Assembly: GCF_039916245.1 (NCBI RefSeq)
Contig: NZ_JBDSLS010000108.1
Location: 1,230-65,229, forward strand
Source of the DNA: Gelidibacter sp.
Lineage (GTDB): Bacteria > Bacteroidota > Bacteroidia > Flavobacteriales > Flavobacteriaceae
DNA length: 64,000 nucleotides
Reading direction: 5' to 3'
The notes beneath the pieces were generated by a model. The model ran no database searches and was not told the origin of the DNA. It worked only from the letters and a program-made list of their open reading frames with translations. The position numbers and the translations under genes were made by a program. Shown piece after piece: positions 1-64,000 of this stretch (within the stretch, counting starts at the first letter, position 1; each line of letters opens with the position of its first letter).

Positions 1-2
1 AT

Positions 3-743
3 ATCGACAAGCTCAAAGATGTGAGTGAATTGCAGGAAGAGTTTTTGGATACCTTGCTCCGAAAGAAAGAACCCATTAAAAAAAGCAGACTATTTCAAGC
101 GGCTTCCATCGTTTATTATACTTCCGTAGAACAAAAATTTATTTTTAATCGTTTTGTTCAAGGAAAAATCATAAAAGCGCCAGAAGGTTCAGGTGCTGAA
201 TATATGACTAGCTGGAGCTTTTTTGATGTCGGCTGCAACCGACCATTTATCTGCTATATGTACTTCGATTTTGAAGGTTCTAATATTGAAAACAACAAAA
301 CACAAATTTACGAGGTACTAAAAAACTCAGCCGATAGAGACATGACCTTAGAGGTCATGGCGTATGGCATTGATAGAAAATTAGAGGATATCAAACCAAA
401 ACATATCAAAAGGGTTGATTTGGGACCTTTTCATAATGTTTATGCCAAGGACGAAAATCAAATTACCCATGCCATTTTAAAAAGTATTGCCAATAAAGAG
501 GTGCCATTGGAATCGTATGCATTGTCCTTAAGTATTGACGAAGTGACTTCTGGAAGTGAATTTTCTGAAGGCGGCTATTTCTCCAAACAGATCTTACAAA
601 AATGGAACGGACCCATCCAAAAAAGTTATGTCTTGGCGCCACATCGCATTATTCAGTTATTGTACAGTAAAACACCTGAAATCATGAATGGGTTGGCCAA
701 ACCACCGATTCAGATTGCGGATTTGAAGATAAGTAAAGAGTAG
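3..743 (+). CDS. Hypothetical protein, 5'-truncated by the window edge; first visible gene of the AAA operon
   Basis: Frame is open from position 3 (IDKLKDVSELQEE...), so the GTG at 21 is not the real start; stop TAG 741-743; no recognisable catalytic motif. Confidence 0.8.
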   Translation: MDKLKDVSELQEEFLDTLLRKKEPIKKSRLFQAASIVYYTSVEQKFIFNRFVQGKIIKAPEGSGAEYMTSWSFFDVGCNRPFICYMYFDFEGSNIENNKTQIYEVLKNSADRDMTLEVMAYGIDRKLEDIKPKHIKRVDLGPFHNVYAKDENQITHAILKSIANKEVPLESYALSLSIDEVTSGSEFSEGGYFSKQILQKWNGPIQKSYVLAPHRIIQLLYSKTPEIMNGLAKPPIQIADLKISKE

Positions 744-744
744 A

Positions 745-781
745 AGTCGGCAGTCAGCAGTCTTCAGTCTTCAGTCGGCAG
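745..781. repeat. Heptamer tract, left arm of four-helix-bundle element 1
   Basis: AGTCGGC AGTCAGC AGTCTTC AGTCTTC AGTCGGC AG; reverse complement of the tracts at 916-943 and 1343-1405. Confidence 0.9.
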
Positions 782-835
782 ATATTTCGATTTGAAATTG
801 TTTTAGTCATTAATATCAAAACTGAGGGCTGAAAA

Positions 836-915
836 ATGGATTATAAAGATGATAGTGAACTCTTAAGTTATATGGTGAAAAATTTTGGATTAAAATATTA
901 ACGGCAATCTAAAAG
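836..915 (+). pseudogene. Decayed copy of the 3' end and downstream spacer of the adjacent four-helix-bundle gene
   Basis: 860-901 reads LLSYMVKNFGLKY* versus LLNYMINNPDKFGLK* at 1268-1315; both are followed by GGCAAT(CT/TC)AAAAG and a heptamer arm. Confidence 0.65.
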
Positions 916-943
916 TAAGACTGAAGACTGCCAACTGAAGACT
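916..943. repeat. Heptamer tract, right arm R1, ending 6 nt before ATG 950
   Basis: TAAGACT GAAGACT GCCAACT GAAGACT then AAAAAC ATG. Confidence 0.9.
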
Positions 944-949
944 AAAAAC

Positions 950-1315
950 ATGGGTTTCAAAAAATTATTAGCATATCAGAGAGGATTTGATTTAGCCATG
1001 GATATTTTCCACGTGACAAAGGGTTTTCCGAAATCCGAACAATTTGTATTGACGTCTCAAATGGTAAGATCAAGCCGAGCTGTTTGCTCAGCAATTGCAG
1101 AAGCTTATAGAAAACGACAATATGAAAAGCATTTCAAAAGTAAATTATCTGATGCTGATAGTGAAAATTCTGAAACTCAATTGTGGTTAGATTTTGCTTT
1201 GGCTTGAGATTATATAGCTGAACCTAAGAGAATAGAATTACAACTAAAGAGTGAAGAAATTGGAAGACTCTTAAATTATATGATCAACAATCCCGATAAA
1301 TTCGGATTAAAATAA
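950..1315 (+). pseudogene. Four helix bundle protein (23S rRNA IVS-protein family) with an in-frame TGA at codon 86
   Basis: Family motifs LLAYQRGFDLA, FPKSEQFVLTSQMVRSSRAV, IAEAYRKR, SETQLWLDFA. After TGA 1205-1207 the same frame continues DYIAEPKRIELQLKSEEIGRLLNYMINNPDKFGLK to TAA 1313-1315. Confidence 0.85.
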
Positions 1316-1342
1316 TAATGGCAATTCAAAAGATAGAACACT

Positions 1343-1405
1343 ATAGACTACGGACTGCAGACTGCCAGCTGAGGACTGCCCGCTGAGGACTGCCAACTGA
1401 AGACT
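1343..1405. repeat. Heptamer tract, right arm R2 (9 units), ending 8 nt before the AAA ATG
   Basis: ATAGACT ACGGACT GCAGACT GCCAGCT GAGGACT GCCCGCT GAGGACT GCCAACT GAAGACT then TAAAAAAT ATG. Confidence 0.9.
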
Positions 1406-1413
1406 TAAAAAAT

Positions 1414-3372
1414 ATGCAACAAAACTCCACATTCCCCATAAAACAAAACGAACTCGATATGCTTCGTGATGAAGCAGCATCGTATCTCAAAAGCATCCAA
1501 TGGGAGCAAGGGCAACGTGCCAAAAGCAAAGACAAAAATGCTAAGGACGATTCAATTCTGCTTTATCTTTCTAGAGCCAATAACGGCTCAAATAATCCGG
1601 AAACGACTTCGGTATCTAAAACGATTTTGGAGCTTAAAAAACGTCTGTTGCCAGATTCTATTGCCATTCCTGTGTTACTCAATCAAACCTTATATGCCGT
1701 TCAGGAAGGTCTGACTTTGGGGATTTGGATCAAGGACAGTTATTATCATGCCTCAGGATTATCCAGTTTAAATGAGCGTAAAGCTTCTTTGGACAGCTTG
1801 GGCAAAAGAGAATATGAAAGCAAAATGCACACCGCTACAGCGTTCATGTTGTTTGCCGCGGCCTATAATATTTTACATAACCTTAAATCGTATGCGTCGG
1901 ATGATTTGAGCGTCATGAAACAGAAATTTGCTGGAATTCCTGAGGTGTCGTTATTAACGCCATTAAAAGGTGTGGCCTGTACTTTATTTTATTATGATAA
2001 GTATTTGGGACATCCAGATATTATCAAAAGCGATAAGGACGTGGCTGATTTTACAGTGGTGTTTTTTGAAGCGCTGATTGACGAAATCCAAATGCGAAAA
2101 TCTACTTTAGAATATCAAGAAACTATTTTGGATCGCACTTATAAACTGGAGCATTCAGATTTCGCGATTTCTGGATGGAATAACGCTTTCGCCGGTGCTG
2201 CCAAAAGTATAGAGTTCAACAAAATAAAGTTTGAGCAAATTGTCGGTAATAAAGACGCCAAACATTTTGCCCGGCGTTTAACGGAGCGAATGTTGAGTTA
2301 TGATTTTACGGCAAAAAAAAATCCGTTTCAGGAATTGGGCGGATTTATGCCAGTCTTTATGGGCTACGGCATCCCTGGAACAGGAAAAAGTATGCTCATT
2401 GCCGCTATTGCGACGCGATTAAAAGAGTATTGTGACCATTTAGAAATCCCGTTTTTATTTCATCCGATGCCAGATACCTTGATCTCCACTTTTCAAGGTG
2501 GTTCGGCAGAGAAAATGGTGGAGTGGATGAAACCCATGCAAGATCCCACAAAATTGATTTTTGCGCCGATTGATGATGCCGAAAACAATTTACAGGAGCG
2601 AACCGCTCAAGGGGTTTCTGCCGGTGTTAAAGAAGTCATTGGAGTGTTTTTGAGATATACGGAAGGCGCGTACGCAGTAAATTATGGCAACAGCGCCATC
2701 GGACTATTTACCAATTTACCAGAAATGCTGGATAAAGCCGTGATTTCGCGTGTGCAAGGACGATTCAAAATTGATGGTGCGCGAACGGAAAACGACTTTT
2801 TGGATCAGGATCATTTATGGTGGCGCAAGTTACAGGACACCATGCCAGATTTTATAAATATGAAAAATCCTGATCAATATAAATATCTTCAAGATCAAGG
2901 TTTGGCAAAAAGTATGGGAGAAATCTTGAAATCTGTGGATAAGCCTTCAGAAGAACGAGTCCATGCCGTTTATGATCGTGTTGAAAAGCAGTTTCAAACG
3001 AATGAACATCAGTTTTACGCCAATTTATATAAGGAAATCCAACAGGTTTTTCCATTCTTTTCATCGCGTGATGTCAGGAATATCCAATCGGCCATTTCAT
3101 TGCGTTTAACTGATTTTGATTTGGAAACGGCTTGGTTCGATAATCCGGAATTTTATTTTAAACAGACGTATGATACCAAATTCAACATGCTACAGGAATT
3201 GATGCGCGCTAATATGAAAGGTCTTAATTTTTCAGAAATAAGACGTCAGGAAGTGGTGCGTTATCTTGATAATGTGGCCACTATAGCCGACACCGATTTT
3301 AAACGTCAAGTCGATTCAAGAGTCAATCAGCTCAATATAGAATTGGAAGCACGAAAGAAGTTTGAGAAATAG
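1414..3372 (+). CDS. AAA+ ATPase (classic AAA clade-like) with a long uncharacterised N-terminal region
   Basis: Walker A GIPGTGKS (2368-2391), pore-loop-like LISTFQG, Walker B IFAPIDDAE, sensor-1 LFTN, SRH-like LDKAVISRVQGRF. Confidence 0.85.
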   Translation: MQQNSTFPIKQNELDMLRDEAASYLKSIQWEQGQRAKSKDKNAKDDSILLYLSRANNGSNNPETTSVSKTILELKKRLLPDSIAIPVLLNQTLYAVQEGLTLGIWIKDSYYHASGLSSLNERKASLDSLGKREYESKMHTATAFMLFAAAYNILHNLKSYASDDLSVMKQKFAGIPEVSLLTPLKGVACTLFYYDKYLGHPDIIKSDKDVADFTVVFFEALIDEIQMRKSTLEYQETILDRTYKLEHSDFAISGWNNAFAGAAKSIEFNKIKFEQIVGNKDAKHFARRLTERMLSYDFTAKKNPFQELGGFMPVFMGYGIPGTGKSMLIAAIATRLKEYCDHLEIPFLFHPMPDTLISTFQGGSAEKMVEWMKPMQDPTKLIFAPIDDAENNLQERTAQGVSAGVKEVIGVFLRYTEGAYAVNYGNSAIGLFTNLPEMLDKAVISRVQGRFKIDGARTENDFLDQDHLWWRKLQDTMPDFINMKNPDQYKYLQDQGLAKSMGEILKSVDKPSEERVHAVYDRVEKQFQTNEHQFYANLYKEIQQVFPFFSSRDVRNIQSAISLRLTDFDLETAWFDNPEFYFKQTYDTKFNMLQELMRANMKGLNFSEIRRQEVVRYLDNVATIADTDFKRQVDSRVNQLNIELEARKKFEK

Positions 3373-3417
3373 AGAAAAGAGGGAAGAAAATAGAGTATAG
3401 AAAATAGACAATAGAAG
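3369..3417. repeat. Heptamer tract (ATAGAnn family, 7 units) starting at the AAA stop codon
   Basis: ATAGAGA AAAGAGG GAAGAAA ATAGAGT ATAGAAA ATAGACA ATAGAAG. Confidence 0.8.
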
Positions 3418-3461
3418 TTCATCAATAAACATGAGAGACGAACTGAAATAAAGGCTAATAA

Positions 3462-3502
3462 ATCAGTGGAAATCAGCAGAATCAGCATCATCAGTGTTCT
3501 AT
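3462..3502. repeat. ATCAG 9/10-mer repeat element
   Basis: ATCAG at 3462, 3472, 3481, 3490; the end ATCAGCATCATCAGTGTTCTAT resembles 55280-55301 and 55391-55412. Confidence 0.7.
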
Positions 3503-3574
3503 GAAAATTAAACGAATTATTGTCTAATATGAATGAGTTCATTAAACCGATTAACACCACACAAACAACAAAGA

Positions 3575-4168
3575 ATGTCAGAAAACATAAAAAATATCGT
3601 CCATAAAACCCTTTCTAAAGCTTGGGCAACTTTGCTTCAGATTGATTATGATTATAAATTCAAAGACGGTACATGGAAACGCGTTTCAAGAGAAAGTTAT
3701 GATCGCGGAAATGGCACAGGCGTTTTGTTATATAATATTGAAAAGAGGACTGTTATTTTGACGAAACAATTCCGGATGCCCATTTACGAAACTAATCCTG
3801 ATGAAGCCATGTCACTTGAAGTCTGCGCTGGAGCCATTGATAAAAATCAATCCCCAGAATCGACCATCATTCGAGAAGTGGAAGAAGAAGTGGGGTATAA
3901 AATAAAAGAAGTTAAAAAGGTTCTGGAAGCTTATATGTCTCCTGGAGCATTAACAGAAAAAATGTATTTATTTATTGCGCCTTATACAGATGCTATGAAG
4001 ATTAATGAAGGTGGCGGTGTTGCGGGAGAACATGAAGAGATTGAAGTTTTGGAAATGCCGTTTTTAAAAGCTCTCAAAATGATGGAATCAGGAGACATTC
4101 GAGATGCTAAAACAATCATGTTGTTACAGTATGCACAAATGAATGATTTAATAAAGAATAAAGAATAA
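3575..4168 (+). CDS. nudK: Nudix hydrolase, GDP-mannose pyrophosphatase NudK/YffH-like
   Basis: Nudix box GAIDKNQSPESTIIREVEEEVG; RESYDRGNG, YMSPG and DAKTIMLLQY typical of NudK; ATG 3575 is preferred over 3533. Confidence 0.75.
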   Translation: MSENIKNIVHKTLSKAWATLLQIDYDYKFKDGTWKRVSRESYDRGNGTGVLLYNIEKRTVILTKQFRMPIYETNPDEAMSLEVCAGAIDKNQSPESTIIREVEEEVGYKIKEVKKVLEAYMSPGALTEKMYLFIAPYTDAMKINEGGGVAGEHEEIEVLEMPFLKALKMMESGDIRDAKTIMLLQYAQMNDLIKNKE

Positions 4169-4226
4169 AGAATAAAGAATAAAGAATAAAGAATAAAGAA
4201 TAAAGAATAAAGAATAAAGAATAAAG
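4150..4226. repeat. Perfect tandem repeat (AATAAAG)x11
   Basis: 77 bp counted directly; the nudK stop TAA 4166-4168 lies inside it; (TAGAAAC)x2 follows at 4234-4247. Confidence 0.95.
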
Positions 4227-4253
4227 TTTATTTTAGAAACTAGAAACCAGTTA

Positions 4254-5489
4254 ATGGAAAAGCTAAAAGCAGCACATTTATTTAGAGATGAACTCATCCC
4301 AATTAGTGGGAAGCTTGTTGAGCGTTACAATCAGTGCCTGAAAACTTTGGGAATTGCTGAAACAAAACTCTCGGGTTTTTCTATTGACGGAATTGGTTGG
4401 AGTCCTGAAATTGCTGAAGAAAAAAAGGAAATTCATTATCTAAATAATGGAGAGGCCAATCCAAACGGTATCATCATAACGCCATTGCAAAAGGGAAAAC
4501 CTGTGTATGTGCCTTTTCATACTTTTGATAGGGATATGATGCAGCACATCTTTAAAACCTATGAAGAAAAAATCAATGATATTACGAGAGACTGTGCGAT
4601 TTGCATTGATTTTGACCAATATATCGATGCCTTTTATGAGCCTTTAGATATTTTAAAATACAAGGATATTTCCATAAGTTTTAAACTGATCAACAATCTT
4701 GATAAGGAGCAAAAAAAGCAGTTTCAACTGATTGATAGCTTTAAACAGGGCAATAATTTTATTGATGAACACCTGCAGCAACAGTTGTTGGACTCGGCAA
4801 AAACCTATGGCGATTTAAGACACCGAAATTTAGAGCTCAATGAGCTTTATTTCTCAACGGATTCGTTTTACACCAGCGCATTTGGAGGTGTGTATCTATT
4901 ACGAGATTTCATAGCGCCAATTATGGTGTTCGAAGATGAGAAATGGCATAAGGAAGCCATAAAAGATACGTCTCATGAGGTTTTTATTTATCACATTTCG
5001 CAACCAGAATTGCTCGATAAATTACAAGACCATTTAATTATCGAATATGATTTAGAAGAAGTGGTAAAGACACCACGCTATGAACGTATCAAAAAATTCA
5101 TGTTTTCTCAGATTTTAAAGGACACCCAAAACCCAATAAAAGATATTTTGGATGACAAAGTGCTGTTCAAAGGCTATTTGAACAAAATGACGATTGAAGA
5201 CCGTAAGAAAGTCATGAGTGTTGAGCTTTATCTCGAAAAAATGGAAGTCAGCAACCAATATAAATTGGCAGATATTGTAGATGTCAAACTTTTTGAAGCC
5301 TTGCAACAACCGCATTCATCATTGAGTCCGAAGCATCAGGATTTGATTTGGAAATTATTGGTTAATATTTCGCCTTTGGATGTTTTATTCTTGTATTGGT
5401 ATGATAAAGAGCAGTTTTATAAAAATTATAAGGATTGGGATGAATCGTTGAAAGATTGGGTGATTGAAACCATCCGTAACAATATATAG
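4254..5489 (+). CDS. DUF6638-like protein of unknown function
   Basis: 411-aa ORF; LVERYNQCL, FSIDGIGWSPEI, YLNNGEANP and FYTSAFGGVYLLRD match my recollection of DUF6638 (not searched). Confidence 0.6.
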   Translation: MEKLKAAHLFRDELIPISGKLVERYNQCLKTLGIAETKLSGFSIDGIGWSPEIAEEKKEIHYLNNGEANPNGIIITPLQKGKPVYVPFHTFDRDMMQHIFKTYEEKINDITRDCAICIDFDQYIDAFYEPLDILKYKDISISFKLINNLDKEQKKQFQLIDSFKQGNNFIDEHLQQQLLDSAKTYGDLRHRNLELNELYFSTDSFYTSAFGGVYLLRDFIAPIMVFEDEKWHKEAIKDTSHEVFIYHISQPELLDKLQDHLIIEYDLEEVVKTPRYERIKKFMFSQILKDTQNPIKDILDDKVLFKGYLNKMTIEDRKKVMSVELYLEKMEVSNQYKLADIVDVKLFEALQQPHSSLSPKHQDLIWKLLVNISPLDVLFLYWYDKEQFYKNYKDWDESLKDWVIETIRNNI

Positions 5490-5545
5490 CTAAGAGCTAG
5501 AAGCATGAAGAATAGAGTTGGAAGATTGAAGCACGAAGCATGAAG
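5487..5545. repeat. Heptamer tract, left arm of four-helix-bundle element 2
   Basis: TAGCTAA GAGCTAG AAGCATG AAGAATA GAGTTGG AAGATTG AAGCACG AAGCATG AAG; begins with the upstream stop TAG. Confidence 0.85.
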
Positions 5546-5844
5546 TTTTATATCTTTATAATTTAGATATTAGAGAGTTGTAATTTGAAGGTTTGATTCT
5601 TTCGCAAAAACGCGAGGAATATTTTGCAACATAAAACTTTAGCAATAAAATAAGAAATGATGTACGTAATGACTCGGTTGAGTTTTTAATATTTCATCGA
5701 TAAAACGTATAAGAAATGTCATTTTTTGAAGTTTTGGAATATAAACTGAAGTTAAACTAAAGTGTTTTGCTTTCAGTTTCTTGCTTCAAACCTAAATATA
5801 AGTTTATGATTCAAATAGAAATAATTTTATTAAATAGCAATAGT

Positions 5845-5879
5845 CAAGCTTCGTGCTCCACGCTTCCAGCTTCCAACTT
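5845..5879. repeat. Heptamer tract, right arm R1 of element 2, 8 nt before ATG 5888
   Basis: CAAGCTT CGTGCTC CACGCTT CCAGCTT CCAACTT; reverse complement of the 5487-5545 consensus. Confidence 0.85.
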
Positions 5880-5887
5880 TTTTTATC

Positions 5888-6248
5888 ATGAAATTTAAAT
5901 TTGAAAATTTAATAATTTGGCAGAAAGCGATGGACTTGGGAGAGGAGATGAATGCTTTAGCATATAAGTTTCCAAAAGAAGAGCTATATAATCTTTCTTC
6001 CCAAGTTAGAAGAGCGTCAGATTCTATAGCATTGAATATTTCAGAAGGTTCAATTTTGCAATCAGATGCTGAATATAGAAAATTCTTAGGTTATGCAATA
6101 AGATCAACTGCCCGAAGTAGTGACGTGTTTGCATAAAGCGAAAAGAAGAAATTGTTTGAATGAAGACGATTTTCTTAAATTCTATAAAGCATGTTTTGAT
6201 TTAATGAATATGACCATTGCATTTAGGAACAGAATTAAAAAAGCATGA
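5888..6248 (+). pseudogene. Four helix bundle protein (IVS-protein family), frameshifted by one extra C
   Basis: FKFENLIIWQKAMDL, FPKEELYNLSSQVRRASDSIALNISEGS. Removing one C from GCCCGAA (6110-6116) restores EVVTCLHKAKRRNCLNEDDFLKFYKACFDLMNMTIAFRNRIKKA to TGA 6246-6248. Confidence 0.85.
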
Positions 6249-6421
6249 AGCACGAATTTGGATGCGCGAAGTAATACTTTTTTTACCACAATAATTGTTA
6301 AACTTCGCGCTTCATGCTCCCAACTTCAAACATAAATATGATAACTTATGATTGCATTAGAAATAGAATTAATCATCTGCAAGTTCAAAGCTTCGGGCTT
6401 CGAGCTTCAAACTTCCAGCTT
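6241..6421. repeat. Heptamer tracts after element-2 gene: left-type 6241-6271, right-type 6299-6333 and 6380-6421
   Basis: AAGCATG AAGCACG AATTTGG ATGCGCG AAG / TAAACTT CGCGCTT CATGCTC CCAACTT / AAAGCTT CGGGCTT CGAGCTT CAAACTT CCAGCTT then TTACAC ATG (6428). Confidence 0.85.
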
Positions 6422-6427
6422 TTACAC

Positions 6428-6946
6428 ATGACACTAGAAATTATCGTTTTTATCGGCTCAATTTTATTCGGAATTCTTCTGTATTGGAGAGAGTCAAACG
6501 GCAACGGACTGTATCGTTTTTTTAATAAAATGATGTATTCCAAAAAGCTTCAGATGTCGCCTAATGATCCTACAGGTTTTCTATATCAACAAAAATTCTT
6601 GCTGCGGTTGGTATTTGTTGGAATGATATTTCTGGTTGGAATTTTGATTGCGAGATTCCTGATTCCAATTGATGTTGCTACGATTTCAGTATTTGCTTCG
6701 AGTATTGTCGGTACGCTTTTGGGAACTTATATTGGCGGATTTATTTTAAAGTCTGAAAAAATAATTGACGCGCAAAGTGATTCTATAGAGCGAAAATTGG
6801 ATGGTGCCATTGATCAAGGTCGTGATTTTATTAAGGATATTTCAACACGACAACCAAAAGTTGTAGAAGAAGCAGAAAAGGAAGTTCTCAAAGATCCGAA
6901 TCAAAAAAGTGCGCGAGAACGCTTGAAGGATAAAGGATTGATGTGA
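6428..6946 (+). CDS. Hypothetical membrane protein (about 3-4 TM helices, charged C-terminal tail)
   Basis: The ORF-track start 6314 runs through repeat DNA; ATG 6428 starts the hydrophobic segment MTLEIIVFIGSILFGILLYW. Confidence 0.75.
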   Translation: MTLEIIVFIGSILFGILLYWRESNGNGLYRFFNKMMYSKKLQMSPNDPTGFLYQQKFLLRLVFVGMIFLVGILIARFLIPIDVATISVFASSIVGTLLGTYIGGFILKSEKIIDAQSDSIERKLDGAIDQGRDFIKDISTRQPKVVEEAEKEVLKDPNQKSARERLKDKGLM

Positions 6947-6992
6947 TTTTTGAGTAGTGAATAACGATTGAAGATTAACGATTTTTGAATTT
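6944..6992. repeat. Degenerate heptamer tract (nGAnTnn) starting at the stop codon
   Basis: TGATTTT TGAGTAG TGAATAA CGATTGA AGATTAA CGATTTT TGAATTT. Confidence 0.65.
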
Positions 6993-7038
6993 CTGATTAT
7001 ATCAACTTTACGACAAACAACACACAACAGAAAAGGCC

Positions 7039-8736
7039 ATGCTAAAAAAATATTGGAATAGAGGAAGTAGACAAAAAACCATAACCATCATTGGAGTAGT
7101 GGTTTTAATAGCATTATTGTTTTTCCTTCGTGATGATTATCAACCCTTTTTATTATGGATCAGGAAATTCATTTTTGTAATTCTGGTGATAGGTTTGGTA
7201 TTGTTTTTCGGGTTGCGAAGTTTTCGAAACTCGGTCGGCGTTGGACGGCGCATTGGTATTTTGGCACTTTTAGTGTTGTTTTTTGGATCGCTTTACTACA
7301 TTGGTTGGCACTTTAAGATGTATGATTATATGAAAACCTACAATGTTTTCAATCATTTGAATAAAGTTCAAATCAACGAATTGCCGCTTACACAAAACGA
7401 ACGCATCCAACCATTGCGCAATATTTTCTCTATGGCCAACGAATCGGTTGGAGAAACGAAGGACGTGTCGTTGCCGCATTTGGTAAGAGTCGATGGCGAG
7501 AACAGATGGACGATGGCTATCCAGCCGTCTGAAAAATATACCATGCAGCAAATCAGTGAGAATACTGAAGAGATCTTTTCAGTTTCCAGTACCTCGCCAT
7601 TTCCAAGGTTTTCCAGTGAAAATCGCATTCCTGTGACCTTTTCTATTGGCGAATCTTTAAAGTTTAGTAGAAATACTTATCATGCCGTGGTACAACGTTT
7701 CAATATTTTTCAGTTGTTTACCATGGAGCCTGGAGATACGTTTTACATGAAAAACGATTCAGGAAAATGGGTAGAAGTGGTGAGTTTGATCAAATGGAAG
7801 GGCTTCTTTTTTCCATATCCAACTTTTGGAGGTGTGATGGTCATTGATAGTGGGAAACACGACTTCAATGATTATGTGGAACGTATCTTGATCGGGAAAG
7901 GCACATATATCAGTCCAGAGGAAATGAAAAATCATCCGTTTTTGACCAAGCAGAATACGCTCTCAGAAAAAGTGTCACGCTTACAAGCGGAATCTTTAAA
8001 GTTTTTAGGCGGATTTACGGATCCATTGCCATGGAAAATGCAAACGGCCGTAAAAATTCCCGATATGCCAGACGATCAAAATGAACAGCCTTTTGTAACC
8101 GATTTCAATTTTGAGGGCGTCGATGCTAAAGCTTATAATGGTTTGTACCATTGGTTCGGATTGGAGCCCATTGGCGATGAGCGCACAAGTTTGGCCTATA
8201 GCGTATTTGTGCCTGCTGATGGCACCGATAAATTATATTATTATGATCATGCGGCCAGGAAACAAGGTTACGCCGGAGTTTCCGCAATGCCTTTAAAAAT
8301 CATCGAATCCCGTAAGGAGGTGGATTGGTCGGTAAATAAACCTGTTGAATTTAGACCATATATTAAAGATATCGCGGGTAGAAGACGGATGTTTTTCTTA
8401 GGCACCGTTTCAGCAGTAAAAGAATATTCAAAAAAGTTTGATGGATCGGCCACACCAGATTTAGCACTGATTGATAGTGAATATCGTGATGTCATCTGGA
8501 TTGATGTCAAACATCCAAGTCAATGGGATAAAACCGTCTATGATCAATTGAACGAAGCGTGGAGAGCCAGTGAAGGCATTGGTTATTATTATGATGAAGT
8601 CAAAACGCCATCTGACTTGGATATGATGCAAAAAGAAATGGATTCAATTCAGTCCATTCCCAAAGTGAATGCGAATACAGATCAAATAAAAAAATTACAA
8701 CGTCAGATTGATTCTTTAAAATCGGTTGAGAATTGA
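7039..8736 (+). CDS. Hypothetical membrane-anchored protein (3 N-terminal TM helices, large soluble domain)
   Basis: 565-aa ORF; three hydrophobic stretches in the first 90 aa; short helical C-terminus. Confidence 0.8.
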   Translation: MLKKYWNRGSRQKTITIIGVVVLIALLFFLRDDYQPFLLWIRKFIFVILVIGLVLFFGLRSFRNSVGVGRRIGILALLVLFFGSLYYIGWHFKMYDYMKTYNVFNHLNKVQINELPLTQNERIQPLRNIFSMANESVGETKDVSLPHLVRVDGENRWTMAIQPSEKYTMQQISENTEEIFSVSSTSPFPRFSSENRIPVTFSIGESLKFSRNTYHAVVQRFNIFQLFTMEPGDTFYMKNDSGKWVEVVSLIKWKGFFFPYPTFGGVMVIDSGKHDFNDYVERILIGKGTYISPEEMKNHPFLTKQNTLSEKVSRLQAESLKFLGGFTDPLPWKMQTAVKIPDMPDDQNEQPFVTDFNFEGVDAKAYNGLYHWFGLEPIGDERTSLAYSVFVPADGTDKLYYYDHAARKQGYAGVSAMPLKIIESRKEVDWSVNKPVEFRPYIKDIAGRRRMFFLGTVSAVKEYSKKFDGSATPDLALIDSEYRDVIWIDVKHPSQWDKTVYDQLNEAWRASEGIGYYYDEVKTPSDLDMMQKEMDSIQSIPKVNANTDQIKKLQRQIDSLKSVEN

Positions 8737-8766
8737 GATTGATTTATCCTTAAGGCATTCTGTTTT

Positions 8767-8876
8767 CGTCATTCCAACATTCTCGTTTTTGTCATTCCGG
8801 TGTTTTATTTTTGTCATTCCGACGAAGGAGGAATCCCATACTCTTTATGAGATGTCTCCCTGCGTTCGACATGACA
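8767..8876. repeat. REP-like GTCATTCC cluster with a convergent doublet
   Basis: GTCATTCC at 8768, 8791, 8813; full unit TGTCATTCCGACGAAGGAGGAATC 8812-8835; inverted partner GAGATGTCTCCCTGCGTTCGACATGACA 8849-8876. Confidence 0.8.
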
Positions 8877-8890
8877 AAAACATAGTGTTA

Positions 8891-10366
8891 TTATCCAAAT
8901 CGCTTCTGTAAATCCGCAACTACCATCTCAATCTGGTCGTTTTTGTCTTTTCGTTCCAATAGTATTGGTGGCGATTGCCGTACTTGACAATCAGCAATGG
9001 CACATCGTTCGCAGGTTACGCCAACATCCTGGGTTTTTATTTTAGGATCTTTGAGGAAAGAAACTCTACGTTGTAGTTGTTTATTAATCAAGAGTCCGAT
9101 GCTAATGCTTCGGTATTGATTCTCTTTAAATGGATCTTTTGTTGCCGAGGATAAAACCAGGTATTTCATATCGTCATCAGGATAATTCGAAATTTGCAAG
9201 TCAAAAACATGATCTTCTTTGGTCTTACTGATGGTTTTTAAAACTTTTAAAGAAATCCAACGTCGGCAATAATGTTCATTGGTTTCATTACCATGTGGCG
9301 AATGCTGCTGCGATAAGTGTAATTCTTTTTTAAGATGAAAGCGTTCACTTCCTGCACGATGCGTAAACCGTAAGAAAAATAAATCCTGAATATTAAATTC
9401 TTTGGGCAGTACGTTGGTCAGGCGTTGATAAAATGATTCTGGAGAGGCGTTGAAAGCTGCGATGATTTCTAACAACAAATGCTTATCAAAAATCTCTTTT
9501 TCAAATAGCGTGGTTAATTGTTCTGAAATAGTCTTTTTTGGCAAAATGAGTGCACCGGCAAAATACGAGGCGTAAAAATTATTCAAAACCTGATCGAAAT
9601 TTTCAAATTTAATCCATGAAAAGGTATAGAGGCGCTCTTTATATTCTAAATAATTATAAGCAATTTCTTTAGCATAAATAAAAGTACGCTGAGCATCGTC
9701 CATTTGACTGGCTAGTAAAAGGGTCTTCGTTTTTGGTACAAACACGGAACGAAGCATATCCAATGTCTGATGTTTGTCCAATTCAGTCTCATTAAATACA
9801 TAGCCATATTCCTCAATAAGGATTTCCTTCAATTCGTCAGAACTGATCGGTTTTTCCAAATCGATTTGATAGGATTTTGCAAACTTTATCACCGCTTGTT
9901 CAATGTCTTCAAAATAATTATGATTGGCTTCTTGAAAGGATCGTAAGGAGGCCAAATAAAAGCTTTCTCTACTGAAATTATAGTTCTGTGCAATTTCGAT
10001 AATGGTACTTATAAAGGCATTGACCTTTGCCGGCGCATTCGAAACGATATCAATGAGCGTGCTTTCTTGAATCCCGAAAAGTTCCAAAGGAATTTCTTTT
10101 AGAATTTTAGATTTTAAGATATCGCCAATGGGCGAAAGGTTTTTGTCCAATTTCAAAGAGACCATCTGGTCGTAAGGCACTTCCAGTTTTTCAGAAAGAA
10201 TGGCTATTTTATCGGGTTTTGGATATTTTTTTCCCTTTTCAATTTCGTTTAAATACGACTTTGATAATCCTGATAATTTAGATAGACCAAAAAGCGAAAG
10301 ACTTCTCTCTGTCCTGAGCTGCTTTAATTTAAGTCCAAAAATAAGTTTGATATATTCTTCTTCCAT
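8891..10366 (-). CDS. XRE-family HTH regulator with an IrrE/ImmA-like domain (RamB/ScfR-like), probable aceBA regulator
   Basis: N-terminal HTH (LKQLRTERSLSLFGLSKLSGLSKSYLNEIEKG); C-terminal CERC..DC motif; divergent from aceBA. Confidence 0.8.
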   Translation of the reverse strand: MEEEYIKLIFGLKLKQLRTERSLSLFGLSKLSGLSKSYLNEIEKGKKYPKPDKIAILSEKLEVPYDQMVSLKLDKNLSPIGDILKSKILKEIPLELFGIQESTLIDIVSNAPAKVNAFISTIIEIAQNYNFSRESFYLASLRSFQEANHNYFEDIEQAVIKFAKSYQIDLEKPISSDELKEILIEEYGYVFNETELDKHQTLDMLRSVFVPKTKTLLLASQMDDAQRTFIYAKEIAYNYLEYKERLYTFSWIKFENFDQVLNNFYASYFAGALILPKKTISEQLTTLFEKEIFDKHLLLEIIAAFNASPESFYQRLTNVLPKEFNIQDLFFLRFTHRAGSERFHLKKELHLSQQHSPHGNETNEHYCRRWISLKVLKTISKTKEDHVFDLQISNYPDDDMKYLVLSSATKDPFKENQYRSISIGLLINKQLQRRVSFLKDPKIKTQDVGVTCERCAIADCQVRQSPPILLERKDKNDQIEMVVADLQKRFG

Positions 10367-10371
10367 GCTGA

Positions 10372-10436
10372 CAAATATAATTGTTTTTCGCGAATATCAA
10401 TTTTTAGCGAATTGAATTATTTAGCGAACGTTCGCT
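10372..10436. promoter_or_regulatory. Divergent promoter/operator: -7 element for the regulator and three TTnGCGAA boxes
   Basis: TATATTTG on the minus strand 10372-10379; TTCGCGAA 10387, TTAGCGAA 10404, TTAGCGAA 10421; perfect palindrome AGCGAACGTTCGCT 10423-10436. Confidence 0.6.
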
Positions 10437-10487
10437 TGTTTTTTAAAAAAGATTTTTATATCATTGTTGTATCAAAACATCAACATC

Positions 10488-12086
10488 ATGAAAAACAACA
10501 TTTTAAGCGTACCAAAAACTCAATTCTCAGGGGTTGTAGAAAACTACTATCCTGAAATATTAACCGATGAAGCCCTCGAATTTTTATCAGTTTTACACGA
10601 AAAATTTAATCAAGAGCGTCTTGAATTACTAACAGCTAGAGAAAAACAACAAAAGCTATTTGATAAAGGCGCGTTCCCGGAATTCCCTGCTGAAACTAAA
10701 AACATCAGAGAAGGGAATTGGGTGGCTGGCGCAATTCCGAAGGACTTATTAGATAGACGTGTGGAGATTACCGGGCCTGTTGACCGAAAAATGGTCATCA
10801 ATGCCCTGAATTCTGGAGCTAAAACTTTTATGGCCGATTTGGAAGACAGTAATGCACCAACTTGGGCCAATGCGATTGAAGGGCAACAGAATCTTATTGA
10901 TGCCAACAACAAAACCATTTCTCTCTACGATGCTCAAAGGAGGAAATCCTATAAGCTTAATGACGAAACGGCGGTCTTAATGGTGCGTCCAAGAGGTTTA
11001 CATCTCAATGAGCGCCATATGCAGATCAACAAAGAAGAGATGTCTGGTAGTTTAGTGGATTTTGGATTGTATGTTTTTCATAATACCAAAACTTTGTTAG
11101 AAAACCATTCGGCACCGTATTTCTATTTACCAAAATTGGAGCACTATTTGGAAGCACGCTGGTGGAATCAAGTTTTCGATTTCGCAGAAAATTATATGGA
11201 AGTGCCAATCGGGACTTTTAAAGCCACAGTTTTGATAGAAACCATTACGGCAAGTTTTCAGTTGGACGAAATTATCTATGAGCTTAAAGATCATATTGTC
11301 GGACTAAACTGCGGTCGTTGGGATTATATTTTCTCATATATCAAAAAATTCAGAAATCATGACAATTTTGTGGTCCCAAATCGTGATCAAGTAACGATGA
11401 CCACCCCATTTATGGCGGCTTATTCAAAATTGGTCATTCAGCGTTGCCATAAACGAAGGATCCATGCCATTGGTGGGATGGCGGCTCAAATTCCGATCAA
11501 GAACAATCCAGAAGCCAACAATGCGGCCTTGGAAAAGGTCCGCTTAGATAAGGAGCGCGAAGTCAAAAATGGTCACGATGGCACTTGGGTAGCACATCCT
11601 GATTTGGTAGCGGTGGCGATGAGCGAATTTGACAAACGCATGCCAACGGCCAATCAGTTTCACGTGACCAGAGATGATGTCGTGATTACAAAAGAAAATT
11701 TAGTTGAGCTGCCTTTAGGTACAGTAACCGAAGAAGGCGTGCGGAAAAACATCAACGTCGGCATTTTATATACTGAGGCCTGGTTAAGAGGTCACGGTGC
11801 CGTAGCCTTATACAATTTGATGGAAGATGCGGCGACCGCAGAAATTTCAAGAACTCAAGTTTGGCAATGGCTGAAGAATGAAGTCGTTTTGGAAGATGGA
11901 CGAAAATTCACAAGAGCGCTTTACGATACTGTTTTTGATGATGAAGTTGAAAAACTGATCAAGGAATTTGGAAAAGTAGACATGAAAAATACAAAATTCA
12001 AATTAGCGATAGAGTTGTTCAACACTTTGGTAACCAACAAGGAATTCGAAGAGTTTTTGACGTTGCCAGCCTATCAATACCTATAA
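10488..12086 (+). CDS. aceB: Malate synthase A
   Basis: RRVEITGP, FMADLED, VRPRG, LNCGRWDYIFS, GGMAAQIP, DGTWVAHP, MEDAATAEISR; ATG 10488 preferred over TTG 10464. Confidence 0.95.
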   Translation: MKNNILSVPKTQFSGVVENYYPEILTDEALEFLSVLHEKFNQERLELLTAREKQQKLFDKGAFPEFPAETKNIREGNWVAGAIPKDLLDRRVEITGPVDRKMVINALNSGAKTFMADLEDSNAPTWANAIEGQQNLIDANNKTISLYDAQRRKSYKLNDETAVLMVRPRGLHLNERHMQINKEEMSGSLVDFGLYVFHNTKTLLENHSAPYFYLPKLEHYLEARWWNQVFDFAENYMEVPIGTFKATVLIETITASFQLDEIIYELKDHIVGLNCGRWDYIFSYIKKFRNHDNFVVPNRDQVTMTTPFMAAYSKLVIQRCHKRRIHAIGGMAAQIPIKNNPEANNAALEKVRLDKEREVKNGHDGTWVAHPDLVAVAMSEFDKRMPTANQFHVTRDDVVITKENLVELPLGTVTEEGVRKNINVGILYTEAWLRGHGAVALYNLMEDAATAEISRTQVWQWLKNEVVLEDGRKFTRALYDTVFDDEVEKLIKEFGKVDMKNTKFKLAIELFNTLVTNKEFEEFLTLPAYQYL

Positions 12087-12170
12087 AAAAAATGTCTCGC
12101 AACTACGGAAATAGTGTACGAGACGTAATTACCAAAATCTAGAAAAACTTTAATAAACAAACACAAAACT

Positions 12171-13823
12171 ATGAAAAATTTAGCACAAAGTAATTACAGT
12201 TCTGCGGTAGAGACTGTAAGAAACCTTAAAGCAAAGTATGGCAACACTTGGCATGCCATAAACCCTGAAAGCGCAGCGCGGATGGTTACTCAAAACCGTT
12301 TTAAAACAGGATTGGATATCGCTAAATATACAGCAGCCATTATGAGAAAAGATATGGCTGAATATGATGCTGATGCTTCAAGTTACACGCAGTCTTTAGG
12401 GTGCTGGCATGGTTTTGTAGCACAACAAAATATGATTGCAGTTAAAAAGCATCACAAAACAACCAATAAAAAATACTTGTATCTATCAGGATGGATGGTT
12501 GCGGCGTTACGGTCAGAATTTGGACCATTGCCAGATCAATCGATGCATGAGAAAACAGTTGTTCCTGATTTAATAAAAGAAATTTATGATTTTTTACGGC
12601 AAGCCGACGCTATTGAGCTCAATGATTTATTCAGAAGACTTGAAAATGGCGAAGACGTCCAAGATCAAATCGATAATTTTGAAACCCACATCGTTCCAAT
12701 TATTGCAGATATCGACGCAGGTTTTGGGAATGAAGAAGCGACTTATTTATTGACCAAGAAAATGATTGAAGCTGGCGCTTGTGCGATTCAAATTGAAAAT
12801 CAAGTTTCTGATGCGAAACAATGTGGACATCAAGATGGAAAAGTGACGGTGCCGCACGAAGATTTTATCGCCAAACTAAATGCCATCCGATATGCCTTTC
12901 TGGAATTAGGCGTTGACGACGGAATTATTGTAGCCCGCACAGATTCAGAAGGTGCCAGTCTGACTCAAAAGTTGCCAGTGAGCAATGAACCTGGAGATTT
13001 GGCTTCACAATATTTAGCTTTTGTTGAAGCTGAAGAAATTGACATTAAAGATGCCAAAGAAGACGATGTGCTCCTAAAACGAGATGGTAAATTAGTGCGT
13101 CCTGTACGTTTGCCAAATGGTTTGTATCAATTTAAAGAGTGTTCTAATATTGATCGTGTGGTGTTAGACTGTGTGACCAGTCTTCAAAATGGTGCAGATT
13201 TACTATGGATTGAAACGCCAACACCAAATGTGAAGCAAATTGCCCATATGGTTAACAGAATTAAGAAAGCGGTTCCAAATGCAAAATTGGTTTATAACAA
13301 TTCGCCTTCTTTTAACTGGACCTTAAATTTCCGTAATCAAGCTTATGATGAAATGCTTTCGGAAGGTGAAAACATGACCGCTTATGATAGAAATAATTTA
13401 ATGAATGCCGAATATGATGCTTCAGAATTGTGTTATCGTGCCGATCAGAAAATAAAAACCTTCCAAAGAGATAGTGCAAGAGAAGCGGGTATTTTCCATC
13501 ATTTGATTACATTACCAACCTATCATACCACCGCGCTGCATATGAATGATTTAACGGAAGGTTATTTTGGGGAGGAAGGCATGTTGGCTTATGTAAGAGG
13601 TGTTCAGCGCCAAGAAATTCGAAAAGGCGTTGCTTGCGTAAAGCATCAACGAATGGCAGGATCCAACCTTGGCGATGACCATAAAACATTTTTTGCAGGG
13701 GATAATGCCTTAAAAGCAGATGGAAATAAAAACACCTCAAATCAATTTGAAGTGGAAACTGATAGTTCGACTGCGCTCACTAACCAAGTTGAAGTTGAAG
13801 AGAAATTGAGCGTGGTAGCCTAA
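12171..13823 (+). CDS. aceA: Isocitrate lyase (long form)
   Basis: YLSGWMVA, PIIADIDAGFG, IENQVSDAKQCGHQ, ARTD, LLWIET, YNNSPSFNW. Confidence 0.95.
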   Translation: MKNLAQSNYSSAVETVRNLKAKYGNTWHAINPESAARMVTQNRFKTGLDIAKYTAAIMRKDMAEYDADASSYTQSLGCWHGFVAQQNMIAVKKHHKTTNKKYLYLSGWMVAALRSEFGPLPDQSMHEKTVVPDLIKEIYDFLRQADAIELNDLFRRLENGEDVQDQIDNFETHIVPIIADIDAGFGNEEATYLLTKKMIEAGACAIQIENQVSDAKQCGHQDGKVTVPHEDFIAKLNAIRYAFLELGVDDGIIVARTDSEGASLTQKLPVSNEPGDLASQYLAFVEAEEIDIKDAKEDDVLLKRDGKLVRPVRLPNGLYQFKECSNIDRVVLDCVTSLQNGADLLWIETPTPNVKQIAHMVNRIKKAVPNAKLVYNNSPSFNWTLNFRNQAYDEMLSEGENMTAYDRNNLMNAEYDASELCYRADQKIKTFQRDSAREAGIFHHLITLPTYHTTALHMNDLTEGYFGEEGMLAYVRGVQRQEIRKGVACVKHQRMAGSNLGDDHKTFFAGDNALKADGNKNTSNQFEVETDSSTALTNQVEVEEKLSVVA

Positions 13824-13853
13824 ATGTTTAAACAAAGATGTATTCTATAAATT

Positions 13854-13884
13854 AAAAACTCCAGTTTAGCGACTGGAGTTTTTT
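13854..13884. terminator. Intrinsic terminator after aceA
   Basis: AAAAACTCCAGT-ttagcg-ACTGGAGTTTTTT. Confidence 0.85.
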
Positions 13885-13945
13885 GTTAGTATCAAATTAA
13901 GCTAAAATCGCGCCTGAACTTAGGAGGGCTTTTATATGCTTTGGT

Positions 13946-14275
13946 ACATCTCGTTTTAGCATCTAAAAATTTTGACACGAATTTCACGAATTTTCACGAA
14001 CTTACTCGTAAACTAAGAATCCTAACAGAACGTTTTTGCCATAAATTTCACGAACGGAACAGAATTTCAGTCTGTTTTAAAAACTTCCCACAATAATGTA
14101 TGTCGGGCACATGCAGTTTAGTAAATCTCGTCTTTAGTATCTAAAAATTTTGACACGAATTTCACGAATTTCACGAATTTTCACGAATTTACTTGTACAC
14201 TTAGAAGCCTAACTGAAATTTATTTTGCCATAAATATCACGAATGCAATAGCCTTTCAGTCTGTTTTAAAAACTT
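13946..14275. repeat. Two tandem copies (about 13946-14085 and 14124-14275) of a ~140-bp dispersed element with internal CACGAATTT repeats
   Basis: Both copies run TCTAAAAATTTTGACACGAATTTCACGAAT...GCCATAAAT.TCACGAA...TTTCAGTCTGTTTTAAAAACTT. Confidence 0.85.
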
Positions 14276-14327
14276 ATGACACCTTATTCAATTGTTGTTT
14301 AATTGATCCTAGTTAGATTATTCTTAA

Positions 14328-14795
14328 TCAGCTTTCGAATTCAAGAACCATCTTAATATCACTCCGTTTGTAGGGTGAGTTTTCCTCCATGGGAATTTCA
14401 ACAAAGCCATATTTTCTATAAATATAGATGGCATTTTCCAATTTTGTATTCGAGTAGAGGAGAAGGGACTTATAATGATTCGATTTCGCAAAATCAATGC
14501 AATACTGGATCAGTTGCTGTCCTATTTTAAATCCTCTATGTTTTGGGGAAACAGCCATTTTGGAAAGTTCGTAAACATTAGAATCTGTAGTGGGCATTAA
14601 GGCTACTGTTCCAACAATTTCGCCATCGAGTTTGGCATAAAAAATATGACCGCCCTTATCAATGATATAATGTTCGGGTTTGTTCAATACTTCTTCGTCA
14701 AAAGGTTCGACATAAAAGAAAGTCTTTAACCATTCGACATTGAGTGTGTAAAAATCATTGGCGTACTTTTTCTCAAAAGGAATAATTTCAATCAT
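14328..14795 (-). CDS. GNAT family N-acetyltransferase
   Basis: YELSKMAVSPKHRGFKIGQQL (motif A); AIYIYRKYGF. Confidence 0.85.
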   Translation of the reverse strand: MIEIIPFEKKYANDFYTLNVEWLKTFFYVEPFDEEVLNKPEHYIIDKGGHIFYAKLDGEIVGTVALMPTTDSNVYELSKMAVSPKHRGFKIGQQLIQYCIDFAKSNHYKSLLLYSNTKLENAIYIYRKYGFVEIPMEENSPYKRSDIKMVLEFES

Positions 14796-15091
14796 TAAAC
14801 TAAGGTTGTATAGCCAATTAAAACGGCTGTTAATAATCCGAAAAGCAAGCTTAAGATGGCTAAGCTTCTACTTTCTGTTTTTTTTGAAATAAATCTAAAA
14901 ATGACCATCAAGGGAATAACAGCGCCCATGATAAAAATAGGAATTGTGATCCACTCCATAAGTGCTCTAAAGGAATCATTGCTCCAGTTTTTTACAAACA
15001 TGAGATTCATTATTAAAACATAAAGCAACACAGTGATGCTTCCTATAAATAACCATAAATCGATTTTGTATTGTCTATTTTCCATTATCAT
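14795..15091 (-). CDS. Small hypothetical membrane protein (3 TM)
   Basis: 98-aa hydrophobic ORF overlapping both neighbours in a hutG-X-GNAT run. Confidence 0.65.
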   Translation of the reverse strand: MIMENRQYKIDLWLFIGSITVLLYVLIMNLMFVKNWSNDSFRALMEWITIPIFIMGAVIPLMVIFRFISKKTESRSLAILSLLFGLLTAVLIGYTTLV

Positions 15092-16109
15092 TTGATTGAT
15101 TAGCTCTCATAAAATCGGTAATCAAATAGGTAATCAGTTTTCCTACAATAGTCTCAGTTTCTGGAGTTGGAGCTGCTTCACAAATATGCAGATAGACCGC
15201 ATTGCTCTGTTTTCCAAAATAACTTACAAAAGATCTGGCCTTTTTAACGCTAAAACCGCTGGGGGTCATAGCGCTGCTTGGAATTAACGTAATGGCATCA
15301 CAATCTACCTCAATACCAAAAGGCTTATCTGCCACATGTTTGGCAGCGCGTTCTAATTCTGCTTTGAATTTTTTATCCTTTCTGATGATTAAGGATTCAA
15401 AAGTATTGTATTGAAGTGCTTTAAATCTGTCCAAGGTTTTAAAAATATGGTCAGACGTATAATTTTCATGCAGTCCAAAAATAAAATACTTCCTTAAAAA
15501 ACCTTCAGAGTAAGCATAGCTAAAGCCATTGCCACTATGGCGACCTTCTTCACGTCTAAAATCAGAATGCGCGTCAAAATTGACCGCATTCATCGGTTTT
15601 TTAAAAGCCAAGGAAGCTCCTTTTAAATTGCCATAAGCATTGTTGTGACCGCCACCCACAACAATTGGTTTTTTCCCTGAACGAACAATTTGATAGATCA
15701 AATCCGTGACGTGCTTATCAATTTTTTCGGTCAATTTTCGAGCCTTTTCAATGTGCCTTTTGTCGGAGGCGTCATAGCCGTCAATCTTTTCCATCTCTTT
15801 GGAAAAATCAAGATGTCCTAATATGAGTACTTTGCTCGGATTTGTAAACGTATTACTTTGGATGTTTAATAACACCTTTAAAGTAGCTTTCCAAGCTCTG
15901 GCTGTTCCTCGGTTTCCATAGTTTGCAAACACACCAACATCTTCTGGAATCCCAATAATTACATAGTCAACGTCTAAATTAACAAGAGATTCGTATATAT
16001 TGGTAGACTTAGAAAGTAATTGAATATGTTCTCCAAACTTGGATTCATTGGCTCTTTTTTTTAATAACGTATCTAAATCGTGTGTTTTAAATAGAACAAG
16101 TTTGTCCAT
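15075..16109 (-). CDS. hutG: Formimidoylglutamase (arginase/ureohydrolase family)
   Basis: VGGGHNNAYG, NFDAHSD, HSGNGF, EVDCD, SAMTPSG; hutI nearby. Confidence 0.8.
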   Translation of the reverse strand: MDKLVLFKTHDLDTLLKKRANESKFGEHIQLLSKSTNIYESLVNLDVDYVIIGIPEDVGVFANYGNRGTARAWKATLKVLLNIQSNTFTNPSKVLILGHLDFSKEMEKIDGYDASDKRHIEKARKLTEKIDKHVTDLIYQIVRSGKKPIVVGGGHNNAYGNLKGASLAFKKPMNAVNFDAHSDFRREEGRHSGNGFSYAYSEGFLRKYFIFGLHENYTSDHIFKTLDRFKALQYNTFESLIIRKDKKFKAELERAAKHVADKPFGIEVDCDAITLIPSSAMTPSGFSVKKARSFVSYFGKQSNAVYLHICEAAPTPETETIVGKLITYLITDFMRANQSNDNGK

Positions 16110-16225
16110 TATGGGAATTTAATTTTACATTTGAAGAATTAAAAGTACATCATTATTTATTTCCTAACAATTAAATAATTTTAAACCAGCCTTAATTTAA
16201 GTATCAACAACTAAAAACAAAACTT

Positions 16226-17110
16226 ATGGAGAGTACAAAAAGTAACAAAAATACCGGATTAAAGATTGCCTTGGGGATATTATTAGCCCTGTTCGTTGGA
16301 ACGGGTTTTTACACCTCAAAATTATATAATGAGAAAAAGGCCAATGAAGCTACTTTAACCAAGGAGAAGCAGTTGGTAATGACTGATTTAAATAATATGG
16401 CAAAACAATATGATATTGCCATTGGAGAAAATAAAGTCGCAAATCAAGATTTGGTAGAGGCTAGAGGTAGAATTCAAGGTTTGATGGATTCATTGAAAAT
16501 ATCTCAAAACAGCATCAACAGCTTAATGAGCTACAGAAAGAAATATTTGTCTCTTCAAGAAGAAATGAAAGCACTTTTAACTGAAAATGACAAGTTGAAA
16601 ATCCAAAATGCATTATTATCAACGTCATTGGACAGCACTAATGTAAGATTGGCAGAACGTACCATGTTTACCGATTCGTTGTTGGTTCAAAATACTGAAT
16701 TGGCAAACGTAGTTGAAAATGCAGCAGTATTACAAGCTGTAGGATTAAAAGCATTTGGAGTTATTGAAAGAAGTTCAGGGAAATTAATTCCGACAGAACG
16801 CGCACGTCGTAGTGATAAAATCAGAATTTGCTATACCGTTGCAAAAAACACTTTAGTAGGTGCTGGGGATAAAGAATTGTATGTGCAGGTGTTAGATCCT
16901 AAGGATAATGTTTTAGGGGCTAATGAGCAGATTCAATTTGGCCAAACTGTCTTGAACTATAGCATCGTAAGTAAATTTAACTACGAAAACAGAAACCTTA
17001 ATATTTGTGAATTTGTTTCTCCAAAAGGACAGTTTGACAAAGGCCGTTATGTTGTGAATATTTTCAACAAGAAGGAATTGGTTTCAACTACTGAATTCAC
17101 TTTGGAATAA
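16226..17110 (+). CDS. Conserved hypothetical protein: N-terminal TM anchor, long coiled coil, C-terminal beta-rich domain
   Basis: LKIALGILLALFVGTGFYT anchor; heptad-rich middle region; no Walker A; -7 element TACATTTG at 16126-16133. Confidence 0.75.
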   Translation: MESTKSNKNTGLKIALGILLALFVGTGFYTSKLYNEKKANEATLTKEKQLVMTDLNNMAKQYDIAIGENKVANQDLVEARGRIQGLMDSLKISQNSINSLMSYRKKYLSLQEEMKALLTENDKLKIQNALLSTSLDSTNVRLAERTMFTDSLLVQNTELANVVENAAVLQAVGLKAFGVIERSSGKLIPTERARRSDKIRICYTVAKNTLVGAGDKELYVQVLDPKDNVLGANEQIQFGQTVLNYSIVSKFNYENRNLNICEFVSPKGQFDKGRYVVNIFNKKELVSTTEFTLE

Positions 17111-17129
17111 TCAAAATAAATTAAAATTT

Positions 17130-17164
17130 AAAACCCGAAAGTCAGATGATTTTCGGGTTTTTTT
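17130..17164. terminator. Intrinsic terminator
   Basis: AAAACCCGAAA...TTTCGGGTTTTTTT. Confidence 0.8.
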
Positions 17165-17211
17165 ATGCTTTATATTTAATGAAATTCCGTCTTTACAGCG
17201 TCTTATTGGTC

Positions 17212-17369
17212 TCAAATTAAGCTAAAACTAAGTGCTTTATTGCATTTCGCTTTAACTTCTAAAAATTTTGACACGAATTTTCACGGACATACTCGTTCTC
17301 TGTGAAAGCCGGCTCAAATTTTTCACCATAAATATCACCAATGCAACAGACATTTAGTCTGTTTTAAAA
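17212..17369. repeat. Third copy of the CACGAATTT dispersed element
   Basis: TCAAATTAAGCTAAAA (also at 13892), then TCTAAAAATTTTGACACGAATTTTCACGG...CCATAAATATCAC...AGTCTGTTTTAAAA. Confidence 0.8.
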
Positions 17370-17429
17370 CGGCCAAATTGGATGGAGGGCTGGTAAGGCT
17401 CTTTATTCCATAGATTTAGTTAACACCGA

Positions 17430-18668
17430 TTAATCTAATATTTTTCCACTTAGGATTACGGTATCAATCAAATTATCGCCAAAGGCATAAGGCAAATTGT
17501 TATAACTTTCTATTTCTTTGGTAATGATGAGGTTCGCTTTTTTTCCTCTACAAATGCTTCCGTATTGATTGGAAATACCCATGGCATAAGCGCCATTTAT
17601 GGTGGCAGCGTTGATGGCTTCTTCGGGTGTCATTCGTAATTTGATGCACGCCGTACTGACTACAAAGTTCATATTACCACTTGGTGTCGTTCCTGGATTA
17701 TAATCGGAGGCGATGGCCAAAGGCAACCCCGCATCAATGATTTGACGTGCTGGTGTGTACGGAATACTTATAAAATAAGAACAGGAGGGAAGCGCTACAG
17801 GCATGGTGTTACTGTCTTTTAAGGCGTCGATGTCCTCTGGTCTCATTTCTTCAAGATGATCTACAGAAAGCGCCTTATATTTTACGGCAAGGGCTACGCC
17901 TCCAAAAGCATTAAACTGATTGACGTGAATTTTGGGGATGAGTCCATAAGCTGCACCTGCCTGTAGAATACGTTCGGTATCTTCTAAATCGAAATAACCT
18001 TTCTCACAAAACACATCAATATAATCGGCGAGTTTGGCTTGACCAACTTGCGGAATCATTTCAGAAATGACGCGGTCCACAAACTTTTCCTTATGGTCTT
18101 TAAATTCTTTCGGAACGGCATGAGCAGCCAGTAAAGTTGTTTTTATAAGTGCCAAGGACTCTTTTTTTAAGCGTTTGATGACGCGGAGCATTTTTAATTC
18201 GGCGTCAACCGTTAAACCATATCCGGATTTTATCTCAATGGCGCCAGTGCCCAGTTTCATGACGCGATTTAATCGTTTTAAGGATTGTTGATACAGGTCC
18301 TCTTCAGATGTATTTTGTAGTACTTCAGCGGAGTTTAATATACCGCCGCCGCGTTGTGCAATTTCTTCATAAGATAGTCCATTGATACGATCCACAAATT
18401 CTTGCGATCGATCTCCGGCATACACAATATGAGTGTGGGAATCACACCAGGCAGGAAGCACCATTTTTCCTTTGGCATCAATCACTTCGTCGACTTCATA
18501 ATCAATATAATCTGACATAGATCCATATTCAACAATAGTGTCATGCTCGATAATGAGATAGGCATTTTTTATAGTGGGAAGAATTTTCATGTCTTCGCCC
18601 TTAACTATAGTAACGTTGTGATCTCTAACTTGAATGAGCTCTTTAATATTGATAATAAGTATGGACAT
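17430..18668 (-). CDS. hutI: Imidazolonepropionase
   Basis: PAWCDSHTHIVYAG, GGGILNS, EIKSGYGL, DVFCEKG, SVDHLE, ASDYNPG. Confidence 0.95.
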   Translation of the reverse strand: MSILIINIKELIQVRDHNVTIVKGEDMKILPTIKNAYLIIEHDTIVEYGSMSDYIDYEVDEVIDAKGKMVLPAWCDSHTHIVYAGDRSQEFVDRINGLSYEEIAQRGGGILNSAEVLQNTSEEDLYQQSLKRLNRVMKLGTGAIEIKSGYGLTVDAELKMLRVIKRLKKESLALIKTTLLAAHAVPKEFKDHKEKFVDRVISEMIPQVGQAKLADYIDVFCEKGYFDLEDTERILQAGAAYGLIPKIHVNQFNAFGGVALAVKYKALSVDHLEEMRPEDIDALKDSNTMPVALPSCSYFISIPYTPARQIIDAGLPLAIASDYNPGTTPSGNMNFVVSTACIKLRMTPEEAINAATINGAYAMGISNQYGSICRGKKANLIITKEIESYNNLPYAFGDNLIDTVILSGKILD

Positions 18669-18708
18669 CTGTGAAATTTAAGTGTTAACTAAGTTGCGAA
18701 ATACGCAT

Positions 18709-18744
18709 AAAAAAAGCAAGTTATTAAAATAAACTTGCTTTTTT
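18709..18744. terminator. Intrinsic terminator after fumC (minus strand)
   Basis: AAAAAAAGCAAGTT...AACTTGCTTTTTT. Confidence 0.75.
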
Positions 18745-18789
18745 ATAAATTCCCGAAGGCTTTATGTTTTTTTAATCTAAGAGGATAGA

Positions 18790-20187
18790 TTATTTAAGTT
18801 CGCCCACCATGTTTTCAGGTTTAACCCATTCATCATAATCTTCAGCGGTTACGTAGCCCAAGTTAACAGCTTCTTCTTTTAAGGTCGTTCCGTTTTTATG
18901 TGCGGTATTGGCAATTTCTGCCGCTTTATAATAGCCGATTTTTGTGTTTAGAGCAGTTACCAACATCAACGAGTTATTCAACAAATGCTTGATCACATCA
19001 TGGTTAGGCTCAATGCCTTGTGCGCAATGTTCGTCAAAACTTCTACAAGCATCTCCTAATAATTGAGCAGATTGCAATAGGTTGGCCGCCATCATAGGTT
19101 TGAACACGTTCAACTCATAATGTCCTTGAGTACCGCCAACACTTACAGCCACATCATTACCCATTACTTGGGCACAAACCATGGTCAAGGCTTCACATTG
19201 TGTCGGATTCACTTTTCCTGGCATAATCGAGCTTCCTGGCTCATTTGCCGGAATGATGATTTCTCCAATACCGCTTCTTGGACCGGATGCCATCATACGG
19301 ATATCATTGGCGATTTTGTTTAAGCTTACTGCCAATTGTTTTAAAGCACCGTGCGTTCCGACTAAAGCATCGTGTGCGGCGAGTGCTTCAAACTTGTTGG
19401 GGGCTGTAATAAAAGGTAAACCTGTAAATTTTGCGATATACTCTGCAACAAGTTCACTATACCCTTTAGGTGTGTTTAAACCAGTACCTACGGCAGTTCC
19501 TCCAAGTGCCAATTCGCTTAAATGTGGCAAGGTATTTTGCAATGCTTTTAGACCATGATCCAATTGTGCTACATAACCTGAAATTTCTTGACCAAGCGTA
19601 ATAGGTGTCGCGTCCATTAAATGGGTACGTCCAATTTTTACGACATTTTTAAATTCCGTAGCTTTTTGATGAAGTGTATTTCGTAACTGAATGACGCCAT
19701 GAATGGTGTTTTCAGCTATTTTTTTATAAATCGCAATATGCATTCCTGTTGGAAAGGTATCGTTTGAAGACTGAGATTTGTTGACATCATCATTGGCTCC
19801 AATAACAGGATCGCCTTGGCCAATCGTTTTGCCAGCCAATTGTTGTGCTCTGTTGGCAATGACTTCATTGACGTTCATATTACTTTGCGTACCAGAACCA
19901 GTTTGCCAAATTACCAATGGAAATTGGTCATCATGCTTTCCTTCCAATATCTCATCGCAAACTTGGGCAATCAAATCGCGTTTTTCAATAGGTAAAACGC
20001 CTAATTCACAATTTGTAAATGCTGCTGCTTTTTTAAGATAAGCAAAACCATAAATAATTTCTAAAGGCATTGATGCAGGTGCACCAATTTTAAAGTTATT
20101 GCGGGAACGTTCAGTTTGTGCGCCCCAAAGTTTATCGGCAGGTACTTTAACCTCGCCCATTGTGTCTTTTTCAATTCTGTATTCCAT
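18790..20187 (-). CDS. fumC: Class II fumarate hydratase
   Basis: [15 protein letters not shown] signature; [12 protein letters not shown]; [10 protein letters not shown]; GRTHLMDA. Confidence 0.97.
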
Positions 20188-20302
20188 GATTTTCGATGAT
20201 TAATTTACTTACAAAGTTAGGCCTTTGCACTGAATTTGTGGGTATTTTCGATATTAATTCCCAAAGGAAAACTCAATTCCATCCCAACCAGATCAGTTCA
20301 TC

Positions 20303-20334
20303 AAAAAAGCACAACCTTATCAGATTGTGCTTTT
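20303..20334. terminator. Intrinsic terminator after the TonB-dependent receptor (minus strand)
   Basis: AAAAAAGCACAA...TTGTGCTTTT. Confidence 0.7.
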
Positions 20335-20353
20335 AAATTATATAAACTTTAGT

Positions 20354-22735
20354 TTAGAAGTTATAAGTCAATACACCCGCAAAATTGCGCGGATCGGTCT
20401 GATTGATATAACTGGTGCGATAAGCATTATAACCAATTTCATTGAAAACGTTATTCAGTAAAAATCTGAAATTCCAATGGTTGTTAAATTTGTAAGCTAC
20501 CTGAGCATTGGTTTGTGTATAAGCATCTACGTAAAATGGTTTTTGGTTTGGCACGATTCCTTCGTGGGTTACCGCTCCTGAACTCCAATCATTAATTGGC
20601 CGTTCGCCAGTATAATAAATTCCTGCGCCAACCGATAAACCTTCTAATTGCTCTTTAAAGCTATAATTTACATAAGCGTTAAAAGTGTGCTTAGGTGTAT
20701 TTAAGGGCGCTGATCCATAAACATAGGACGTATGTTTTTTGTATTGTGCATCAATATAGGAATAGCCAGTAATGACTTCAAGATTATCAAGAATTCGACC
20801 ACTCAATTCAACTTCAATCCCTTTCCGTTCATCATTTCCACCTTTTTGGAAATAGCCTGTAGCTACCCAATTTTCGTCATAAACAGGAAGATTGATGCCT
20901 TTATTATTGATTTTGAAGAAGGTCAAATTAAATCGTAAACGGCTGTCCAACCAATTGGTTTTAATTCCAGTTTCTAATTGATCAAAACGTTCATTACCCA
21001 GAGCATTGCCATTAACATCTAATCTGGAGGCTGTTCTTGGGTACGAACTGTTGGTATAGGAAGCAAACACATTAATGTTTTTGAAAGGAGTAAGTATGAC
21101 GCCTGCCAATGGATTGAAAGCATCACTCCGCGTGGTTTCTGTTTCTGCCTCTGTTTGCGTGCTGCTATAACGAATGCCTAAAAATGTTTTTAACCAAGGG
21201 TTGAAAGTGATCACGTCTTGTGCTACAAAACCAAGCGCTCTCGATTTTGCTCCGGCCAATTTTGCGGCAGTTAATTTCAAGTTATTAGGTAATTCGTTGT
21301 TGTTTTCTGCAAACACATCAATGGTATCGACGTTTGATGCGGTTTGGGTTGACGTACTGAAATTTGAAGTTCTGTAATCGAATCCTACTTGAAAAGTATG
21401 GGAAATGCTGCCAGTTTTAATGTCATCTCCAATAAGATCAAATTGAAGCACACTGTTGGAATCTTTTCGGTCAGAAATAGAATAACCGCGGTTTCTTTGA
21501 TTGTAGATGGGGTCTCCAGCAGGGTTTTTAAGGACAGTTCCAAGACTTGCACCTTTGTCATTCAAATCTAAATCTGATTTAAAAAATGCCGCTTTTAAAC
21601 TTAATTTATCATTAAGCTCACGATTAAAACGCGCTGAATAGGTGGCGTTTTTGGTTAAGGATCGATCATTGGCATATCCTAAAAAGCGATTGTGAGGTAA
21701 GTCATATATGGCATTCACATCATTTTCAGCAAGATTAACCGTACCCAAATCTGGCGTTCGGCTGTCGTCAAAATAATCCATTTCTAAAGTCAGTGTTGAT
21801 TTGTCATCCACTTTCCATTCAAAAGAAGGATTGAAGTAGAATCGGTCAGAGGACACGCCATCGCGGAAACTGTCAGCACGTTCCAAAGCACCATTGATTC
21901 TAAAAGCAACATTTTCAGTAGCAGTAAGCGGTCCAAAAACATCAAATGTGGTACGCGCTTGGCCATAACTTCCAGCTCTTACAGACGCATTGCCACCATA
22001 GTAATATTTAGGAGTTTTAGTCACAATATTGATCACACCACCTGGGCTTCCTAAATCGGTGGCGACACCTTGTGTAATTGCCGCAGCGCCTTTTAGAACC
22101 TGAATATTATCAACACCTTGCATATCGGTCAAAATCCCAGTGCCTCTAAAATCGGAGTGTACACGAACCCCGTTTTTTAAGATTGGAATTCCTCTAAAAC
22201 CACGGGACGACATACTTTCACGCTTATTACCATAGGTAGCAAAAGCGTAAACTCCTGGAACGTTTTTAGTGGCGTCAGCTATCGTTAAATTGCCTTGTTG
22301 AGCGATTAGCTTTTCAGAAATAATGGAGATACTTTGTATTTGCTCATAAGGCGCCAAAGGTAATCTGGTAAGTGCTTCAATTTTGTCAGGATGTTTGTAT
22401 CTGCTTCCAAATACCTCTACTTGATCTAATTCTGAATCACTGCTAAGATGAAATTTGAGGCTTAAAGTTTCATTAGTTCTTAATTGAACCGTTTGAAATG
22501 ATGGTTTAAAACCAACATAAGAAACTTTAATAGTGTAATCTCCAGAGGCAAGATTTGTGAGTTTGAAGTAACCGTTGGCATCGGCAGAGGTTCCGAAGGT
22601 TGTACCTTCAATTAAAACATTAGCGAAAGGGATGATCTTCTTGTCTTCATCCGTGATTGTGCCTTCTATTTTTGATTGTGAATAACTTAATTGTCCTATT
22701 AAAACAAGGAACAAGAATATCTTTTTAATTGCCAT
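20354..22735 (-). CDS. TonB-dependent receptor, siderophore/iron type, with an N-terminal carboxypeptidase-like domain
   Basis: Signal peptide; IPFANVLIEGT; plug RGF...LKNG; PRNFAGVLTYNF C-terminus. Confidence 0.9.
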   Translation of the reverse strand: MAIKKIFLFLVLIGQLSYSQSKIEGTITDEDKKIIPFANVLIEGTTFGTSADANGYFKLTNLASGDYTIKVSYVGFKPSFQTVQLRTNETLSLKFHLSSDSELDQVEVFGSRYKHPDKIEALTRLPLAPYEQIQSISIISEKLIAQQGNLTIADATKNVPGVYAFATYGNKRESMSSRGFRGIPILKNGVRVHSDFRGTGILTDMQGVDNIQVLKGAAAITQGVATDLGSPGGVINIVTKTPKYYYGGNASVRAGSYGQARTTFDVFGPLTATENVAFRINGALERADSFRDGVSSDRFYFNPSFEWKVDDKSTLTLEMDYFDDSRTPDLGTVNLAENDVNAIYDLPHNRFLGYANDRSLTKNATYSARFNRELNDKLSLKAAFFKSDLDLNDKGASLGTVLKNPAGDPIYNQRNRGYSISDRKDSNSVLQFDLIGDDIKTGSISHTFQVGFDYRTSNFSTSTQTASNVDTIDVFAENNNELPNNLKLTAAKLAGAKSRALGFVAQDVITFNPWLKTFLGIRYSSTQTEAETETTRSDAFNPLAGVILTPFKNINVFASYTNSSYPRTASRLDVNGNALGNERFDQLETGIKTNWLDSRLRFNLTFFKINNKGINLPVYDENWVATGYFQKGGNDERKGIEVELSGRILDNLEVITGYSYIDAQYKKHTSYVYGSAPLNTPKHTFNAYVNYSFKEQLEGLSVGAGIYYTGERPINDWSSGAVTHEGIVPNQKPFYVDAYTQTNAQVAYKFNNHWNFRFLLNNVFNEIGYNAYRTSYINQTDPRNFAGVLTYNF

Positions 22736-22736
22736 T

Positions 22737-22820
22737 TTATTTGGATTGATTATAAATAAGGACGCAAAGATATTATGCAGATTTAATTTATCAAAGTTTA
22801 TTTAGACTAATTACAAATAA
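22737..22820 (-). promoter_or_regulatory. Bacteroidota sigma70 promoter flanked by two TTATTT-N11-AAATAA boxes
   Basis: -7 TATCTTTG (22765-22772) and -33 TTTG (22792-22795), 19 nt apart; boxes at 22737-22759 and 22798-22820. Confidence 0.65.
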
Positions 22821-23240
22821 TAAAATCTATTGTGCTGAATTTTAGAAAGATAGTTGTCAAATTATTTTAGCTATAAATTCAGGCGCTATTAATGCGGGCA
22901 GATGAGGTTCGACGGCTTATCTGGCAATCAAAATTCAGATATTATTTGTAAAATACAACATCATTTATTGACTGTGCAATACATTGAGATTTATGTTGAA
23001 TAATCGTTATCATTTTAATAAAATTTAAATCGGTAATAAAACCGGCCTAAATATTAAAAAGGACAATTCTTTCTAAAAAAAGGTGAAATGTCCAATGCGT
23101 GCGTCATTTTTTGGAGTTACTGATACATCTTTATGACGTAGTCGAAAAGAAATTCTTCAAAATTAAATTTCTTGCCCTATGACAAGTGTGGTTTAGTGAA
23201 TTTGTTTTAATTTTAATAACAACTTAAAATTGAAGTTATT

Positions 23241-23624
23241 ATGAATGTAAACACACCTATCGTTTGGTTCGAAATTTATGTAGATGACATGAATAGAGCC
23301 TCAAAATTTTATGAAACTGTATTGGGGACAAAATTAGAAAGATTGATGAGTCCTACCAGCGATGAAATCGAAATGAAAAGTTTTTCAGGTGACATGAATA
23401 CTTATGGTGCTAGCGGTGCTTTGGTTAAAATGGAAGGTATGAAGGCGGGAGGGAATTCTACCGTTGTTTATTTTGGAAGCAAGGACTGCAACATTGAAGA
23501 ACAGCGCATCGAGAAAGCAGGTGGCAAAATATTGAATCCTAAAATGTCTATAGGCAAACATGGGTTTATTACAATGTTTATGGATACCGAAGGAAATATG
23601 ATCGGTTTACACTCGATGGAATAG
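23241..23624 (+). CDS. VOC/glyoxalase family protein
   Basis: IVWFEIYVDDMNRASKFY; IEKAGGKIL; FMDTEGNMIGLHS. Confidence 0.9.
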   Translation: MNVNTPIVWFEIYVDDMNRASKFYETVLGTKLERLMSPTSDEIEMKSFSGDMNTYGASGALVKMEGMKAGGNSTVVYFGSKDCNIEEQRIEKAGGKILNPKMSIGKHGFITMFMDTEGNMIGLHSME

Positions 23625-23734
23625 CAATTTATATAAAACGTGGGTCTGTTTTTCTGAAAGGCATAAAACGCAAAAGACTATGTTTTATTCAGATGACGTT
23701 TAAAGCGAAAACTGATCATGTTTTATCATAAATC

Positions 23735-23778
23735 ATCCGTGTTACCCGCTTGAACGGACGGGCAGGTCTGCGTTCTAT
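23735..23778. repeat. ATCAG/ATCCG-type repeat interrupted by a 22-nt GC-rich insert
   Basis: ATCCGTGTTA[CCCGCTTGAACGGACGGGCAGG]TCTGCGTTCTAT. Confidence 0.6.
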
Positions 23779-23996
23779 TATAAAAATCGAGTTTAAAAAA
23801 GGAATAAAAAATCTTATCAAAATCCAGACGATTATATTTCAGGATTTTCTGCTGAGATGACTTAAATATTCAACATTCCAAAGTCCTATTACTATTTTTA
23901 GTTTAAAATTATTGAGAAATCGCCGTGGCACTATTGAACTATATACAAGCACAAATCACCACGTTTATGCTATAAAAAAATTAAATCGTAAAGGTC

Positions 23997-24413
23997 ATGA
24001 ACGCAGAAAAGATCACAGTAGAAGCAACCATCAAGGGAGATTTGCAAAAGATTTGGCGTTATTGGACACAACCCAATCATATTACAAAATGGAATTTTGC
24101 AAGCGATGAATGGTGCTGTCCAAAGGCGGAAAATGATTTAAGAGTAGGTGGGAAGTTGTCAAGCCGGATGGAAGCCAAGGATGGAAGTTTTGGATTTGAT
24201 TTTGAAGGTGTTTATGACGAGGTTTTTGACCATGAAAAAATTACCTATACAATGCCAGATGGACGCGTTTCAACAACAAGGTTTAAAAGTCTAGGAGAAC
24301 ATGTAGAAGTGACCACCATATTTGACGCCGAAGCACAAAATTCAATAGCGATGCAAAGGGAAGGTTGGCAAGCCATTCTTAATAATTTTAAAATTTATGT
24401 GGAAGCACATTGA
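23997..24413 (+). CDS. SRPBCC/AHSA1 family protein
   Basis: IWRYWTQPNHITKWNFAS; NDLRVGG; MEAKDGSFGFDF; QREGWQAILNNF. Confidence 0.9.
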   Translation: MNAEKITVEATIKGDLQKIWRYWTQPNHITKWNFASDEWCCPKAENDLRVGGKLSSRMEAKDGSFGFDFEGVYDEVFDHEKITYTMPDGRVSTTRFKSLGEHVEVTTIFDAEAQNSIAMQREGWQAILNNFKIYVEAH

Positions 24414-24605
24414 TTGAAGTGTTCAACTATCTGAAGAAAAGAAATTTCAATGCTTGTTAGATGAAAATGCAGATTGATTTAAAAGAGATGATGGCACATA
24501 TTTGATGTGATCCTTGAAAACCTTGTTAATAAATCTTAAAATTGGTATTGTATAAACAAAAGGTTTCTCCTATATTTGCTTTAATTATTATAAAGAACTT
24601 GCAAC

Positions 24606-24788
24606 ATGTTTACATTTGAACAATATTTAGGATTTATAGCCTTTTTAACCATTTTGACCATGGGTTTTTGGTTAATGATATTTTTAATGACTTTCGTTAT
24701 TCCTTACTGGGTCATTGGATCATCAATAGAACGATTTAAAGAAATTAAAGCAGAACGCAAAGCGAAAAGAGAAGCGGCTACCCTATAG
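24606..24788 (+). CDS. Small membrane protein (60 aa)
   Basis: Own -7 element TATATTTG 24571-24578, long hydrophobic N-terminus, basic tail, terminator 24811-24848. Confidence 0.7.
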   Translation: MFTFEQYLGFIAFLTILTMGFWLMIFLMTFVIPYWVIGSSIERFKEIKAERKAKREAATL

Positions 24789-24810
24789 AAGTGACTTCCA
24801 ATTATATATT

Positions 24811-24848
24811 AAAAAAGCGGTTTCAAATTATGAAACCGCTTTTTTTTT
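24811..24848. terminator. Bidirectional intrinsic terminator
   Basis: AAAAAAGCGGTTTCA-aatta-TGAAACCGCTTTTTTTT. Confidence 0.85.
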
Positions 24849-24916
24849 GTTCTTATATTTTTTGGTTTTTACCTTATGCTTGAAACTTAAAGCCTCAAGC
24901 ATAAGGTAAGAACGGT

Positions 24917-27430
24917 CTATCCTTCAAAATCAAAATCTTCGCCACCATTTCCGCGATCCATAGAGCGCTGTTGTTTCTTTTGTTGGTTGAAACGGTAGGT
25001 AAATGAGAGATTGAAACTTCTTTGTCTCCACTGAAATTCAGAAGAACTGGTATATGCAGAAGTAAATGAATCCATCGATCTTTTTCTGGTATTGAACACA
25101 TCACTTACGTTAAACGCAATTGAGCCCTGGTCTTTAAAAACATCTTTGCTAAAGGCCAAATCAGTAGAGAACATTCCTTTTGTTTTATTTTGGGCATCTT
25201 CACTTGGTCCCATATAGAAAATACGTGTTTGCCAGTCAATTTTACCAGGTAAGGTATATTTGTTATTGAAACGTACAAACCAGCTTAAGTTTTCTGCGCC
25301 ATAATCTACTTTGTTATATACTCCTGCAGTTTTTGATTGAAACAAGTTAAAGTTACCATTCATGTTCCAATCTCTTGATGGGCGGTAAGTTAAGGTAAAC
25401 TCAAAACCAAATCTGTCATTAGTTGCCAAGTTGATAGGTGTTCTTCTGATTACAGGATTCACACTTTCATATTGAGACGTAAGATTTTCAAAGTTTGGAT
25501 CATTTTCATTAATGGTGAAGTTGATGTCTCTAATGTAATAATCGCCTGTAGTTTCACTAATAAAACTGAACACGTCCGTTGCTCTTTCATAATAGATGGA
25601 AGAGTTCAAGGTAAACTTATTGATTTTAGTCAAATAACCTAAATCAACTTTGTTGGAGTAGCTTGGATCGATATCAGGATTTCCTACAAATAAACTTGTT
25701 GGGCTAGTTCTTGAAGGAAATGGATTGATGAAACGGGAATAGGGTCTTCTGATGCGTCGGTTGTATCCTAATTGAAAACTCTGGTTCTCATTTAATTCAT
25801 AGCCTAGATTCACTGTTGGGAACAAACCAGCATAATCCTTTTTTTGTACATCATTAGTGGTTTTTTGATCAATGGTAATACGCGCAGATTCCATACGCAA
25901 GCCCATTAAATAAGAAAATTTCTTATTGATCTTACTTCCAAATTGCGTGTAAACAGCATTCACATAATCTTTGTAGAGTAAATTATTGCTGACATTTGGA
26001 TCTACTTCAAAGTTGCCATTTTCAAAAAACAACAAGCTATAATCGGTATCCAATTGATTAAAATTACCACGGTATCCAAATTCAAACTGGCTATTGTCGC
26101 CAATAGGACGTACGTAATCAGATTGTAATAAGATTTTATCCTGATTTTGAAGTGTGAAAACACGCTCTACTTCAGTACCATCTTGGGTAATGAATGAGCG
26201 ATTGTCTTCGTCACTGGTTTCGTATTGAAAATCGAAAGTTAATTTATGCTGACTGTTGTTATCAAATTGCTTGTTAAGGTTAACAGCATATTGGATCGTT
26301 TTAGAATTTTGATCTTCTGGATCGAAACGTGAAGAAAGTGATGTCAAATTATTGTTGATATCGTATTCTCTACTGATGTTTGTAGAATTATTATCTCGGT
26401 CGCTGTTTCTGTACACCAATGAGGTGGTCAAAGACGTCGAATTATTGATATACCACTCCACGCCAAGGTTGGTCGTAAAGTTGTTGCTTACTCTGTTGGA
26501 ATTACGTTTTTCAAATAAGAATGTATCAGGTTTATCTTCGATGATATTTCCATTCTCATCACGTCTAATGTTGAAATAATGGGTATCTGTAGAAGATTTT
26601 CCTGGCGAATCGCTATAAGAATAACTTGTGGTATTGAAAAAATTGAAATCGCCAGTTCTGTAGTTAATATTCCCAGAAAGACCTGCAGATGTTGGATGTC
26701 CAGCATTTGCCGTAATAGCGCCATTTAAACCTTGAAGTTTACTTCTCTTTAAGATGATATTTAGAATTCCACCTGTACCTTGAGCATCATAACGCGCCGA
26801 TGGCGATGTGATGACTTCAACGCGCTCAATTGATTCAGCTGGTAGTTGACGCAAGGCATCTGTTGAGTTAAGACCAACTAATCCAGAAGGTTTCCCATTG
26901 ATTAAAATGGTCACGTTATCGTTACCTCTTAAGGACACATTCCCTTCAACATCGACTGAAACAGAAGGTATATTATCTAGTACGTCACTTACAGTTCCAC
27001 CTCTAACGGTCAAATCAGAACCAACGTTATATATTTTTTTGTCCAACTTAATTTCCACCGTTGTGCGTTCGGCAATAATTGAAACTTCGCCTAAAGCTTG
27101 AGCGTCAATCGCAATGGTCAAGACACCTAAATCAGTGTTTTTAAGTAAAGTTTTATTAGGAATTTTTATAGTGCCATATGAGATGTATTCTACAGAAATA
27201 TCATAGGTACCTCTTGGGACTTTTATATCAAATTTACCTTGTGTATCAGTGATGCCACCTGTGACAATCCTGTTTTCTTTTTTACTGAAAAAAGCGATGG
27301 TTGCATATTCAAGAGGCTGATTGACATCTTTGTCCATCACTGTACCTGTAATGCTGACCTCCTCTTGAGCGGAGAGAATGTTTGAAGTAAATAGAAAAAG
27401 TAAGGTAAATAAGTAGGGAATTAGTTTCAT
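24917..27430 (-). CDS. TonB-dependent receptor / outer-membrane beta-barrel family protein
   Basis: Signal peptide, carboxypeptidase-like domain, plug (VLDNIPSVSVD, IERVEVITSPSARYDAQG), FNLSFTYRF near the C-terminus. Confidence 0.9.
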   Translation of the reverse strand: MKLIPYLFTLLFLFTSNILSAQEEVSITGTVMDKDVNQPLEYATIAFFSKKENRIVTGGITDTQGKFDIKVPRGTYDISVEYISYGTIKIPNKTLLKNTDLGVLTIAIDAQALGEVSIIAERTTVEIKLDKKIYNVGSDLTVRGGTVSDVLDNIPSVSVDVEGNVSLRGNDNVTILINGKPSGLVGLNSTDALRQLPAESIERVEVITSPSARYDAQGTGGILNIILKRSKLQGLNGAITANAGHPTSAGLSGNINYRTGDFNFFNTTSYSYSDSPGKSSTDTHYFNIRRDENGNIIEDKPDTFLFEKRNSNRVSNNFTTNLGVEWYINNSTSLTTSLVYRNSDRDNNSTNISREYDINNNLTSLSSRFDPEDQNSKTIQYAVNLNKQFDNNSQHKLTFDFQYETSDEDNRSFITQDGTEVERVFTLQNQDKILLQSDYVRPIGDNSQFEFGYRGNFNQLDTDYSLLFFENGNFEVDPNVSNNLLYKDYVNAVYTQFGSKINKKFSYLMGLRMESARITIDQKTTNDVQKKDYAGLFPTVNLGYELNENQSFQLGYNRRIRRPYSRFINPFPSRTSPTSLFVGNPDIDPSYSNKVDLGYLTKINKFTLNSSIYYERATDVFSFISETTGDYYIRDINFTINENDPNFENLTSQYESVNPVIRRTPINLATNDRFGFEFTLTYRPSRDWNMNGNFNLFQSKTAGVYNKVDYGAENLSWFVRFNNKYTLPGKIDWQTRIFYMGPSEDAQNKTKGMFSTDLAFSKDVFKDQGSIAFNVSDVFNTRKRSMDSFTSAYTSSSEFQWRQRSFNLSFTYRFNQQKKQQRSMDRGNGGEDFDFEG

Positions 27431-27434
27431 TAGT

Positions 27435-27845
27435 TTAGTTGTTTTTCTTTGTTTTTTGTAATTTTTTAATTTCAGCTTTATTGTCGGTTAAATATCTTTG
27501 GATGGAATTGATGGTTTCTTCAGTGTAAAGTTCTTCAACATCCGAAAAATGAGTGGCTTTTAATTGTTCCACTAGTGGCTGTTTTTCATATTCTGAAACT
27601 TCAGTCATCATGATTTGATTTCGTTTTTTATAGAACTCATCAATTTTCTGTTTGATGATGGCTCCTTTAAAATCATCGACCTTTAATAAATTGATGTAGG
27701 TATCCATGCGATCGTAATATTCCTGATATTGTTTTTGGATGTATTTTTCACGTTCTTTTTCCCTAGCCGCATCCGTTTGGGCATATGAAGTACTAACGCT
27801 AAAAAAAAGCATCAAAAGAGACATCCTGACTAATTTTGTGACCAT
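27435..27845 (-). CDS. Secreted helical hypothetical protein
   Basis: Signal peptide ending SYA-Q; co-oriented, ends 4 nt before the receptor start. Confidence 0.7.
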   Translation of the reverse strand: MVTKLVRMSLLMLFFSVSTSYAQTDAAREKEREKYIQKQYQEYYDRMDTYINLLKVDDFKGAIIKQKIDEFYKKRNQIMMTEVSEYEKQPLVEQLKATHFSDVEELYTEETINSIQRYLTDNKAEIKKLQKTKKNN

Positions 27846-27926
27846 AACATGCTGGTTTAGTTAATAAGAATGCGAAAATAGAATTTGGTTTAATGATGTT
27901 TGGTTAAAGTTGTGTTAAAGAATCCG

Positions 27927-28268
27927 CTATAAAACCTCGACGATTTTCTGCGGAGGGCGGCCTATAACGGCTTTGTTACCGTTTATGACGATTGGCCGTT
28001 CGATAAGTTGTGGGTGCTTTGCCATGGCGGAAATGATATCATCATCAGAGAGTTCTAAATTCTTGAAATTCTCTTTCCAAATAGACTCATGGGTTCTTAC
28101 CAATTCAATAGGTTTGATTTTTAAAAGACCAATGATTTCTTTAAGTTCTGCAACACTTAATAATTGGTCCATGTACTTAATGACTTGGAAGTTTGCTTTT
28201 TCATTTTCTAAAATTGCTAGTCCCTCTCTAGATTTGCTGCATCTGGGATTATGGTAGATCGATATCAT
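27927..28268 (-). CDS. arsC: ArsC-family arsenate reductase (glutaredoxin type)
   Basis: IYHNPRCSKSR; LIERPIV; IGRPP. Confidence 0.85.
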   Translation of the reverse strand: MISIYHNPRCSKSREGLAILENEKANFQVIKYMDQLLSVAELKEIIGLLKIKPIELVRTHESIWKENFKNLELSDDDIISAMAKHPQLIERPIVINGNKAVIGRPPQKIVEVL

Positions 28269-28347
28269 TTTGGGTTTATTTTATAGGAATATCCAAAGTT
28301 ACACCAATTGAATGCAGTTCACAATTATTTCCATTTAATGCGTAATT

Positions 28348-28965
28348 TCAGATTGCAATGTCGAAAGATTTTAATTCTGCTTTCAACTGGTCAGGGTTTT
28401 GAAAATGTATGGTATTGATGCCTAGTTCTTTGGCCGCGTTGATATTTCGAAGATTATCATCTATAAAAACGGAGTTTTCTGCCTCTATATTAAAGCGATT
28501 TAAAGTCAATTCATAAATATCCTTAAATGGTTTACGAGTTTTTTCTTCGCCCGAAACTAATATACCTTCAAACCAATGTAAAAAATCAAAAGTTTCCAAA
28601 GCAACAGGAAAGGTTTCATGGCTCCAGTTTGTGAGTGCAACCACTTTAAATTGCTTACTATCGATTAATTTTTTTAGAATGTCAACAGTGCCTTCAATAG
28701 CTTCTCCCAGCATTTCTTCCCAGCGTCCATAAAACATTTTAATAAGTTCTTCATGCTCAGGGAAAAGTGCAATACGCTCCTCAGTTGCTTTTGCTAACGG
28801 GTAGCCTGCATCTTGGTTTTCATTCCAGTCATGGGTACAAATAGTATCGAAAAACCATTGCATTTTTTCTCTATCGCCTTCAAAAACGTCCAGGTATACA
28901 TATTCTGGGTTCCAATCGATAAGAACGCCTCCGAGGTCGAAAATTATGGTGTCTATTTTTTTCAT
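28348..28965 (-). CDS. HAD family phosphatase
   Basis: IIFDLGGVLIDW, LTNW, KP, FIDD; ATG 28965 preferred over 29049. Confidence 0.85.
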   Translation of the reverse strand: MKKIDTIIFDLGGVLIDWNPEYVYLDVFEGDREKMQWFFDTICTHDWNENQDAGYPLAKATEERIALFPEHEELIKMFYGRWEEMLGEAIEGTVDILKKLIDSKQFKVVALTNWSHETFPVALETFDFLHWFEGILVSGEEKTRKPFKDIYELTLNRFNIEAENSVFIDDNLRNINAAKELGINTIHFQNPDQLKAELKSFDIAI

Positions 28966-29272
28966 TTTTAAATTTATTATTGATCCAGAAGTTTTTGATT
29001 CTATTAATTCAATTTGGCCAAAATTCCATTCTTTTTCTGGATTAGCCAAAATTCTTATTTGTTAATTGTAATTGAATGATCAGCCAAATCATAGTAAGTC
29101 TGTTAAAAACATAAAGTGTATTTCTCCACGTCAATCAAATGTTCTTCATTTATTACAGAAATGTCTAACTTTCTTATATTTACCCAATGTAGAAGCATGA
29201 GCATAGGCGCTAAAACTAATTATCTGAAAAACAGGTCAATCTTTTCAATGGGATTAGAATAAAATAAGAATA

Positions 29273-30247
29273 ATGCTTGAAATATTTGAAAGTAAAATGA
29301 ATGAAGTGAACTCGGACAAAATTAATATGTTTTGGCATAAAGTTCCTTTTGGGAAAAAAAACTTCGGAGATGTTTTAGGACCTTATATCGTAGAGAATCT
29401 TTCGGGTAAAAAACCCATGTACACGCCACTACTGCATACAGGCTTCAATAAACTATTCGTTTTAACCTATCTCAGGGCGATTTATAACAGAAAATTATCT
29501 GTTAAGGAAATGTATTATAATATCCAATTTCTATTAGGTAAGAAACAGAACCTTCTTATAACTATCGGTAGTGTAATTGATTGGTATACCAATCCTAATT
29601 GTGATATATGGGGTTCAGGTATTATAAAACAAAATTGCCAAATAACCAATGCTAATTTCTACGCAGTTCGCGGAAAACACACTCAACTTCGTCTTAAACA
29701 GCTAGGTTATCAAGCTCCAGAAGCCATCGGAGATCCAGCATTATTAATGCCGCTGATATTCACACCTAAGGTAAATAAAAAATACAAATTAGGAATTATT
29801 CCACATTTTTTACACTATGAGGAAATCATTGAAAAATTAAATAGCGATGACGTTTTAATTATCAATCTTTTTGATGCTATAGAAAAGGTCATTGAAGATG
29901 TATGTTCTTGTGAAAAAATAATTTCAAGTTCCCTTCATGGTATCATCATAGGTCACGCTTACGATGTTCCTTCATTATGGTTTGGGCTTGCTAGTGGTAA
30001 TATTGGCGGAGATGATATTAAGTTTGCAGATTATTTTTCCAGTGTGGAAATAAGGGAATATGAAAGGTTTAAAATAGATCATAACCGTTATGATGAAAAC
30101 TATCTTACTATTATAGAATCACTATTCGATGAACATAAAGAACTCACTTTAGTTACTTCTGAAATATTAAAAAAGATACAAGGGGATTTAATTAAATCGG
30201 CTCCCTTTACCATAAGGCCTCAGTTTAGAGAAAATGGAGGGGAATAG
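29273..30247 (+). CDS. Polysaccharide pyruvyl transferase family protein (ExoV-like)
   Basis: NFGDVLG, IGSVI, WGSG, AVRGKHT, GDPALL, GIIPH, ISSSLHG. Confidence 0.8.
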   Translation: MLEIFESKMNEVNSDKINMFWHKVPFGKKNFGDVLGPYIVENLSGKKPMYTPLLHTGFNKLFVLTYLRAIYNRKLSVKEMYYNIQFLLGKKQNLLITIGSVIDWYTNPNCDIWGSGIIKQNCQITNANFYAVRGKHTQLRLKQLGYQAPEAIGDPALLMPLIFTPKVNKKYKLGIIPHFLHYEEIIEKLNSDDVLIINLFDAIEKVIEDVCSCEKIISSSLHGIIIGHAYDVPSLWFGLASGNIGGDDIKFADYFSSVEIREYERFKIDHNRYDENYLTIIESLFDEHKELTLVTSEILKKIQGDLIKSAPFTIRPQFRENGGE

Positions 30248-30260
30248 TTTTAAAAACATG

Positions 30261-30309
30261 AATGTCGGATAAATCAAATGGATTGATTTATCCGACATTT
30301 TATTTTTAG
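30261..30309. terminator. 17-bp perfect hairpin between convergent genes, probable terminator
   Basis: AATGTCGGATAAATCAA-atgga-TTGATTTATCCGACATT then T-rich. Confidence 0.7.
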
Positions 30310-30390
30310 TGATTTTTTAAAGACAGGCAATTTACTGATCGCTTTTCTTAGATTAATAATTTGATCGCTGTTAAATGAACAGGAACTTAA

Positions 30391-31501
30391 TTAAAGTTCA
30401 TTCGGATTGTCATCCTTTTGTCCCATCATCATGAGGTATGCTTTTAAAAACTCGTCAATATGACCGTTCATCACATCGTCAACATTTCCTGTTTCATATC
30501 CGGTCCTGACGTCCTTCACTAATTTATAAGGATGCATCACGTAATTACGGATTTGGCTTCCCCATTCAATTTTCATTTTCCCTGATTCGATATCTTCCCG
30601 CTGTGCCAATTGTTTTTGCAGTTCTATTTCATACAATTGAGATCTTAACATTTGCATGGCTCTCGATCTATTATCGTGTTGTGAACGGGTTTCTGAACAT
30701 GAAATTTGAATGCCAGTAGGTTTATGGACCAATTGCACTTTAGTTTCAACTTTATTGACATTCTGCCCACCTGCGCCACCAGAACGTGACGTGGTAATTT
30801 CAATGTCGGCAGGATTGATATCAATTTCGATGGTTTCATCTACAAGTGGATATACATAAACAGAGGCAAAACTTGTATGGCGTTTGGCATTACTGTCAAA
30901 AGGGGAGATGCGGACGAGTCTATGCACGCCGTTTTCACCTTTTAACCAACCAAATGCAAATGCGCCTTCAATTTCTAAAGTCACCGTTTTTATACCTGCA
31001 ACATCACCTTCCTGAAAGTTGAGTTCTTTTACTTTAAATCCACTGTGTTCAGCATACATGAGGTACATGCGCATGAGCATACTCGCCCAATCGCAGGATT
31101 CGGTACCACCAGCGCCTGAAGTAATTTGAAGTACGGCACTTAAGTTATCGCCTTCTTCTGAAAGCATGTTCTTAAACTCTAGTTTTTCAATATGCGCGAC
31201 CGTTTTTTCTAAATGTTCCTCTAATTCTTGGGCAGATATTTCATCCGCTTTATAGAATTCATAGAACACCTTAAGATCTTCAATTAAAGATTTAGCGGTT
31301 TCGTAATCGGCAACCCAGTGTTTTTTTTCGCGTAATGATTGCATTACAAGCTCGGCGGCTTTGCTATCATTCCAGAAATTTGGATCGAAGGTTTTTTCCT
31401 CTTCGTTACTTATCTCAATAGTTTTGGCATCTATGTCAAAGATACCTCCTCAACGCACCAAGGCGTTCTACAAGGCCTTTAACTTGATCGGATGGAGTCA
31501 T
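30391..31501 (-). CDS. prfB: Peptide chain release factor 2 with programmed +1 frameshift
   Basis: ATG 31501; 21 codons ending AGG AGG TAT CTT TGA C (CTT 31441-31439); the +1 frame continues DIDAKTIE... into the 30391-31344 ORF with SPF and GGQ motifs; -7 TACATTTG 31521-31528. Confidence 0.95.
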
Positions 31502-31612
31502 TTTTAGTTGTTATTTTTGACAAATGTATCACTAAATGGAGGTAGTTTTAAAAAAATATGAGAATAATTTTTTCAAATTTATTTATGTAGATTTATGATC
31601 TAATCCTTCATT

Positions 31613-31772
31613 ATGAAAAAACAGTTACTTTATGTTATTTTATTTCTGGATACAAGTCCTTCATTTTCACAAGTATTGAAGGATAAAAAAATAGATACTT
31701 ACAACGGCTTTTTTAATTTTTATTATGAATAAAAACAGGATAACATCTATGGAAGTCGATAAAATTGATCAA
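31613..31772 (+). pseudogene. Relic 5' end of a secreted protein, possibly a DUF5118/DUF5117 zinc metalloprotease
   Basis: MKKQLLYVILFLDTSPSFSQVLKDKKIDTYNGFFNFYYE* KQDNIY, then a shifted frame EVDKIDQ; family identity from memory only. Confidence 0.45.
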
Positions 31773-31993
31773 GTCGTAAATTGCGCAACCTAATGTACGA
31801 ATGATGTGATGAAATGCATAAAAGCTATTTGCAATGTTTAAAATATATGATTTTCCTAATCATTCACGCAGATAATCGAGTTTTGTGAAAAATAGTGAGT
31901 TTTAAGGCGTCTTTTAGTTATATTCGACATTTAAAAAGCACTTTAAATCAGAGAATTACTCTAACCACATAAAAGTAAGTATCTAAATAATCG

Positions 31994-33037
31994 ATGAGAT
32001 TAAGTATTATTATTCCAGTTTATAATGTCGAAAAATACGTTTCTCAATGTCTAGATAGCGTACTTGATCAGGATATTGACGCTAAAGATTACGAGATTAT
32101 TATAGTTAATGATGGATCAACTGATGGAAGTTTGAGAATCATTCAGAATTATGCCAAAATACATGATCGTATTAAAGTCATCGATAAAAAAAATGGCGGC
32201 GTTGGTAGTGCCAGGAATTGTGGTATGGATGTCGCTCAAGGGAAGTATATTTATTTCCTAGATCCTGACGATTATCTCATATCAAATTCATTAAAAGCAT
32301 TAGTGGATACTAGTGAACGTCATCATTTAGATATTTTAACTTTCCTGTCTGGTTTTTTTTCTAAATCATCTCCAAAAAATCAAACTATAGCTAATAACCT
32401 GCCTCTTGATATTTCGGTAGAGCACCCAATTAGCCCTATAACAACTGGGGAAGATTATTTAGAGAACGAATACTATAGAGTAGAAGTGTGGTATTTCTTT
32501 ATAAATCGAGAATTTTTGAAAAATTCAGAAATAAGATTTATCGAAGGGCGGTGGATGGAAGATGCTATTTTTTCGTTGGAGTTATTTTTAAAGGCAAAAA
32601 GGATGACCCATTTAAAATTCGATGCGCACCGACACAGAAAAACCTCAGGTACGGCGATGACCAAGAGGGAACCGACACATTATCTTAACGTTATCAGAGA
32701 CATTCAAAATGTGGCCATAATTTATGATTCCAAGATAAAAATGTTGGAAAATAAAAATATTAACCCTGGATCCTTAGCGCGAATTAAGGCTAAGCAGGAA
32801 TCATTCGTGTTTTTTTCCATGATACGCATACTGCAATCAACGATGAGCTTTGAAGAAGTAAAACGACGAATGAGTGACATGAGCTTGATAAATGCTTATC
32901 CCATAAATTCATTTTTAGGGAAAGACTATAATAGAATTGATTATAAAATTCTGGTTCCGCTTTTTAATAAAAAATGGCGATTTTATTTTTTCTTCCGACT
33001 TGTTAATCCTGTGCTTAAACTCAAATATAAGTTTTAA
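31994..33037 (+). CDS. Glycosyltransferase family 2
   Basis: LSIIIPVYNVEKY, VNDGSTD, NGGVGSARN, YFLDPDD, MED. Confidence 0.9.
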   Translation: MRLSIIIPVYNVEKYVSQCLDSVLDQDIDAKDYEIIIVNDGSTDGSLRIIQNYAKIHDRIKVIDKKNGGVGSARNCGMDVAQGKYIYFLDPDDYLISNSLKALVDTSERHHLDILTFLSGFFSKSSPKNQTIANNLPLDISVEHPISPITTGEDYLENEYYRVEVWYFFINREFLKNSEIRFIEGRWMEDAIFSLELFLKAKRMTHLKFDAHRHRKTSGTAMTKREPTHYLNVIRDIQNVAIIYDSKIKMLENKNINPGSLARIKAKQESFVFFSMIRILQSTMSFEEVKRRMSDMSLINAYPINSFLGKDYNRIDYKILVPLFNKKWRFYFFFRLVNPVLKLKYKF

Positions 33038-33120
33038 GAAATTTCACTTCAAATTTTCGAGGAAAGTCTTTTGATAAATTATCATAACGCGTTTGTGCGT
33101 TTTAAATATCATAATAACCT

Positions 33121-33822
33121 CTACAAATTAAACTTAGCACTCCAATAAACGCAAGTCTGTACGGTTCCATCTTCGAGCATGAATTCATAAGAAGTCTCAT
33201 AAACCTTTGAGATCGAAAAATCGATAGGATGTTTAAATAAAGGACCTTCATAGGCTAAGGTGTGGTATTCGCCCTGTTCCCCACAAACATCAATATCCTT
33301 TGGAAATGTGCTTATTAGATTATCGTCTAAGGTTTTACCAATATAGCTTTTATCTAATTTGCCTTCCTGAGTGACAATGATTTTGGTTTTAATGCCAGAC
33401 TCTAAAAACTCTTTCATGATGTCGTCAGAGGATTTATCCCAAAGGGGCTCGATGACCTCAATCCCCAACGGATTCAATTTGGATTCTCTGTAGGTTTTGA
33501 GTCCAGAAGCTGTGAGGTCGCCAAAGATGAAATTGGTCACGTCCAAGGTTTTAAAATGCGTTACAGCTTCAAGCATCTTTTCGTCATAATTTTTTAAATC
33601 TTTAGAAAAGTACATGGTATAGAGTGGAATTCCGATGCTCTTAGCTTGTTTGGATAATATTTCTAAAGGAAGGGAATGCATGGAAGATTTGCGAGTTTCT
33701 TCATTAAAAGTTGTAAAAAGAGCAACAACTTCAAGGTCTTTATTTTTTAAGGTTTTGTGGAGTGCTAAGGCAGAATCTTTACCGCCACTCCAATTAAAGA
33801 CTGCTTTTTTTATCTTATTCAT
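33121..33822 (-). CDS. Diphthine--ammonia ligase family / PP-loop ATP-binding protein
   Basis: WSGGKDS; FGDL; PLW; DVCGEQGEYHT. Confidence 0.85.
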   Translation of the reverse strand: MNKIKKAVFNWSGGKDSALALHKTLKNKDLEVVALFTTFNEETRKSSMHSLPLEILSKQAKSIGIPLYTMYFSKDLKNYDEKMLEAVTHFKTLDVTNFIFGDLTASGLKTYRESKLNPLGIEVIEPLWDKSSDDIMKEFLESGIKTKIIVTQEGKLDKSYIGKTLDDNLISTFPKDIDVCGEQGEYHTLAYEGPLFKHPIDFSISKVYETSYEFMLEDGTVQTCVYWSAKFNL

Positions 33823-33942
33823 AAGTTGATTTTAAGAACTTAATAGAGTGTTTAATAGTTGATTCTAAAAAAATGAACTGCTTTTAGAGCAGTTCAAGTC
33901 CTATCGATATAACATGATTATCTGATAATGCAGTTTATTGGA

Positions 33943-34266
33943 TTATTTAAACATGTCCAAGCCAGGAATATTAGGCATGCCATCTTTAGCCACAGCAGCC
34001 AATTCAGTTTCGTTTACACCGGTCGCTTTCTCAATAGCCTTATTCAAGGTCGTGATTAAATAATCTTCAAGCATTTCTTTGTCCTGTAGTAATTCGTCAT
34101 CAATAGCAATTGATTTTATCGTTCTGTTAGCGGTTAATGTGACCTTTAATTTGCCATCACTACTTTGTTCATCAACCAAAACATGGTTCAACCGTTCTTT
34201 GGTTTCTTCAACTTTTTTTTGGGTCTCTTTGAGTTTATTCATCATGCCCATCATATCTCCAAACAT
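33943..34266 (-). CDS. YbaB/EbfC nucleoid-associated protein
   Basis: [16 protein letters not shown]; VTLTANR; [13 protein letters not shown]; -7 TAATTTTG 34291-34298. Confidence 0.85.
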
Positions 34267-34305
34267 ATTTTCAGTTTTTATATTAGGTAACAAAATTAAG
34301 GTTTA

Positions 34306-34325
34306 GACACGAGTTTCACTAATTT
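34306..34325. repeat. Short copy of the CACGAATTT element core
   Basis: GACACGAGTTTCACTAATTT, 18/20 identical to GACACGAATTTCACGAATTT. Confidence 0.55.
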
Positions 34326-34450
34326 TTGGAAATGGCTATGGGAATAATTTTCAAAGAATAGTGCTCACTTCATTTCTTTTTATTCTATTTTCTCTTCGTT
34401 CTCTGTTCTTTTAAAATAGTACTTTTGCAGTCCTTATTAAAAATATTAAA

Positions 34451-36511
34451 ATGACACAAAATATTCAGCCGCCAAAAGTAAAAAAAGTACTTAAAACGTT
34501 AAGTGTACATGATGATGAACGTCGCGATGATTATTTTTGGTTAAATGACCGAGAAAATCAGGATGTTATTGATTACCTCAATGCTGAAAACGATTACTTT
34601 GACGCCGTCACTTCAAAATATAGAGACTTTGAAAATTCACTTTTTGAGGAAATGAAAGCTCGAATTAAGGAAGATGATGAATCAGTTCCTTATAAATATA
34701 ATGGCTATTGGTACATTGTTAAATATGAAGTTGGGAAGGATTACCCGATATATTTAAGAAAGAAAGATACCTTGGATAATCCAGATGAGTTGTTGTTTGA
34801 CTGTAATGTGATGGCTGAAGGGCATGACTATTTTAAATTGGTTGGCTTGAGTGTGAGTCCAGATAATACCATGATTGCATTTGGTCTGGACACTGTTGGA
34901 CGACGGAATTACACCTTGCAAATAAAGAGTTTAATTACCGATGAGATTTTCTTAGATGCCATTGAAAACACGACAGGTTCCGCAACTTGGGCCAATGACA
35001 ACAAAACATTATTCTATACCGTAAAGGACGAAAAAACACTGCGGTCTGACAAAGTTTTTAAACACAAATTAGGAAGTTCTTCAAGCAAGGATACATTAGT
35101 TTTTCATGAAGAAGACGATACGTTTGGTGTGGCTGTTTACAAATCGAAATCAAAAAAATATTTGATTATTGCCTGTTATAGCACATTGACCAACGAATAT
35201 TTTACCTTAAATGCCGATACACCTGATGGAGATTTCTCAGTGTTTCAAGAACGTGTTAGAGGATTGGAATATAGTATTTCACATTATGGTGATCAATTTT
35301 ATATTGTTACCAATGCCGATGGTGCTGTCAACTTTAAGTTAATGAAAACCCCTGAGAATGACACCAAATTTAATCATTGGACAGAGGTCATTCCGCATAG
35401 AGATTTGGTTTTATTGGAAGATATTGACATTTTTAAGGACTTTTTGGTGATCAGTGAGCGCACCAATGGTCTGAACCAAATTCGGATCAAACGATGGGAT
35501 AATACAGAAGATTATTATTTGCCATTTGATAACGAAACCTATACCGCTTACACTTCAACCAATGTCGATTTTGATACGGTAATCCTTCGTTATGGTTACA
35601 ACTCAATGACAACACCATCTTCCAGTATCGATTTTAATATGGTCACAAAGGAGAAAACCATTCTGAAAGAGCAGGAGGTTTTAGATCCTACCTTTGATAA
35701 GGATAATTATACTTCAGAACGAGTTTGGGCCACCGCAGATGACGGGACTAAAGTGCCAATTTCAATGGTGTATAAAAAAGGGATCAAAAAAGATGGTACA
35801 AATCCCGTATTGCTTTACGCCTATGGATCTTACGGACATACGATTGATCCTTATTTTTCCAGTCTTCGTTTAAGTTTAATGAATAGAGGTTTTATTTATG
35901 CCATTGCCCATGTCAGAGGCGGTGAGTATTTAGGCCGTATGTGGTACGAAGGCGGGAAATTGCTTCAAAAGAAAAACACCTTTACAGATTTTATCGCCTG
36001 TTCCAAGTTTCTAATCGCCCAAAACTACACCTCCTCACACCATTTGTATGCTTTAGGTGGAAGTGCCGGCGGCTTATTGATTGGCGCTGTCATTAATGAA
36101 GCACCAGAACTTTATAATGGCGTAATTGCGGCAGTTTCTTTTGTAGATGTATTGACTACCATGTTGGATGATTCGATACCATTGACCACAGGAGAATATG
36201 ACGAATGGGGAAATCCAAACGATAAAACCTATTATGAATACATGAAATCCTATTCACCTTATGATAATGTGAAAAAGCAGGATTACCCACATATCTTAAT
36301 TACGACAGGCCTGCATGATTCTCAAGTACAGTATTGGGAACCTGCAAAATGGGTGGCTAAGTTACGAGATTATAAAACCGATAACAATAAATTGTTGATG
36401 AAAACGAACATGAAAGCCGGCCATGGCGGGGCTTCAGGGCGTTTTGAATCCTTAAAAGAAGATGCGGAAGAATACGCTTTTTTGTTAGACTTAGAGAATA
36501 TTAATGTCTAA
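34451..36511 (+). CDS. ptrB: Oligopeptidase B (S9A)
   Basis: DDYFWL, YGSYG, HVRGG, GGSAGG nucleophile, GLHDSQV, AGHGG; -7 TACTTTTG 34420-34427. Confidence 0.9.
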   Translation: MTQNIQPPKVKKVLKTLSVHDDERRDDYFWLNDRENQDVIDYLNAENDYFDAVTSKYRDFENSLFEEMKARIKEDDESVPYKYNGYWYIVKYEVGKDYPIYLRKKDTLDNPDELLFDCNVMAEGHDYFKLVGLSVSPDNTMIAFGLDTVGRRNYTLQIKSLITDEIFLDAIENTTGSATWANDNKTLFYTVKDEKTLRSDKVFKHKLGSSSSKDTLVFHEEDDTFGVAVYKSKSKKYLIIACYSTLTNEYFTLNADTPDGDFSVFQERVRGLEYSISHYGDQFYIVTNADGAVNFKLMKTPENDTKFNHWTEVIPHRDLVLLEDIDIFKDFLVISERTNGLNQIRIKRWDNTEDYYLPFDNETYTAYTSTNVDFDTVILRYGYNSMTTPSSSIDFNMVTKEKTILKEQEVLDPTFDKDNYTSERVWATADDGTKVPISMVYKKGIKKDGTNPVLLYAYGSYGHTIDPYFSSLRLSLMNRGFIYAIAHVRGGEYLGRMWYEGGKLLQKKNTFTDFIACSKFLIAQNYTSSHHLYALGGSAGGLLIGAVINEAPELYNGVIAAVSFVDVLTTMLDDSIPLTTGEYDEWGNPNDKTYYEYMKSYSPYDNVKKQDYPHILITTGLHDSQVQYWEPAKWVAKLRDYKTDNNKLLMKTNMKAGHGGASGRFESLKEDAEEYAFLLDLENINV

Positions 36512-36670
36512 TTTAAAAAAATCCCGTACTTTTGCGGGGTTTGAGATTACATTTTCATAAATTGTAATCGTAAATAGGATTTATGAAATCGCGGTGTTCA
36601 TGGTTTATAATAAGAATTATACTTGATTTTCGCTATCCATAGGTCCTATTGAAAAGAATAAGAAACACGT

Positions 36671-37711
36671 ATGAAAAAAAATATTCAAGTATTTGATAAT
36701 GTATTGCAACTCATAGGTAATACCCCTCTTATCAAATTGAACAAGATGACAGCTGACTATAATGGTGAGTTTTATGCCAAAGTAGAAGCTTTTAATCCAG
36801 GTCACTCCTCTAAAGACCGAATTGCACTGCACATTATTGAAGAAGCCGAAAGACAAGGCATATTGTCACCAGGAGATACGATTATAGAAACAACGTCTGG
36901 CAATACAGGCTTTAGCATAGCCATGGTGAGTATCATTAAAGGCTACAAATGTATTCTTGCGGTAAGTTCAAAATCATCGGGAGATAAAATAGACATGCTA
37001 AAAGCAATGGGTGCACAGGTTTATGTGTGTCCTGCTCATGTGAGTGCCGATGATCCGAGATCTTATTATGAAGTTGCAAAACGCTTGCATGAAGAAACCA
37101 AAGGATCTATCTATATTAATCAATATTTTAATCAGTTAAATATTGATGCACATTATAACAGTACAGGTCCTGAGATTTGGACACAAACTGAAGGTGTAAT
37201 AACACATTTAGTAGCCTGTAGTGGTACAGGAGGAACAATTTCTGGGACTGCTAAATACTTGAAAGAACAAAATCCAAACATAAAAGTCATAGGTGTTGAT
37301 GCTTATGGTTCTGTCTTGAAAAAATACCACGAAACCCGTGAGTTTGATAAAGATGAAATATATCCGTATCGCATTGAAGGTTTAGGAAAAAATTTGATTC
37401 CTACAGCTACAGATTTTGATTTGATTGATGAGTTCATTAAGGTTACTGACGAAGAAAGCGCCCATACCGCTCGTGAGATATCACGTGAAGAAGGTTTGTT
37501 TGTTGGTTATACAAGTGGTGCAGCAATGCAAGCTATAAAACAATTGAATGAAGCCGGAGAATTTAAACCAGGTGATAAGGTGGTAGTCATCTTTCCTGAC
37601 CATGGATCGCGATACATGAGCAAGGTTTATAGCGACAAATGGATGGAAGAGCAAGGCTTTTTTGACAGTAAAAAGGTCTCTACTTTGGAGACTATCCAAT
37701 ATATTAAATAG
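36671..37711 (+). CDS. PLP-dependent cysteine synthase/CBS family enzyme; probable cysteate synthase (CapA-like)
   Basis: [41 protein letters not shown]; adjacent to the CapB-like gene. Confidence 0.75.
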
Positions 37712-37936
37712 TTGAACTACAGCTAGATAATCCTATTGCGTAATTCGGTGTTGTGGGATTTTTTGTGGATGAAAATCTTATAAACAGCGGTTTATAACTA
37801 AATTATGCAATGAGTAGATATTTAGTTAATTTTGCACAAATTAATAAAGCTAACTAAAGATGATAGCGCATGGCTCTCAAACTTACATAAAGGTTGATTG
37901 AAATGGCGGCGTATGTCCGAAAAACATTAAGATTAC

Positions 37937-39196
37937 ATGAAAGACTTATTTGATAGAATTTACAGAGACAAAGGTCCTCTTGGTAAATGGGCTTCACAAG
38001 CTGAAGGCTATTTTGTATTTCCTAAATTGGAAGGTCAAATCTCTAACCGCATGAAATTTCGCGGGCAAGATGTTATTACTTGGAGTATCAATGACTATTT
38101 AGGATTGGCAAATCATCCTGAAGTCAGAAAAACGGACGCTCAAGCTGCCGCTGATTATGGCTCGGCGTACCCAATGGGCGCGCGAATGATGTCTGGTCAT
38201 ACTGATCTTCACGAAGTCTTACAAAATGAGTTGGCTGAATTCGTAAACAAAGAAGCTGCTTATCTTTTGAATTTTGGTTATCAAGGTATGGTTTCGACCA
38301 TTGATGCTTTGGTAGGCAAGGACGATATTATCGTTTATGATGTGGATGCGCACGCCTGTATTATTGATGGTGTACGTTTGCATATGGGTAAACGTTTTAC
38401 CTATAAGCACAATGATGTTGAAAGCTTAGAGAAGAATTTGGAACGTGCTACAAAAATGGCAGAACAGACAGGCGGAGGAATTTTAGTGATTTCTGAAGGT
38501 GTGTTTGGAATGCGTGGTGAACAAGGTCGTTTAAAAGAAATCGTTGAACTTAAGAAAAAGTTTAATTTCCGATTTTTAGTAGATGATGCTCACGGTTTTG
38601 GAACGCTTGGTAAAACAGGTGCTGGAGCAGGTGAGGAGCAAGGCGTTCAAGACGGTATTGATGTGTACTTCGCAACGTTTGCAAAATCTTTAGCAAGTAC
38701 AGGAGCATTTATTGCCGCAGATCAAGAAATTATTGATTACCTAAAATATAATTTGCGTTCACAAATGTTTGCGAAGTCGCTACAAATGCAATTAGTAGTT
38801 GGCGCTCGTAAACGTTTAGAAATGTTGAAAACGATGCCAGAATTGAAAGCAAAGCTATGGGAAAACACCAATGCTTTACAGTCTGGACTTAAAGAACGCG
38901 GTTTCGACATTGGTACCACGCAAAGTTGTGTCACTCCGGTATATTTAAAAGGAAGCATTCCTGAAGCCATGGCTTTAGTAAAGGATTTACGTGAAAACCA
39001 CGGCATTTTCTGTTCTATTGTAGTCTATCCTGTGATTCCGAAAGGATTAATCTTGTTGAGAATGATTCCAACAGCAACACATGATATCACCGACATCAAT
39101 GAAACTTTAGAAGCTTTTGAAGTTATCAGAACCCGTTTGGAAAATGGTACTTATAAAAGACTGTCAGCATCAGTTGCTGCGGCTATGGGAGAATAA
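37937..39196 (+). CDS. Alpha-oxoamine synthase family PLP enzyme; probable cysteate C-acyltransferase (CapB/SulA-like)
   Basis: NDYLGLA, GYQ, HND, EGVFGM, DDAHG, TFAKS; N-terminal GYFVFPKLEG and MGARMMSG resemble sulfonolipid SulA/CapB as I recall them. Confidence 0.75.
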   Translation: MKDLFDRIYRDKGPLGKWASQAEGYFVFPKLEGQISNRMKFRGQDVITWSINDYLGLANHPEVRKTDAQAAADYGSAYPMGARMMSGHTDLHEVLQNELAEFVNKEAAYLLNFGYQGMVSTIDALVGKDDIIVYDVDAHACIIDGVRLHMGKRFTYKHNDVESLEKNLERATKMAEQTGGGILVISEGVFGMRGEQGRLKEIVELKKKFNFRFLVDDAHGFGTLGKTGAGAGEEQGVQDGIDVYFATFAKSLASTGAFIAADQEIIDYLKYNLRSQMFAKSLQMQLVVGARKRLEMLKTMPELKAKLWENTNALQSGLKERGFDIGTTQSCVTPVYLKGSIPEAMALVKDLRENHGIFCSIVVYPVIPKGLILLRMIPTATHDITDINETLEAFEVIRTRLENGTYKRLSASVAAAMGE

Positions 39197-39231
39197 TATC
39201 CTCTAAATCCCCGAAAGGGATTTTGAAACAT

Positions 39232-39266
39232 AAAAATCCAGTTCTTATTGAGAACTGGATTTTTTT
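39232..39266. terminator. Bidirectional intrinsic terminator
   Basis: AAAAATCCAGTTCT-tattg-AGAACTGGATTTTTTT. Confidence 0.85.
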
Positions 39267-39267
39267 A

Positions 39268-39756
39268 TTATTTGGCACTAGGAATAAACTCCAGGGCTAC
39301 CCCATTGATGCAATGACGTTTTCCTGTGGTTGCTTTTGGGCCGTCATTAAAAACGTGACCTAAGTGGCCGCCACATGTTGCACAATGTTCTTCGATGCCC
39401 ATATAGGCATTGCCACCTTTTTCAAATGCGACATTGCCTTCAATAACACGGTCAAAACTTGGCCAACCGGTTCCGGAATCAAACTTGTTTTCGCTTTTAT
39501 AGAGTGGCGTTTTACAGGCTGCGCAGACATAAACTCCCGGTTGGAAATTTTTATCTAACGGACTTGAGAATGCGGGTTCAGTTCCTCCTTGTCTTAGTAC
39601 ACGGAATTGCTCGGCGCTTAATTCAGCCTTCCATTCGGCGTCTGATTTTGTGACTTTATATTCTTTATTTTGAGCTGTTTTGCTATCTTTTTTTTGGGCT
39701 GAACTATTGCAGCTAAAAATAAGACTGAATAAAACTATAAATGGCAGTGTTTTCAT
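39268..39756 (-). CDS. msrB: Peptide-methionine (R)-S-oxide reductase, lipoprotein
   Basis: Lipobox IFSC; GTE, CAAC, KFDSGTGWPSF, CATC, HLGHVF, RHCIN. Confidence 0.92.
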   Translation of the reverse strand: MKTLPFIVLFSLIFSCNSSAQKKDSKTAQNKEYKVTKSDAEWKAELSAEQFRVLRQGGTEPAFSSPLDKNFQPGVYVCAACKTPLYKSENKFDSGTGWPSFDRVIEGNVAFEKGGNAYMGIEEHCATCGGHLGHVFNDGPKATTGKRHCINGVALEFIPSAK

Positions 39757-39939
39757 AATGATGGATTTGTGATTTTAATATTAAGTCGAATGGTATTATG
39801 TTTCCTTTCTCAATAAAGTGTTAAGATAATCACTAGGATTTTAAATCGCTATTTCTTGTGACTTCGTTTACCTAATTTTAGTACTTTAGGTTTTTATTTA
39901 TCATCTATTAACATAATTTAACCCTCTTAAGCCTTAAAT

Positions 39940-42066
39940 ATGCCGAAAGTAATGCCTTGTAGTCGTTTTACCGATTTTGATATCAATCTGTTTTTGGCTG
40001 GAAAGCATTTCAGGCTTTATGAAAAATTTGGATCTCATATTATGGAGCATGAGGGGGTCAGAGGCACCTATTTTGCCGTTTGGGCTCCCAGTGCCAAAAA
40101 AGTTTCTGTGGTTGGTGATTTTAATGATTGGAAGGAAAATGTACACGAACTGAATGTTAGATGGGATAAAAGCGGTGTTTGGGAAGGTTTTATTCCGAAT
40201 GTTGGAAAAGGGAATATCTACAAATACAAAATCACAAGCCATCATAACAATATAAAAACAGAAAAGGCCGATCCGTATGCACGTCGTTCGGAACATCCAC
40301 CTCACACCGCATCTATTGTTTGGGAAGATCACTATCAATGGAAGGATGAGAATTGGATGTCCAAACGTAAAAAAAATAATGCATTGGACGCACCACACTC
40401 TGTTTATGAAGTGCATTTAGGGTCTTGGAAACGTCATGAAACCGAAGACAGATTTATGTCTTATGTCGAGTTAGCCGATGATCTTGTGACGTATGTAAAA
40501 AAAATGAAATTTACCCATGTAGAGCTGATGCCTATTATGGAATTTCCATACGATCCCAGTTGGGGCTATCAAATTACGGGATATTTTGCGCCGACCTCAC
40601 GTTTTGGTTATCCGGAGGAATTCAAGTTTTTAGTGGACACACTTCATAAAAACGACATTGGCGTCCTTTTGGATTGGGTGCCTTCTCATTTTCCGGAAGA
40701 TGCCCATGGATTAGGCTATTTTGACGGCTCTTGTTTGTATGAACATCCTGATAGACGTAAAGGCTATCATCACGACTGGAAAAGCTTGATCTTTAATTAC
40801 GGTCGTAATGAAGTGAAATCTTTTTTGATCAGTAATGCACTTTTTTGGTTCGATCAATACCATGCGGACGGGTTGCGAGTAGATGCCGTGGCTTCCATGT
40901 TGTTTTTGGATTATTCCAGAAAGGACGGGGAGTGGGAGCCAAACATACATGGGGGAAGAGAGAATTTGGATGCTGTTGCTTTTATTAAGGAGATGAATGA
41001 AGCGGTGTATTCCAATTATCCAGATGTCCAGAATATCGCTGAAGAATCCACCGCATTTCCGATGGTTTCGCGGCCGACATTTTCTGGCGGACTCGGTTTT
41101 GGGATGAAATGGATGATGGGGTGGATGCACGATACACTTGAATATTTCAGTAAACCACCAATTTACAGACAATACCATCAAAATGACCTGACATTTTCAA
41201 TGACCTATGCGTTTTCTGAAAACTTTATGCTGCCCTTAAGCCATGACGAAGTGGTTTATGGCAAGCGTTCCATTTTAGGACGAATGCCCGGTGATGAATG
41301 GCAACGGTTTGCTAATTTAAGATTGTTGTACAGTTATATGTTTACGCATCCTGGAGGTAAGTTGCTTTTTATGGGCTGTGAATTTGGACAGAGCAATGAA
41401 TGGAATTTCAGACAAAGTTTGGATTGGCATTTGTTGGATTCCCAATACCATCAAGGCATTCAGAATCTGATCATAGATTTGAATAATTTGTATCGAACGG
41501 AGCCCGCCATGTATGAGCAACAATTTTCTGGCGAAGGTTTTGAATGGATTGCCTATGATGATCATAAAAACTCAGTTTTGGTTTACATGAGAAAAGGGAA
41601 GGATCCTAAGGATGTCGTCATTGTGGCCTGTAATATGACACCTATACCAATGATAACCTATGGCATTGGTGTTCCTCACAAAGGTAAACTTGAAGAGATT
41701 TTCAACAGTGATGCCATGGCTTACAATGGAACGGGCGATTTTAAGAACAAAGTGTTTACGGCTAAAAAAGCAGTATTGCATAATCGGGGTTATTCCGCAG
41801 AAATTACTATTCCGCCATTGGGAATGGTCGCTTTTAAATATGTTGAAATGATTCAATCCTCCAAAAAACATTTAAATAAATCAGTAGAAAAAAAGGATGT
41901 GAAAGTTATTAAAAGTTCGAACAAGAAAGTCGGCAAACTTATATCCGAACCGAATAGTTCATCTAAGGAAAAGGATAAGAAAAATACTGATGAAACCAAA
42001 AATAAAATTCAAGTGGCAGATAAGTCTCCCAAAGTTATATCTTCCGAAAAACGAATAAAAAAGTGA
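39940..42066 (+). CDS. glgB: 1,4-alpha-glucan branching enzyme with a Lys-rich C-terminal extension
   Basis: FAVWAP, KADPYA, YEVHLGSW, LDWVPSHF, GLRVDAVASM, AEEST, LSHDEVV. Confidence 0.95.
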   Translation: MPKVMPCSRFTDFDINLFLAGKHFRLYEKFGSHIMEHEGVRGTYFAVWAPSAKKVSVVGDFNDWKENVHELNVRWDKSGVWEGFIPNVGKGNIYKYKITSHHNNIKTEKADPYARRSEHPPHTASIVWEDHYQWKDENWMSKRKKNNALDAPHSVYEVHLGSWKRHETEDRFMSYVELADDLVTYVKKMKFTHVELMPIMEFPYDPSWGYQITGYFAPTSRFGYPEEFKFLVDTLHKNDIGVLLDWVPSHFPEDAHGLGYFDGSCLYEHPDRRKGYHHDWKSLIFNYGRNEVKSFLISNALFWFDQYHADGLRVDAVASMLFLDYSRKDGEWEPNIHGGRENLDAVAFIKEMNEAVYSNYPDVQNIAEESTAFPMVSRPTFSGGLGFGMKWMMGWMHDTLEYFSKPPIYRQYHQNDLTFSMTYAFSENFMLPLSHDEVVYGKRSILGRMPGDEWQRFANLRLLYSYMFTHPGGKLLFMGCEFGQSNEWNFRQSLDWHLLDSQYHQGIQNLIIDLNNLYRTEPAMYEQQFSGEGFEWIAYDDHKNSVLVYMRKGKDPKDVVIVACNMTPIPMITYGIGVPHKGKLEEIFNSDAMAYNGTGDFKNKVFTAKKAVLHNRGYSAEITIPPLGMVAFKYVEMIQSSKKHLNKSVEKKDVKVIKSSNKKVGKLISEPNSSSKEKDKKNTDETKNKIQVADKSPKVISSEKRIKK

Positions 42067-42265
42067 CTAATTAAAAACCAACAAAAAACGACTACAAAAT
42101 CGAGTGCAACCAAGGTAATCACTAAGAAAATTGGCAAAAAACAATAACTGTCAATCCTATTTCATCAATTACACAAAACTCAAACGTTATAGTTGATAAG
42201 TACTATTAACTTAAGTTTTATATGTATAATCTTATGCGTTTTTTTGTGAGATTTAATAGCAAATT

Positions 42266-44671
42266 ATGATTGTAAATACTGAATTAGAAAATAAAGGGAA
42301 TTTATTCCCATCGAAAATAATAGCTTATAAAAAAGATGTAGACACACTTTATTTTTCAACAGATAATGATGTGGTTCTTGAAATGACCATTTTAAGGGAT
42401 AGTGTGATCCGTTTCAGATATACGACTACGGGCACCTTTGAAAAGGATTTCTCTTATGCCATTACAAAATATGCCAGTAAAGGTTTTAACCATCTTGAAA
42501 TTGAAGATGAGGCCGAATCCTATAAGGTTACGACATCAAAACTCATCTGCCATATTAGAAAAGACGATTTAAAAGTTCACATTTTTGATGCCAAAGACCA
42601 TAAACTCATCAATGAAGACGAATTGGGATTTCATTGGGAAGAAAGCTATGAATATGGTGGGAACATCGTGAAAATGAGCAAAATCTCTCATGATGGCGAA
42701 AGTTATTATGGGCTTGGTGATAAACCTGAGGAGCTCAATTTAAAAGGCAAACGTTTTGAAAACTGGGTTTCGGATAGTTACGCCTTCGGAAAAGGGACGG
42801 ATCCTATCTATAAGGCCATTCCGTTTTACACGGGCTTGCATAATAAAAAAGCGTACGGAATTTTCTTTGACAACAGCTTCAGATCTTATTTTGATTTTTC
42901 TCAAGAAAGACGGAATGTTACCAGTTTCTGGGCGCAAGGTGGTGAAATGAATTATTATTTCATCTACGGTCCTCAAATGGAAGATGTCGTTGCCAATTAT
43001 ACGGATTTGACAGGGAAACCACACCAATTGCCGCCATTATGGGCTTTAGGTTTCCATCAATGTAAGTGGAGTTATTATCCGGAATCTACTGTAAAAGAAA
43101 TCACCCAAAAGTTTAGAGATTTAAAGATTCCTTGTGATGCCATCTATTTGGACATTGACTATATGGATGGCTTTAGATGTTTTACTTGGGATAAAAATAA
43201 ATTTCCTGATCCGAAACGCATGGTTAAGGAATTATTGGATGATGGTTTTAAAACCGTCGTCATTATTGATCCAGGAATTAAAATCGATAAAGATTATTCT
43301 GTTTTTACCGAGGCTGTTGAAAATGATTATTTCTGTAAACGCGCCGATGGCCCTTTTATGAAAGGTAAAGTGTGGCCTGGAGAATGTTATTTTCCAGATT
43401 TTACAAATAAAAAAGTACGTGATTGGTGGTCGGATTTATTCAGGGAATTGGTTGAGGATGTCGGCGTTAGAGGGGTTTGGAATGATATGAACGAGCCTGC
43501 CGTTATGGAAGTGCCTAACAAGACATTTCCCGATGATGTACGTCATGACTATGATGGGAATCACTGCAGTCATAGGAAAGCGCATAATATCTATGGAATG
43601 CAAATGGCAAGAGCTACTTACCAAGGCGTGAAGAAATTTGTGTATCCAAAACGTCCATTTGTCATCACACGTGCAGCCTATTCAGGGACGCAACGCTATT
43701 GCTCGACATGGACAGGAGATAACATTGCTTCTTGGGAGCATTTATGGATTGCCAATGTTCAGGCACAGCGTATGGCGATGTCAGGATTTTCATTTGCTGG
43801 CAGCGATATTGGAGGATTCGCCGAGCAGCCTAGTGGTGAACTATTTACACGTTGGATCCAATTAGGTGTTTTCCATCCATTTTGTAGAGTGCATTCTTCA
43901 GGAGATCATGGCAATCAGGAGCCATGGACTTTTGATGAGGACGTGACCAATATTGTTCGTAAATTCATTGAATTACGCATGCAGTTATTACCTTATTTAT
44001 ATACTTCCTTTTGGAAATATGTGGAAGAAGGTACGCCAATGCTAAAATCGTTAGTGTTATTTGATCAGGACGACGTGCATACACATTACAGATCTGATGA
44101 ATTTATTTATGGTGAACACTTGTTGGTTTGCCCAATTTTAGAGGCAAATGCTCGCGGCAGACGTATGTTTGTGCCACGTGGCGAATGGTTTAACTATTGG
44201 ACGGATCAATTGGTATCTGGTGGAAAGGAAATGTGGGTGGATGCGGATATTGAAACCATTCCAATTTTTGTAAAAGCAGGAGCGATTATTCCAAAATATC
44301 CGATCCAACAATATGTTGGCGAAATTGATATTGAGGAAGTGACCTTGGACGTTTATTTTAAAAACGGAAAGGAAGCTTCTTCCTTATATGATGATGCGCA
44401 CGATGGTTATGATTATACCAAAGGTCGTTTTAGTTTACGTACGTTTAAATTGACTGGAAAATCAGACGAACTTATTATCCAACAGCATAAGGAAGGAAAA
44501 TACGATGCCGGTTACCAAAAATTTAAAATTAAGTTTCACGGACTTCCGTTTACCGTGAGCAAGCTTCAGGTTGACAACGAAGAAATTCCTTTAAGTGACG
44601 TCAAAATGAATGGTGACAATACGATGATCGTCGAAAAAGGGTTTTCGGAATTGCATATTTTTGGAAAATAG
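42266..44671 (+). CDS. Glycoside hydrolase family 31 (alpha-glucosidase)
   Basis: LDIDYMD, WNDMNEP nucleophile, WTGDN, GSDIGGF, ELFTRW. Confidence 0.92.
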   Translation: MIVNTELENKGNLFPSKIIAYKKDVDTLYFSTDNDVVLEMTILRDSVIRFRYTTTGTFEKDFSYAITKYASKGFNHLEIEDEAESYKVTTSKLICHIRKDDLKVHIFDAKDHKLINEDELGFHWEESYEYGGNIVKMSKISHDGESYYGLGDKPEELNLKGKRFENWVSDSYAFGKGTDPIYKAIPFYTGLHNKKAYGIFFDNSFRSYFDFSQERRNVTSFWAQGGEMNYYFIYGPQMEDVVANYTDLTGKPHQLPPLWALGFHQCKWSYYPESTVKEITQKFRDLKIPCDAIYLDIDYMDGFRCFTWDKNKFPDPKRMVKELLDDGFKTVVIIDPGIKIDKDYSVFTEAVENDYFCKRADGPFMKGKVWPGECYFPDFTNKKVRDWWSDLFRELVEDVGVRGVWNDMNEPAVMEVPNKTFPDDVRHDYDGNHCSHRKAHNIYGMQMARATYQGVKKFVYPKRPFVITRAAYSGTQRYCSTWTGDNIASWEHLWIANVQAQRMAMSGFSFAGSDIGGFAEQPSGELFTRWIQLGVFHPFCRVHSSGDHGNQEPWTFDEDVTNIVRKFIELRMQLLPYLYTSFWKYVEEGTPMLKSLVLFDQDDVHTHYRSDEFIYGEHLLVCPILEANARGRRMFVPRGEWFNYWTDQLVSGGKEMWVDADIETIPIFVKAGAIIPKYPIQQYVGEIDIEEVTLDVYFKNGKEASSLYDDAHDGYDYTKGRFSLRTFKLTGKSDELIIQQHKEGKYDAGYQKFKIKFHGLPFTVSKLQVDNEEIPLSDVKMNGDNTMIVEKGFSELHIFGK

Positions 44672-44776
44672 GAGGTTACAATAAATTTATAAAGCTAAAA
44701 CAATTTCGATTTGAATTAACTCATTAGTTATTTTTCGTGTAATTTTATCCCATAAAATATTTTAAAGAATTATAAA

Positions 44777-45595
44777 ATGAAATATAAAAATTCAATAGTA
44801 GCGATGGGTGGTTTGGCACTTTTTTTATCTTGTGCTACAAATCCATTTACAGGAAGTAAGACGTTAGCGCTTGTGCCTAACTCTCAGCTTTTCCCAACCG
44901 CTTTTGCGCAATATGATCAATTTTTAACTGAACACAAGATCATAAAAGGCACAAAAGATGCAGAAATGGTTAAACGTGTCGGTCAGAAAATAGCCGTCGC
45001 CGCTGAGCGCTGGTTAGATGCTAACGGCTATCAAGGGTATTTAAAAGATTACAAATGGGAATACAATCTGGTAGAAGATAAAACCGTAAACGCTTGGTGT
45101 ATGCCAGGTGGTAAAATTGTCGTATATACAGGTATTTTACCAATAGCAAAAGATGAAGCAGGATTAGCTGCCATTATGGGTCATGAAGTGTCACACGCCC
45201 TTGCTAACCATGGACAGCAACGTATGAGTGCGGGAATGGTTCAGCAATTAGGATCTGTTGCTGGGAATGTTGTGATTAAAGATCAAGAAACTTTAAATCT
45301 GTTTAACCAAGCTTATGGTATTGGATCTGAAGTAGGATTAATGTTGCCATTTAGTCGAAGCCATGAAACAGAAGCCGATGAAATCGGTCTATATTTAATG
45401 GCCATTGCAGGCTATGAGCCGATGGAAGCGGCGAACTTATGGAGACGTATGAGCGCACAAAGTGGAGGACAAGCACCACCTGAATTTTTGAGCACGCACC
45501 CTGCCAATGAAACACGTATCAGAAACATTGAAGCACACGCTGCTAAAGCAAAAGAAGAAGCCAGAAAATTTGGAGTGACTACTTTTAAAAGTTAA
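44777..45595 (+). CDS. M48 family metallopeptidase, lipoprotein
   Basis: Lipobox FLSC; VNAWCMPGG; HEVSH; FSRSHETEAD; LSTHP. Confidence 0.9.
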   Translation: MKYKNSIVAMGGLALFLSCATNPFTGSKTLALVPNSQLFPTAFAQYDQFLTEHKIIKGTKDAEMVKRVGQKIAVAAERWLDANGYQGYLKDYKWEYNLVEDKTVNAWCMPGGKIVVYTGILPIAKDEAGLAAIMGHEVSHALANHGQQRMSAGMVQQLGSVAGNVVIKDQETLNLFNQAYGIGSEVGLMLPFSRSHETEADEIGLYLMAIAGYEPMEAANLWRRMSAQSGGQAPPEFLSTHPANETRIRNIEAHAAKAKEEARKFGVTTFKS

Positions 45596-45628
45596 TCCAT
45601 CTCTGTTTTAAAATAAATATCTATTTTT

Positions 45629-45670
45629 AAAAGCTGTTCTATTCCAAAATTGGAGCGAACAGCTTTTTTT
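45629..45670. terminator. Intrinsic terminator
   Basis: AAAAGCTGTTC...GAACAGCTTTTTTT. Confidence 0.7.
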
Positions 45671-45815
45671 ATGTGAAATATTAAAAACAGAATTAAGACC
45701 GCTTCGCTTTCAGAATATTGAATCAAGACAGGATCCGATAAATGTTATAGGTTTTAGCTTTTATGGCGACTATTGGAATTTGAGTATAAAAAATAAAAAT
45801 AAATAATAATTCATA

Positions 45816-47192
45816 ATGGAACCACTTCAAAAAGGAAGCAAAAAATTACTGAATGCCTGGGCGTTTTATGATTGGGCAAATTCAGTATATACGCTGACCA
45901 TTGCGTCTTCAATTTTTCCGATTTTTTATTCGTCGTTGTTCATTGCTGAAATTAAAAAAGTGGATGCTTTCGGTTTTGAATTTAAAAGCACGGCCCTTAT
46001 TACCTTTGTGACTGCTTTCACATTTTTGATCGTCGCAATTTCATCGCCTATTTTGTCAGGTATTGCCGATTATGTTGGCAATAAGAAAAGTTTTATGAAG
46101 TTTTTCTGCTATTTAGGCGGACTTGGTTGCATTGGATTATTTTGGTTTAGCCTCGAGAACATCCATCTTAGCTTGCTGTTTTACTTTATGGGCTTGCTGG
46201 GTTATTGGGGTAGTTTGGTTTTTTACAATTCTTATCTTCCGGATATTGCCTTTCCTGAACAACAAGACCGAATTAGCGCCAAAGGCTTTTCAATGGGATA
46301 TTTTGGAAGCGTGCTTTTATTGATCTTTAATTTGACAATGGTCATGATGCCTGAGTTTTTTGGCTTTGATGTTTCTGTAGCTCCAGATATTTTAGCAACG
46401 GGATCAGCAGCCGAAATTGAATTGGCAACAGAAGCAGCTAAAAATGCGGCATCTGTTGAAGCTATGAAAGTGTCCTTTATAACGGTAGGTGTGTGGTGGA
46501 TTTTATTTAGTCAGTACACTTTTTATATTTTGCCTAAAGGCGTTTCTAATGGGCATAAGGTTACTAAATCCATTGTATTCAACGGCCTAAAAGAGTTGCG
46601 AAACGTTTGGTTAGGCTTGACTTCTAATTTAAGGTTGAAACGTTATCTCGCTGCCTTTTTCGTTTTTAGTATGGCGGTGCAAACCATTATGTTGGTGGCC
46701 GTTTATTTTGGAGAAGAAGAAATTGCTTGGGTTGATAGTGGTCAAAAAACCATAGGTTTAATTATTAGTATTTTGATCATTCAATTAGTAGCTATTATTG
46801 GTGCGGTTTTAACTTCAAAAGCATCGGCTAAGTTTGGAAACATCAATACCTTGATCGCCATCAATATGATCTGGATGGGCTTATGTTTTTATGCCTATTT
46901 TATGATTACGCCCATGGACTTTTATATTGCAGCCATTTTCGTTGGTTTTGTGATGGGAGGCGTCCAATCGTTGGCGCGTTCCACCTATTCCAAGTTTTTA
47001 CCAGAAACAAAGGATACGACTTCCTATTTTAGTTTTTATGATGTCGCCGAAAAAATAGGAATCGTTATTGGCATGGTCATTTTTGCGACTATAGATCAAA
47101 TTTCGGGTAGTATGCGCAATGCGATTTTATTCTTGTTTGTGTTCTTTTTAGCGGGTATTATATTACTGTTTAGAGTGCCCAAATCAGAGTAA
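45816..47192 (+). CDS. MFS transporter (UMF1/Atg22-like)
   Basis: AWAFYDWANS, LSGIAD, FYNSYLP, GGVQSLARS; many TM helices. Confidence 0.88.
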   Translation: MEPLQKGSKKLLNAWAFYDWANSVYTLTIASSIFPIFYSSLFIAEIKKVDAFGFEFKSTALITFVTAFTFLIVAISSPILSGIADYVGNKKSFMKFFCYLGGLGCIGLFWFSLENIHLSLLFYFMGLLGYWGSLVFYNSYLPDIAFPEQQDRISAKGFSMGYFGSVLLLIFNLTMVMMPEFFGFDVSVAPDILATGSAAEIELATEAAKNAASVEAMKVSFITVGVWWILFSQYTFYILPKGVSNGHKVTKSIVFNGLKELRNVWLGLTSNLRLKRYLAAFFVFSMAVQTIMLVAVYFGEEEIAWVDSGQKTIGLIISILIIQLVAIIGAVLTSKASAKFGNINTLIAINMIWMGLCFYAYFMITPMDFYIAAIFVGFVMGGVQSLARSTYSKFLPETKDTTSYFSFYDVAEKIGIVIGMVIFATIDQISGSMRNAILFLFVFFLAGIILLFRVPKSE

Positions 47193-47273
47193 CCATTAAT
47201 AGTCAACTCTGTTTGTGGAATTCTTTTAATCACTAAGCTATGATTTGAAATCTATGATTTAGACTACTTACAA

Positions 47274-47987
47274 TTAGTTGCTTATACTTCCTGAACCCGC
47301 CACTTTGGAGTCTTCAGTTTTTGGGTTGCCTCTGTATTTAATATCGCCCGAACCTGTCACACGTGCTTTTAGGTGACCATTGCAAACCACTTTTGCATCT
47401 CCTGAACCTGTCACAGAAACATCGACATCAGTAGCATCCAAGTTAAAGCCTTTGTATTCTCCAGAACCAGAAACGCTTACGTTTAACGTGTTAGTCTTTC
47501 CTTTTAAATCCAATTCGCCAGAACCATTAACACCAGCTTCTATTGAAGTGACATCTAGGTTTAATTTTACATCGCCAGATCCTGTTACTGAAACTTTGAA
47601 ACGCGTGGTCGAAATAATGCCTTCATTCCAAACATCTCCTGAACCAGCAAGTGATACAGCACTGATGTCTTCAAAAGGAACCGTAATTTTAATGGTTTTG
47701 TTTCTGGAAGTTTGCAAACTGATATTATTTTCTGTTTTAATAGTCAAATTACCATTTTTGACTTCGGTAATAATATAGGGTAATAGATTTTCTTCACCTT
47801 CAATTTTAATCTGACCTTCTTTTCCAGAAACTAAAACATAGTCGAAAGATCCTGCAAAATTCACGGTATTATAATCGGAAGTGGTTCTGGTTACGGAAGT
47901 GATATTACCATTTCCTTTAATTCTCTTTTGTGCTTGAATAGTGCTTGCAACCAATAATGCTGCAATTAAAACGATTGATTTTTTCAT
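47274..47987 (-). CDS. DUF2807 / head GIN domain secreted protein
   Basis: Signal peptide; repeated GSG turns; IEGEENLL; ATG 47987 preferred because the 48005 ATG comes from a REP-like repeat. Confidence 0.85.
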   Translation of the reverse strand: MKKSIVLIAALLVASTIQAQKRIKGNGNITSVTRTTSDYNTVNFAGSFDYVLVSGKEGQIKIEGEENLLPYIITEVKNGNLTIKTENNISLQTSRNKTIKITVPFEDISAVSLAGSGDVWNEGIISTTRFKVSVTGSGDVKLNLDVTSIEAGVNGSGELDLKGKTNTLNVSVSGSGEYKGFNLDATDVDVSVTGSGDAKVVCNGHLKARVTGSGDIKYRGNPKTEDSKVAGSGSISN

Positions 47988-48000
47988 AATAGAGTTTTTT

Positions 48001-48061
48001 GTCATTTCCGCGAAGGCGGAAATCTTATTTAATTTTAGTCATTTCCGCGTAGACGGAAATC
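48001..48061. repeat. Two direct copies of a REP-like hairpin
   Basis: GTCATTTCCGCGAAGGCGGAAATC 48001-48024; GTCATTTCCGCGTAGACGGAAATC 48038-48061. Confidence 0.85.
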
Positions 48062-48066
48062 TGTTA

Positions 48067-49149
48067 TTAATTTCTTTTGAAGGTTACACTGCCGTAATCA
48101 GAAGTAATTTTAATGAGGTTGTTAGTGTTGGAGTTTCCATAATATCCTTGATAATACTTGTCAGAGGATTGTGTTTTTTGCTTGGTGAATTGAAAGTCTT
48201 CAGCACCTCTAAGCGAAGCGTATTCCAATGTGATGTCAAACCTAAATTGGTATCCAGAATCGTAACCGATAGTTACACCAGTATAATCGGAGTCAATAGA
48301 GACATTACCAGCATTGGCAGTCATTCGATCAATTTTTATGGAACCATAATCGGCGTTGACTTGGATATTCTTGTAAACCTCTCCGAAACGTGCCGTAAGA
48401 TAATCGCCTTTACCTTTTACATTATTTGCTTTGTCAATAGTTATGGAGCCATAATCACAGGTATAGCTGACTTCTTCAGCAATTTCTACGACTGACCTTG
48501 TGTAATCGGCATTGATTTCCAGGTTTTTTGTTTTTGCAACGGTAAATCCGCTATAATCGGCATTGATTTTTCCACTTTTAATGAATTCAAAATAGCTGTT
48601 GTTGGTATAATCAAATGAAATGTAATTATTGTCTGCCAACAATTCTTTGGTCGTAATCTTGCCATAATCACAGCTTATTTTTGCTTGGCCTTCCAATCGA
48701 TCCAAATTAATGCTTCCGTAATCATTGTTCAAATCGACACTATTGGTTATGGGCAACTTTATTAGGTAATTGATTTCCATATTGACATTGCTGTTTTTAC
48801 CCCAATTCCACCAAGTGTTGGAATTCTTTTTATTGAATACCGTTTTTGCAGAAACCAGGCTGGATGACGCTTGAAAATCGACCGTGATATCATTCAGTTT
48901 TTCTTCTACTTTTTCTAAACTATTACCGTTGGTTTTGATTTTCACTTCAATACTAATCGTGTTTCCCGAATAGGTAATAATATTAATGTTGCCATAACTG
49001 TTGTTGATTTTTAATAACGCCTCACGGTTTACGGAGAATTCTTTTTTAATGGTTTTTTCTTTCGTGTGTTTGCCCTGCCATCCAGATTCTGCAAAAGTTA
49101 AATGGGAGAGAAGAAGGAATATAACGAGAAAATTGAATTTGATTTTCAT
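48067..49149 (-). CDS. Secreted beta-repeat protein (DUF4097/adhesin-like)
   Basis: Signal peptide; recurring (N/D)YG(S/K)I motifs; in the ECF cluster. Confidence 0.7.
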   Translation of the reverse strand: MKIKFNFLVIFLLLSHLTFAESGWQGKHTKEKTIKKEFSVNREALLKINNSYGNINIITYSGNTISIEVKIKTNGNSLEKVEEKLNDITVDFQASSSLVSAKTVFNKKNSNTWWNWGKNSNVNMEINYLIKLPITNSVDLNNDYGSINLDRLEGQAKISCDYGKITTKELLADNNYISFDYTNNSYFEFIKSGKINADYSGFTVAKTKNLEINADYTRSVVEIAEEVSYTCDYGSITIDKANNVKGKGDYLTARFGEVYKNIQVNADYGSIKIDRMTANAGNVSIDSDYTGVTIGYDSGYQFRFDITLEYASLRGAEDFQFTKQKTQSSDKYYQGYYGNSNTNNLIKITSDYGSVTFKRN

Positions 49150-49159
49150 GGGTTTTAAT

Positions 49160-49714
49160 TTAAAGGGTCATTTGATTTTGTTTTACTTCTTTGAGTTGCT
49201 TTATGTCCTCAATTGTTTTTAAGACGTTTTCCAACAGCTCGATGCGGCTTTGGAAATTACTGATCATGGCATAAATGACGCGTTTGTCATTACCGCTATC
49301 TTTTAGGTCAATTTTAAGTCGTTCATAATTTTTTTCTAAGAGTTCCATTTGCTTCAAAGCATCTGAAACCATCATTTCATTCTCTGGACTGCGCTGATCT
49401 CTTATTTTGTTCAATTCAGAGGTAATCGCCGCAGTAAAAAAGTCTTTGGTTTGTGATAATTCTGGAGACACACTTGCCAAGCCGTTCTCTTGAGGTTTGT
49501 TATGTATGAAAAAGAACAAACCAAAGCATAAAACGATGGATGCTGCAATGGCCAAGAATGGCTTGTAAAAGGTGCGCTTTGGCTTTTTATCACTCACATT
49601 GCTGTTAGACTTTAGCCTGCCTAAAAACCGTTGCTCATGTCCATCTTCTGGCATTTCGTTGTCAAATTCATTTTCTAAATTCTTGAAAAGTCTATCTAAG
49701 TTGTCTTCTTTCAT
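49160..49714 (-). CDS. Probable anti-sigma factor (single TM)
   Basis: GHEQRF, TM LAIAASIVLCFGLFFF, helical C-terminus; directly after the ECF sigma gene. Confidence 0.65.
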   Translation of the reverse strand: MKEDNLDRLFKNLENEFDNEMPEDGHEQRFLGRLKSNSNVSDKKPKRTFYKPFLAIAASIVLCFGLFFFIHNKPQENGLASVSPELSQTKDFFTAAITSELNKIRDQRSPENEMMVSDALKQMELLEKNYERLKIDLKDSGNDKRVIYAMISNFQSRIELLENVLKTIEDIKQLKEVKQNQMTL

Positions 49715-49727
49715 TTTTTTTCGATTT

Positions 49728-50288
49728 TTAAAATCCGTCGACAAGCGTTAATTTTTGTCTCAAACTGTCTTTGGCTCTGGAGATCATGGTTCGGCAATTG
49801 GCATAACTAATATTCATAATGTCTCCAATTTCTTCATAATCATAGCCTTCAATTAAAAACAGAGTCAAGCCGATCCGGTAATTATCTTTTAAACTTTTCA
49901 TGCACTGCATGATTTGGGCGGCTCTGAGATTGTTCCATTCATAATCTTCTTCAACACCTTGTTCGTCTTCCACTCTATAAACGACATCATCTAAAGGCAC
50001 ATCTTTGTTTTTTTCATTTTTATGATAATCGTAAATACTATGATTGACGACAATCCGCTTTAACCATGGCCCAAACATCGCCATGTCTTTCAATGTGTCC
50101 AGCTTCGTAAAAGCCTTCAAAAATGATTCTTGCATGACGTCTTCGGCCTTAAAACTGTCTTTGACAATTCTAAAACTCGTGTTGTACATGGCTTTGTAAT
50201 ACCTGTTATAAACCTCCATTTGTGCACGTTGGTTACCAGATTTACATTGCTCAAGCAAGACTTCAATATGATGGTGGGTTAGTGACAA
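49728..50288 (-). CDS. ECF RNA polymerase sigma-70 factor
   Basis: AEDVMQESFLKAF, WLKRIVVN (region 2), EGYDYEEI, SRAK (region 4); TTG start. Confidence 0.92.
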   Translation of the reverse strand: MSLTHHHIEVLLEQCKSGNQRAQMEVYNRYYKAMYNTSFRIVKDSFKAEDVMQESFLKAFTKLDTLKDMAMFGPWLKRIVVNHSIYDYHKNEKNKDVPLDDVVYRVEDEQGVEEDYEWNNLRAAQIMQCMKSLKDNYRIGLTLFLIEGYDYEEIGDIMNISYANCRTMISRAKDSLRQKLTLVDGF

Positions 50289-50309
50289 AAAACAATTACT
50301 TTGATATAA

Positions 50310-50336
50310 AGATGAAGTTATTTAAACTTTGTTACA
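50310..50336 (-). promoter_or_regulatory. Candidate ECF-type (autoregulatory) promoter
   Basis: TGTAAC-N16-CATCT on the minus strand, about 20 nt upstream of the sigma start. Confidence 0.45.
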
Positions 50337-50350
50337 GTTTGTAAAAAAAT

Positions 50351-50479
50351 AAAGACAAAAGATACAAGAATATAGAGAAAAGAGTGATGTCAGCAGATAA
50401 TCGAAGACAGATGACGGAAGACAGATGACCGAAGACAGATGACCGAAGACAGAGGACCGAAGACAGAGGACTGCTGACT
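50351..50479. repeat. Solo heptamer tract (7 + 11 units)
   Basis: AAAGACA AAAGATA CAAGAAT ATAGAGA AAAGAGT GATGTCA GCAGATA, a 3-nt offset, then (GAAGACA GAkGACn)x5 GCTGACT. Confidence 0.9.
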
Positions 50480-50661
50480 GAGACCTGCCGATTGAATACT
50501 AAGTCCCACAAACCAATTATGGCATAACTATTGAAAACATAGGATAGGAACCTTGATGATTTGTGAGTTAACCTTCTGGTTGTCAATGTTTGTTTTGATT
50601 TTATAGTAACGTTAAAAATAACATTGTGTTAATTTGATGACATAATGACCTTAAATATAAT

Positions 50662-53112
50662 ATGAAAGAATCTAATTTTTTAAGTCTTGACAGTTTGTCA
50701 TTTCAAGAGTTTGATGAAAACTCGGAGTTAATTCCATTGATGACACCCGAAGATGAAGAGCAAATAAATAACGAAGAATTACCAGCAACCTTACCTATTT
50801 TACCATTGCGAAATACGGTATTATTTCCAGGGGTTGTCATTCCAATCACTGCCGGAAGAGATAAATCCATTAAGTTGATTAATGAAGCCAATAAGGGCAG
50901 CAAAGTCATTGGCGTTGTTTCTCAAAAAGATGGCAGTATCGAAGATCCTGAAGGTAAAGATATTTACACAACGGGTACAGTGGCCAGAATACTTCGTGTC
51001 CTTAAAATGCCTGATGGCAATACGACCATTATCATTCAAGGGAAAAAACGATTTGAAATTGATCAGGTCATCACAGAGGAACCTTATATTACAGCAACCG
51101 TTAAAGATGTTGAAGAGGCGAAACCTGCTGAAGACAATGAAGAGTTTTCAGCGATTATTGAATCTATAAAAGATTTGGCGCTACAAATTATCAAGGAAAG
51201 TCCAAACATTCCATCAGAGGCGAGTTTTGCAATCAAAAATATTGAGAGCAATTCCTTTTTAGTGAACTTTGTATCGTCAAACATGAACCTTTCTGTTGAT
51301 GAAAAGCAAAAGTTATTAGAAATCAGCAACTTGAAGGAGCGCGCATTGGCGACCTTAAAGTTTATGAACGTCGAATTCCAAAAATTAGCTCTTAAAAACG
51401 ATATCCAGTCTAAGGTTCAGAGTGATATGAACCAGCAGCAGCGCGAATATTTCTTGCATCAACAAATGAAAACCATTCAAGAAGAATTGGGTGGCGTATC
51501 TTACGATGAAGAGATTGATGAAATGAAAGCGCTTTCAAAAACCAAGAAATGGGATGACAAAGTTGATTCACATTTTCAAAAGGAATTGATGAAATTGCAA
51601 CGGATGAATCCGCAAGTTGCCGAATATTCTATTCAAAGGAATTATCTTGATTTGTTTTTGGAATTGCCATGGAATAAATTCAGCAAGGATAAATTCGATT
51701 TAAAAAGAGCACAACGCATCTTAGATCGTGACCATTATGGGTTGGATGATGTAAAGAAAAGAATCATCGAATATCTTGCCGTATTGAAATTGCGCAACGA
51801 TATGAAATCGCCGATCCTTTGTTTATACGGACCTCCGGGAGTAGGGAAGACGTCTTTAGGAAAATCGATCGCAGAGGCTTTAGGTCGAGAATACATAAGA
51901 ATGTCCTTAGGTGGTTTGCGTGACGAAGCAGAAATCCGCGGACACAGAAAAACTTATATTGGAGCCATGCCAGGACGTATCCTGCAAAGTTTGAAAAAAG
52001 CTGGCACTTCGAATCCTGTGTTTGTATTGGATGAGATTGATAAATTATCCAACAGTAATCAAGGTGATCCATCTTCTGCGATGTTGGAAGTATTGGATCC
52101 TGAGCAAAATTCAGATTTTCACGATAACTTTTTGGAGATGGGCTATGACCTTTCCAAAGTCATGTTTATTGCAACGGCAAATAGTTTGAGCAACATTCAG
52201 CCAGCTTTATTGGATCGTATGGAAATCATTGATGTGACAGGGTATACCATTGAAGAAAAGGTAGAAATTGCCAAACGTCATTTATTGCCAAAACAATTGA
52301 AGGAGCATGGTTTAACCGAAGGGGACTTGAAAATAGCCAAACCACAATTGGAGAAAATTGTGGAAGGGTATACCAGAGAATCTGGCGTGAGAGGACTTGA
52401 AAAGCAATTGGCTAAAATGGTGCGCTATGCGGCCAAAAACATTGCCATGGATGAAGTCTACGATAAAAAGGTATCTAATGAAGTTATTATTGAAGTATTG
52501 GGTTCTCCACGAATGGAGCGCGACAAATACGAAAATAACAATGTGGCGGGTGTAGTGACAGGGTTGGCCTGGACACGAGTAGGCGGCGATATTCTATTTA
52601 TTGAATCCATTCTGTCCAAAGGAAAAGGAACCTTGACCATAACAGGCAATTTAGGAACGGTTATGAAAGAATCGGCCACCATTGCCATGGAATTCATCAA
52701 ATCCAATGCTGCCGAATATGGGATCGACCCCGAAGTTTTCGAGAAATACAATGTACACATTCACGTGCCAGAAGGTGCAACTCCAAAAGATGGGCCAAGC
52801 GCTGGTGTCACGATGTTGACCTCATTGGTATCCTTGTTTACACAACGTAAAGTGAAAAATAGTTTAGCCATGACAGGCGAAATTACGTTACGTGGTAAAG
52901 TATTGCCAGTTGGTGGTATTAAGGAGAAAATATTGGCAGCCAAACGTGCCCGCATCACAGAAATCTTACTTTCTGAAGATAATAGACGTGACATTGAGGA
53001 AATCAAACCTGAGTATTTGAAAGGGTTAAAATTCCATTATGTAACAGATATGAGTGATGTTATTAAAGAAGCACTTTTGGACGAAAAAGTCAAGAACGCT
53101 AAAACCTTATAA
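50662..53112 (+). CDS. lon: Lon protease (endopeptidase La)
   Basis: [39 protein letters not shown]. Confidence 0.97.
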
Positions 53113-53116
53113 ACGC

Positions 53117-53142
53117 AACGGCAACAATTTGTTGCCGTTTTT
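53117..53142. terminator. Intrinsic terminator after lon
   Basis: AACGGCAACA-att-TGTTGCCGTTTTT. Confidence 0.75.
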
Positions 53143-53207
53143 GTTTGATTTAAAAATAAAGCAAACATATCAGCGTTTCAAGTAAGAAATATTACTTTTG
53201 TCATTCT

Positions 53208-54227
53208 ATGGCCAAGAGGATTACTGTTTTATTCTTTGTTTTTTCGAACATCTCAGTTTTCGCGCAACTTGGTGGCGAATCCACGTACCAGTTTTTAAAC
53301 TTGGTATCTTCGCCACGTCAGGCTGCATTAGGAGGAAAAGTCATTACTAATCTCGATTATGATGTGACCAGTGGCCTTTACAATCCAGCAACCATAAATC
53401 CTGAAATGGATAATCAATTGGCTTTAAACTACGCTAGTTATTTAGGCGGCATCTCTTATGGTACGGGCGCTTACGCCTATACTTGGGATCGGCACGTGCA
53501 AACATTTCATATTGGTATGACCTATATTAATTACGGTAAATTTGATGGATATGATCAAAACGGTGTTTCCACCGGAACATTTACAGGTAATGAAGCGGCG
53601 TTGTCATTTGGATATGCATTGCGTATTCCGTATTCTGATTTTTATGTTGGTGTCAGCGGAAAATTGATAACCTCAAAATTGGAGCAATACAATTCCATTG
53701 GCGGTGCGATTGATGCTGGAGTCATGTATATTAATGAAGATCTCGATTTTCATGCGGCCATATCTGTTAGGAATTTTGGAACGCAGTTTACGACTTATGC
53801 GGATCTGCATGAGAAATTACCACTTGAAGTCAATTTAGGACTTTCTCAAACCTTGCAACATGTGCCATTAAGATGGCATCTTACGTTTGATAATTTACAA
53901 CAATGGCCCATAGGCTTTTCTAATCCAGCCAGAGCAACCACAGATTTAGATGGTATCCAGACCCAAGAAAAAGTGGGGTTTTTAAATGAAGTCATGCGTC
54001 ATACGATTATTGGTGCAGAACTTTTTCCTGACCGAGGATTTAATCTGCGGTTGGGATATAATTTTAGACGTTCAGAAGAGCTTCGCATTGTGGATCAACG
54101 CAACTTTTCAGGACTTTCCTTTGGAATTGGCATCAAACTCAATACAATGCGTTTCAGTTATACACATGCGCGCTATACGAGTGCATCAAATACTAGTTTT
54201 TTTGGACTACAAATAGATTTACGATAA
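53208..54227 (+). CDS. porQ: Type IX secretion system protein PorQ
   Basis: QLGGESTYQFLNL, SPRQAALGG, YNPA, GFNLRLGYNFRR; next to cmk; -7 TACTTTTG 53193-53200. Confidence 0.8.
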   Translation: MAKRITVLFFVFSNISVFAQLGGESTYQFLNLVSSPRQAALGGKVITNLDYDVTSGLYNPATINPEMDNQLALNYASYLGGISYGTGAYAYTWDRHVQTFHIGMTYINYGKFDGYDQNGVSTGTFTGNEAALSFGYALRIPYSDFYVGVSGKLITSKLEQYNSIGGAIDAGVMYINEDLDFHAAISVRNFGTQFTTYADLHEKLPLEVNLGLSQTLQHVPLRWHLTFDNLQQWPIGFSNPARATTDLDGIQTQEKVGFLNEVMRHTIIGAELFPDRGFNLRLGYNFRRSEELRIVDQRNFSGLSFGIGIKLNTMRFSYTHARYTSASNTSFFGLQIDLR

Positions 54228-54255
54228 TTTAAATAGATTTCCGTTTCCACGGACA

Positions 54256-54951
54256 ATGAATATGAAAAAGATTACGATTGCCATTGATGGCTTTTCATCC
54301 ACAGGAAAAAGTACGGTCGCCAAACAATTGGCCAAAGCTTTAGGATATGTTTATGTGGATACTGGTGCCATGTATAGGGCGGTGGCCTTGTATGCGATGC
54401 AAAACCAACTTATATCAAATGATCATTTTGATGTTGAAAAGTTAGTTTCAGTATTAAATAAGATAAAAATCAGCTTCAAATATAATGACATCTTAGGTTT
54501 TGCAGAAGTATATCTGAATGGAAAAAACGTTGAAAAAGAGGTGCGAACTTTGGAAGTATCACAAAGAGTCAGTCAGGTGGCTGAAATTTCTGCAGTACGA
54601 AAAATGTTAGTCCAGCAACAAAAGCAAATGGGGCAGGAGAAAGGTGTGGTTATGGATGGTCGTGATATCGGCACTGTAGTTTTTCCTGATGCAGAATTAA
54701 AGTTGTTTATGACCGCTTCCACAGAAACAAGAGCCGAAAGACGCTATAAAGAGCTGATTGAAAAAAATGAAAATGTGAGTTATGAAGATGTTTTGCATAA
54801 TGTCGAATCCCGGGATTTGATTGACTCTACAAGAGAAGATTCTCCATTGGTGAAAGCTGACGATGCTATTGAAATTGATAATTCTAACTTGTCTTTGGAT
54901 GCGCAGTTTGAGAAACTATTGGTTTTGGCACAAAATAAGATAAGTGAATAA
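54256..54951 (+). CDS. cmk: Cytidylate kinase
   Basis: IAIDGFSSTGKST, DTGAMYRA, MDGRDIGTVVFP. Confidence 0.95.
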   Translation: MNMKKITIAIDGFSSTGKSTVAKQLAKALGYVYVDTGAMYRAVALYAMQNQLISNDHFDVEKLVSVLNKIKISFKYNDILGFAEVYLNGKNVEKEVRTLEVSQRVSQVAEISAVRKMLVQQQKQMGQEKGVVMDGRDIGTVVFPDAELKLFMTASTETRAERRYKELIEKNENVSYEDVLHNVESRDLIDSTREDSPLVKADDAIEIDNSNLSLDAQFEKLLVLAQNKISE

Positions 54952-54972
54952 TAAGTTGGATTGGATTTCTCT

Positions 54973-55412
54973 CGCAGAGGCGCTAAGACGCAAGAGTGTT
55001 TGTCGTGAAAAGGTTTTTTTGGGTAGTTGTGATGCGTTAATTTGAAGCTTAGTCAGTTTTTTTTCTCTCTGAATCTCTGTGGTATCTTCACGTATCTCTG
55101 TGTAACATCACATAGTAATTCGTGTAAATCCGTGAAATCTGTGTCAAAAAACTTGTATTATCAATGTTCCATAGTGTTTTTGTAATTTCATCTATTGAAA
55201 AGCTATAACTCAAAGTTCCACAATGAAGTCACAAAGGTTCACAATGGAATTTTTAGAGAATCAGTGAATTTCACCCAAAATCAGTGTCATCAGCGTTCTA
55301 TCTAAAAATATCAAATAATCAAAATCCAAATTCCAATAGGATTGTTCGAATTAATTCATGCAATAATGAGATCAGTGAATTTCACCCAAAATCAGCGTCA
55401 TCAGCGTTCCAT
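54973..55412. repeat. Mosaic of at least five short-period repeat families between convergent cmk and LysM genes
   Basis: CGCAGAGGCGCTAAGACGCAAG; CTCTGTG units; TTCGTGTAAATCCGTGAAATCTGTGTCAAAAA (reverse of the CACGAATTT element); CACAA units; AATAATC AAAATCC AAATTCC; a 39-bp direct repeat at 55260-55298 and 55371-55409 (1 mismatch). Confidence 0.75.
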
Positions 55413-55452
55413 TCATTATGATTAGGTGTGCAAACCAAACCATTACATATAG

Positions 55453-55478
55453 AAAAACGACCCAGAAGGTCGTTTTTT
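55453..55478. terminator. Intrinsic terminator after the LysM gene
   Basis: AAAAACGACC-caga-AGGTCGTTTTTT. Confidence 0.7.
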
Positions 55479-55501
55479 CAATTAATAAATATACTGTGAT
55501 T

Positions 55502-55879
55502 CTATAAATTCGGAATAATAAGTTCTTGATCAGGATGAATTAAATCCGGATTTTTCAAAATATCTGAATTCGCAGCAAAAATCTTTTGATATTTAGTAGG
55601 ATCGCCATAATATTGTTTGGCTATTTTACTAAGAGTTTCACCTGATTTTACGGTATGTCTCGCAAAAACGGAAGTGTCTGCCACTTTTATATCTGCTTGA
55701 ATGTCCGATGGATTCTCACCGCCAACAGCTTTGATTTTATCCCACAAAAGATTCTTTTCATATTGATTCTTTGCAGTTCCCTTTATTTTTAAGACTCCAT
55801 TCTCTTCTGAGACATCCCCATTTTCAATGTTTAGTTGTTGTCCTAGGTCTAAAACACTTTGATACTTAGATTTTACCAT
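55502..55879 (-). CDS. BON-like + LysM protein (YgaU/Kbp-like)
   Basis: HTVKSGETLSKIAKQYYGDPTKYQKIFAAN; NPDLIHPDQELIIP. Confidence 0.88.
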   Translation of the reverse strand: MVKSKYQSVLDLGQQLNIENGDVSEENGVLKIKGTAKNQYEKNLLWDKIKAVGGENPSDIQADIKVADTSVFARHTVKSGETLSKIAKQYYGDPTKYQKIFAANSDILKNPDLIHPDQELIIPNL

Positions 55880-56167
55880 GATATTGAGTTTTTAAGATTA
55901 ATTATGTGTCTTGTAAATATAATATATTCGCAATCAAAACGATAACACTATCAATTCAAATTTTAACCAATATAAAAAAAACCTAATCCTCATGAATTTA
56001 GAGGTTTATATTTTTTGTAAATAAGAAAATTATATTGTATTTTTGCACTCCTTTTAGCGATACCTGTGGAAGATAAAAGGAATGAAACATAAAATTATAT
56101 AACACTTCTGTGTGTTAGTCGCATAAAACTTCCTAAAACACCCAGAATACAAATTAGTATTCAGCAA

Positions 56168-58018
56168 ATGTCTGAAAAAGAAACAAACCCAGAAGTAGTA
56201 TCTACAGAAAACACAGTAGAAACTCAAACTACTGAAAAAGCAGCTCCTAAAGTATCAGAAGCGCAAGCAAACCCTGAAAAATTCCTAGCAGAATTCAACT
56301 GGCACAATTACGAAGAAGGAATTGAGCAAGTAGATGACAAAAAACTACAGGAATTTGAAAAGTTAGTATCAGAAAATTTCGTGGATACCCTTGATGATGA
56401 AGTTGTTGAAGGTGTAGTGATCCATATTACTGATCGTGATGCTATTATTGACATCAACGCAAAATCGGAAGGTGTAATTTCTCTTAACGAGTTCCGTTAC
56501 AACCCGAATTTAAAAGTTGGCGACAAAGTAGAAGTATTAATTGATGTACGTGAAGATGCTAACGGACAGTTGGTGTTATCTCATCGTAAAGCTAGAGTAA
56601 TCAAAGCTTGGGATCGTGTAAACAATGCGCATGACACTGGCGAAATCGTAAACGGTTTTGTTAAATGTCGTACAAAAGGTGGTATGATCGTTGACGTTTT
56701 TGGTATCGAAGCGTTCTTACCAGGATCACAAATTGATGTGAAACCTATTAGAGATTACGATCAGTACGTTAATAAAACAATGGAATTTAAAGTTGTGAAA
56801 ATCAACCACGAATTCAAAAACATTGTGGTTTCTCATAAAGCGCTTATTGAAGCGGATATTGAAGAGCAGAAAAAAGAAATCATCAGCCAGTTAGAAAAAG
56901 GACAAGTATTAGAAGGTGTTGTTAAAAACATTACTTCTTACGGTGTCTTTATCGATCTTGGTGGTGTAGATGGATTGGTTCACATTACTGACCTTTCTTG
57001 GTCACGTATCAACCATCCAAACGAAATTGTTGAATTGGATCAAAAACTTAACGTTGTTATCCTTGATTTTGATGAAGATAAATCAAGAATCCAATTAGGT
57101 TTAAAACAATTGAGCAAACATCCTTGGGAAGCTTTAGGCGAAAACGTAAAAGTTGGAGACAAAGTAAAAGGAAAAGTTGTTGTTATTGCTGATTACGGTG
57201 CATTTATTGAAGTAGAAGAAGGTGTCGAAGGCTTAGTTCACGTAAGTGAAATGTCTTGGTCAACCCATTTACGTTCTGCTCAAGATTTCGTAAAAGTAGG
57301 TGATGAAATTGAAGCGGTTATTTTAACTCTTGATAGAGAAGACCGTAAAATGTCATTAGGTATCAAACAATTGACGCCAGATCCATGGACTGATATTACC
57401 AACAAATACCCAGTAGGTTCACGCCATACAGGTATTGTACGTAACTTCACTAACTTTGGTGTGTTTGTAGAATTGGAGGAAGGTATTGACGGATTGATTT
57501 ATATCTCTGATCTATCTTGGACTAAGAAAATCAAGCATCCAAGTGAGTTCTGTAATGTAGGTGATACATTAGATGTTGTGGTATTGGAATTAGATGTTGA
57601 CGGACGTAAATTAAGTTTAGGTCATAAACAAACTACTGACAATCCTTGGGACAAATACGAAACTGAATTTGCTCTAGGTACTACGCATACAGCAGAAATT
57701 TCTGAAATGGTAGATAAAGGTGCAACTGTTGAGTTTAACGAGGATATCGTTGCTTTCGTACCGGCACGTCATTTAGAAATGGAAGATGGTAAAAAATTGA
57801 AAAAAGGTGACACTGCTGAATTCAAAATTATTGAGTTCAATAAAGAATTCAAACGTGTTGTTGCTTCTCATACTGCTATCTTTAAAGAAGAAGAGATTGC
57901 TAACGTAAAAGCTGCTGTTGCAAAACAAGAAGCTACTCAAGCAGAAGCAAAACCAACACTTGGTGATGCTAATGATACTTTACAAGCTCTTAAAGACAGA
58001 ATGGAAGGGAAAATATAA
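56168..58018 (+). CDS. rpsA: 30S ribosomal protein S1
   Basis: Six S1 repeats (AFLPGSQID, FIDLGGVDGLVHITDLSW, EGLVHVSEMSW); -7 TATTTTTG 56038-56045. Confidence 0.97.
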   Translation: MSEKETNPEVVSTENTVETQTTEKAAPKVSEAQANPEKFLAEFNWHNYEEGIEQVDDKKLQEFEKLVSENFVDTLDDEVVEGVVIHITDRDAIIDINAKSEGVISLNEFRYNPNLKVGDKVEVLIDVREDANGQLVLSHRKARVIKAWDRVNNAHDTGEIVNGFVKCRTKGGMIVDVFGIEAFLPGSQIDVKPIRDYDQYVNKTMEFKVVKINHEFKNIVVSHKALIEADIEEQKKEIISQLEKGQVLEGVVKNITSYGVFIDLGGVDGLVHITDLSWSRINHPNEIVELDQKLNVVILDFDEDKSRIQLGLKQLSKHPWEALGENVKVGDKVKGKVVVIADYGAFIEVEEGVEGLVHVSEMSWSTHLRSAQDFVKVGDEIEAVILTLDREDRKMSLGIKQLTPDPWTDITNKYPVGSRHTGIVRNFTNFGVFVELEEGIDGLIYISDLSWTKKIKHPSEFCNVGDTLDVVVLELDVDGRKLSLGHKQTTDNPWDKYETEFALGTTHTAEISEMVDKGATVEFNEDIVAFVPARHLEMEDGKKLKKGDTAEFKIIEFNKEFKRVVASHTAIFKEEEIANVKAAVAKQEATQAEAKPTLGDANDTLQALKDRMEGKI

Positions 58019-58020
58019 TT

Positions 58021-58044
58021 GAATTCCTGCGCAGGCAGGAATCT
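58021..58044. repeat. REP-like hairpin after rpsA
   Basis: ATTCCTGC-gcag-GCAGGAATC. Confidence 0.7.
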
Positions 58045-58070
58045 ATTATAATTCTCAACATAATAAAAGG

Positions 58071-58103
58071 AAAGCCTTCAACATCACGTTGAGGGCTTTT
58101 TTT
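58071..58103. terminator. Intrinsic terminator after rpsA
   Basis: AAAGCCTTCAAC-atcac-GTTGAGGGCTTTTTTT. Confidence 0.85.
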
Positions 58104-58276
58104 ATTTTAAAAGTCGGCATATCAATAATTTGGCTCAGTTCTGCCAATTCTGATAGAAGAACAATGCAATTAAACTTCAATTTCACAACAAACATCTCCA
58201 CAACTAAACAAGTGAAAAACCATTGCACACTTGAATTTTTATCCTAAATTTGTAAACCAAATCCGTTTGGAAAACT

Positions 58277-58816
58277 ATGAGCCAAAAAGTTCTACTTAAC
58301 GCAAAAGAGGTAAACATCATTCTTCATCGATTGGCTTGTCAACTGATTGAAAAACACAACGACTTTTCTAATACCGTTCTTATTGGGATTCAGCCCCGTG
58401 GCAAATATTTGGCCAACAGGTTAACCCAAATTTTAAAGGACGACTATAGCATTAAAAACATTCAATTAGGACTCTTGGACATCACTTTTTTTAGGGATGA
58501 TTTCCGTCGTGGAGAAAAACCTTTGGAAGCCAATACCACTGAAATTAATTTTATTGTCGAGGATAAAAACATTGTCTTTATTGATGATGTGCTTTATACA
58601 GGACGAAGTATTCGTGCGGCTTTAACAGCCATTCAATCTTTTGGAAGACCTAATGAAATTGAATTATTGACCTTAATCGACCGACGATTTAGCCGACATT
58701 TACCAATTCAGCCCAATTACCGAGGACGCCAGGTAGATGCCATCAATGAAGAAAAAGTGAAAGTGAACTGGGTTGAAAATGGAGGAGAAGATGCTGTTTA
58801 TTTAGTTAACAATTGA
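58277..58816 (+). CDS. pyrR: PyrR (pyr regulator / UPRTase fold)
   Basis: LDITFFRDD, IVFIDDVLYTGRSIRAAL, DRRFSRHLPIQP; upstream of pyrB; -7 TAAATTTG 58245-58252. Confidence 0.9.
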   Translation: MSQKVLLNAKEVNIILHRLACQLIEKHNDFSNTVLIGIQPRGKYLANRLTQILKDDYSIKNIQLGLLDITFFRDDFRRGEKPLEANTTEINFIVEDKNIVFIDDVLYTGRSIRAALTAIQSFGRPNEIELLTLIDRRFSRHLPIQPNYRGRQVDAINEEKVKVNWVENGGEDAVYLVNN

Positions 58817-58818
58817 CC

Positions 58819-59169
58819 ATGACGAGTGAAGAATTATTTCAAATAGATAAGAAAATCTCCGAAAATGGCGATGAAGTGATCGTGTCTTTTGGAGCTTTTG
58901 ATGGTTTGGATGAAATTCATCGCGTAGATGCCATGATGTTTGATAATATTTCTGAAGACGTTGGCCGATATGATGGCCATGAAGTAAATATGGAGGATAC
59001 GGATGGACGTCTTTTTGCCTATGGCAGAAATGCCGAAGAACTATTTAAGTTGATGCAACCAATTTTACTGCAATTTGACTTTTTACAAAAAGCGATGGTG
59101 TATTTGCGTTTCAATAATGAAGACGGTTCGCATAGTGAACTTGAGTTTAGATTAGAGGAAGTTGCGTAG
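58819..59169 (+). CDS. Acidic hypothetical protein between pyrR and pyrB
   Basis: 116 aa from ATG 58819, 2 nt after the pyrR stop; GRYDGHE and GRLFAYG motifs; D/E-rich. Confidence 0.7.
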   Translation: MTSEELFQIDKKISENGDEVIVSFGAFDGLDEIHRVDAMMFDNISEDVGRYDGHEVNMEDTDGRLFAYGRNAEELFKLMQPILLQFDFLQKAMVYLRFNNEDGSHSELEFRLEEVA

Positions 59170-59325
59170 GAAGTGGGCAGAGGAAAGAATATAGAAGATA
59201 GAAGATAGAATATAGAGGGTAGAATGTAGAGTAAACGAAATAGAAATTGCCTGCCCGTCCGTAGCTTTAGCGAAGGCTGGAAGTCGAAAATGAACTTGAA
59301 ACCTTGAATTCTGAACCTTGAACTT
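59170..59325. repeat. Composite tract: 11 ATAGAnn heptamers, GC-rich insert, TGAAC heptamers
   Basis: 59170-59246 ...ATAGAAG ATAGAAG ATAGAAT ATAGAGG GTAGAAT GTAGAGT...; CCTGCCCGTCCGTAGCTTTAGCGAAGGCTGG 59250-59280; TGAA at 59291, 59297, 59305, 59312, 59319. Confidence 0.8.
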
Positions 59326-59379
59326 TAATCGCGTTGAGTAAGAATAAAAAATAGAAATAATCAATAAATAACACCTACA

Positions 59380-60309
59380 ATGAGCGAATTAAGTGTCAAT
59401 CACTTATTGGGAATAAAATATCTGAATTCACAAGATATTCAACTGATTTTTGAAACTGCTGATCATTTTAAGGAAGTCATTAATAGGCCGATCAAAAAAG
59501 TACCTTCGCTTAGAGACATAACCATTGCCAACTTATTTTTTGAGAATTCCACACGTACAAAGTTGTCTTTCGAATTGGCTGAAAAACGACTTTCTGCAGA
59601 TGTCATTAACTTTTCGGCATCACAGTCGTCCGTAACCAAAGGAGAAACCTTAATTGATACCGTAAACAATATCCTTTCCATGAAAGTAGATATGGTGGTC
59701 ATGCGACATCCAAATCCTGGCGCTAGTGTGTTTCTGTCACAACACGTTAAGGCTAGTATTATCAATGCTGGAGATGGTGCCCATGAACACCCAACTCAGG
59801 CGCTTTTGGATAGTTATTCCATTAGAGAGCGTTTAGGGGAAGTACGTGGAAAAAAAGTAGTCATCGTTGGCGATATTTTGCATAGTCGCGTCGCGCTTTC
59901 CAATATATTCGCACTTCAGTTACAGGGCGCTCAAGTCATGGTTTGCGGACCAAAAACGCTATTGCCAAAATACATTGACAAACTCGGTGTGAAAGTAGAA
60001 ACTGATCTAAAGAAAGCGTTACAATGGTGCGATGTGGCCAATATGCTTCGGGTGCAGAACGAACGTATGGACATGACCTATTTTCCATCTACAAGAGAAT
60101 ATACGCAGCAATATGGTGTGAATAAGGCCTTGCTTAATCAATTGGATAAAGAAATCATCATCATGCATCCAGGACCTATTAATCGTGGTGTGGAAATTAC
60201 CAGTGATGTGGCAGATTCCAAACAAGCCATAATTTTGGACCAGGTTCAAAATGGCGTAGCGATTAGGATGGCGGTTATTTATTTATTAGCTTCCAAAATC
60301 AAACATTAA
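59380..60309 (+). CDS. pyrB: Aspartate carbamoyltransferase catalytic subunit
   Basis: FFENSTRT, KGETL, NAGDGAHEHPTQ, VGDILHSRVA, HPGP. Confidence 0.97.
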   Translation: MSELSVNHLLGIKYLNSQDIQLIFETADHFKEVINRPIKKVPSLRDITIANLFFENSTRTKLSFELAEKRLSADVINFSASQSSVTKGETLIDTVNNILSMKVDMVVMRHPNPGASVFLSQHVKASIINAGDGAHEHPTQALLDSYSIRERLGEVRGKKVVIVGDILHSRVALSNIFALQLQGAQVMVCGPKTLLPKYIDKLGVKVETDLKKALQWCDVANMLRVQNERMDMTYFPSTREYTQQYGVNKALLNQLDKEIIIMHPGPINRGVEITSDVADSKQAIILDQVQNGVAIRMAVIYLLASKIKH

Positions 60310-60320
60310 AACCAAGACTT

Positions 60321-60653
60321 ATGATTTTTGATAAAGACAACAATACAACCCTTATCACACAAGAAAAAAGTACCATTATCGAATTGGTAAAGAAGCTTGA
60401 GGCAACTTATCCGAAATTTAAAAATGATAATGTCATCATTAATCTGTCGGTTTTAAATAAAGTGAACTTAGCTGACATCGTTGAATTTCTTGAAATTTCC
60501 AACAGACATCGTCATGCCAAACATTCTTTTGTAATTGTGACTGATCAAATCGATTTAGATGAAATGCCAGATGAAATTGCCGTGGTTCCAACGCTTAAGG
60601 AAGCTTACGACGTCATTGAAATGGAGGAGATGGAGCGCGATCTTGGTTTTTAA
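60321..60653 (+). CDS. Conserved hypothetical protein upstream of rnz
   Basis: 110-aa ORF in the operon; VVPTLKEAYDVIEMEEMERDLGF C-terminus; no HxHxDH motif. Confidence 0.8.
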   Translation: MIFDKDNNTTLITQEKSTIIELVKKLEATYPKFKNDNVIINLSVLNKVNLADIVEFLEISNRHRHAKHSFVIVTDQIDLDEMPDEIAVVPTLKEAYDVIEMEEMERDLGF

Positions 60654-60765
60654 AATAAATTTATGAGTTGAGGAGTTTAGGGTTTAGATGTTTACGAATA
60701 AAATACAATTTATTCTCATCTATTTTTGTTCTAAACTTATAACGTCAAACTTCTAAACTTAAAAA

Positions 60766-61674
60766 ATGAAACTTACAATTCTTGGTTGCTTCAGTGCAAC
60801 ACCTCGTAAAGAAGCCAATCCCACAGCTCAGGTTTTGGAAATAAACAACCATCTTTTTTTGATTGATTGTGGTGAAAATACGCAGGTAGAATTGCGCCGG
60901 AATCAGATCAAGTTCTCCCGCATTAAGCATATTTTTATTTCCCATTTACACGGCGATCATTATTTTGGGTTGGTCGGATTGATTTCAACCTTTGGATTGT
61001 TGACGCGAGAAACTGAATTGCATATCCACTGTCCGAAAGGTCTAAAGGAAGTCATAACCCTTCAAATGAAATTGGCCGATTCCTGGACCAATTACCCGCT
61101 TTATTTCCATGAATTAACAAGCAATAATTCCGAACTTATTTTTGAAGATGATAGAGTAGAAGTGTGGACCATTCCGCTAGATCATCGTATCTATACCAAC
61201 GGATTTCTGTTTAAGGAAAAGGAAGGCGAACGTCATTTGCACATGCCGTCAGTCATCGAAGCCAATATAGATATGGCCTATTATAACAAATTAAAACAAG
61301 GCTATGATGTGCTTAATAATGAAGGCGTTCTTATCGATCATAAAAAAGTAACCTTACCGCCTCATCCGCCAAAAAGTTATGCGTTTTGCAGTGACACCGC
61401 TTATAAAGAGGATATTGTGCCGCTTATAAAAGACGTGGATGTCTTATATCATGAATCGACTTTCTTAGAAAAACATGTTAATTTGGCACTAAAAACAAAA
61501 CATTCTACAGCGAAAGAAGCAGCGCTGATTGCCAAAAAAGCCAATGTAAAGACGCTTATTTTAGGTCATTTTTCAACACGTTATGATAATTTGAATGAAT
61601 TCAAAATAGAAGCGGAAACGATTTTTAAACCCGTTAAATTAGCGAATGATGGCAAGCGTTTTAATTTTGACTAA
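60766..61674 (+). CDS. rnz: Ribonuclease Z
   Basis: LIDCGENTQ, ISHLHGDH, CSDT, LYHESTF, HST, LGHFSTRY. Confidence 0.95.
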   Translation: MKLTILGCFSATPRKEANPTAQVLEINNHLFLIDCGENTQVELRRNQIKFSRIKHIFISHLHGDHYFGLVGLISTFGLLTRETELHIHCPKGLKEVITLQMKLADSWTNYPLYFHELTSNNSELIFEDDRVEVWTIPLDHRIYTNGFLFKEKEGERHLHMPSVIEANIDMAYYNKLKQGYDVLNNEGVLIDHKKVTLPPHPPKSYAFCSDTAYKEDIVPLIKDVDVLYHESTFLEKHVNLALKTKHSTAKEAALIAKKANVKTLILGHFSTRYDNLNEFKIEAETIFKPVKLANDGKRFNFD

Positions 61675-62080
61675 ACTCTTTAAGGTGTTTCACCCAACTA
61701 ATTGCCTCGTCTAAATCATCACAACGCTTTAAACTGTTTTTTGTAAACTGCTTTTCAATAGAGGCATTGATATAACTAAAATCATTGTAAGCTACTGTGG
61801 CCGTGGCAATGATAAAGTCAAATTCTTTATGAAATTTGTGCCATAATTGCGGTTCAATCGAGTAAGATTGTACTCTATTGGAAATGTAGGCGATCTTTAA
61901 ATTTTCGCCATAATAGTCAAAGGCTGCACCAATAACCTCTAAAATTTTATCCCAATCAAAATGAATACCTTCATCGAGTTCGGAGATTATAAAATTGTTA
62001 CAGAGATAAAAATTTCCAAACGAAAATTCTATTTTTGAATGTCGTATGAGCTTAAAATATTTACTTTCTTCAAATCGCAT
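61661..62080 (-). CDS. Hypothetical protein, STAS/SEC14-like (SpoIIAA-like)
   Basis: AYISNRVQSYSIEP and DDLDEAISWV patterns; overlaps the rnz 3' end by 14 nt. Confidence 0.6.
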   Translation of the reverse strand: MRFEESKYFKLIRHSKIEFSFGNFYLCNNFIISELDEGIHFDWDKILEVIGAAFDYYGENLKIAYISNRVQSYSIEPQLWHKFHKEFDFIIATATVAYNDFSYINASIEKQFTKNSLKRCDDLDEAISWVKHLKEFSQN

Positions 62081-62161
62081 TTTAGGGAAATAATGGTTAA
62101 ATTTATAAGAATTTGACGACCAAAAAAATAAATATCGCCATTAAACATAAAATTATTTGTA

Positions 62162-62809
62162 ATGAATACAGACTTAGGGAATTATAGAAAATCCTATGAA
62201 AAACAAGAATTACTGGAAGGGAATATCAGTGATAATCCTATGGAAGTTTTTCAAAAATGGTTTTATGAAGTTGATTCTAATTTTAATGAAGGTGAGACAA
62301 ATGCCATGACTATTTCTACCGTTGGATTGGATGGTTTTCCTAAAAGTAGGGTAGTGCTCCTTAAGAAATATACCCACGAAGGTTTTATCTTTTACACAAA
62401 TTACGATAGTGAAAAAGGAAAGGCTATTATCGCCAATCCTAAAGTATGTCTTTCTTTTTTTTGGCCTAAAGCCGAACGTCAAGTGATTATTAAAGGCACG
62501 GCAGAAAAAGTGTCGCCAAACATGAGTGATGGGTATTTTGAATCCCGACCTCGAGGAAGTCAATTAGGTGCCATAGTATCCCATCAAAGTGAAGTTGTTA
62601 AGAACAGAGAAGTTCTTGAAGACGAACTACATCAGTTGGAAACAGCCTATGAAGGCAAAGAAATTCCGCGACCTGAATATTGGGGAGGTTTTATTGTGAA
62701 ACCTATTTCCATTGAGTTCTGGCAAGGACGTCCCAATAGATTGCATGACCGAATTAGATTTACTTTGAGCGAAGATTTTGATTGGGTTATGGAACGACTT
62801 TCACCGTAA
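62162..62809 (+). CDS. pdxH: Pyridoxine/pyridoxamine 5'-phosphate oxidase
   Basis: SRVVLLK, FYTNYDSEKG, YFESRPRGSQ, EFWQGRPNRLHDR. Confidence 0.97.
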   Translation: MNTDLGNYRKSYEKQELLEGNISDNPMEVFQKWFYEVDSNFNEGETNAMTISTVGLDGFPKSRVVLLKKYTHEGFIFYTNYDSEKGKAIIANPKVCLSFFWPKAERQVIIKGTAEKVSPNMSDGYFESRPRGSQLGAIVSHQSEVVKNREVLEDELHQLETAYEGKEIPRPEYWGGFIVKPISIEFWQGRPNRLHDRIRFTLSEDFDWVMERLSP

Positions 62810-63039
62810 TGTTAATTGTAATTCGACGATGAACAACATTTGTTGCTTCTTATGATTTTCTGAATTTTTAAAATTCAAGCTAGGTTCTAAGGTGATGTAT
62901 TGAATATTATCAAGCTTTGTTCATGCCGCTTATCTGACTGTTTTTTTTAAACAGTTAGATAATTCTCTCAGATTTTACTCCATTGACAACATTATTTCCA
63001 TTTAGAAATACCCCATAGTTCATTTTTCCAAACTCTTGT

Positions 63040-63154
63040 TTGTCGATGAATCGTATTCATTTAACGACGTAGGACATGGTTTTAGGTTTCTAAAGTGCAT
63101 TTCATCGATGATTTACATATTAAACCGATAAAAAGCACGCGCTTTATCGATTTT
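63040..63154 (+). promoter_or_regulatory. Candidate ~21-bp-periodic operator array upstream of the CAP gene
   Basis: CGA cores at 63044, 63065, 63106, 63126, 63148 in a TTATCGATGA-like context. Confidence 0.4.
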
Positions 63155-63222
63155 AACATTTATTTAACACTTTTTTGAGGTTAGTCTTTTACTTTAGCTG
63201 TACCAAATCGAATAACCTACTT

Positions 63223-63717
63223 ATGAAATCAAGAATCTACCTACCAATGTTGGCCTTAATGGTAATGTTAATGTTTTCCTGTTCATCGGATGAGTTTCAA
63301 GAAAACCAAATAGATCAAACTGCATTAGAAAAAGCTCCACCAGCTAAATTGATTGAGATAGAGATTTTGGAGTTAATAAATAATTATAGAATTGGAATGG
63401 ATTTAGCACCCTTGAATAACTTAAGCATTATTAAATCTGTAGCCTTTACGCATACCGATTATATGGTTTCTCTCGATCAGGTTAACCATGATAATTTTTA
63501 CCAACGTAAAACAAGTTTGGTACAAAATGCTGCAGCAACTAAGGTATCAGAAAATGTGGCCTATGCCTACAGTTCGGCTCAATCAGTGGTTAAAGCATGG
63601 TTAAATAGTCCAAGTCATAAGGCAACAATAGAAGGGGATTTCACTGATTTTGATATCTCTGCTGAAATGAATTCACAAGGAAAATGGTATTTCACAAATA
63701 TATTTATAAAGCGTTAG
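63223..63717 (+). CDS. CAP (SCP-like) domain lipoprotein
   Basis: Lipobox MFSC; INNYR, HTDYM, NHDNF, SENVAY, AWLNSPSH; ATG 63223 preferred over TTG 63175. Confidence 0.88.
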   Translation: MKSRIYLPMLALMVMLMFSCSSDEFQENQIDQTALEKAPPAKLIEIEILELINNYRIGMDLAPLNNLSIIKSVAFTHTDYMVSLDQVNHDNFYQRKTSLVQNAAATKVSENVAYAYSSAQSVVKAWLNSPSHKATIEGDFTDFDISAEMNSQGKWYFTNIFIKR

Positions 63718-63756
63718 CCTGAATTTGAGTTTAAATAAAGTGTTAGTTATTTTGAA

Positions 63757-63787
63757 AGAAGCCACTCGATTACGAGTGGTTTTTTTT
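63757..63787. terminator. Intrinsic terminator
   Basis: GCCACTCG-atta-CGAGTGGTTTTTTTT. Confidence 0.8.
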
Positions 63788-64000
63788 ATTCAAAAGGGTG
63801 TTGTCCTTGATCATGTTAATGAAGCGTCTACTTAGATCAAGAACAAATTGGTTCTTTATTCCAACGATATTTTCTAGTTTAGATTTCTAGGTCTTTTAAG
63901 AGCGTAAGGTGCATTTTTCTAAGTCAAATTCGGGACTTTTTGAAGTACAAAATTCCTAAAAAATGGAAGTTAGAAACCTAACTTTTGATTAAATTGACAA

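What the first reader, a model, noticed from the sequence alone, without database searches (positions are those of the whole stretch)
3..8736. Uncharacterised operon around a stand-alone AAA unfoldase-like ATPase, a DUF6638-like protein and two membrane proteins
Seen: five co-oriented genes of unknown function plus a Nudix hydrolase, with no clear intrinsic terminator until the REP-like cluster at 8767. The order is ORF1 (truncated), AAA ATPase, nudK-like, DUF6638-like, a 3-4 TM protein, and a 3-TM protein with a large soluble domain. I can assign no pathway. From memory, not a search, ORF1, the AAA and DUF6638 have co-located homologues in Rhodobacteraceae. If true, this is a module conserved across phyla. 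Inference: an AAA motor, two soluble partners and two membrane components suggest an undescribed membrane-complex remodelling, envelope-stress or defence system.
Basis: partly seen in the sequence, partly recalled or inferred. Interest (0 to 1): 0.8.

Follow-up and report, generated by a model that had tools for sequence, protein, structure and literature searches.

The report
Undescribed conserved AAA ATPase membrane operon
This marine flavobacterium carries a six-gene set kept in the same order in several bacterial phyla (a long helical protein, two proteins of unknown type, a protein-pulling ATPase and two membrane proteins); no paper describes it, so its function is inferred, and the Nudix gene inside it is only a passenger.

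Summary
The functional unit, however, differs from the one described.

**Core set.** There are six genes: a 447-aa coiled-coil protein (ORF0, upstream of the window), ORF1, a classical-clade AAA ATPase, DUF6638, a small 3-TM protein and a 565-aa 3-TM protein.
- All six are collinear in 74 of 80 Flavobacteriaceae loci; the other six contigs are too short.
- The same order holds in a second family of the class at 25-34% identity, and on a contig of unknown taxon at about 28%.

**Proteobacterial form.** In Rhizobiaceae and in 52 of 52 long-enough metagenome contigs, the four soluble genes recur in the same order. There a different membrane protein (DUF2333) follows them. A Vibrio megaplasmid carries the four soluble genes alone.

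**Passengers.** The NudK-like gene and the two decayed four-helix-bundle genes are passengers. The AAA/DUF6638 junction is a slot that holds unrelated genes in different lineages.

**Matches to known systems.** Nothing matches a described system in Pfam, NCBIfam, PADLOC, PHROGs, PDB or the paper library. The DUF6638 model is confident (pLDDT 93) and has no structural neighbour.

**Best reading (about 0.35).** This is a membrane-anchored AAA+ remodelling machine acting on the coiled-coil protein, probably stress-linked. Defence is unlikely.

The scan has already reported this module in at least nine other genomes.

The parts
3..743 (+). ORF1, C-terminal 246 codons (full gene 353 aa, starting 320 nt before the window). 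Core gene 2 of the module. Core gene 1 (ORF0, the 447-aa coiled coil) lies wholly upstream of the window.
   Evidence: Collinear in 77 of 80 Flavobacteriaceae loci. Aligns with proteobacterial and L102 homologues, with invariant ESGF, HPK..RR..LGPF and PH..YQ motifs. No Pfam, NCBIfam or PDB match.
744..1413 (+). Spacer with inverted heptamer-repeat arms (745-781, 917-949, 1347-1410) and a decayed four-helix-bundle (23S_rRNA_IVP/TIGR02436) gene at 950-1312, which has an in-frame TGA at 1205-1207. Passenger.
   Evidence: The element is present in only 14 of 74 non-Gelidibacter loci. The repeats occur on many contigs of the genome.
1414..3372 (+). AAA ATPase of 652 aa. It has a unique roughly 260-aa N-domain, one classical-clade AAA module (about 265-455) and a roughly 200-aa C-region that carries the lid motif. 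Core gene 3.
   Evidence: PF00004. Best PDB sequence matches are VAT, Vps4 and CdvC, at only E about 1e-4. The family has 125 representatives at E<1e-30, matching end to end.
3533..4168 (+). Nudix hydrolase of the YffH/AdpP (NudK-like) family. Passenger in the AAA/DUF6638 slot.
   Evidence: Present in 57 of 78 Flavobacteriaceae loci, at a median 55% identity against 70-89% for the core genes. Absent from L100, L102 and all proteobacterial loci.
4150..4226 (.). (AATAAAG)n tandem repeat, about 11 units, running from the Nudix stop codon into the spacer before DUF6638.
4254..5489 (+). DUF6638 protein of 411 aa. Core gene 4.
   Evidence: PF20343. AlphaFold2 model with pLDDT 93.3 and pTM 0.87. No structural neighbour in PDB (best E 1.6) or in BFVD. 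The profile search against PDB sequences found nothing.
5490..6427 (+). Spacer with heptamer-repeat arms and a frameshifted four-helix-bundle gene remnant (5888-6136 and onward). Passenger.
   Evidence: Present in 11 of 74 non-Gelidibacter loci.
6428..6946 (+). TM1, about 172 aa from the conserved start (the ORF opens at 6314). It has 3 TM segments and a charged C-terminal tail of about 65 aa, predicted to be cytoplasmic. Core gene 5 of the Bacteroidota form.
   Evidence: Proteins of 190-195 aa with 3-4 hydropathy peaks and a charged tail sit at the same position in L100 and L102.
7039..8736 (+). TM2, 565 aa, with 3 N-terminal TM segments and a roughly 480-aa domain predicted (by the positive-inside rule) to face the periplasm. 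Core gene 6 of the Bacteroidota form.
   Evidence: Identity is 69-86% across genera, 29% in L100 and 33% in L102. No Pfam or PDB match. Not related to DUF2333.
8767..8880 (.). GTCATTCC-type REP-like repeat cluster between the end of TM2 and the convergent HTH/M78 regulator gene. It marks the downstream limit of the run.
   Evidence: The gene at 8891-10366 is on the minus strand.

Best explanation
The window holds the local copy of a conserved, undescribed operon-type module. In Bacteroidota it has six genes: ORF0 (coiled coil, 447 aa), ORF1, the AAA ATPase, DUF6638, TM1 and TM2.

**Shown**
- The six genes are inherited together, in one order, over deep divergence.
- In compact relatives they abut or overlap.
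- The ATPase keeps every motif of a substrate-threading classical AAA protein.
- The four soluble genes recur in Proteobacteria with a different membrane partner.

**Inferred mechanism**
- The ATPase forms a ring at the inner face of the cytoplasmic membrane. It pulls a polypeptide through its [FY]-Q-G pore loops.
- Its main client is ORF0. ORF0 is the most conserved member, all-helical, with a Trp-rich tip and a disordered tail ending in a conserved D-D-L-L-S.
- ORF0 would form a membrane-bound scaffold that the motor assembles, remodels or takes apart. This is the Vps4/ESCRT-III logic without any homology of the partners.
- ORF1 and DUF6638 would be dedicated cofactors.
- TM1 and TM2 (DUF2333 in Proteobacteria) would anchor the machine and link it to the periplasm.
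- The RpoH1-type promoter in the alphaproteobacterial versions suggests a stress-response role.

The Nudix gene, the four-helix-bundle genes and the repeats are passengers.
For: **Collinearity**
- All six core genes are present and in order in 74 of 80 Flavobacteriaceae loci from more than 25 named genera. The flanking genes vary between these loci.
- The same order holds in G126, a different family, at 25-34% identity.
- It also holds on contig L102 (genes of 413, 375, 661, 445, 195 and 546 aa, abutting or overlapping).

**Compact spacing**
- In the tightest loci, ORF1 to AAA is 2 bp, AAA overlaps DUF6638 by 1 nt, and TM1 overlaps TM2 by 4 nt.

**Proteobacteria**
- The order ORF0-ORF1-AAA-DUF6638-DUF2333 is seen in S. 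meliloti, in Pararhizobium and in 52 of 52 long-enough metagenome contigs.
- DUF6638 and DUF2333 often overlap by 8 nt (lower quartile; median gap 13 bp).

**Conservation across genera**
- Median identity is 89% for ORF0, 85% for AAA, 76% for TM2, 70% each for ORF1 and DUF6638, and 57% for TM1. The neighbouring ABC-F protein stands at 93%.

**Motor motifs in 36 diverse members**
- Walker A is kept (G322, G324 and K325 invariant; P321 in 32 of 36).
- Pore loop 1 is [FY]QG (Q in 33 of 36, G in 35 of 36).
- Sensor-1 N434 is present in 36 of 36.
- Arg finger R446 is present in 36 of 36.
- The lid motif is F[TS]SRDxRNI.

**ORF0**
- The model is all-helical with 70-120-residue helices.

**Membrane link**
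- TM1 and TM2 have 3 TM segments each.
- An SPFH/Band_7 gene is inserted between ORF0 and ORF1 in four proteobacterial contigs.

**Stress link**
- A site fitting the published RpoH1 consensus CTTGAA-N15-16-CCTATAT (PMC4843759) lies upstream of ORF0 in 32 of 57 proteobacterial loci.
- Controls gave 0.7 expected in shuffles, 3 of 912 coding windows, and 3 of 533 upstream regions of other ORFs on the same contigs.
Against: - No experiment and no RNA data support this. Co-transcription in this genome is untested.
- The operon here is broken up by spacers of 670 and 938 bp.
- The ORF0 model is only moderately confident (pLDDT 64, pTM 0.43).
  - Its Foldseek matches are non-specific (no E<1e-3, TM 0.36 or less).
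  - They are led by ClyA-type toxins, F-BAR domains and Smc coiled coils, with no ESCRT-III or PspA in the top 50.
- No MIT domain, Vps4_C, Snf7 or PspA_IM30 match was found.
- Walker B reads D-D rather than D-E in 32 of 36 members, so the ATPase rate may be low.
- That ORF0 is the client, rather than an adaptor, is a guess from its conservation.
- The Vibrio megaplasmid copy has no adjacent membrane gene.
- The RpoH1-type site resembles the rhizobial housekeeping promoter (my recollection), and the 57 loci are related to one another.
- The Flavobacteriaceae promoter region shares no such motif.
Confidence: 0.35

Rival explanations
1. Protein quality control or extraction. The AAA ring, held at the membrane by TM1/TM2 (or DUF2333), would pull misfolded or mislocalised proteins out of the membrane or out of aggregates, as Cdc48, Msp1 or the AAA part of FtsH do. 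ORF0, ORF1 and DUF6638 would be adaptors, not clients.
For: - The AAA motifs and pore loops are those of the classical clade.
- The best PDB sequence matches include VAT (a Cdc48-like ATPase) and the i-AAA protease ATPase domain.
- An RpoH1-type promoter is found in the alphaproteobacterial versions.
- An SPFH gene is inserted in four loci. SPFH proteins partner with FtsH, which I state from established knowledge.
Against: - There is no protease domain or partner protease in any of about 165 loci.
- Three dedicated soluble partners, all strongly conserved, are more than a simple adaptor set would need.
- ORF0 is conserved more strongly than the motor itself.
Confidence: 0.25
2. Envelope biogenesis or transport. 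The large periplasm-facing domains of TM2 or DUF2333 would be the working end. The cytoplasmic AAA set would power the assembly, export or turnover of an envelope component.
For: - TM2 and DUF2333 both carry large domains predicted to face the periplasm.
- DUF2333 lies next to a cell-wall amidase and a Nudix gene in Pseudomonas fluorescens (PMC5256989).
- A ChvI (envelope-stress regulator) binding fragment maps inside SMc02733 (PMC3687685). By gene numbering this probably lies in the S. meliloti copy of the module, but I could not verify the mapping.
Against: - TM2 and DUF2333 are unrelated, so the periplasmic part is the least conserved element of the system.
- The Vibrio copy has no adjacent membrane gene.
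- Neither domain has a recognisable enzyme or transporter fold by sequence.
Confidence: 0.15
3. Anti-phage defence system built around an AAA ATPase.
For: - Distribution is patchy: 3 of 300 Bacteroidota genomes and 47 of 150 Flavobacteriaceae genera.
- A copy sits on Vibrio megaplasmids.
- There are weak IetA/IteA matches to the AAA core.
- Toxin-antitoxin pairs and small nucleases sit inside the operon in some genomes.
Against: - No PADLOC model matches any partner. The IetA match covers only the P-loop core, at E 5.5e-6.
- The chromosomal context is stable within families (ABC-F upstream in 54 of 74 non-Gelidibacter loci; tdk and fhs flanks in the three named Rhizobiaceae loci examined).
- Sequence conservation is as high as for housekeeping proteins.
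- No effector domain is present.
- IMG/VR holds no family member.
- The inserted toxin-antitoxin and nuclease genes vary between genomes, so they are passengers.
Confidence: 0.08
4. The genes are only neighbours with no common function.
For: In this genome the spacers are long and filled with repeats.
Against: The order is kept over 25-30% identity and across phyla while the flanks change. Stop and start codons overlap in compact loci.
Confidence: 0.02

Closest known systems
Vps4 / CdvC with ESCRT-III (and bacterial PspA/Vipp1 as ESCRT-III relatives)
   Same: - Both have a single-module classical-clade AAA ATPase with a substrate-binding N-domain.
- That ATPase is encoded next to a helical, probably membrane-binding protein.
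- Vps4 and CdvC are among the best PDB and NCBIfam sequence matches of the AAA core.
   Different: - No MIT domain or Vps4_C domain is present.
- The CdvC model scores 16.6 bits against a cut-off of 650.
- ORF0 is 360-447 aa, has no Snf7 or PspA_IM30 match, and shows no ESCRT-III or PspA fold match in the top 50.
- There are three further obligate partners (ORF1, DUF6638 and a membrane protein) with no counterpart in ESCRT systems.
- Walker B is D-D.
Cdc48/VAT/p97-type and FtsH-type AAA unfoldases
   Same: - Walker A, a pore loop 1 with an aromatic residue, sensor 1, the second region of homology with Arg fingers, and a lid motif at the xSGADI position.
- VAT is the top PDB sequence match.
   Different: - There is one AAA module, not two.
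- There is no protease domain.
- The N- and C-terminal regions are unique.
- E-values to these proteins are only about 1e-4.
Proteobacterial 'hypothetical - hypothetical - ATP-binding protein - DUF6638 - DUF2333' clusters (e.g. S. meliloti CP090106 LZK74_29000 to LZK74_28970)
   Same: The four soluble proteins are homologous (ORF1 at E 5e-10; AAA at 28% identity; DUF6638 at 24%; ORF0 aligns at about 24% with 13 invariant columns) and stand in the same order.
   Different: - The membrane partner is DUF2333 (2 TM segments) rather than TM1 plus TM2, and the two are not detectably related.
- ORF0 is about 85 aa shorter and lacks the Trp-rich insert and the acidic tail.
- These clusters are themselves unstudied.
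IetAS / IteA anti-phage AAA systems (PADLOC, NCBIfam)
   Same: There is a weak match of the AAA P-loop core (PDLC04232 at E 5.5e-6; NF042959 at 15.2 bits).
   Different: The score is far below the cut-off (15.2 against 510). No IetS-type protease partner is present, and the match covers only the generic AAA core.

Membership tests
Classical AAA ATPase (Pfam PF00004) | Whole-protein score above the Pfam gathering cut-off | tested here: met
   36.1 bits against 21.2, residues 318-453.
Classical AAA ATPase (Pfam PF00004) | Walker A GxxGxGK[ST] | tested here: met
   GIPGTGKS at 319-326. G322, G324 and K325 are invariant in 36 diverse members.
Classical AAA ATPase (Pfam PF00004) | Walker B hhhhDE with a catalytic glutamate | tested here: inconclusive
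   The motif reads hhhh-D387-D388-A-E390. Position 388 is D in 32 and E in 4 of 36 members. The acidic pair is kept but the usual Glu is Asp. Whether it still hydrolyses ATP was not tested.
Classical AAA ATPase (Pfam PF00004) | Sensor-1 Asn and second region of homology with Arg finger(s) | tested here: met
   N434 is present in 36 of 36, R446 in 36 of 36, and R450 is R or K in 34 of 36.
Classical AAA ATPase (Pfam PF00004) | Pore loop 1: aromatic residue, hydrophobic residue, Gly | tested here: met
   The loop is [FY]-Q-G at 360-362. It is aromatic in 27 of 36 members, Q in 33 of 36 and G in 35 of 36. The middle residue is Gln, not a hydrophobic residue.
Vps4 / CdvC | N-terminal MIT domain and C-terminal Vps4_C helix; NCBIfam CdvC equivalog score | tested here: not met
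   No MIT or Vps4_C Pfam match. NF041006 scores 16.6 bits against a cut-off of 650.
Vps4 / CdvC | ESCRT-III (Snf7) or PspA/IM30 partner encoded alongside | tested here: not met
   ORF0 has no Snf7 or PspA_IM30 match at E up to 10 or up to 1 (member 1). No ESCRT-III or PspA structure appears among the top 50 Foldseek matches. The ORF0 model is only of moderate confidence.
DUF6638 (Pfam PF20343) | Score above the gathering cut-off | tested here: met
   119.1 bits against 27, in two stretches (18-233 and a C-terminal stretch).
NudK (GDP-mannose pyrophosphatase) / YffH-AdpP Nudix subfamily | NCBIfam cut-offs | tested here: inconclusive
   The subfamily model TIGR00052 is met (159.2 bits against 79.55). 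The NudK equivalog NF011585 is not met (199.2 against 234). The substrate is therefore unassigned.
DUF2333 (Pfam PF10095), for TM2 | HMM or profile-profile similarity | tested here: not met
   No Pfam match at E up to 10. hhalign of the TM2 family against the DUF2333 family gives probability 0.7%. No PF10095 match anywhere in this genome.
TelA / toxic anion resistance (Pfam PF05816), for ORF0 | HMM match | tested here: not met
   TelA is not among the member-1 matches nor among the 25 most-matched of the 79 families matched at E up to 1 by 60 ORF0 homologues; the other 54 families were not listed. No TelA match in single-protein scans either.
Known anti-phage defence systems (PADLOC-DB 2.0) | Matches to the system's signature proteins | tested here: not met
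   There are only weak IetA matches to the AAA core (E 5.5e-6) and a PDC-S07 match to the Nudix fold. ORF1, DUF6638, TM1 and TM2 have no match; ORF0 was not scanned against PADLOC.

The most novel reading that the evidence does not exclude
A phylum-spanning bacterial membrane-remodelling or membrane-repair machine that works like ESCRT-III/Vps4 but is built from unrelated parts. A classical AAA motor would recycle a polymer of the coiled-coil ORF0 at the inner membrane. Two cofactors would assist it, at least one of them (DUF6638) with a fold that has no solved relative. A lineage-specific membrane anchor would complete the machine, and in Alphaproteobacteria it would be switched on by the heat-shock sigma factor.
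Probability: 0.3. Interest if true: 0.85.

Novelty: categorically new. Interest (0 to 1): 0.7.

Why it matters
Five of the six core proteins belong to no characterised family, yet they are conserved as strongly as housekeeping proteins. They travel together from marine Flavobacteria to rhizobia and Vibrio megaplasmids. One of them, DUF6638, gives a very confident model with no structural neighbour in the PDB or in BFVD.

AAA+ machines with dedicated partners usually mark a distinct cell-biological process. An unassigned machine of this kind, present in the genetic model Sinorhizobium meliloti, is directly testable by deletion, localisation and substrate trapping. The alphaproteobacterial promoter evidence suggests which conditions to try first: heat and envelope stress.

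For annotation, the result shows which genes belong together. It also shows that the Nudix gene, the four-helix-bundle genes, the toxin-antitoxin pairs and the small nucleases found inside the operon are passengers.

Tried and rejected
1. **TM2 as a divergent DUF2333.** Rejected: hhalign probability 0.7%.
2. **ORF0 as TelA-like.** No TelA match among the member-1 matches or the 25 most-matched families for 60 homologues.
3. **ORF0 as ESCRT-III/PspA-like.** No HMM match. Foldseek on a moderate-confidence model gave only generic long-helix matches.
4. **Profile searches of ORF0, ORF1, TM2 and DUF6638 against PDB sequences.** Nothing significant. The ORF1 match to Csm6 at E 0.005 covers 80 residues without the HEPN motif and is taken as chance.
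5. **PADLOC and PHROGs.** Nothing beyond the generic AAA core.
6. **IMG/VR scan.** Only generic AAA matches.
7. **A profile search in the 5.8-billion-protein collection with distant AAA members.** It was swamped by generic AAA words and returned only the query.
8. **Cluster look-ups of 20 distant representatives.** These gave almost no organism names.
9. **Literature searches.**
   - DUF6638, PF20343 and PF10095 returned no papers.
   - DUF2333 returned one paper, which mentions it only in passing.
   - SMc02729 to SMc02734 returned one gel-shift screen that lists SMc02733.
10. **Strict sigma-32 and CIRCE patterns upstream of ORF0.** No matches. Only scoring against the published RpoH1 consensus gave a signal, and only in proteobacterial loci.
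11. **A shared regulon motif in this genome.**
    - The conserved Flavobacteriaceae upstream element is unique in the genome.
    - It is not found upstream of the few heat-shock genes I could locate by peptide motifs.
12. **Rfam on the leader region.** Nothing.

Full report
**1. What is in the window**

The window is G000:C108:1230-65229 of a 3.48-Mb draft genome with 310 contigs. By its closest AAA homologues (92-94% identical) the genome belongs to Gelidibacter, Flavobacteriaceae.

On the + strand, positions 3-8736 hold these genes:
- **ORF1**: 3' end at 3-743.
- **AAA ATPase**: 1414-3372, 652 aa, PF00004.
- **Nudix hydrolase**: 3533-4168. It meets the YffH/AdpP subfamily model TIGR00052 but falls below the NudK equivalog cut-off.
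- **DUF6638**: 4254-5489, PF20343, 119 bits.
- **Small membrane protein (TM1)**: ORF from 6314. The start conserved in relatives is at 6428.
- **565-aa membrane protein (TM2)**: 7039-8736.

A convergent HTH/peptidase-M78 regulator gene (8891-10366, minus strand) and a GTCATTCC-type repeat cluster (8767-8880) close the run.

Two spacers are long: 744-1413 and 5490-6427. Each carries inverted arrays of 7-nt repeats around a decayed four-helix-bundle (23S_rRNA_IVP/TIGR02436) gene. The first of these genes has an in-frame TGA and the second is frameshifted.

An (AATAAAG)n tract of about 11 units runs from the Nudix stop codon into the next spacer.

**2. The run starts further upstream**
- The contig reaches 1229 nt beyond the window. 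ORF1 is 353 aa in full.
- Before ORF1 lies the 3' part of a coiled-coil gene, ORF0.
- The 5' part of ORF0 and its promoter region sit at the end of contig C13. The last 40 codons of C13 repeat the first codons of C108, so the gene is intact and 447 aa long, as in Gelidibacter relatives.
- In complete relatives a divergent metallo-beta-lactamase-fold gene precedes ORF0. ORF0 is therefore the first gene of the co-oriented run.

**3. Conservation of the gene set in Flavobacteriaceae**

A scan of 185,579 species genomes returned 527 relatives of the AAA protein. The best 80 loci, all Flavobacteriaceae from more than 25 named genera, were fetched with 10-kb flanks.

- ORF0, ORF1, AAA, DUF6638, TM1 and TM2 are present in that order in 74 of the 80 loci. 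The other six contigs are too short.
- The flanks vary across the 74 non-Gelidibacter loci. The ABC-F gene lies upstream in 54, the beta-lactamase-fold gene in 19, and the downstream regulator and malate synthase essentially only in Gelidibacter.

| Protein | Median identity to the Gelidibacter proteins, across the other genera |
|---|---|
| ORF0 | 89% |
| AAA | 85% |
| TM2 | 76% |
| ORF1 | 70% |
| DUF6638 | 70% |
| TM1 | 57% |
| ABC-F neighbour (for comparison) | 93% |
| Nudix | 55% |

In the most compact loci the genes abut or overlap: ORF1 to AAA is 2 bp, AAA overlaps DUF6638 by 1 nt, and TM1 overlaps TM2 by 4 nt.

**4. Passengers**
- The Nudix gene is present in 57 of 78 loci that hold both AAA and DUF6638.
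- It is absent from every distant version.
- Where it is missing, the same slot is empty or holds something else:
  - an unrelated membrane protein of about 210 aa;
  - an amidohydrolase-SnoaL protein;
  - a DUF1963 protein;
  - a GIY-YIG nuclease.
- In proteobacterial relatives the same junction holds ParE/HTH or PIN toxin-antitoxin pairs, DUF559 endonucleases or an IS element.
- The four-helix-bundle genes occur in only 11-14 of the 74 non-Gelidibacter loci.

The Nudix gene, the four-helix-bundle genes and the repeats therefore do not belong to the module.

**5. Deep conservation**
- **Family size.** The AAA family is small and distinct. It has 438 representatives at E<=1e-3 and 125 at E<=1e-30 among 1.84 billion cluster representatives. 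Nearly all are about 650 aa and match end to end.
- **Bacteroidota sample.** Among 300 sampled Bacteroidota genomes only three carry it.
- **Flavobacteriaceae sample.** DUF6638 is found in 47 of 150 genera and in none of 14 control genomes.
- **Second family (G126).** All six genes are found in order at 25-34% identity. This includes a 190-aa 3-TM protein at the TM1 position.
- **Contig L102 (unknown taxon).** The genes are 413, 375, 661, 445 (DUF6638), 195 and 546 aa, abutting or overlapping. Its ORF0 and ORF1 equivalents share the invariant columns of the family alignments.

**6. Other phyla**
- A tblastn search of DUF6638 against plasmid-labelled records found chromosome-size Sinorhizobium and Shinella replicons, a Rhizobium replicon and Vibrio megaplasmids.
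- In S. meliloti and Pararhizobium the order is as follows:
  - coiled coil (362 aa);
  - ORF1 homologue (382 aa, E 5e-10);
  - AAA (638 aa, 28% identical);
  - DUF6638;
  - DUF2333.
- The 882-kb Vibrio parahaemolyticus plasmid has the four soluble genes followed by mfd. Its DUF2333 gene lies about 350 kb away.
- A metagenome scan with proteobacterial-type AAA sequences gave 80 further contigs. The five-gene order is kept in all 52 that are long enough. DUF6638 and DUF2333 often overlap by 8 nt (lower quartile; median gap 13 bp).
- TM2 and DUF2333 are not detectably related (hhalign probability 0.7%).

The invariant core is thus four soluble proteins, with a lineage-specific membrane partner.

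**7. The proteins**

*AAA (36 diverse members)*
- Walker A: G322, G324 and K325 invariant; P321 in 32 of 36.
- Pore loop 1 is [FY]-Q-G.
- Walker B is D-D (E in 4 of 36).
- Sensor-1 Asn is invariant.
- Arg finger R446 is invariant.
- The lid motif F[TS]SRDxRNI sits where classical AAA proteins have xSGADI.
- Together these features mark a substrate-threading classical-clade AAA protein.
- The roughly 260-aa N-region and the insert before the lid match nothing.
- The nearest solved proteins by sequence are VAT, Vps4 and CdvC, at only E about 1e-4.

*ORF0*
- The AlphaFold2 model is all-helical, with helices of up to 120 residues. Its confidence is moderate (pLDDT 63.8, pTM 0.43).
- Foldseek gave no match at E<1e-3. 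The leading matches were ClyA-family toxins, F-BAR domains and Smc coiled coils. This shows only that ORF0 is a long helical bundle.
- The Flavobacteriaceae form has a Trp-rich insert (TWWNNLWGRK) and a disordered acidic tail ending in D-D-L-L-S.

*DUF6638*
- The model is very confident (pLDDT 93.3, pTM 0.87), built from an alignment of 128 sequences.
- It has no neighbour in the PDB (best E 1.6, TM 0.09) or in BFVD.

*ORF1, TM1 and TM2*
- None has a Pfam, NCBIfam, PADLOC, PHROG or PDB-sequence match.
- By hydropathy and the positive-inside rule, TM1 is N-out/C-in with a charged cytoplasmic tail.
- By the same rule, the large domains of TM2 and DUF2333 face the periplasm. This is an inference.

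**8. Regulation**

*Flavobacteriaceae*
- The 130 nt before ORF0 are conserved far above background:
  - TGTAACAATT;
  - a 25-nt block, TTTTTTAACGAAATTGCT, at 90% or more;
  - AAATTGTTCAAC.
- The element is unique in this genome. This points to a dedicated control region rather than a shared regulon.

*Proteobacterial loci*
- A site fitting the published S. meliloti RpoH1 consensus (CTTGAA-N15-16-CCTATAT; PMC4843759 citing Barnett et al. 2012) lies 60-173 nt before ORF0 in 32 of 57 loci. The required match was at least 4 of 6 plus at least 6 of 7.
- Controls were 0.7 expected in shuffles, 3 of 912 coding windows, and 3 of 533 upstream regions of other ORFs on the same contigs.
- Caveats: the loci are related to one another, and the consensus resembles the rhizobial housekeeping promoter.
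- An SPFH/Band_7 gene sits between ORF0 and ORF1 in four contigs.
- A ChvI gel-shift screen lists a fragment inside SMc02733 (PMC3687685). By gene numbering this probably falls in the module, but I could not verify the mapping.

**9. Reading**

*Shown:* this is a co-inherited, operon-type module around a threading-competent AAA ATPase. It spans at least Bacteroidota, Alphaproteobacteria and Gammaproteobacteria. It has a swappable membrane partner and matches no described system. No paper in the library mentions DUF6638.

*Inferred:* the motor works at the membrane on the coiled-coil ORF0, which serves as scaffold and client. ORF1 and DUF6638 are cofactors, and the role is stress-linked. I put this at 0.35.

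*Rivals:*
- protein extraction or quality control, with ORF0 as adaptor: 0.25;
- envelope biogenesis or transport: 0.15;
- defence: 0.08. This rival is disfavoured by the stable synteny, the housekeeping-level conservation, the lack of an effector and the absence of the family from viral contigs.

It works like Vps4/ESCRT-III at most by analogy. The membership tests for that family fail.

**10. Earlier notes of this scan**

At least nine earlier findings on other genomes describe the same module and reach the same general reading. They add claims that I did not test: copies in Patescibacteria, in an archaeon and in a giant phage.

I tested that on independent loci and partly confirmed it.

- the confident DUF6638 model without a structural neighbour;
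- the catalogue of passengers in the AAA/DUF6638 slot;
- the conserved, genome-unique control region in Flavobacteriaceae;
- the promoter statistics.

Noticed in passing
window 950-1312 and 5888-6240: Two decayed four-helix-bundle (23S rRNA intervening-sequence protein family) genes. Each is flanked by inverted arrays of a different 7-nt repeat. The first has an in-frame TGA at 1205-1207, where relatives continue in frame. A third 3'-end remnant lies at 836-915.
   Followed up: partly
window 4150-4226: (AATAAAG)n tandem array of about 11 units. It starts inside the last codons of the Nudix gene and runs into the spacer before DUF6638. Heptamer tracts begin at several stop codons of this run.
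   Followed up: no
L016 6560-6770 (and G000:C13:4590-4719): The 130 nt upstream of ORF0 are conserved at 90% or more across Flavobacteriaceae genera. The conserved blocks are TTGTAACAATT, TTTTTTAACGAAATTGCT and AAATTGTTCAAC. The first and last blocks are near-inverted copies about 85 nt apart. The element occurs once in this genome and matches no Rfam family.
   Followed up: partly
L142, L143, L156, L157 (between ORF0 and ORF1): A 293-301-aa ORF is inserted inside the proteobacterial form of the operon in four metagenome contigs; the L156 copy (301 aa) is SPFH/Band_7 (PF01145).
   Followed up: no
AAA/DUF6638 junction in L106, L117, L119, L127, L162, L180, L103, L030, L066, L091: The same intergenic junction holds unrelated small genes in different lineages. 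These include ParE/HTH and PIN toxin-antitoxin pairs, DUF559 and GIY-YIG nucleases, an IS4-family element, an amidohydrolase and a DUF1963 protein. It is a recurrent insertion slot inside a conserved operon.
   Followed up: partly
G000:C13 end and C108 start (just upstream of the window): The two contig ends overlap by about 120 nt inside ORF0. The assembly break is therefore an artefact and the contigs can be joined.
   Followed up: yes
window 8891-12086: A RamB-like HTH plus peptidase-M78 regulator (ScfR C-terminal domain) is transcribed divergently from malate synthase A. This looks like a glyoxylate-shunt control unit and is unrelated to the module.
   Followed up: no
L104 (Vibrio parahaemolyticus plasmid NZ_CP062152, 141-147 kb): An 882-kb Vibrio plasmid carries the four soluble genes of the module, directly followed by its own mfd gene. 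A DUF2333 gene lies 350 kb away on the same replicon.
   Followed up: partly

Follow-up and report, generated by a model that had tools for sequence, protein, structure and literature searches.

In the spacer between ORF1 and an AAA-family ATPase gene of Gelidibacter sp., tandem heptamer arrays bracket a four-helix-bundle gene of the PF05635/TIGR02436 family, which was first found in rRNA intervening sequences (IVS), and we lean, with moderate confidence, towards reading the whole as a resident, decaying, IVS-like gene cassette that is closed by a stem in the mRNA spacer of this gene pair. According to this reading, the gene would have been inserted into a short ORF1-AAA spacer and closed off by arrays that mirror each other. 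In the operon transcript, the left array (L) would pair first with the right array that precedes the gene (R1) and then, more stably, with the one that follows it (R2); the closed stem would return the ORF1 stop and the AAA start to nearly the spacing of an empty site, and the insert would then be tolerated, as the stem of an IVS restores the geometry of the rRNA. The long imperfect duplex would also be a likely substrate for RNase III, whose gene is present in this genome, with release of the four-helix-bundle mRNA. We infer co-transcription, RNase III processing and translational coupling at this locus.

Table 1. Features of the ORF1-AAA spacer and its host genes. Positions are those of the window, that is, the whole stretch of 64,000 nucleotides that was analysed.
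Feature	Positions	Strand	Remarks
Upstream host gene ORF1, 3' part	3-743	+	From the ORF list; stop TAG at 741-743; partner of the AAA gene, conserved in 20 relatives
Left array L	745-781	+	Five units AGTCNNC (register CAGTNNN); starts 1 nt 3' of the ORF1 stop
Ghost 3' end left by an earlier copy of the four-helix-bundle gene, with trailer	837-916	+	Reads ...SELLSYMVKNFGLKY and stop; ghost 3' end itself at 837-902
Right array R1 and A-rich leader AAAAAC	917-949	+	Leader abuts the ATG at 950
Four-helix-bundle gene (PF05635/TIGR02436), predicted pseudogene	950-1315	+	In-frame TGA at 1205-1207; own stop TAA at 1313-1315
Right array R2 (about nine units) and A-rich leader TAAAAAAT	1343-1413	+	Array itself at 1343-1405; leader abuts the ATG at 1414
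Downstream host gene, 652-aa AAA-family ATPase	1414-3372	+	PF00004, E = 1.1e-8; orthologues in 19 relatives

A preliminary description, made from the sequence of the window, had placed a left heptamer arm directly after the ORF1 stop and its reverse complement both before and after the four-helix gene, and all three arms are where it put them (745-781, 917-943 and 1343-1405). It was also right that both right arms end alike, in GCCAACT GAAGACT, an A-rich stretch and ATG; the terminus common to R1 and R2 is GCCAACTGAAGACT. L reads AGTCGGC, AGTCAGC, AGTCTTC, AGTCTTC, AGTCGGC and a final AG, while the units of R1 (917-943) are (T)AAGACT, GAAGACT, GCCAACT and GAAGACT, and the distance from the end of the array to the ATG is 6 nt for R1 and 8 nt for R2. 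Tandem Repeats Finder gave a period of 7 or 14 at 745-781, 917-943 and 1360-1405, and the pattern AGTCNNCAGTCNNC matched five times in the 64-kb window against 0.03 matches expected. The arms form two inverted repeats, one of 27 nt between 745-771 and 917-943 (85% complementarity) and one of 37 nt between 745-781 and 1362-1398 (73%). The two host genes are co-oriented, with the cassette between them and a NUDIX protein also among the neighbours; ORF1 is without a match in Pfam, NCBIfam or PADLOC. An Rfam scan of the locus gave no rRNA match, and the cassette is not an insertion in helix 25 or 45 of the 23S rRNA.

The predicted pairing of L with either right arm is far more stable than that of shuffled sequence. 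The L:R1 duplex has a predicted energy of -38.0 kcal/mol against -11.0 +/- 3.3 for shuffled R1 (best shuffle -25.3), and the L:R2 duplex, with about 30 pairs, one of -51.1 kcal/mol against -20.2 +/- 4.1 (best shuffle -33.1). Stem formation, which the preliminary description had anticipated, was reproduced when the spacer was folded: the minimum-free-energy structure of 738-1420 (-164.7 kcal/mol, z = -3.3) pairs 745-781 with 1362-1398 and encloses the four-helix gene within the L:R2 stem, while the segment 738-949, folded alone, forms L:R1 (-54.6 kcal/mol). On these models, a stem of at least 30 base pairs made by L and a right array can loop out the whole insert. The stems are not perfect, however, and count to that extent against the cassette reading; the long left arrays of (CAGTAGG)n in G. 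sediminis, in G. salicanalis and in the genome of a related uncultured Gelidibacter agree with the right arrays of (ACTGAAG)n only in the 4-nt core. We also looked for locus-specific covariation of the arms, and it proved weak. The variable triplets, in fact, matched at 0.207 against 0.147 +/- 0.021 for permuted loci, and the arms of a locus paired scarcely better with each other (-30.1 kcal/mol) than arms swapped between loci of the subfamily (-28.5 kcal/mol), which argues that selection for a locus-specific stem is weak; compensatory evolution is not claimed.

The gene enclosed by this putative stem scores 96 bits against PF05635 (cut-off 33.8, profile positions 1-105 of 106) and 89.5 bits against TIGR02436 (cut-off 24), and its sequence matches PDB entries 2RLD (E = 9e-8) and 2GSC (E = 2e-4), in each of which five chains were deposited. 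An in-frame TGA, which went unmentioned in the preliminary description, stands at the codon for Cys86, a position that is Cys in the paralogue at locus C219 and TGT in the orthologues. Reading this TGA as selenocysteine or through an alternative code was rejected: neither tRNA-Sec nor SelA was found in the genome, the orthologues have TGT, and the long neighbouring ORFs are normal under table 11. The TGA could be an assembly error; barring that, the reading frame indicates that the gene is a pseudogene. Because the gene is broken in this window, the locus itself demonstrates no current function of the protein. This copy differs from the intact copy of G. algens by a dN of 0.03 and a dS of 0.66, and across Flavobacteriaceae the subfamily has a median dN/dS of 0.10 (330 pairs). 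Where it is intact, the four-helix-bundle protein is under strong purifying selection.

Decay of an earlier copy also seems to explain why there are two right arms. Direct repeats (D2-D5) match 839-920 with 1208-1337 at 76-86% identity, a further one joins 921-962 and 1383-1424, and the same ghost 3' end is found in G. algens, whose intact gene stands in the same order, L-ghost-R1-gene-R2. In the second element of the window (5888-6245), right arrays and remnants of the 3' part of the gene recur in a direct repeat with a spacing of 540 nt, and the C219 locus has the same pattern. From these repeats, the two right arms are thus best explained by a unit [ATG-gene-trailer-R-A-rich leader] that was duplicated in tandem and whose first copy then decayed, with R1 and the ghost 3' end as its relics, and the presence of a start codon beside each right arm would follow from the composition of that unit. 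A tblastn search with protein thirds (E <= 0.01) over 80 loci of the subfamily found ghost fragments in the G. algens orthologue only, although short ghosts may have been missed by it; the signature of duplication and decay is documented in Gelidibacter only, in this cassette, in the second element of the window and at C219.

The history of the site was followed in 20 orthologous ORF1-AAA spacers. The cassette is present in eight. Its gene is intact in four of them and broken in the other four, where no two lesions are alike. Of the remaining twelve spacers, one has suffered a partial deletion, three consist of a bare hairpin, four are taken up by other repeats, and the last four, at 11-41 nt, contain little or nothing. 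Each of the three subclades of the genus includes filled sites, and one of the hairpin-only genomes, G001, is the sister of the genome studied here (G000, filled) with a support of 100/99. A polymorphism of filled and empty orthologous sites had been predicted; filled, hairpin-only and empty states are all found at this site, and even sister genomes differ. Unit number varies freely among close relatives, and short repeats of an unrelated kind (the X insert) have gathered in the spacer too; neither spacer nor X insert has a match in Rfam, whose sole matches were to Flavo-1, elsewhere in two loci. As judged from these orthologous sequences, the distribution shows that the common ancestor of the Gelidibacter species sampled already had the cassette between ORF1 and AAA, and that breakage or loss has followed on many occasions.

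The cassette could also be explained at the level of DNA, which we regard as rather unlikely. The arrays would then serve mainly as portable homology, and the gene would come and go, with no transposase involved, as arrays recombine with one another. Recombination between R1 and R2 would excise a circle of gene and right array; if a bare hairpin took up that circle in its right array, the order L-R1-gene-R2 would result, and conversion involving both arms could copy the gene between loci. The ORF list and a profile search of the neighbours identified no transposase adjoining the cassette, and comparison of empty, hairpin and filled sites revealed no evident target duplication, so that movement without a transposase, as the preliminary description had it, agrees with what the locus contains. 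The difference between G000 and its sister G001 fits such a process, and so does the ghost-less L-R1-gene-R2 order of G. sediminis, G. salicanalis and a related genome, which is what integration of a circle would be expected to leave. The units of the G001 hairpin, moreover, are near-identical to the arms of the cassette that this genome carries between ffh and folD (GTTTTCAGTCTCAG(T/A)CGCGGT, 21/22 positions). The tree of 82 gene copies requires at least four changes of locus, with the ffh-folD copy of Aureibaculum nested in the ORF1-AAA clade (branch support 96/91), and the 84 arrays of the same unit family in the genome are possible landing sites. However, the deletion product of R1 and R2 that had been proposed is absent from the relatives, and no circle junction was seen either; the G001 hairpin does not derive from the filled allele by simple deletion, since it has different units, which resemble the arms of the ffh-folD cassette. 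The ghost 3' end here and in G. algens points instead to duplication and decay in place, and changes of locus are rare.

The arrangement of the arrays relative to coding sequence bears on this choice as well. The same protein subfamily is found across Flavobacteriaceae at the ORF1-AAA and ffh-folD sites, to which 77 of the 80 fetched loci belong. The arrays are always (CAGTNNN)n upstream and (NNNACTG)n downstream, and the reverse arrangement, with a right-type array upstream and a left-type array downstream, was seen at none of the 80. The layout is L-gene-R at 47 loci and L-R-gene-R at eight, with variants at others, and a right array precedes the gene at only about 12. The distance from the stop to L has a median of 5 nt, and that from R to the ATG, measured from the last ACTG or ACTA core, has one of 6 nt; the two distances sum to a median of 13 nt, against 11-16 nt in empty sites, as would suit a stem that restores the original spacing. 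The polarity extends to the genome studied here. Of its 84 CAGT-reading arrays, 38 start no more than 15 nt downstream of a stop codon and not one precedes a start; of its 84 ACTG-reading arrays, 10 are found no more than 20 nt upstream of a start and not one follows a stop. Such strict strand polarity, we argue, speaks for an action of the arrays in RNA. Recombination purely at the DNA level would need no strict polarity relative to gene direction.

The genome studied here contains 18 PF05635 matches, whose copies carry unrelated heptamer units. By eye, most of these loci lie between co-oriented genes and are flanked by inverted heptamer tracts; at 13 of the 18, Tandem Repeats Finder detects a heptamer array no more than 350 nt away. 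This gives 23 arrays near the genes against 2.7 expected, an enrichment of the kind for which the preliminary description had proposed a genome-wide test. Most heptamer arrays of the genome, on the other hand, are without an inverted partner within 1 kb (the distribution of partner gaps was used here, as the 99th percentile of the null was too strict), and therefore stem formation cannot be the sole role of such arrays.

The arrays could also belong to a system that acts in trans, a possibility we hold to be distinctly unlikely. The four-helix-bundle protein would bind cognate arrays, as RNA or DNA, throughout the genome; an armed gene would be the autonomous member of a family of arrays devoid of a gene, and the arrays would tune how the genes beside them are translated or how stable their transcripts are. 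CAGT-type and AATTCCA-type arrays, which make up the two largest heptamer families, each supply the arms of two four-helix-bundle genes; among the eight largest families, six serve at least one such gene, and close paralogues share an arm family (the cassette studied here with C219, and C43 with C130), although arms drawn at random from the pool of arrays would mostly fall in large families too. Within Gelidibacter, genomes with an intact copy (n = 7) have 91-318 four-unit CAGT windows and the others (n = 9) have 3-96, with the intact-copy genome higher in 62 of 63 pairwise comparisons; the genomes are related, however, so that this contrast overstates independence, and window counts weight long arrays heavily. 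Outside the genus the association breaks down: there are no more than six windows in five genomes that carry an intact copy, and G030 and G039 have 59-72 windows and no copy at E <= 1e-12. The abutment of arrays on stop and start codons and the purifying selection on the protein would both be in keeping with an action in trans.

More speculatively, the four-helix-bundle genes and the heptamer excess of these genomes might be one system, an idea to which we give about as little credence as to recombination at the DNA level. Each subfamily would recognise and maintain its own unit, armed genes would be autonomous, and gene-less arrays and hairpins would be their dependants or relics; the paired arrays would be RNA clamps that fold the insert aside, restore stop-to-start coupling and offer a site to RNase III, with homology used for rare moves that require no transposase.

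That the insert might switch, with L pairing with R1 or with R2, had been suggested in the preliminary description. Pairing with either arm is supported insofar as both duplexes lie far beyond their shuffles; at equilibrium, however, the full-length ensemble of this genome gives L to R2 alone (29.9 expected pairs, against 0.01 with R1), and a switching insert is not evident here. A regulated RNA switch, in which the choice between L-R1 and L-R2 would decide translation or processing of the four-helix-bundle or AAA gene, is in our judgement very improbable. Both pairings are strongly favourable, R1 and R2 each stand 6-8 nt before a start codon, and the ensembles are split in two relatives with an intact gene, namely G. 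algens (12.4 expected pairs with R1 and 14.3 with R2) and G011 (15.2 and 14.0). Nevertheless, a right array before the gene is confined to the small minority of loci counted above, plain L-gene-R being the layout of 47, duplication accounts for the arrangement, essentially all of L is taken by R2 in this genome, and a ligand or factor is not evident. That the arrays are nothing but slippage-prone microsatellites of spacers in which a small gene merely persists, as free variation in unit number, the many solo arrays and the unrelated repeats of the X insert might suggest, was already disfavoured and is scarcely credible beside the single orientation at all 80 loci and two host sites, the strict polarity relative to stop and start codons, the excess of arrays near four-helix-bundle genes, an arm complementarity far above shuffles and a dN/dS of 0.10.

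If the stem-closed, IVS-like cassette is the correct reading, the locus puts the design of a gene in a stem into an ordinary operon. The origin and meaning of rRNA IVS and of their S23p/four-helix-bundle ORFs have been an open question for more than 30 years, and the heptamer-repeat excess of some bacterial genomes is likewise unexplained. Few sites offer so full a range of states for comparison (intact, broken in four independent ways, partly deleted, reduced to a hairpin, and empty), and the series amounts to a natural experiment; features open to testing are the polarity of the arrays relative to stop and start codons, the near-empty-site spacing that a closed stem would restore and, within the genus, an array abundance that tracks the intact cognate gene. 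Cultured strains exist for such work (G. algens ACAM 536, G. sediminis DSM 28135 and G. salicanalis IC162). We did not find this widespread kind of armed gene cassette in print, where we met only rRNA IVS and gene-less heptamer arrays.

Among known systems, miniature transposable elements (MITEs) and REP-type elements are similar in being small and intergenic, with inverted termini, gene-less derivatives and a tendency to pile up in hotspots. Their termini, however, are fixed terminal inverted repeats and not tandem heptamer arrays, and the cassettes fall into subfamilies with unrelated units that rarely change locus. A MITE or transposon was rejected on the unrelated units of the 18 copies, together with the lack of an evident target-site duplication and of an adjacent transposase. 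The Avd protein of diversity-generating retroelements (DGRs; bAvd) belongs to the same four-helix-bundle fold family, and the gene matches PF22296 (E = 3.1e-12); its score against NF033474, however, is 32.6 bits, under the equivalog cut-off of 80, and neither a reverse transcriptase nor template and variable repeats were found beside the cassette, on which grounds a reading as DGR Avd was also set aside.

Closer in appearance are the TAACTGA-type intergenic heptamer direct repeats (MacGregor 2015, PMC4679880) and other heptamer simple sequence repeats (Rehm et al. 2015, PMC4692102). TAACTGA-type repeats are tandem heptamers with an ACTG core that stand in intergenic regions, in forward orientation and a few nt before start codons, with variable copy number, in some Flavobacteriaceae as well (Gramella, Aequorivita); R1 and R2 share this description, with an ACTG(A) core, an intergenic position, forward orientation and proximity to a start codon. 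In contrast, the arrays here bracket a gene, with a mirror array after the upstream stop, whereas both papers describe theirs without a link to any four-helix-bundle gene and not as paired inverted arms; PMC4679880 contains no mention of four helix, 23S, S23 or intervening.

The closest likeness is to the ORF-bearing IVS. In helix 45 of the Coxiella burnetii 23S rRNA, an S23p gene lies in a 28-bp stem with tandem heptamers and is cut out by RNase III (Warrier et al. 2016, PMC4990558), and ORF-bearing IVS are also cited for Leptospira, Brucella and Xanthomonas (PMC4990558). The cassette differs in that its host is the spacer of a protein-coding pair and not the 23S rRNA, in that its arms consist wholly of heptamer arrays touching stop and start codons, and in that its right arm is duplicated; excision by RNase III is shown for Coxiella and is a prediction for the cassette. 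The preliminary description had called it an IVS-like insert in an mRNA, and what stands of this is the architecture, a heptamer stem round a PF05635 gene, placed between protein genes. Both systems, in fact, share the gene family (PF05635/S23p), a similar size (about 430-470 nt per unit), terminal inverted repeats that make a long stem looping out the ORF and tandem heptamers of variable copy number adjoining it, and in both the RNA element often outlasts an ORF that has decayed.

Direct reading of the sequence bore out the anatomy given in the preliminary description for element 1, the four-helix-bundle cassette between ORF1 and the AAA ATPase gene, namely one left heptamer array (L) and two right arrays (R1 and R2), each beside a start codon. 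All three tracts were called by Tandem Repeats Finder, R1 and R2 share the terminal GCCAACT GAAGACT, and the two-unit pattern AGTCNNCAGTCNNC has 5 matches in the window against 0.03 expected. L is 85% complementary to R1 over 27 nt and 73% complementary to R2 over 37 nt, with RNA duplexes of -38.0 kcal/mol (L:R1; -11.0 +/- 3.3 with R1 shuffled) and -51.1 kcal/mol (L:R2; -20.2 +/- 4.1 with R2 shuffled). The arms are thus genuine as described, and chance is a very poor explanation for them.

Arrays of element 1 and the stop codon that precedes them (window positions)
Feature	Position	Strand	Remarks
ORF1 stop TAG	741-743	+	read from sequence
L, five heptamers AGTCGGC AGTCAGC AGTCTTC AGTCTTC AGTCGGC	745-781	+	starts 1 base past ORF1 stop
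R1, unit type GNNGACT (reverse complement of L units)	917-943	+	followed by AAAAAC and ATG at 950
R2, unit type GNNGACT (reverse complement of L units)	1343-1405	+	followed by TAAAAAAT and ATG at 1414

The enclosed gene (950-1315) matches PF05635 over the whole profile with 96 bits, as well as the bAvd-like PF22296 and TIGR02436, and the solved relatives of its protein, 2RLD and 2GSC, have five chains each. A TGA at 1205-1207 breaks it; its closest paralogue and every orthologue encode Cys at that codon (TGT in G. algens). Readthrough of this codon, through another genetic code or selenocysteine, was rejected, as the neighbouring ORFs are normal under table 11 and neither tRNA-Sec nor SelA was found in G000, the genome of the window. 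The lesion is recent, because the gene differs from the intact G. algens copy by a dN of 0.03 against a dS of 0.66; an assembly error may instead be its cause. The interval between L and R1 contains the ghost of another copy's 3' end (839-920 is 76-86% identical to 1208-1337), and 921-962 is 81% identical to 1383-1424, so that the repeated unit runs from the gene 3' end through trailer, right array and A-rich leader to the ATG. The simplest origin of the two right arms would then be a tandem duplication of ATG, gene, right array and leader, after which the first copy lost its 5' portion by deletion; this would also account for the start codon beside each of them.

The window has a second four-helix-bundle pseudogene, element 2 (5888-6245), whose frame is interrupted by TGA and TAA and whose arm units (AGCTTCN / GAAGCNN) are unrelated to those of element 1. 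On its two sides lie the copies of a direct repeat at 540-nt spacing (5784-5881 and 6324-6423), with right arrays and what seem to be gene-3' remnants; element 2 shows the same pattern as element 1. This region (5728-6427) also has an inner hairpin at 6242-6318. The ffh-folD spacer of G000 (contig C219:18590-19746) houses an intact paralogue, 58% identical to the element 1 gene; the spacer reads L - gene - L' - ghost - R - ghost - R', with two decayed copies downstream of the live gene.

Comparison of 20 orthologous ORF1-AAA spacers showed four filled with an intact gene (genomes G002, G004, G007, G011) and four with a broken one (TGA at Cys86 in G000, frameshift in G006, TGA at Arg54 in G013, TAG at Gln10 in G003). 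One is part-deleted and retains the 3' end and right arm only (G015), three carry a bare L-loop-R hairpin (G001, G012 and locus L015 of another genus), four carry X, a composite of short genome-wide repeats that also sits beside the cassette in three more, and four, from other genera, are short (11-41 nt). The four inactivations are independent. Because all three Gelidibacter subclades include filled sites, the ancestor of the sampled species probably had the cassette, which would have been lost or broken many times since. Gain and loss at this site, by recombination between R1 and R2, had been proposed from the window sequence. The filled, hairpin and short-spacer states do exist, and filled G000 and hairpin-only G001 are sisters in the flanking-gene tree (100/99 support), which supplies the filled/empty polymorphism sought in the preliminary description; the G001 hairpin, however, is not an R1 x R2 deletion product, which is ruled out by its different units (GTTTTCAGTCTCAGACGCGG / CTGCGACTGCAAACT), and these resemble the ffh-folD cassette arms as well as the hairpin found outside Gelidibacter. 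Repeats of several kinds have a hotspot in the ORF1-AAA spacer. X occupies about 180-500 nt in spacers L002-L006, L009 and L012 of other Gelidibacter; its hairpin-like modules of 35-90 nt occur at no fewer than 50 places in G000 (e.g. window 23729-23767), and X had no match in Rfam. Both next junctions in the ORF1-AAA gene row bear heptamer tracts too, an AGAAAAT-type tract after the AAA stop and an AATCAGC-type tract sharing one spacer (3373-3532), and 11 perfect AATAAAG units overlapping the NUDIX gene end (4150-4226).

Across Flavobacteriaceae, we sampled 80 loci of the subfamily, whose proteins share 62-100% identity with that of G. algens; 56 are at ORF1-AAA, 21 at ffh-folD and 3 elsewhere. 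All 80 have (CAGTNNN)n on the upstream side and (NNNACTG)n on the downstream side, and the reverse arrangement (right-type upstream, left-type downstream) occurs at none. The layout is L-gene-R at 47 loci, L-R-gene-R at 8, and of other kinds with extra hairpins at 4, and the gene is broken at 15 of the 80. The gene tree unites the ORF1-AAA copies in a single clade and leaves the ffh-folD copies as a basal grade, except that one ffh-folD copy, from Aureibaculum, is nested in the ORF1-AAA clade (branch support 96/91). At least four locus changes are required. Inheritance of the cassette is therefore mostly in place, with rare moves, and its arm type travels with the gene. Intact ORF1-AAA copies have a median dN/dS of 0.10 (330 pairs); where intact, the protein matters. 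The arms are family-specific, not locus-specific: own arms give -30.1 kcal/mol against -28.5 when swapped between loci, and variable triplets match at 0.207 against 0.147 +/- 0.021. In Winogradskyella and Algibacter (loci L028, L030, L034-L036 and others) the ORF1 frame appears to continue into the left array before its stop, so that part of the array may be translated as an ORF1 C-terminal tail in several genera.

In the minimum-free-energy fold of 738-1420 (-164.7 kcal/mol, z = -3.3), 745-781 is paired with 1362-1398 and encloses all that lies between. Since 738-949 by itself folds as L:R1 (-54.6 kcal/mol), this pairing would form before L:R2 during transcription. That L pairs alternatively with R1 or R2, as first suggested, is thermodynamically real in two-right-arm relatives with an intact gene, where L is split between them (expected pairs with R1 and R2 of 12.4 and 14.3 in G. 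algens, 15.2 and 14.0 in G011), but the choice is unbalanced in G000, where R2 takes 29.9 expected pairs and R1 0.01. G000 has an RNase III gene. Over 75 subfamily loci, the left array starts a median of 5 nt past the stop of the upstream gene (interquartile range -2 to 10), and a median of 6 nt (5-8) separates the end of the last ACTG core from the downstream ATG; because the two distances sum to a median of 13 nt, and the spacers of empty sites measure 11-16 nt, we infer that closure of the stem would bring the stop-to-start distance back near its empty-site value.

G000 (3.48 Mb, 310 contigs, 37% G+C), placed in Gelidibacter as judged from named relatives, has 18 PF05635 matches, copy and array counts in draft genomes being lower bounds because the assembly breaks in or beside repeat-rich cassettes. 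One such gene is split over contig ends (C10:2-199 and C149:1-216). By eye, most of the 18 lie between co-oriented genes with inverted heptamer tracts on both sides, the unit differing per subfamily; Tandem Repeats Finder places an array within 350 nt of 13 of them, and 23 of the 531 heptamer arrays lie that close to a four-helix-bundle gene (2.7 expected). Period-7 repeats are strongly over-represented, with 59 arrays of period 7, 72 of period 14 and 67 of period 21 against 1-2 each for periods 8, 9 and 10 (Tandem Repeats Finder score >= 50). Inverted array pairs have gaps of 0-200 nt (bare hairpins) or 300-500 nt (cassette size), and none between 200 and 300 nt at stricter scores. The top two heptamer families are arm types of four-helix-bundle genes, CAGTCTT/GGCAGTT (28 + 14 arrays) and AATTCCA (18), and such a gene is present for six of the eight largest. 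There are also pairs of paralogues whose arms belong to one heptamer family. CAGT/ACTG-core arrays number 84, against 0-6 for unrelated control tetramers. Read as CAGT, 38 of the 84 start at most 15 nt past a stop (ORFs of at least 100 aa) and none before a start; read as ACTG, 10 lie at most 20 nt upstream of a start and none after a stop. A polarity this strict with respect to the direction of genes speaks for an RNA-level or expression-coupled role of the arrays. Gelidibacter genomes with an intact subfamily copy (n=7) hold 91-318 four-unit CAGT windows and those without (n=9) 3-96, but the link fails outside the genus, where no more than 6 windows occur in each of five genomes that have an intact copy, and 59-72 in two that have no copy; the genomes compared are related, and this association is a lead only. 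A GC-rich palindromic module (CCCGCC..CGC.AAAGC..CGGACGGG) lies within or between heptamer arrays at C49:6471, C181:14640, C217:15057, C69:6538 and C82:2329 of G000, often with CAGT-type arrays on both flanks, and may be a tiny array-targeting element or an array-hairpin tip.

A full-text literature search combining the family names with heptamers or operon cassettes returned no description of the cassette design. Heptamer arrays beside start codons have been reported, two Flavobacteriaceae included, and were not linked to the gene family (PMC4679880; see also PMC4692102). The preliminary reading of element 1 as an insert resembling an intervening sequence (IVS) is partly right, in that its design is IVS-like and the cassette is gained and lost at this site, but its two right arms look to be a duplication relic. 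The closest described thing to the cassette is the ORF-bearing IVS of 23S rRNA. In Coxiella, a PF05635 family gene lies inside a stem of 28 bp, accompanied by tandem GACAGAT heptamers that vary in number; RNase III excises the IVS, whose ORF is decaying (PMC4990558). Element 1 likewise has a gene of this family enclosed by a predicted stem, tandem heptamers and ORF decay. Just as the IVS stem restores rRNA helix geometry, the cassette stem might restore the spacing between stop and start.

Follow-up and report, generated by a model that had tools for sequence, protein, structure and literature searches.

The AAA ATPases of bacteria include, to our knowledge, very few stand-alone members of the classical clade (FtsH, ARC/Mpa and a few Cdc48-like proteins), and each of these has defined a major pathway. 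The stretch of DNA analysed here, a window of 64,000 nucleotides from Gelidibacter sp., encodes a protein of this type (hereafter C) with an aspartate in place of the catalytic glutamate of Walker B. This locus raises the question of what kind of ATPase C is, whether the aspartate marks a decaying gene or a working one, and on which protein such an ATPase would act. The coordinates of C and of the genes that accompany it (A, B and D to F) are collected in Table 1.

Table 1. Positions of the ATPase C, its domains and the neighbouring genes; positions refer to the window unless the contig is named.
Feature	Position	Strand	Remarks
Coiled-coil protein A	G000:C108:3..698		Upstream of B, cut by contig end
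Partner B (353 aa), its C-terminal 246 aa	3..743	+	Starts upstream of window, G000:C108:911
AAA ATPase C (652 aa, stand-alone, classical clade)	1414..3372	+	ATG start
C, orphan N-terminal domain, aa 1-262	1414..2199	+	Predicted model
C, AAA core, aa 263-476	2200..2841	+	Motifs and column counts in 66 representatives
C, Walker B IDDAE, aa 386-390	2569..2583	+	Asp388 at the catalytic Glu position
C, helical C-terminal extension, aa 477-652	2842..3369	+	
NudK/YffH-type NUDIX hydrolase	3533..4168	+	Between C and D
Partner D, DUF6638 protein, 411 aa	4254..5489	+	Pfam PF20343, 119 bits
Partner E, small membrane protein, ~172 aa	6428..6946	+	Three hydrophobic segments, charged C-terminal tail
Partner F, 565 aa	7039..8736	+	Three N-terminal TM segments, terminal coiled coil

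Motifs and domain layout of the ATPase

An earlier sequence-only reading described C as an AAA ATPase with neither a transmembrane helix nor a protease domain, its N-terminal flank unassigned and its C-terminal one helical, and this description holds throughout. The Walker A motif GIPGTGKS lies at residues 319-326 (nucleotides 2368-2391), the pore-loop-like segment LISTFQGGSAE at residues 356-366 (nucleotides 2479-2511), sensor-1 (TN) at residues 433-434 and the segment resembling the second region of homology (SRH), LDKAVISRVQGRF, at residues 439-451. The arginine fingers are R446 and R450, and the paired aspartates of Walker B (residues 387-388) are followed by an acidic residue at position 390. 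No HExxH motif was found anywhere in the 652 residues of C, and no transmembrane helix is assigned because the Kyte-Doolittle hydropathy over 19 residues reaches a maximum of only 1.24.

The full-length protein is predicted to fold confidently. Modelled alone (AF2), the N-terminal domain reached a pLDDT of 84.3 and a pTM of 0.85, and is predicted to form a small β-sheet with strands drawn from both ends of the domain (residues 5-9, 28-30, 63-65, 241-245 and 251-253), packed against long helices (residues 87-114, 128-157, 183-198 and 207-231). Foldseek searches with this domain returned no neighbour in the PDB (best E 0.77, TM ≤0.26) or among the viral structures of BFVD (best E 0.21), so that it resembles no substrate- or adaptor-binding domain known to these two collections, and its sequence profile matched nothing in the PDB or Pfam.

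The C-terminal extension is equally orphan: its profile matched nothing in the PDB, and the extension alone matched nothing in Pfam, including the lid models. It contains a conserved block, F-[ST]-S-R552-D-x-R-N-I-Q (residues 549-558, nucleotides 3058-3087), whose invariant R552 sits where helix 551-565 begins, and it terminates in a 45-residue helix (residues 606-651). Members of the classical clade have no sensor-2 arginine in the lid, which carries a GAD-type motif; by eye, the F-[ST]-S-R-D part of this block looks like GFSGAD, but the Pfam lid models gave no match in the region.

Placement within the classical AAA clade

Profile and structure searches agree on the placement of the core. 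The Pfam AAA model PF00004 matches residues 318-453 (36.1 bits, cut-off 21.2); phmmer against the PDB retrieved VAT, Vps4, CdvC, FtsH and Rpt4; and the family profile matched Cdc48/VAT at 1e-36, with Vps4 as the best single-module match (3e-19). The top 50 Foldseek matches of C were all Cdc48/p97, Afg2, Rpt, Msp1 or NVL, and in HMMER alignments the SRH region aligns with TNRPDxxDPALLRxGRF of VAT. Among the 66 family members there were matches to the NCBIfam models for CDC48, CdvC, PAN, ARC and FtsH, with the CdvC model matched by 28 of them. STAND, MoxR and helicase clades were absent from the PDB profile matches and from the Foldseek matches. Assignment of the core to the classical AAA clade (Cdc48/p97, Vps4/CdvC, PAN/Rpt, Msp1 and FtsH), as first proposed from the motifs, is therefore supported.

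Within this clade C stays below the threshold of every named family, in keeping with the orphan status first given to it. Against the CdvC equivalog NF041006 of NCBIfam, for example, C scored 16.6 bits where the cut-off is 650, and the best family member reached E 7.8e-13. Cdc48, p97 and VAT, the top profile and Foldseek matches, share with C the sensor-1 asparagine and an SRH with two arginine fingers; however, they carry two AAA modules and a double-psi-barrel N-terminal domain, whereas C has a single module, no such barrel, and DD in Walker B. FtsH, the only other classical-clade AAA protein found in the genome, has an alignable SRH and a comparable Walker B context (DExD against DDxE), but differs from C in its transmembrane helices, its DE Walker B (IIFIDEIDA) and its HExxH protease. 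C is a member of a previously undescribed AAA family that probably remodels proteins.

Conservation and the Walker B aspartate

More than 1,700 homologues of C were found, and identity between genera of Flavobacteriaceae is 84-94%, which places the signal far beyond chance; divergence within the whole family reaches ~20% identity. Walker B was read in 347 homologues, and individual columns were counted in 66 diverse representatives. When C is aligned with VAT and Vps4B by HMMER, its DD stands opposite their DE. DD is present in 338 of the 347 homologues (~97%), which come from at least four phyla and include relatives at 20-30% identity. DE is present in seven, which in the sample used for the tree fall into a single small clade. 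Column 388 holds D in 61 representatives, E in four and Q in one, while the first aspartate (D387) and an acidic residue at 390 are each kept in 65, giving DDxE/D in this family against the DExD of others. The conservation of DD among orthologues, on which the earlier reading had made its interpretation depend, is thus borne out: DD is a family signature and not decay. The contrary explanation, that this strain is losing the gene and that DD arose in it lately by an inactivating mutation, has the departure from the DE consensus as its only argument, and is almost certainly wrong given the spread of DD across phyla, an intact reading frame, very strong constraint and a confident predicted fold. 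As to whether DD or DE is ancestral, a tree rooted on FtsH was equivocal because its outgroup branch is long.

The remaining residues of the active site and pore are conserved with little exception. In Walker A, G322, G324 and K325 are invariant (66/66), as is N434 of sensor-1; R446 is present in 65 of 66, and position 450 is R in 50 and K in 11. Pore loop 1 reads [YF]-Q-G (residues 360-362), with an aromatic residue at 360 in 57 of 66 (Y 31, F 24, W 2), Q361 in 54 and G362 in 65; Gln361 occupies what is a hydrophobic position in the classical pore loop 1. Pore loop, sensor-1 and Arg446 are unchanged in the DE members; this suggests that Asp and Glu at position 388 do the same job.

Natural and engineered precedents exist for this substitution. 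The D2 module of NSF, which also belongs to the classical clade, has D604 where D1 has E329 (PMC2120109), and the E179D mutant of lambda terminase retains weak ATPase activity and translocates ~8-fold more slowly (PMC6379665). Within this genome DnaA is a further case, the sole other AAA+ protein to carry DD. D2 serves in oligomerisation, and C could likewise be an ATP-binding switch or scaffold with negligible hydrolysis, in which ATP holds a ring or platform for A, B and D. Such a role is unlikely. In its favour, the aspartate is nearly universal in the family, and DnaA works as a slow ATP switch. D2, however, follows a first module in a tandem protein whereas C has one module only, and the retention in C of sensor-1, arginine-finger and pore-loop residues, near-invariant as they are, would imply ATP turnover and substrate engagement. 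Furthermore, the DE sub-clade carries otherwise identical motifs, and in the terminase, a ring translocase, the change from E to D slowed activity without abolishing it. The family-wide aspartate argues for a motor that may be slower or gated compared with the classical examples.

The gene cluster and its products

The earlier reading had suggested that C could be an unfoldase or disassembler with a substrate that may be encoded in the same operon, and the operon does encode constant partners. Across the window and the upstream part of the contig the gene order is A, B, C, NUDIX hydrolase, D, E and F, and this order, with the NUDIX gene optional, recurs in 74 of 87 loci. It is the same in Pelagicoccus, Trueperaceae and Chitinophagales, while in Vibrio and Sinorhizobium meliloti the cluster reads A-B-C-D; in all, the cluster is present in Bacteroidota, Verrucomicrobiota, Deinococcota and Proteobacteria. 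Co-occurrence of C with D (DUF6638) is strict, both being present in the identical 4 of 301 sampled genomes. In all phyla examined the DUF6638 gene adjoins the ATPase gene, and orthologues of B lie directly upstream of it, with a gap of 1-14 nt in relatives. The genes are tightly spaced in relatives, and from this spacing the cluster is inferred to be co-transcribed, even though four-helix-bundle elements and the NUDIX gene interrupt it. Heat-shock promoters were considered and set aside, in both cases by eye and against consensus sequences: upstream of the Vibrio copy the sites are ordinary sigma-70 ones, and for the candidate site in S. meliloti the match to the housekeeping consensus is no worse. 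Locus tags for the cluster in S. meliloti 1021, guessed from the choXWV neighbourhood, led to one paper, on SMc02733, a ChvI-bound fragment that would be no more than a candidate member of the cluster.

The other genes are less constant. F is kept in Verrucomicrobiota and Chitinophagales; in S. meliloti DUF2333 takes its place, and the Vibrio copy has no F beside it. The NUDIX gene is absent from the clusters of Verrucomicrobiota, Deinococcota, Chitinophagales, Vibrio and S. meliloti, and in one genome (G107) an alpha/beta hydrolase takes its place; it is a lineage-specific passenger outside the conserved core. The invariant core consists of the four cytoplasmic proteins A, B, C and D, and the membrane partners are swappable and lineage-specific. 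Of the latter, E is encoded in a frame open from nucleotide 6314, but its orthologues begin at Met39, and the large C-terminal domain of F is probably periplasmic.

DUF6638 apart, A, B, D and F received no assignment from Pfam, NCBIfam, PADLOC or PHROG and have no PDB relative by profile; B in particular matched nothing in Pfam, NCBIfam or the PDB. No mention of DUF6638 was found in the literature searched. Paralogy of B and D was rejected (hhalign probability 0.15%). Protein A shows 81-87% identity across genera by alignment and 82-90% in a wider search. In Bacteroidota it has a disordered tail ending in a conserved DD[LM]L, a terminus that is missing from the A proteins of Verrucomicrobiota and Deinococcota. 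The label 'microtubule-binding protein' attached to A was discarded, since no model backs it and other sources give A different, likewise mistaken coiled-coil labels.

A patchy distribution across phyla could also indicate a horizontally mobile cassette, with C as an anti-phage defence ATPase akin to IetA/IteA. There is weak similarity across the AAA core, seen in a PADLOC match to IetA (24 bits, E 5.5e-6) and in matches of 18 of the 66 members to the NCBIfam IteA model. However, these matches are limited to the generic core and fall far below the cut-off (15.2 bits against 510), no IetS-type protease was found nearby, and the only PADLOC match among the neighbours is a weak one to the NUDIX gene. 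The conservation of C between genera (84-94%) is unlike that of fast-evolving defence genes, the GC content is in line with that of the surroundings, and in 55 of 76 loci the upstream neighbour is either of the same two genes, of which one is a housekeeping gene of the EttA type. With conservation and chromosomal stability so atypical of a defence gene, this origin is highly improbable.

Comparison with Vps4 and ESCRT-III

Vps4 and CdvC are classical AAA ATPases of the meiotic clade that disassemble ESCRT-III polymers, and in layout they are the closest parallel to C. Both they and C are soluble, stand-alone proteins with one classical-clade AAA module and a helical addition at the C-terminus; at the N-terminus they have a helical domain for docking, a role that the N-terminal domain of C would share. 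The neighbour gene of C encodes a helical protein with the potential to polymerise. A true homology, in which A is a divergent ESCRT-III-type polymer (as in CdvC/CdvB or PspA/Vipp1) and C its Vps4, draws further on the Vps4 and CdvC matches described above, on the high conservation, helical character and disordered C-terminal tail of A, on the membrane partners in the cluster and on the failure to find a PspA gene in the genome.

The details do not bear this out, and homology of this kind is improbable. The N-terminal domain of C, which lacks any structural neighbour, is no MIT bundle, Walker B reads DD rather than DE, pore loop 1 reads [YF]-Q-G and the C-terminal extension is long (~175 residues), while the CdvC score lies far below its cut-off. 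No similarity of A to ESCRT-III or PspA was found: compared by hhalign with 12 PspA proteins from Bacteroidota, A reached a probability of 0.4%, and A had no Pfam PspA_IM30 or Snf7 match at E≤0.1. One genome (G191) has the cluster and a separate PspA, ESCRT systems contain nothing that corresponds to the two obligatory partners B and DUF6638, and a survey of neighbourhoods combining PspA/Snf7 with AAA+ proteins shows other architectures (PMC11237479).

Proposed mechanism

The reading preferred here, to which about even confidence is given, is that C would be the ATPase motor of an undescribed, widespread module, acting as a slow or gated ring remodeller whose client is most plausibly A. In this model C would form a ring, its N-terminal domain would dock a partner, and ATP would be spent in gripping a polypeptide and pulling it through the central pore. 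Hydrolysis would probably be slow, or triggered by a partner, because aspartate is a shorter catalytic base than glutamate; C would then be a low-throughput or gated remodeller rather than a high-speed unfoldase. A is conserved as strongly as C, and its candidacy as the most plausible client is based only on this conservation, its coiled-coil character and its tail. Gln361 in the pore loop, the unmatched N-terminal domain, the lack of PspA/IM30 similarity in A and the loss of the DD[LM]L terminus in Verrucomicrobiota and Deinococcota speak against the model. The reaction would probably take place at the inner membrane face, through E and F, but the membrane partners vary between lineages and action at the membrane may therefore not be universal.

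A more specific version of this model is possible but doubtful. A and C could be a bacterial counterpart, new and unrelated by homology, of the machines that pair an AAA protein with a helical polymer (Vps4/ESCRT-III, NSF/SNARE and katanin/microtubule). A would assemble at the membrane into a conserved lattice or filament, the slow DD-type AAA ring would remodel or recycle this structure, and B and the DUF6638 protein would serve as adaptors.

Significance

C is distinctive for its fixed partner set, its ~84% identity between genera and the family-wide aspartate at the catalytic position, and from these features it is probably the motor of a cellular machine yet undescribed. The family provides a natural experiment on the effect of exchanging the Walker B glutamate for aspartate in an AAA motor, given that the other residues of hydrolysis and threading are retained. 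In addition, C offers a way into a machine shared by Bacteroidota, Verrucomicrobiota, Deinococcota and Proteobacteria, and the copies in S. meliloti and Vibrio make the cluster genetically testable. If A and C do prove to be a counterpart of the AAA-plus-polymer machines, they would represent an undescribed ATP-driven system of the cytoskeleton or of membrane maintenance in at least five phyla.

Classification and domain architecture of the ATPase

The ATPase under study (C in the table below) had been described in the sequence-only reading as an AAA protein with a DD Walker B and motifs of the FtsH/p97/Vps4/ARC clade, and every motif listed there was recovered at its position in an open reading frame as described. 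The absence of a transmembrane helix and of HExxH likewise held, given that the highest 19-residue Kyte-Doolittle hydropathy is only 1.24 and a motif scan of the 652 residues found no HExxH. The AAA domain is the only Pfam match (PF00004, aa 318-453), scoring 36.1 bits where the cut-off is 21.2.

A phmmer search of PDB sequences returned classical-clade proteins only (VAT, Vps4/SKD1, CdvC, i-AAA, Rpt4, FtsH, Pex6), and HMMER alignments placed the DD of C on the DE of VAT and Vps4B. A profile of 66 diverse members matched Cdc48/VAT/Afg2/p97 at ~1e-36, a value that sums two modules, and its top single-module match was Vps4B (3e-19). The 50 top structural neighbours of the AlphaFold2 model (pLDDT 82) comprised Cdc48/p97, Afg2, Rpt subunits, Msp1 and NVL. 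Scanned singly against NCBIfam, the 66 members matched CDC48 (38), CdvC (28), PAN (22), IteA (18), ARC (12) and FtsH (12), all far under the curated cut-offs. On this evidence the module of C falls within the classical AAA clade, outside every named family of that clade; grouping with STAND, MoxR or helicase proteins did not occur in the sequence, profile or structure searches. C is best classed as a new family within a known kind of ATPase.

The N-terminal 262 residues folded alone (pLDDT 84, pTM 0.85) as a small sheet, with strands from both domain ends, packed on four long helices. Comparison of this model with PDB structures (best E 0.77, TM <=0.26) and BFVD (best E 0.21) gave no neighbour, in keeping with the earlier description of this region as unassigned, and the domain profile found nothing in the PDB. 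Because model and profile searches were empty, an MIT bundle, a Cdc48/NSF-type barrel and a PAN/ARC-type OB/coiled-coil domain were ruled out. The previously proposed helical C-terminal extension is seen in the AlphaFold2 model, where the last 175 residues are helical and the final helix spans 45 residues. The block F-[ST]-S-R552-D-x-R-N-I-Q, with R552 invariant, stands at the start of helix 551-565; by eye it resembles the classical lid GFSGAD with an added Arg near the sensor 2 place of other AAA+ clades. Pfam lid models gave no match in this block, which may nevertheless correspond to a lid and sensor 2.

Features of the locus (window coordinates unless a contig or retrieved locus, L, is named)
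Feature	Position	Strand	Remarks
A	G000:C108:3..698	 	Coiled-coil protein; upstream of window, cut by contig end
B	 	 	353 aa; upstream of C on contig
C	1414..3372	+	AAA ATPase; ATG start, 652 aa
Walker A GIPGTGKS	C aa 319-326	 	 
LISTFQGGSAE	C aa 356-366	 	 
Walker B IDDAE	C aa 386-390	 	 
Sensor-1 TN	C aa 433-434	 	 
LDKAVISRVQGRF	C aa 439-451	 	 
Nudix hydrolase	 	 	NudK-type; downstream of C
D	 	 	DUF6638 protein
E	6314..6946	 	Small membrane protein; 210 aa as open frame
F	 	 	Membrane protein, 565 aa
Passengers, C-DUF6638 junction	3373..4253; L005 806..1444; L092 8914..10659; L008 1659..6718	 	 
Two truncated 23S rRNA intervening-sequence protein/four-helix-bundle ORFs	950..1207; 5888..6136	 	B-C and D-E gaps; PF05635, TIGR02436
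XRE-type HTH regulator	8891..10366	-	491 aa
Malate synthase-like gene	10464..12086	+	 
AAA module, Lon-type protease	~51817..52230 (G000:C108:53046-53459)	 	816-aa protein

Conservation of the second Walker B aspartate

An exhaustive representative search with C yielded 438 clusters at 50% identity, 125 of them scoring E<1e-30 and the majority full length (~650 aa). Of 66 full-length representatives, diverging down to ~20% identity, 65 have the first Walker B Asp. At the second position 61 have Asp, four Glu and one Gln, and 65 have an acidic residue at +2; the family motif is thus DD[AI][ED], against DE[IL]D for the clade. When all retrieved homologues were aligned at Walker B, 338/347 carried DD and 7/347 DE. 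The pair is hence conserved in orthologues, and decay, with DD as an inactivating change peculiar to the strain, is scarcely conceivable. In the tree, DD is the only reading in both large divisions of the family, and the four DE representatives group with a DD member in a single supported clade (96/87); with FtsH, a long-branched outgroup, as root, the ancestral state is equivocal.

Sensor-1 N434 (66/66), R446 (65/66), R450 as R or K (61/66), the pore-loop glycine G362 (65/66) and the aromatic residue at 360 (57/66) are almost invariant among the same representatives, and these are residues that matter only where ATP is hydrolysed and a chain gripped. The DE members, drawn from the representative library, share the pore loop, sensor-1 and Arg446 with the DD members. 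On these two grounds, we read Asp and Glu as performing one function at different rates, at a site that is not inactivated, and the same evidence makes it unlikely that C is a non-hydrolysing scaffold. NSF offers a precedent for Asp at the catalytic position: its hydrolysis residue is E329 in D1 but D604 in the oligomerisation domain, D2 (PMC2120109). The E179D change in the lambda terminase ring motor kept weak ATPase activity with ~8-fold slower translocation, which its authors ascribed to a slowed chemical step (PMC6379665). In the source genome, the Walker B motifs of FtsH, Lon, ClpX, RarA and DnaX are all DE, and DnaA (VLIIDDVQF; contig C263, locus L108) is the only other DD AAA+ protein. 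DnaA functions as a slow ATP switch. The AAA module of a Lon-type protease also lies in the window.

A conserved gene cluster

The window corresponds to G000:C108:1230-65229 in a Gelidibacter genome. The nearest named homologues of C, in G. pelagius, G. japonicus and G. maritimus, are 94% identical. The order A-B-C-(Nudix)-D-E-F was found in 74/87 loci, the remainder being cut by contig ends or having an E too divergent for detection. The A-B-C-D-E-F order recurs without the Nudix gene in Pelagicoccus (Verrucomicrobiota) and Chitinophagales; Trueperaceae (Deinococcota) carry A-B-C-D, a Vibrio vulnificus replicon A-B-C-D only, and S. meliloti A-B-C-D together with a DUF2333 membrane protein. 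Thus the four cytoplasmic proteins A-B-C-D form the invariant core, and the membrane partner is swappable. Among 301 Bacteroidota genomes sampled, the four with C are precisely the four with DUF6638, and DUF6638 is in none of 14 model-organism control genomes. C is obligately coupled to A, B and D in genomes, and the module around it is without a described counterpart; DUF6638 is mentioned in no paper of the literature searched.

Across Flavobacteriaceae genera, C (84-94% identity) and A (81-87% in an alignment, 82-90% in a wider search) are less divergent than B (61-68%), D (55-62%) and F (72-78%). One of two common upstream neighbours, one being an EttA-type ABC-F gene, is present in 55/76 loci, and the GC content is unremarkable. 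Given these features, the cluster in this family is stably inherited on the chromosome and is not an island, which makes an anti-phage defence ATPase highly improbable.

Cluster genes are nearly contiguous in relatives. The junctions in this Gelidibacter have been invaded by small gene fragments for four-helix-bundle ('23S rRNA IVS') proteins, and relatives such as genome G279 have tight junctions without them. The C-DUF6638 junction is a repeated landing site for passengers: most Flavobacteriaceae have a NudK-like Nudix gene there, genome G107 an alpha/beta hydrolase, S. meliloti Ak57 an endonuclease with ISRm16, and genome G191 ~9 kb encoding an RDD protein and a CheB-CheR-PAS protein of 1490 aa. 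Just downstream of the cluster, the XRE-type regulator diverges from the malate synthase-like gene, a neighbourhood not conserved in relatives. A heat-shock promoter is not a general feature of the cluster, judging from the Vibrio and S. meliloti copies.

Partner proteins

Searches of Pfam, NCBIfam and further databases gave no informative family or structural assignment for A, B, D, E or F, and B-D paralogy was not detectable in this lineage. A is labelled 'microtubule-binding protein' by NCBI in dozens of genomes (proteins P0382-P0500) and 'chromosome segregation ATPase', 'myosin heavy subunit' or 'SbcCD ATPase subunit' by JGI; these names were rejected, as no NCBIfam or Pfam model backs them. 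An ESCRT-III/PspA-type polymer was also rejected for A, whose profile, aligned to 12 genuine Bacteroidota PspA proteins, gave an hhalign probability of 0.4%. With an N-domain in C that is not MIT, this makes true Vps4/ESCRT-III homology of C and A very unlikely. The Bacteroidota versions of A have a variable, disordered C-terminal tail whose last residues, DD[LM]L[SGN], are conserved; those of Verrucomicrobiota and Deinococcota showed no such terminus. The frame of E is open from 6314, and its true start is probably Met39 (window 6428), since orthologues of ~174 aa begin MTLEII.

Proposed mechanism and wider connections

Judged by its motifs, the AAA core of C is intact apart from the catalytic base, where Asp stands in place of Glu. 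C would assemble as a ring, with the N-domain docking a partner and the aromatic pore loop gripping a chain, and the catalytic Asp suggests that ATP turnover would be slow or partner-gated. Long helical proteins are the kind of client that AAA rings disassemble. A, a long helical protein with a disordered tail and conservation as extreme as that of C, would be the most plausible client, a role assigned to it tentatively. In this lineage, E and F would locate the reaction at the membrane. The overall picture, a slow or gated ring remodeller acting on an operon partner, is one for which we judge the balance to be about even.

The S. meliloti Ak57 replicon CP090106.1 (L092; 3.72 Mb) is labelled 'plasmid pSymB', which looks wrong because it is chromosome-sized and carries tdk, choVW, a choX-type choline-binding protein gene and fhs. 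We take SMc02733 as a possible S. meliloti cluster gene, a tag guessed from the choXWV neighbourhood. An intragenic fragment in SMc02733, at ~2.587 Mb on the S. meliloti 1021 chromosome, is bound by ChvI (PMC3687685). If SMc02733 is indeed a cluster gene, the module would be tied to the ExoS/ChvI envelope regulon.
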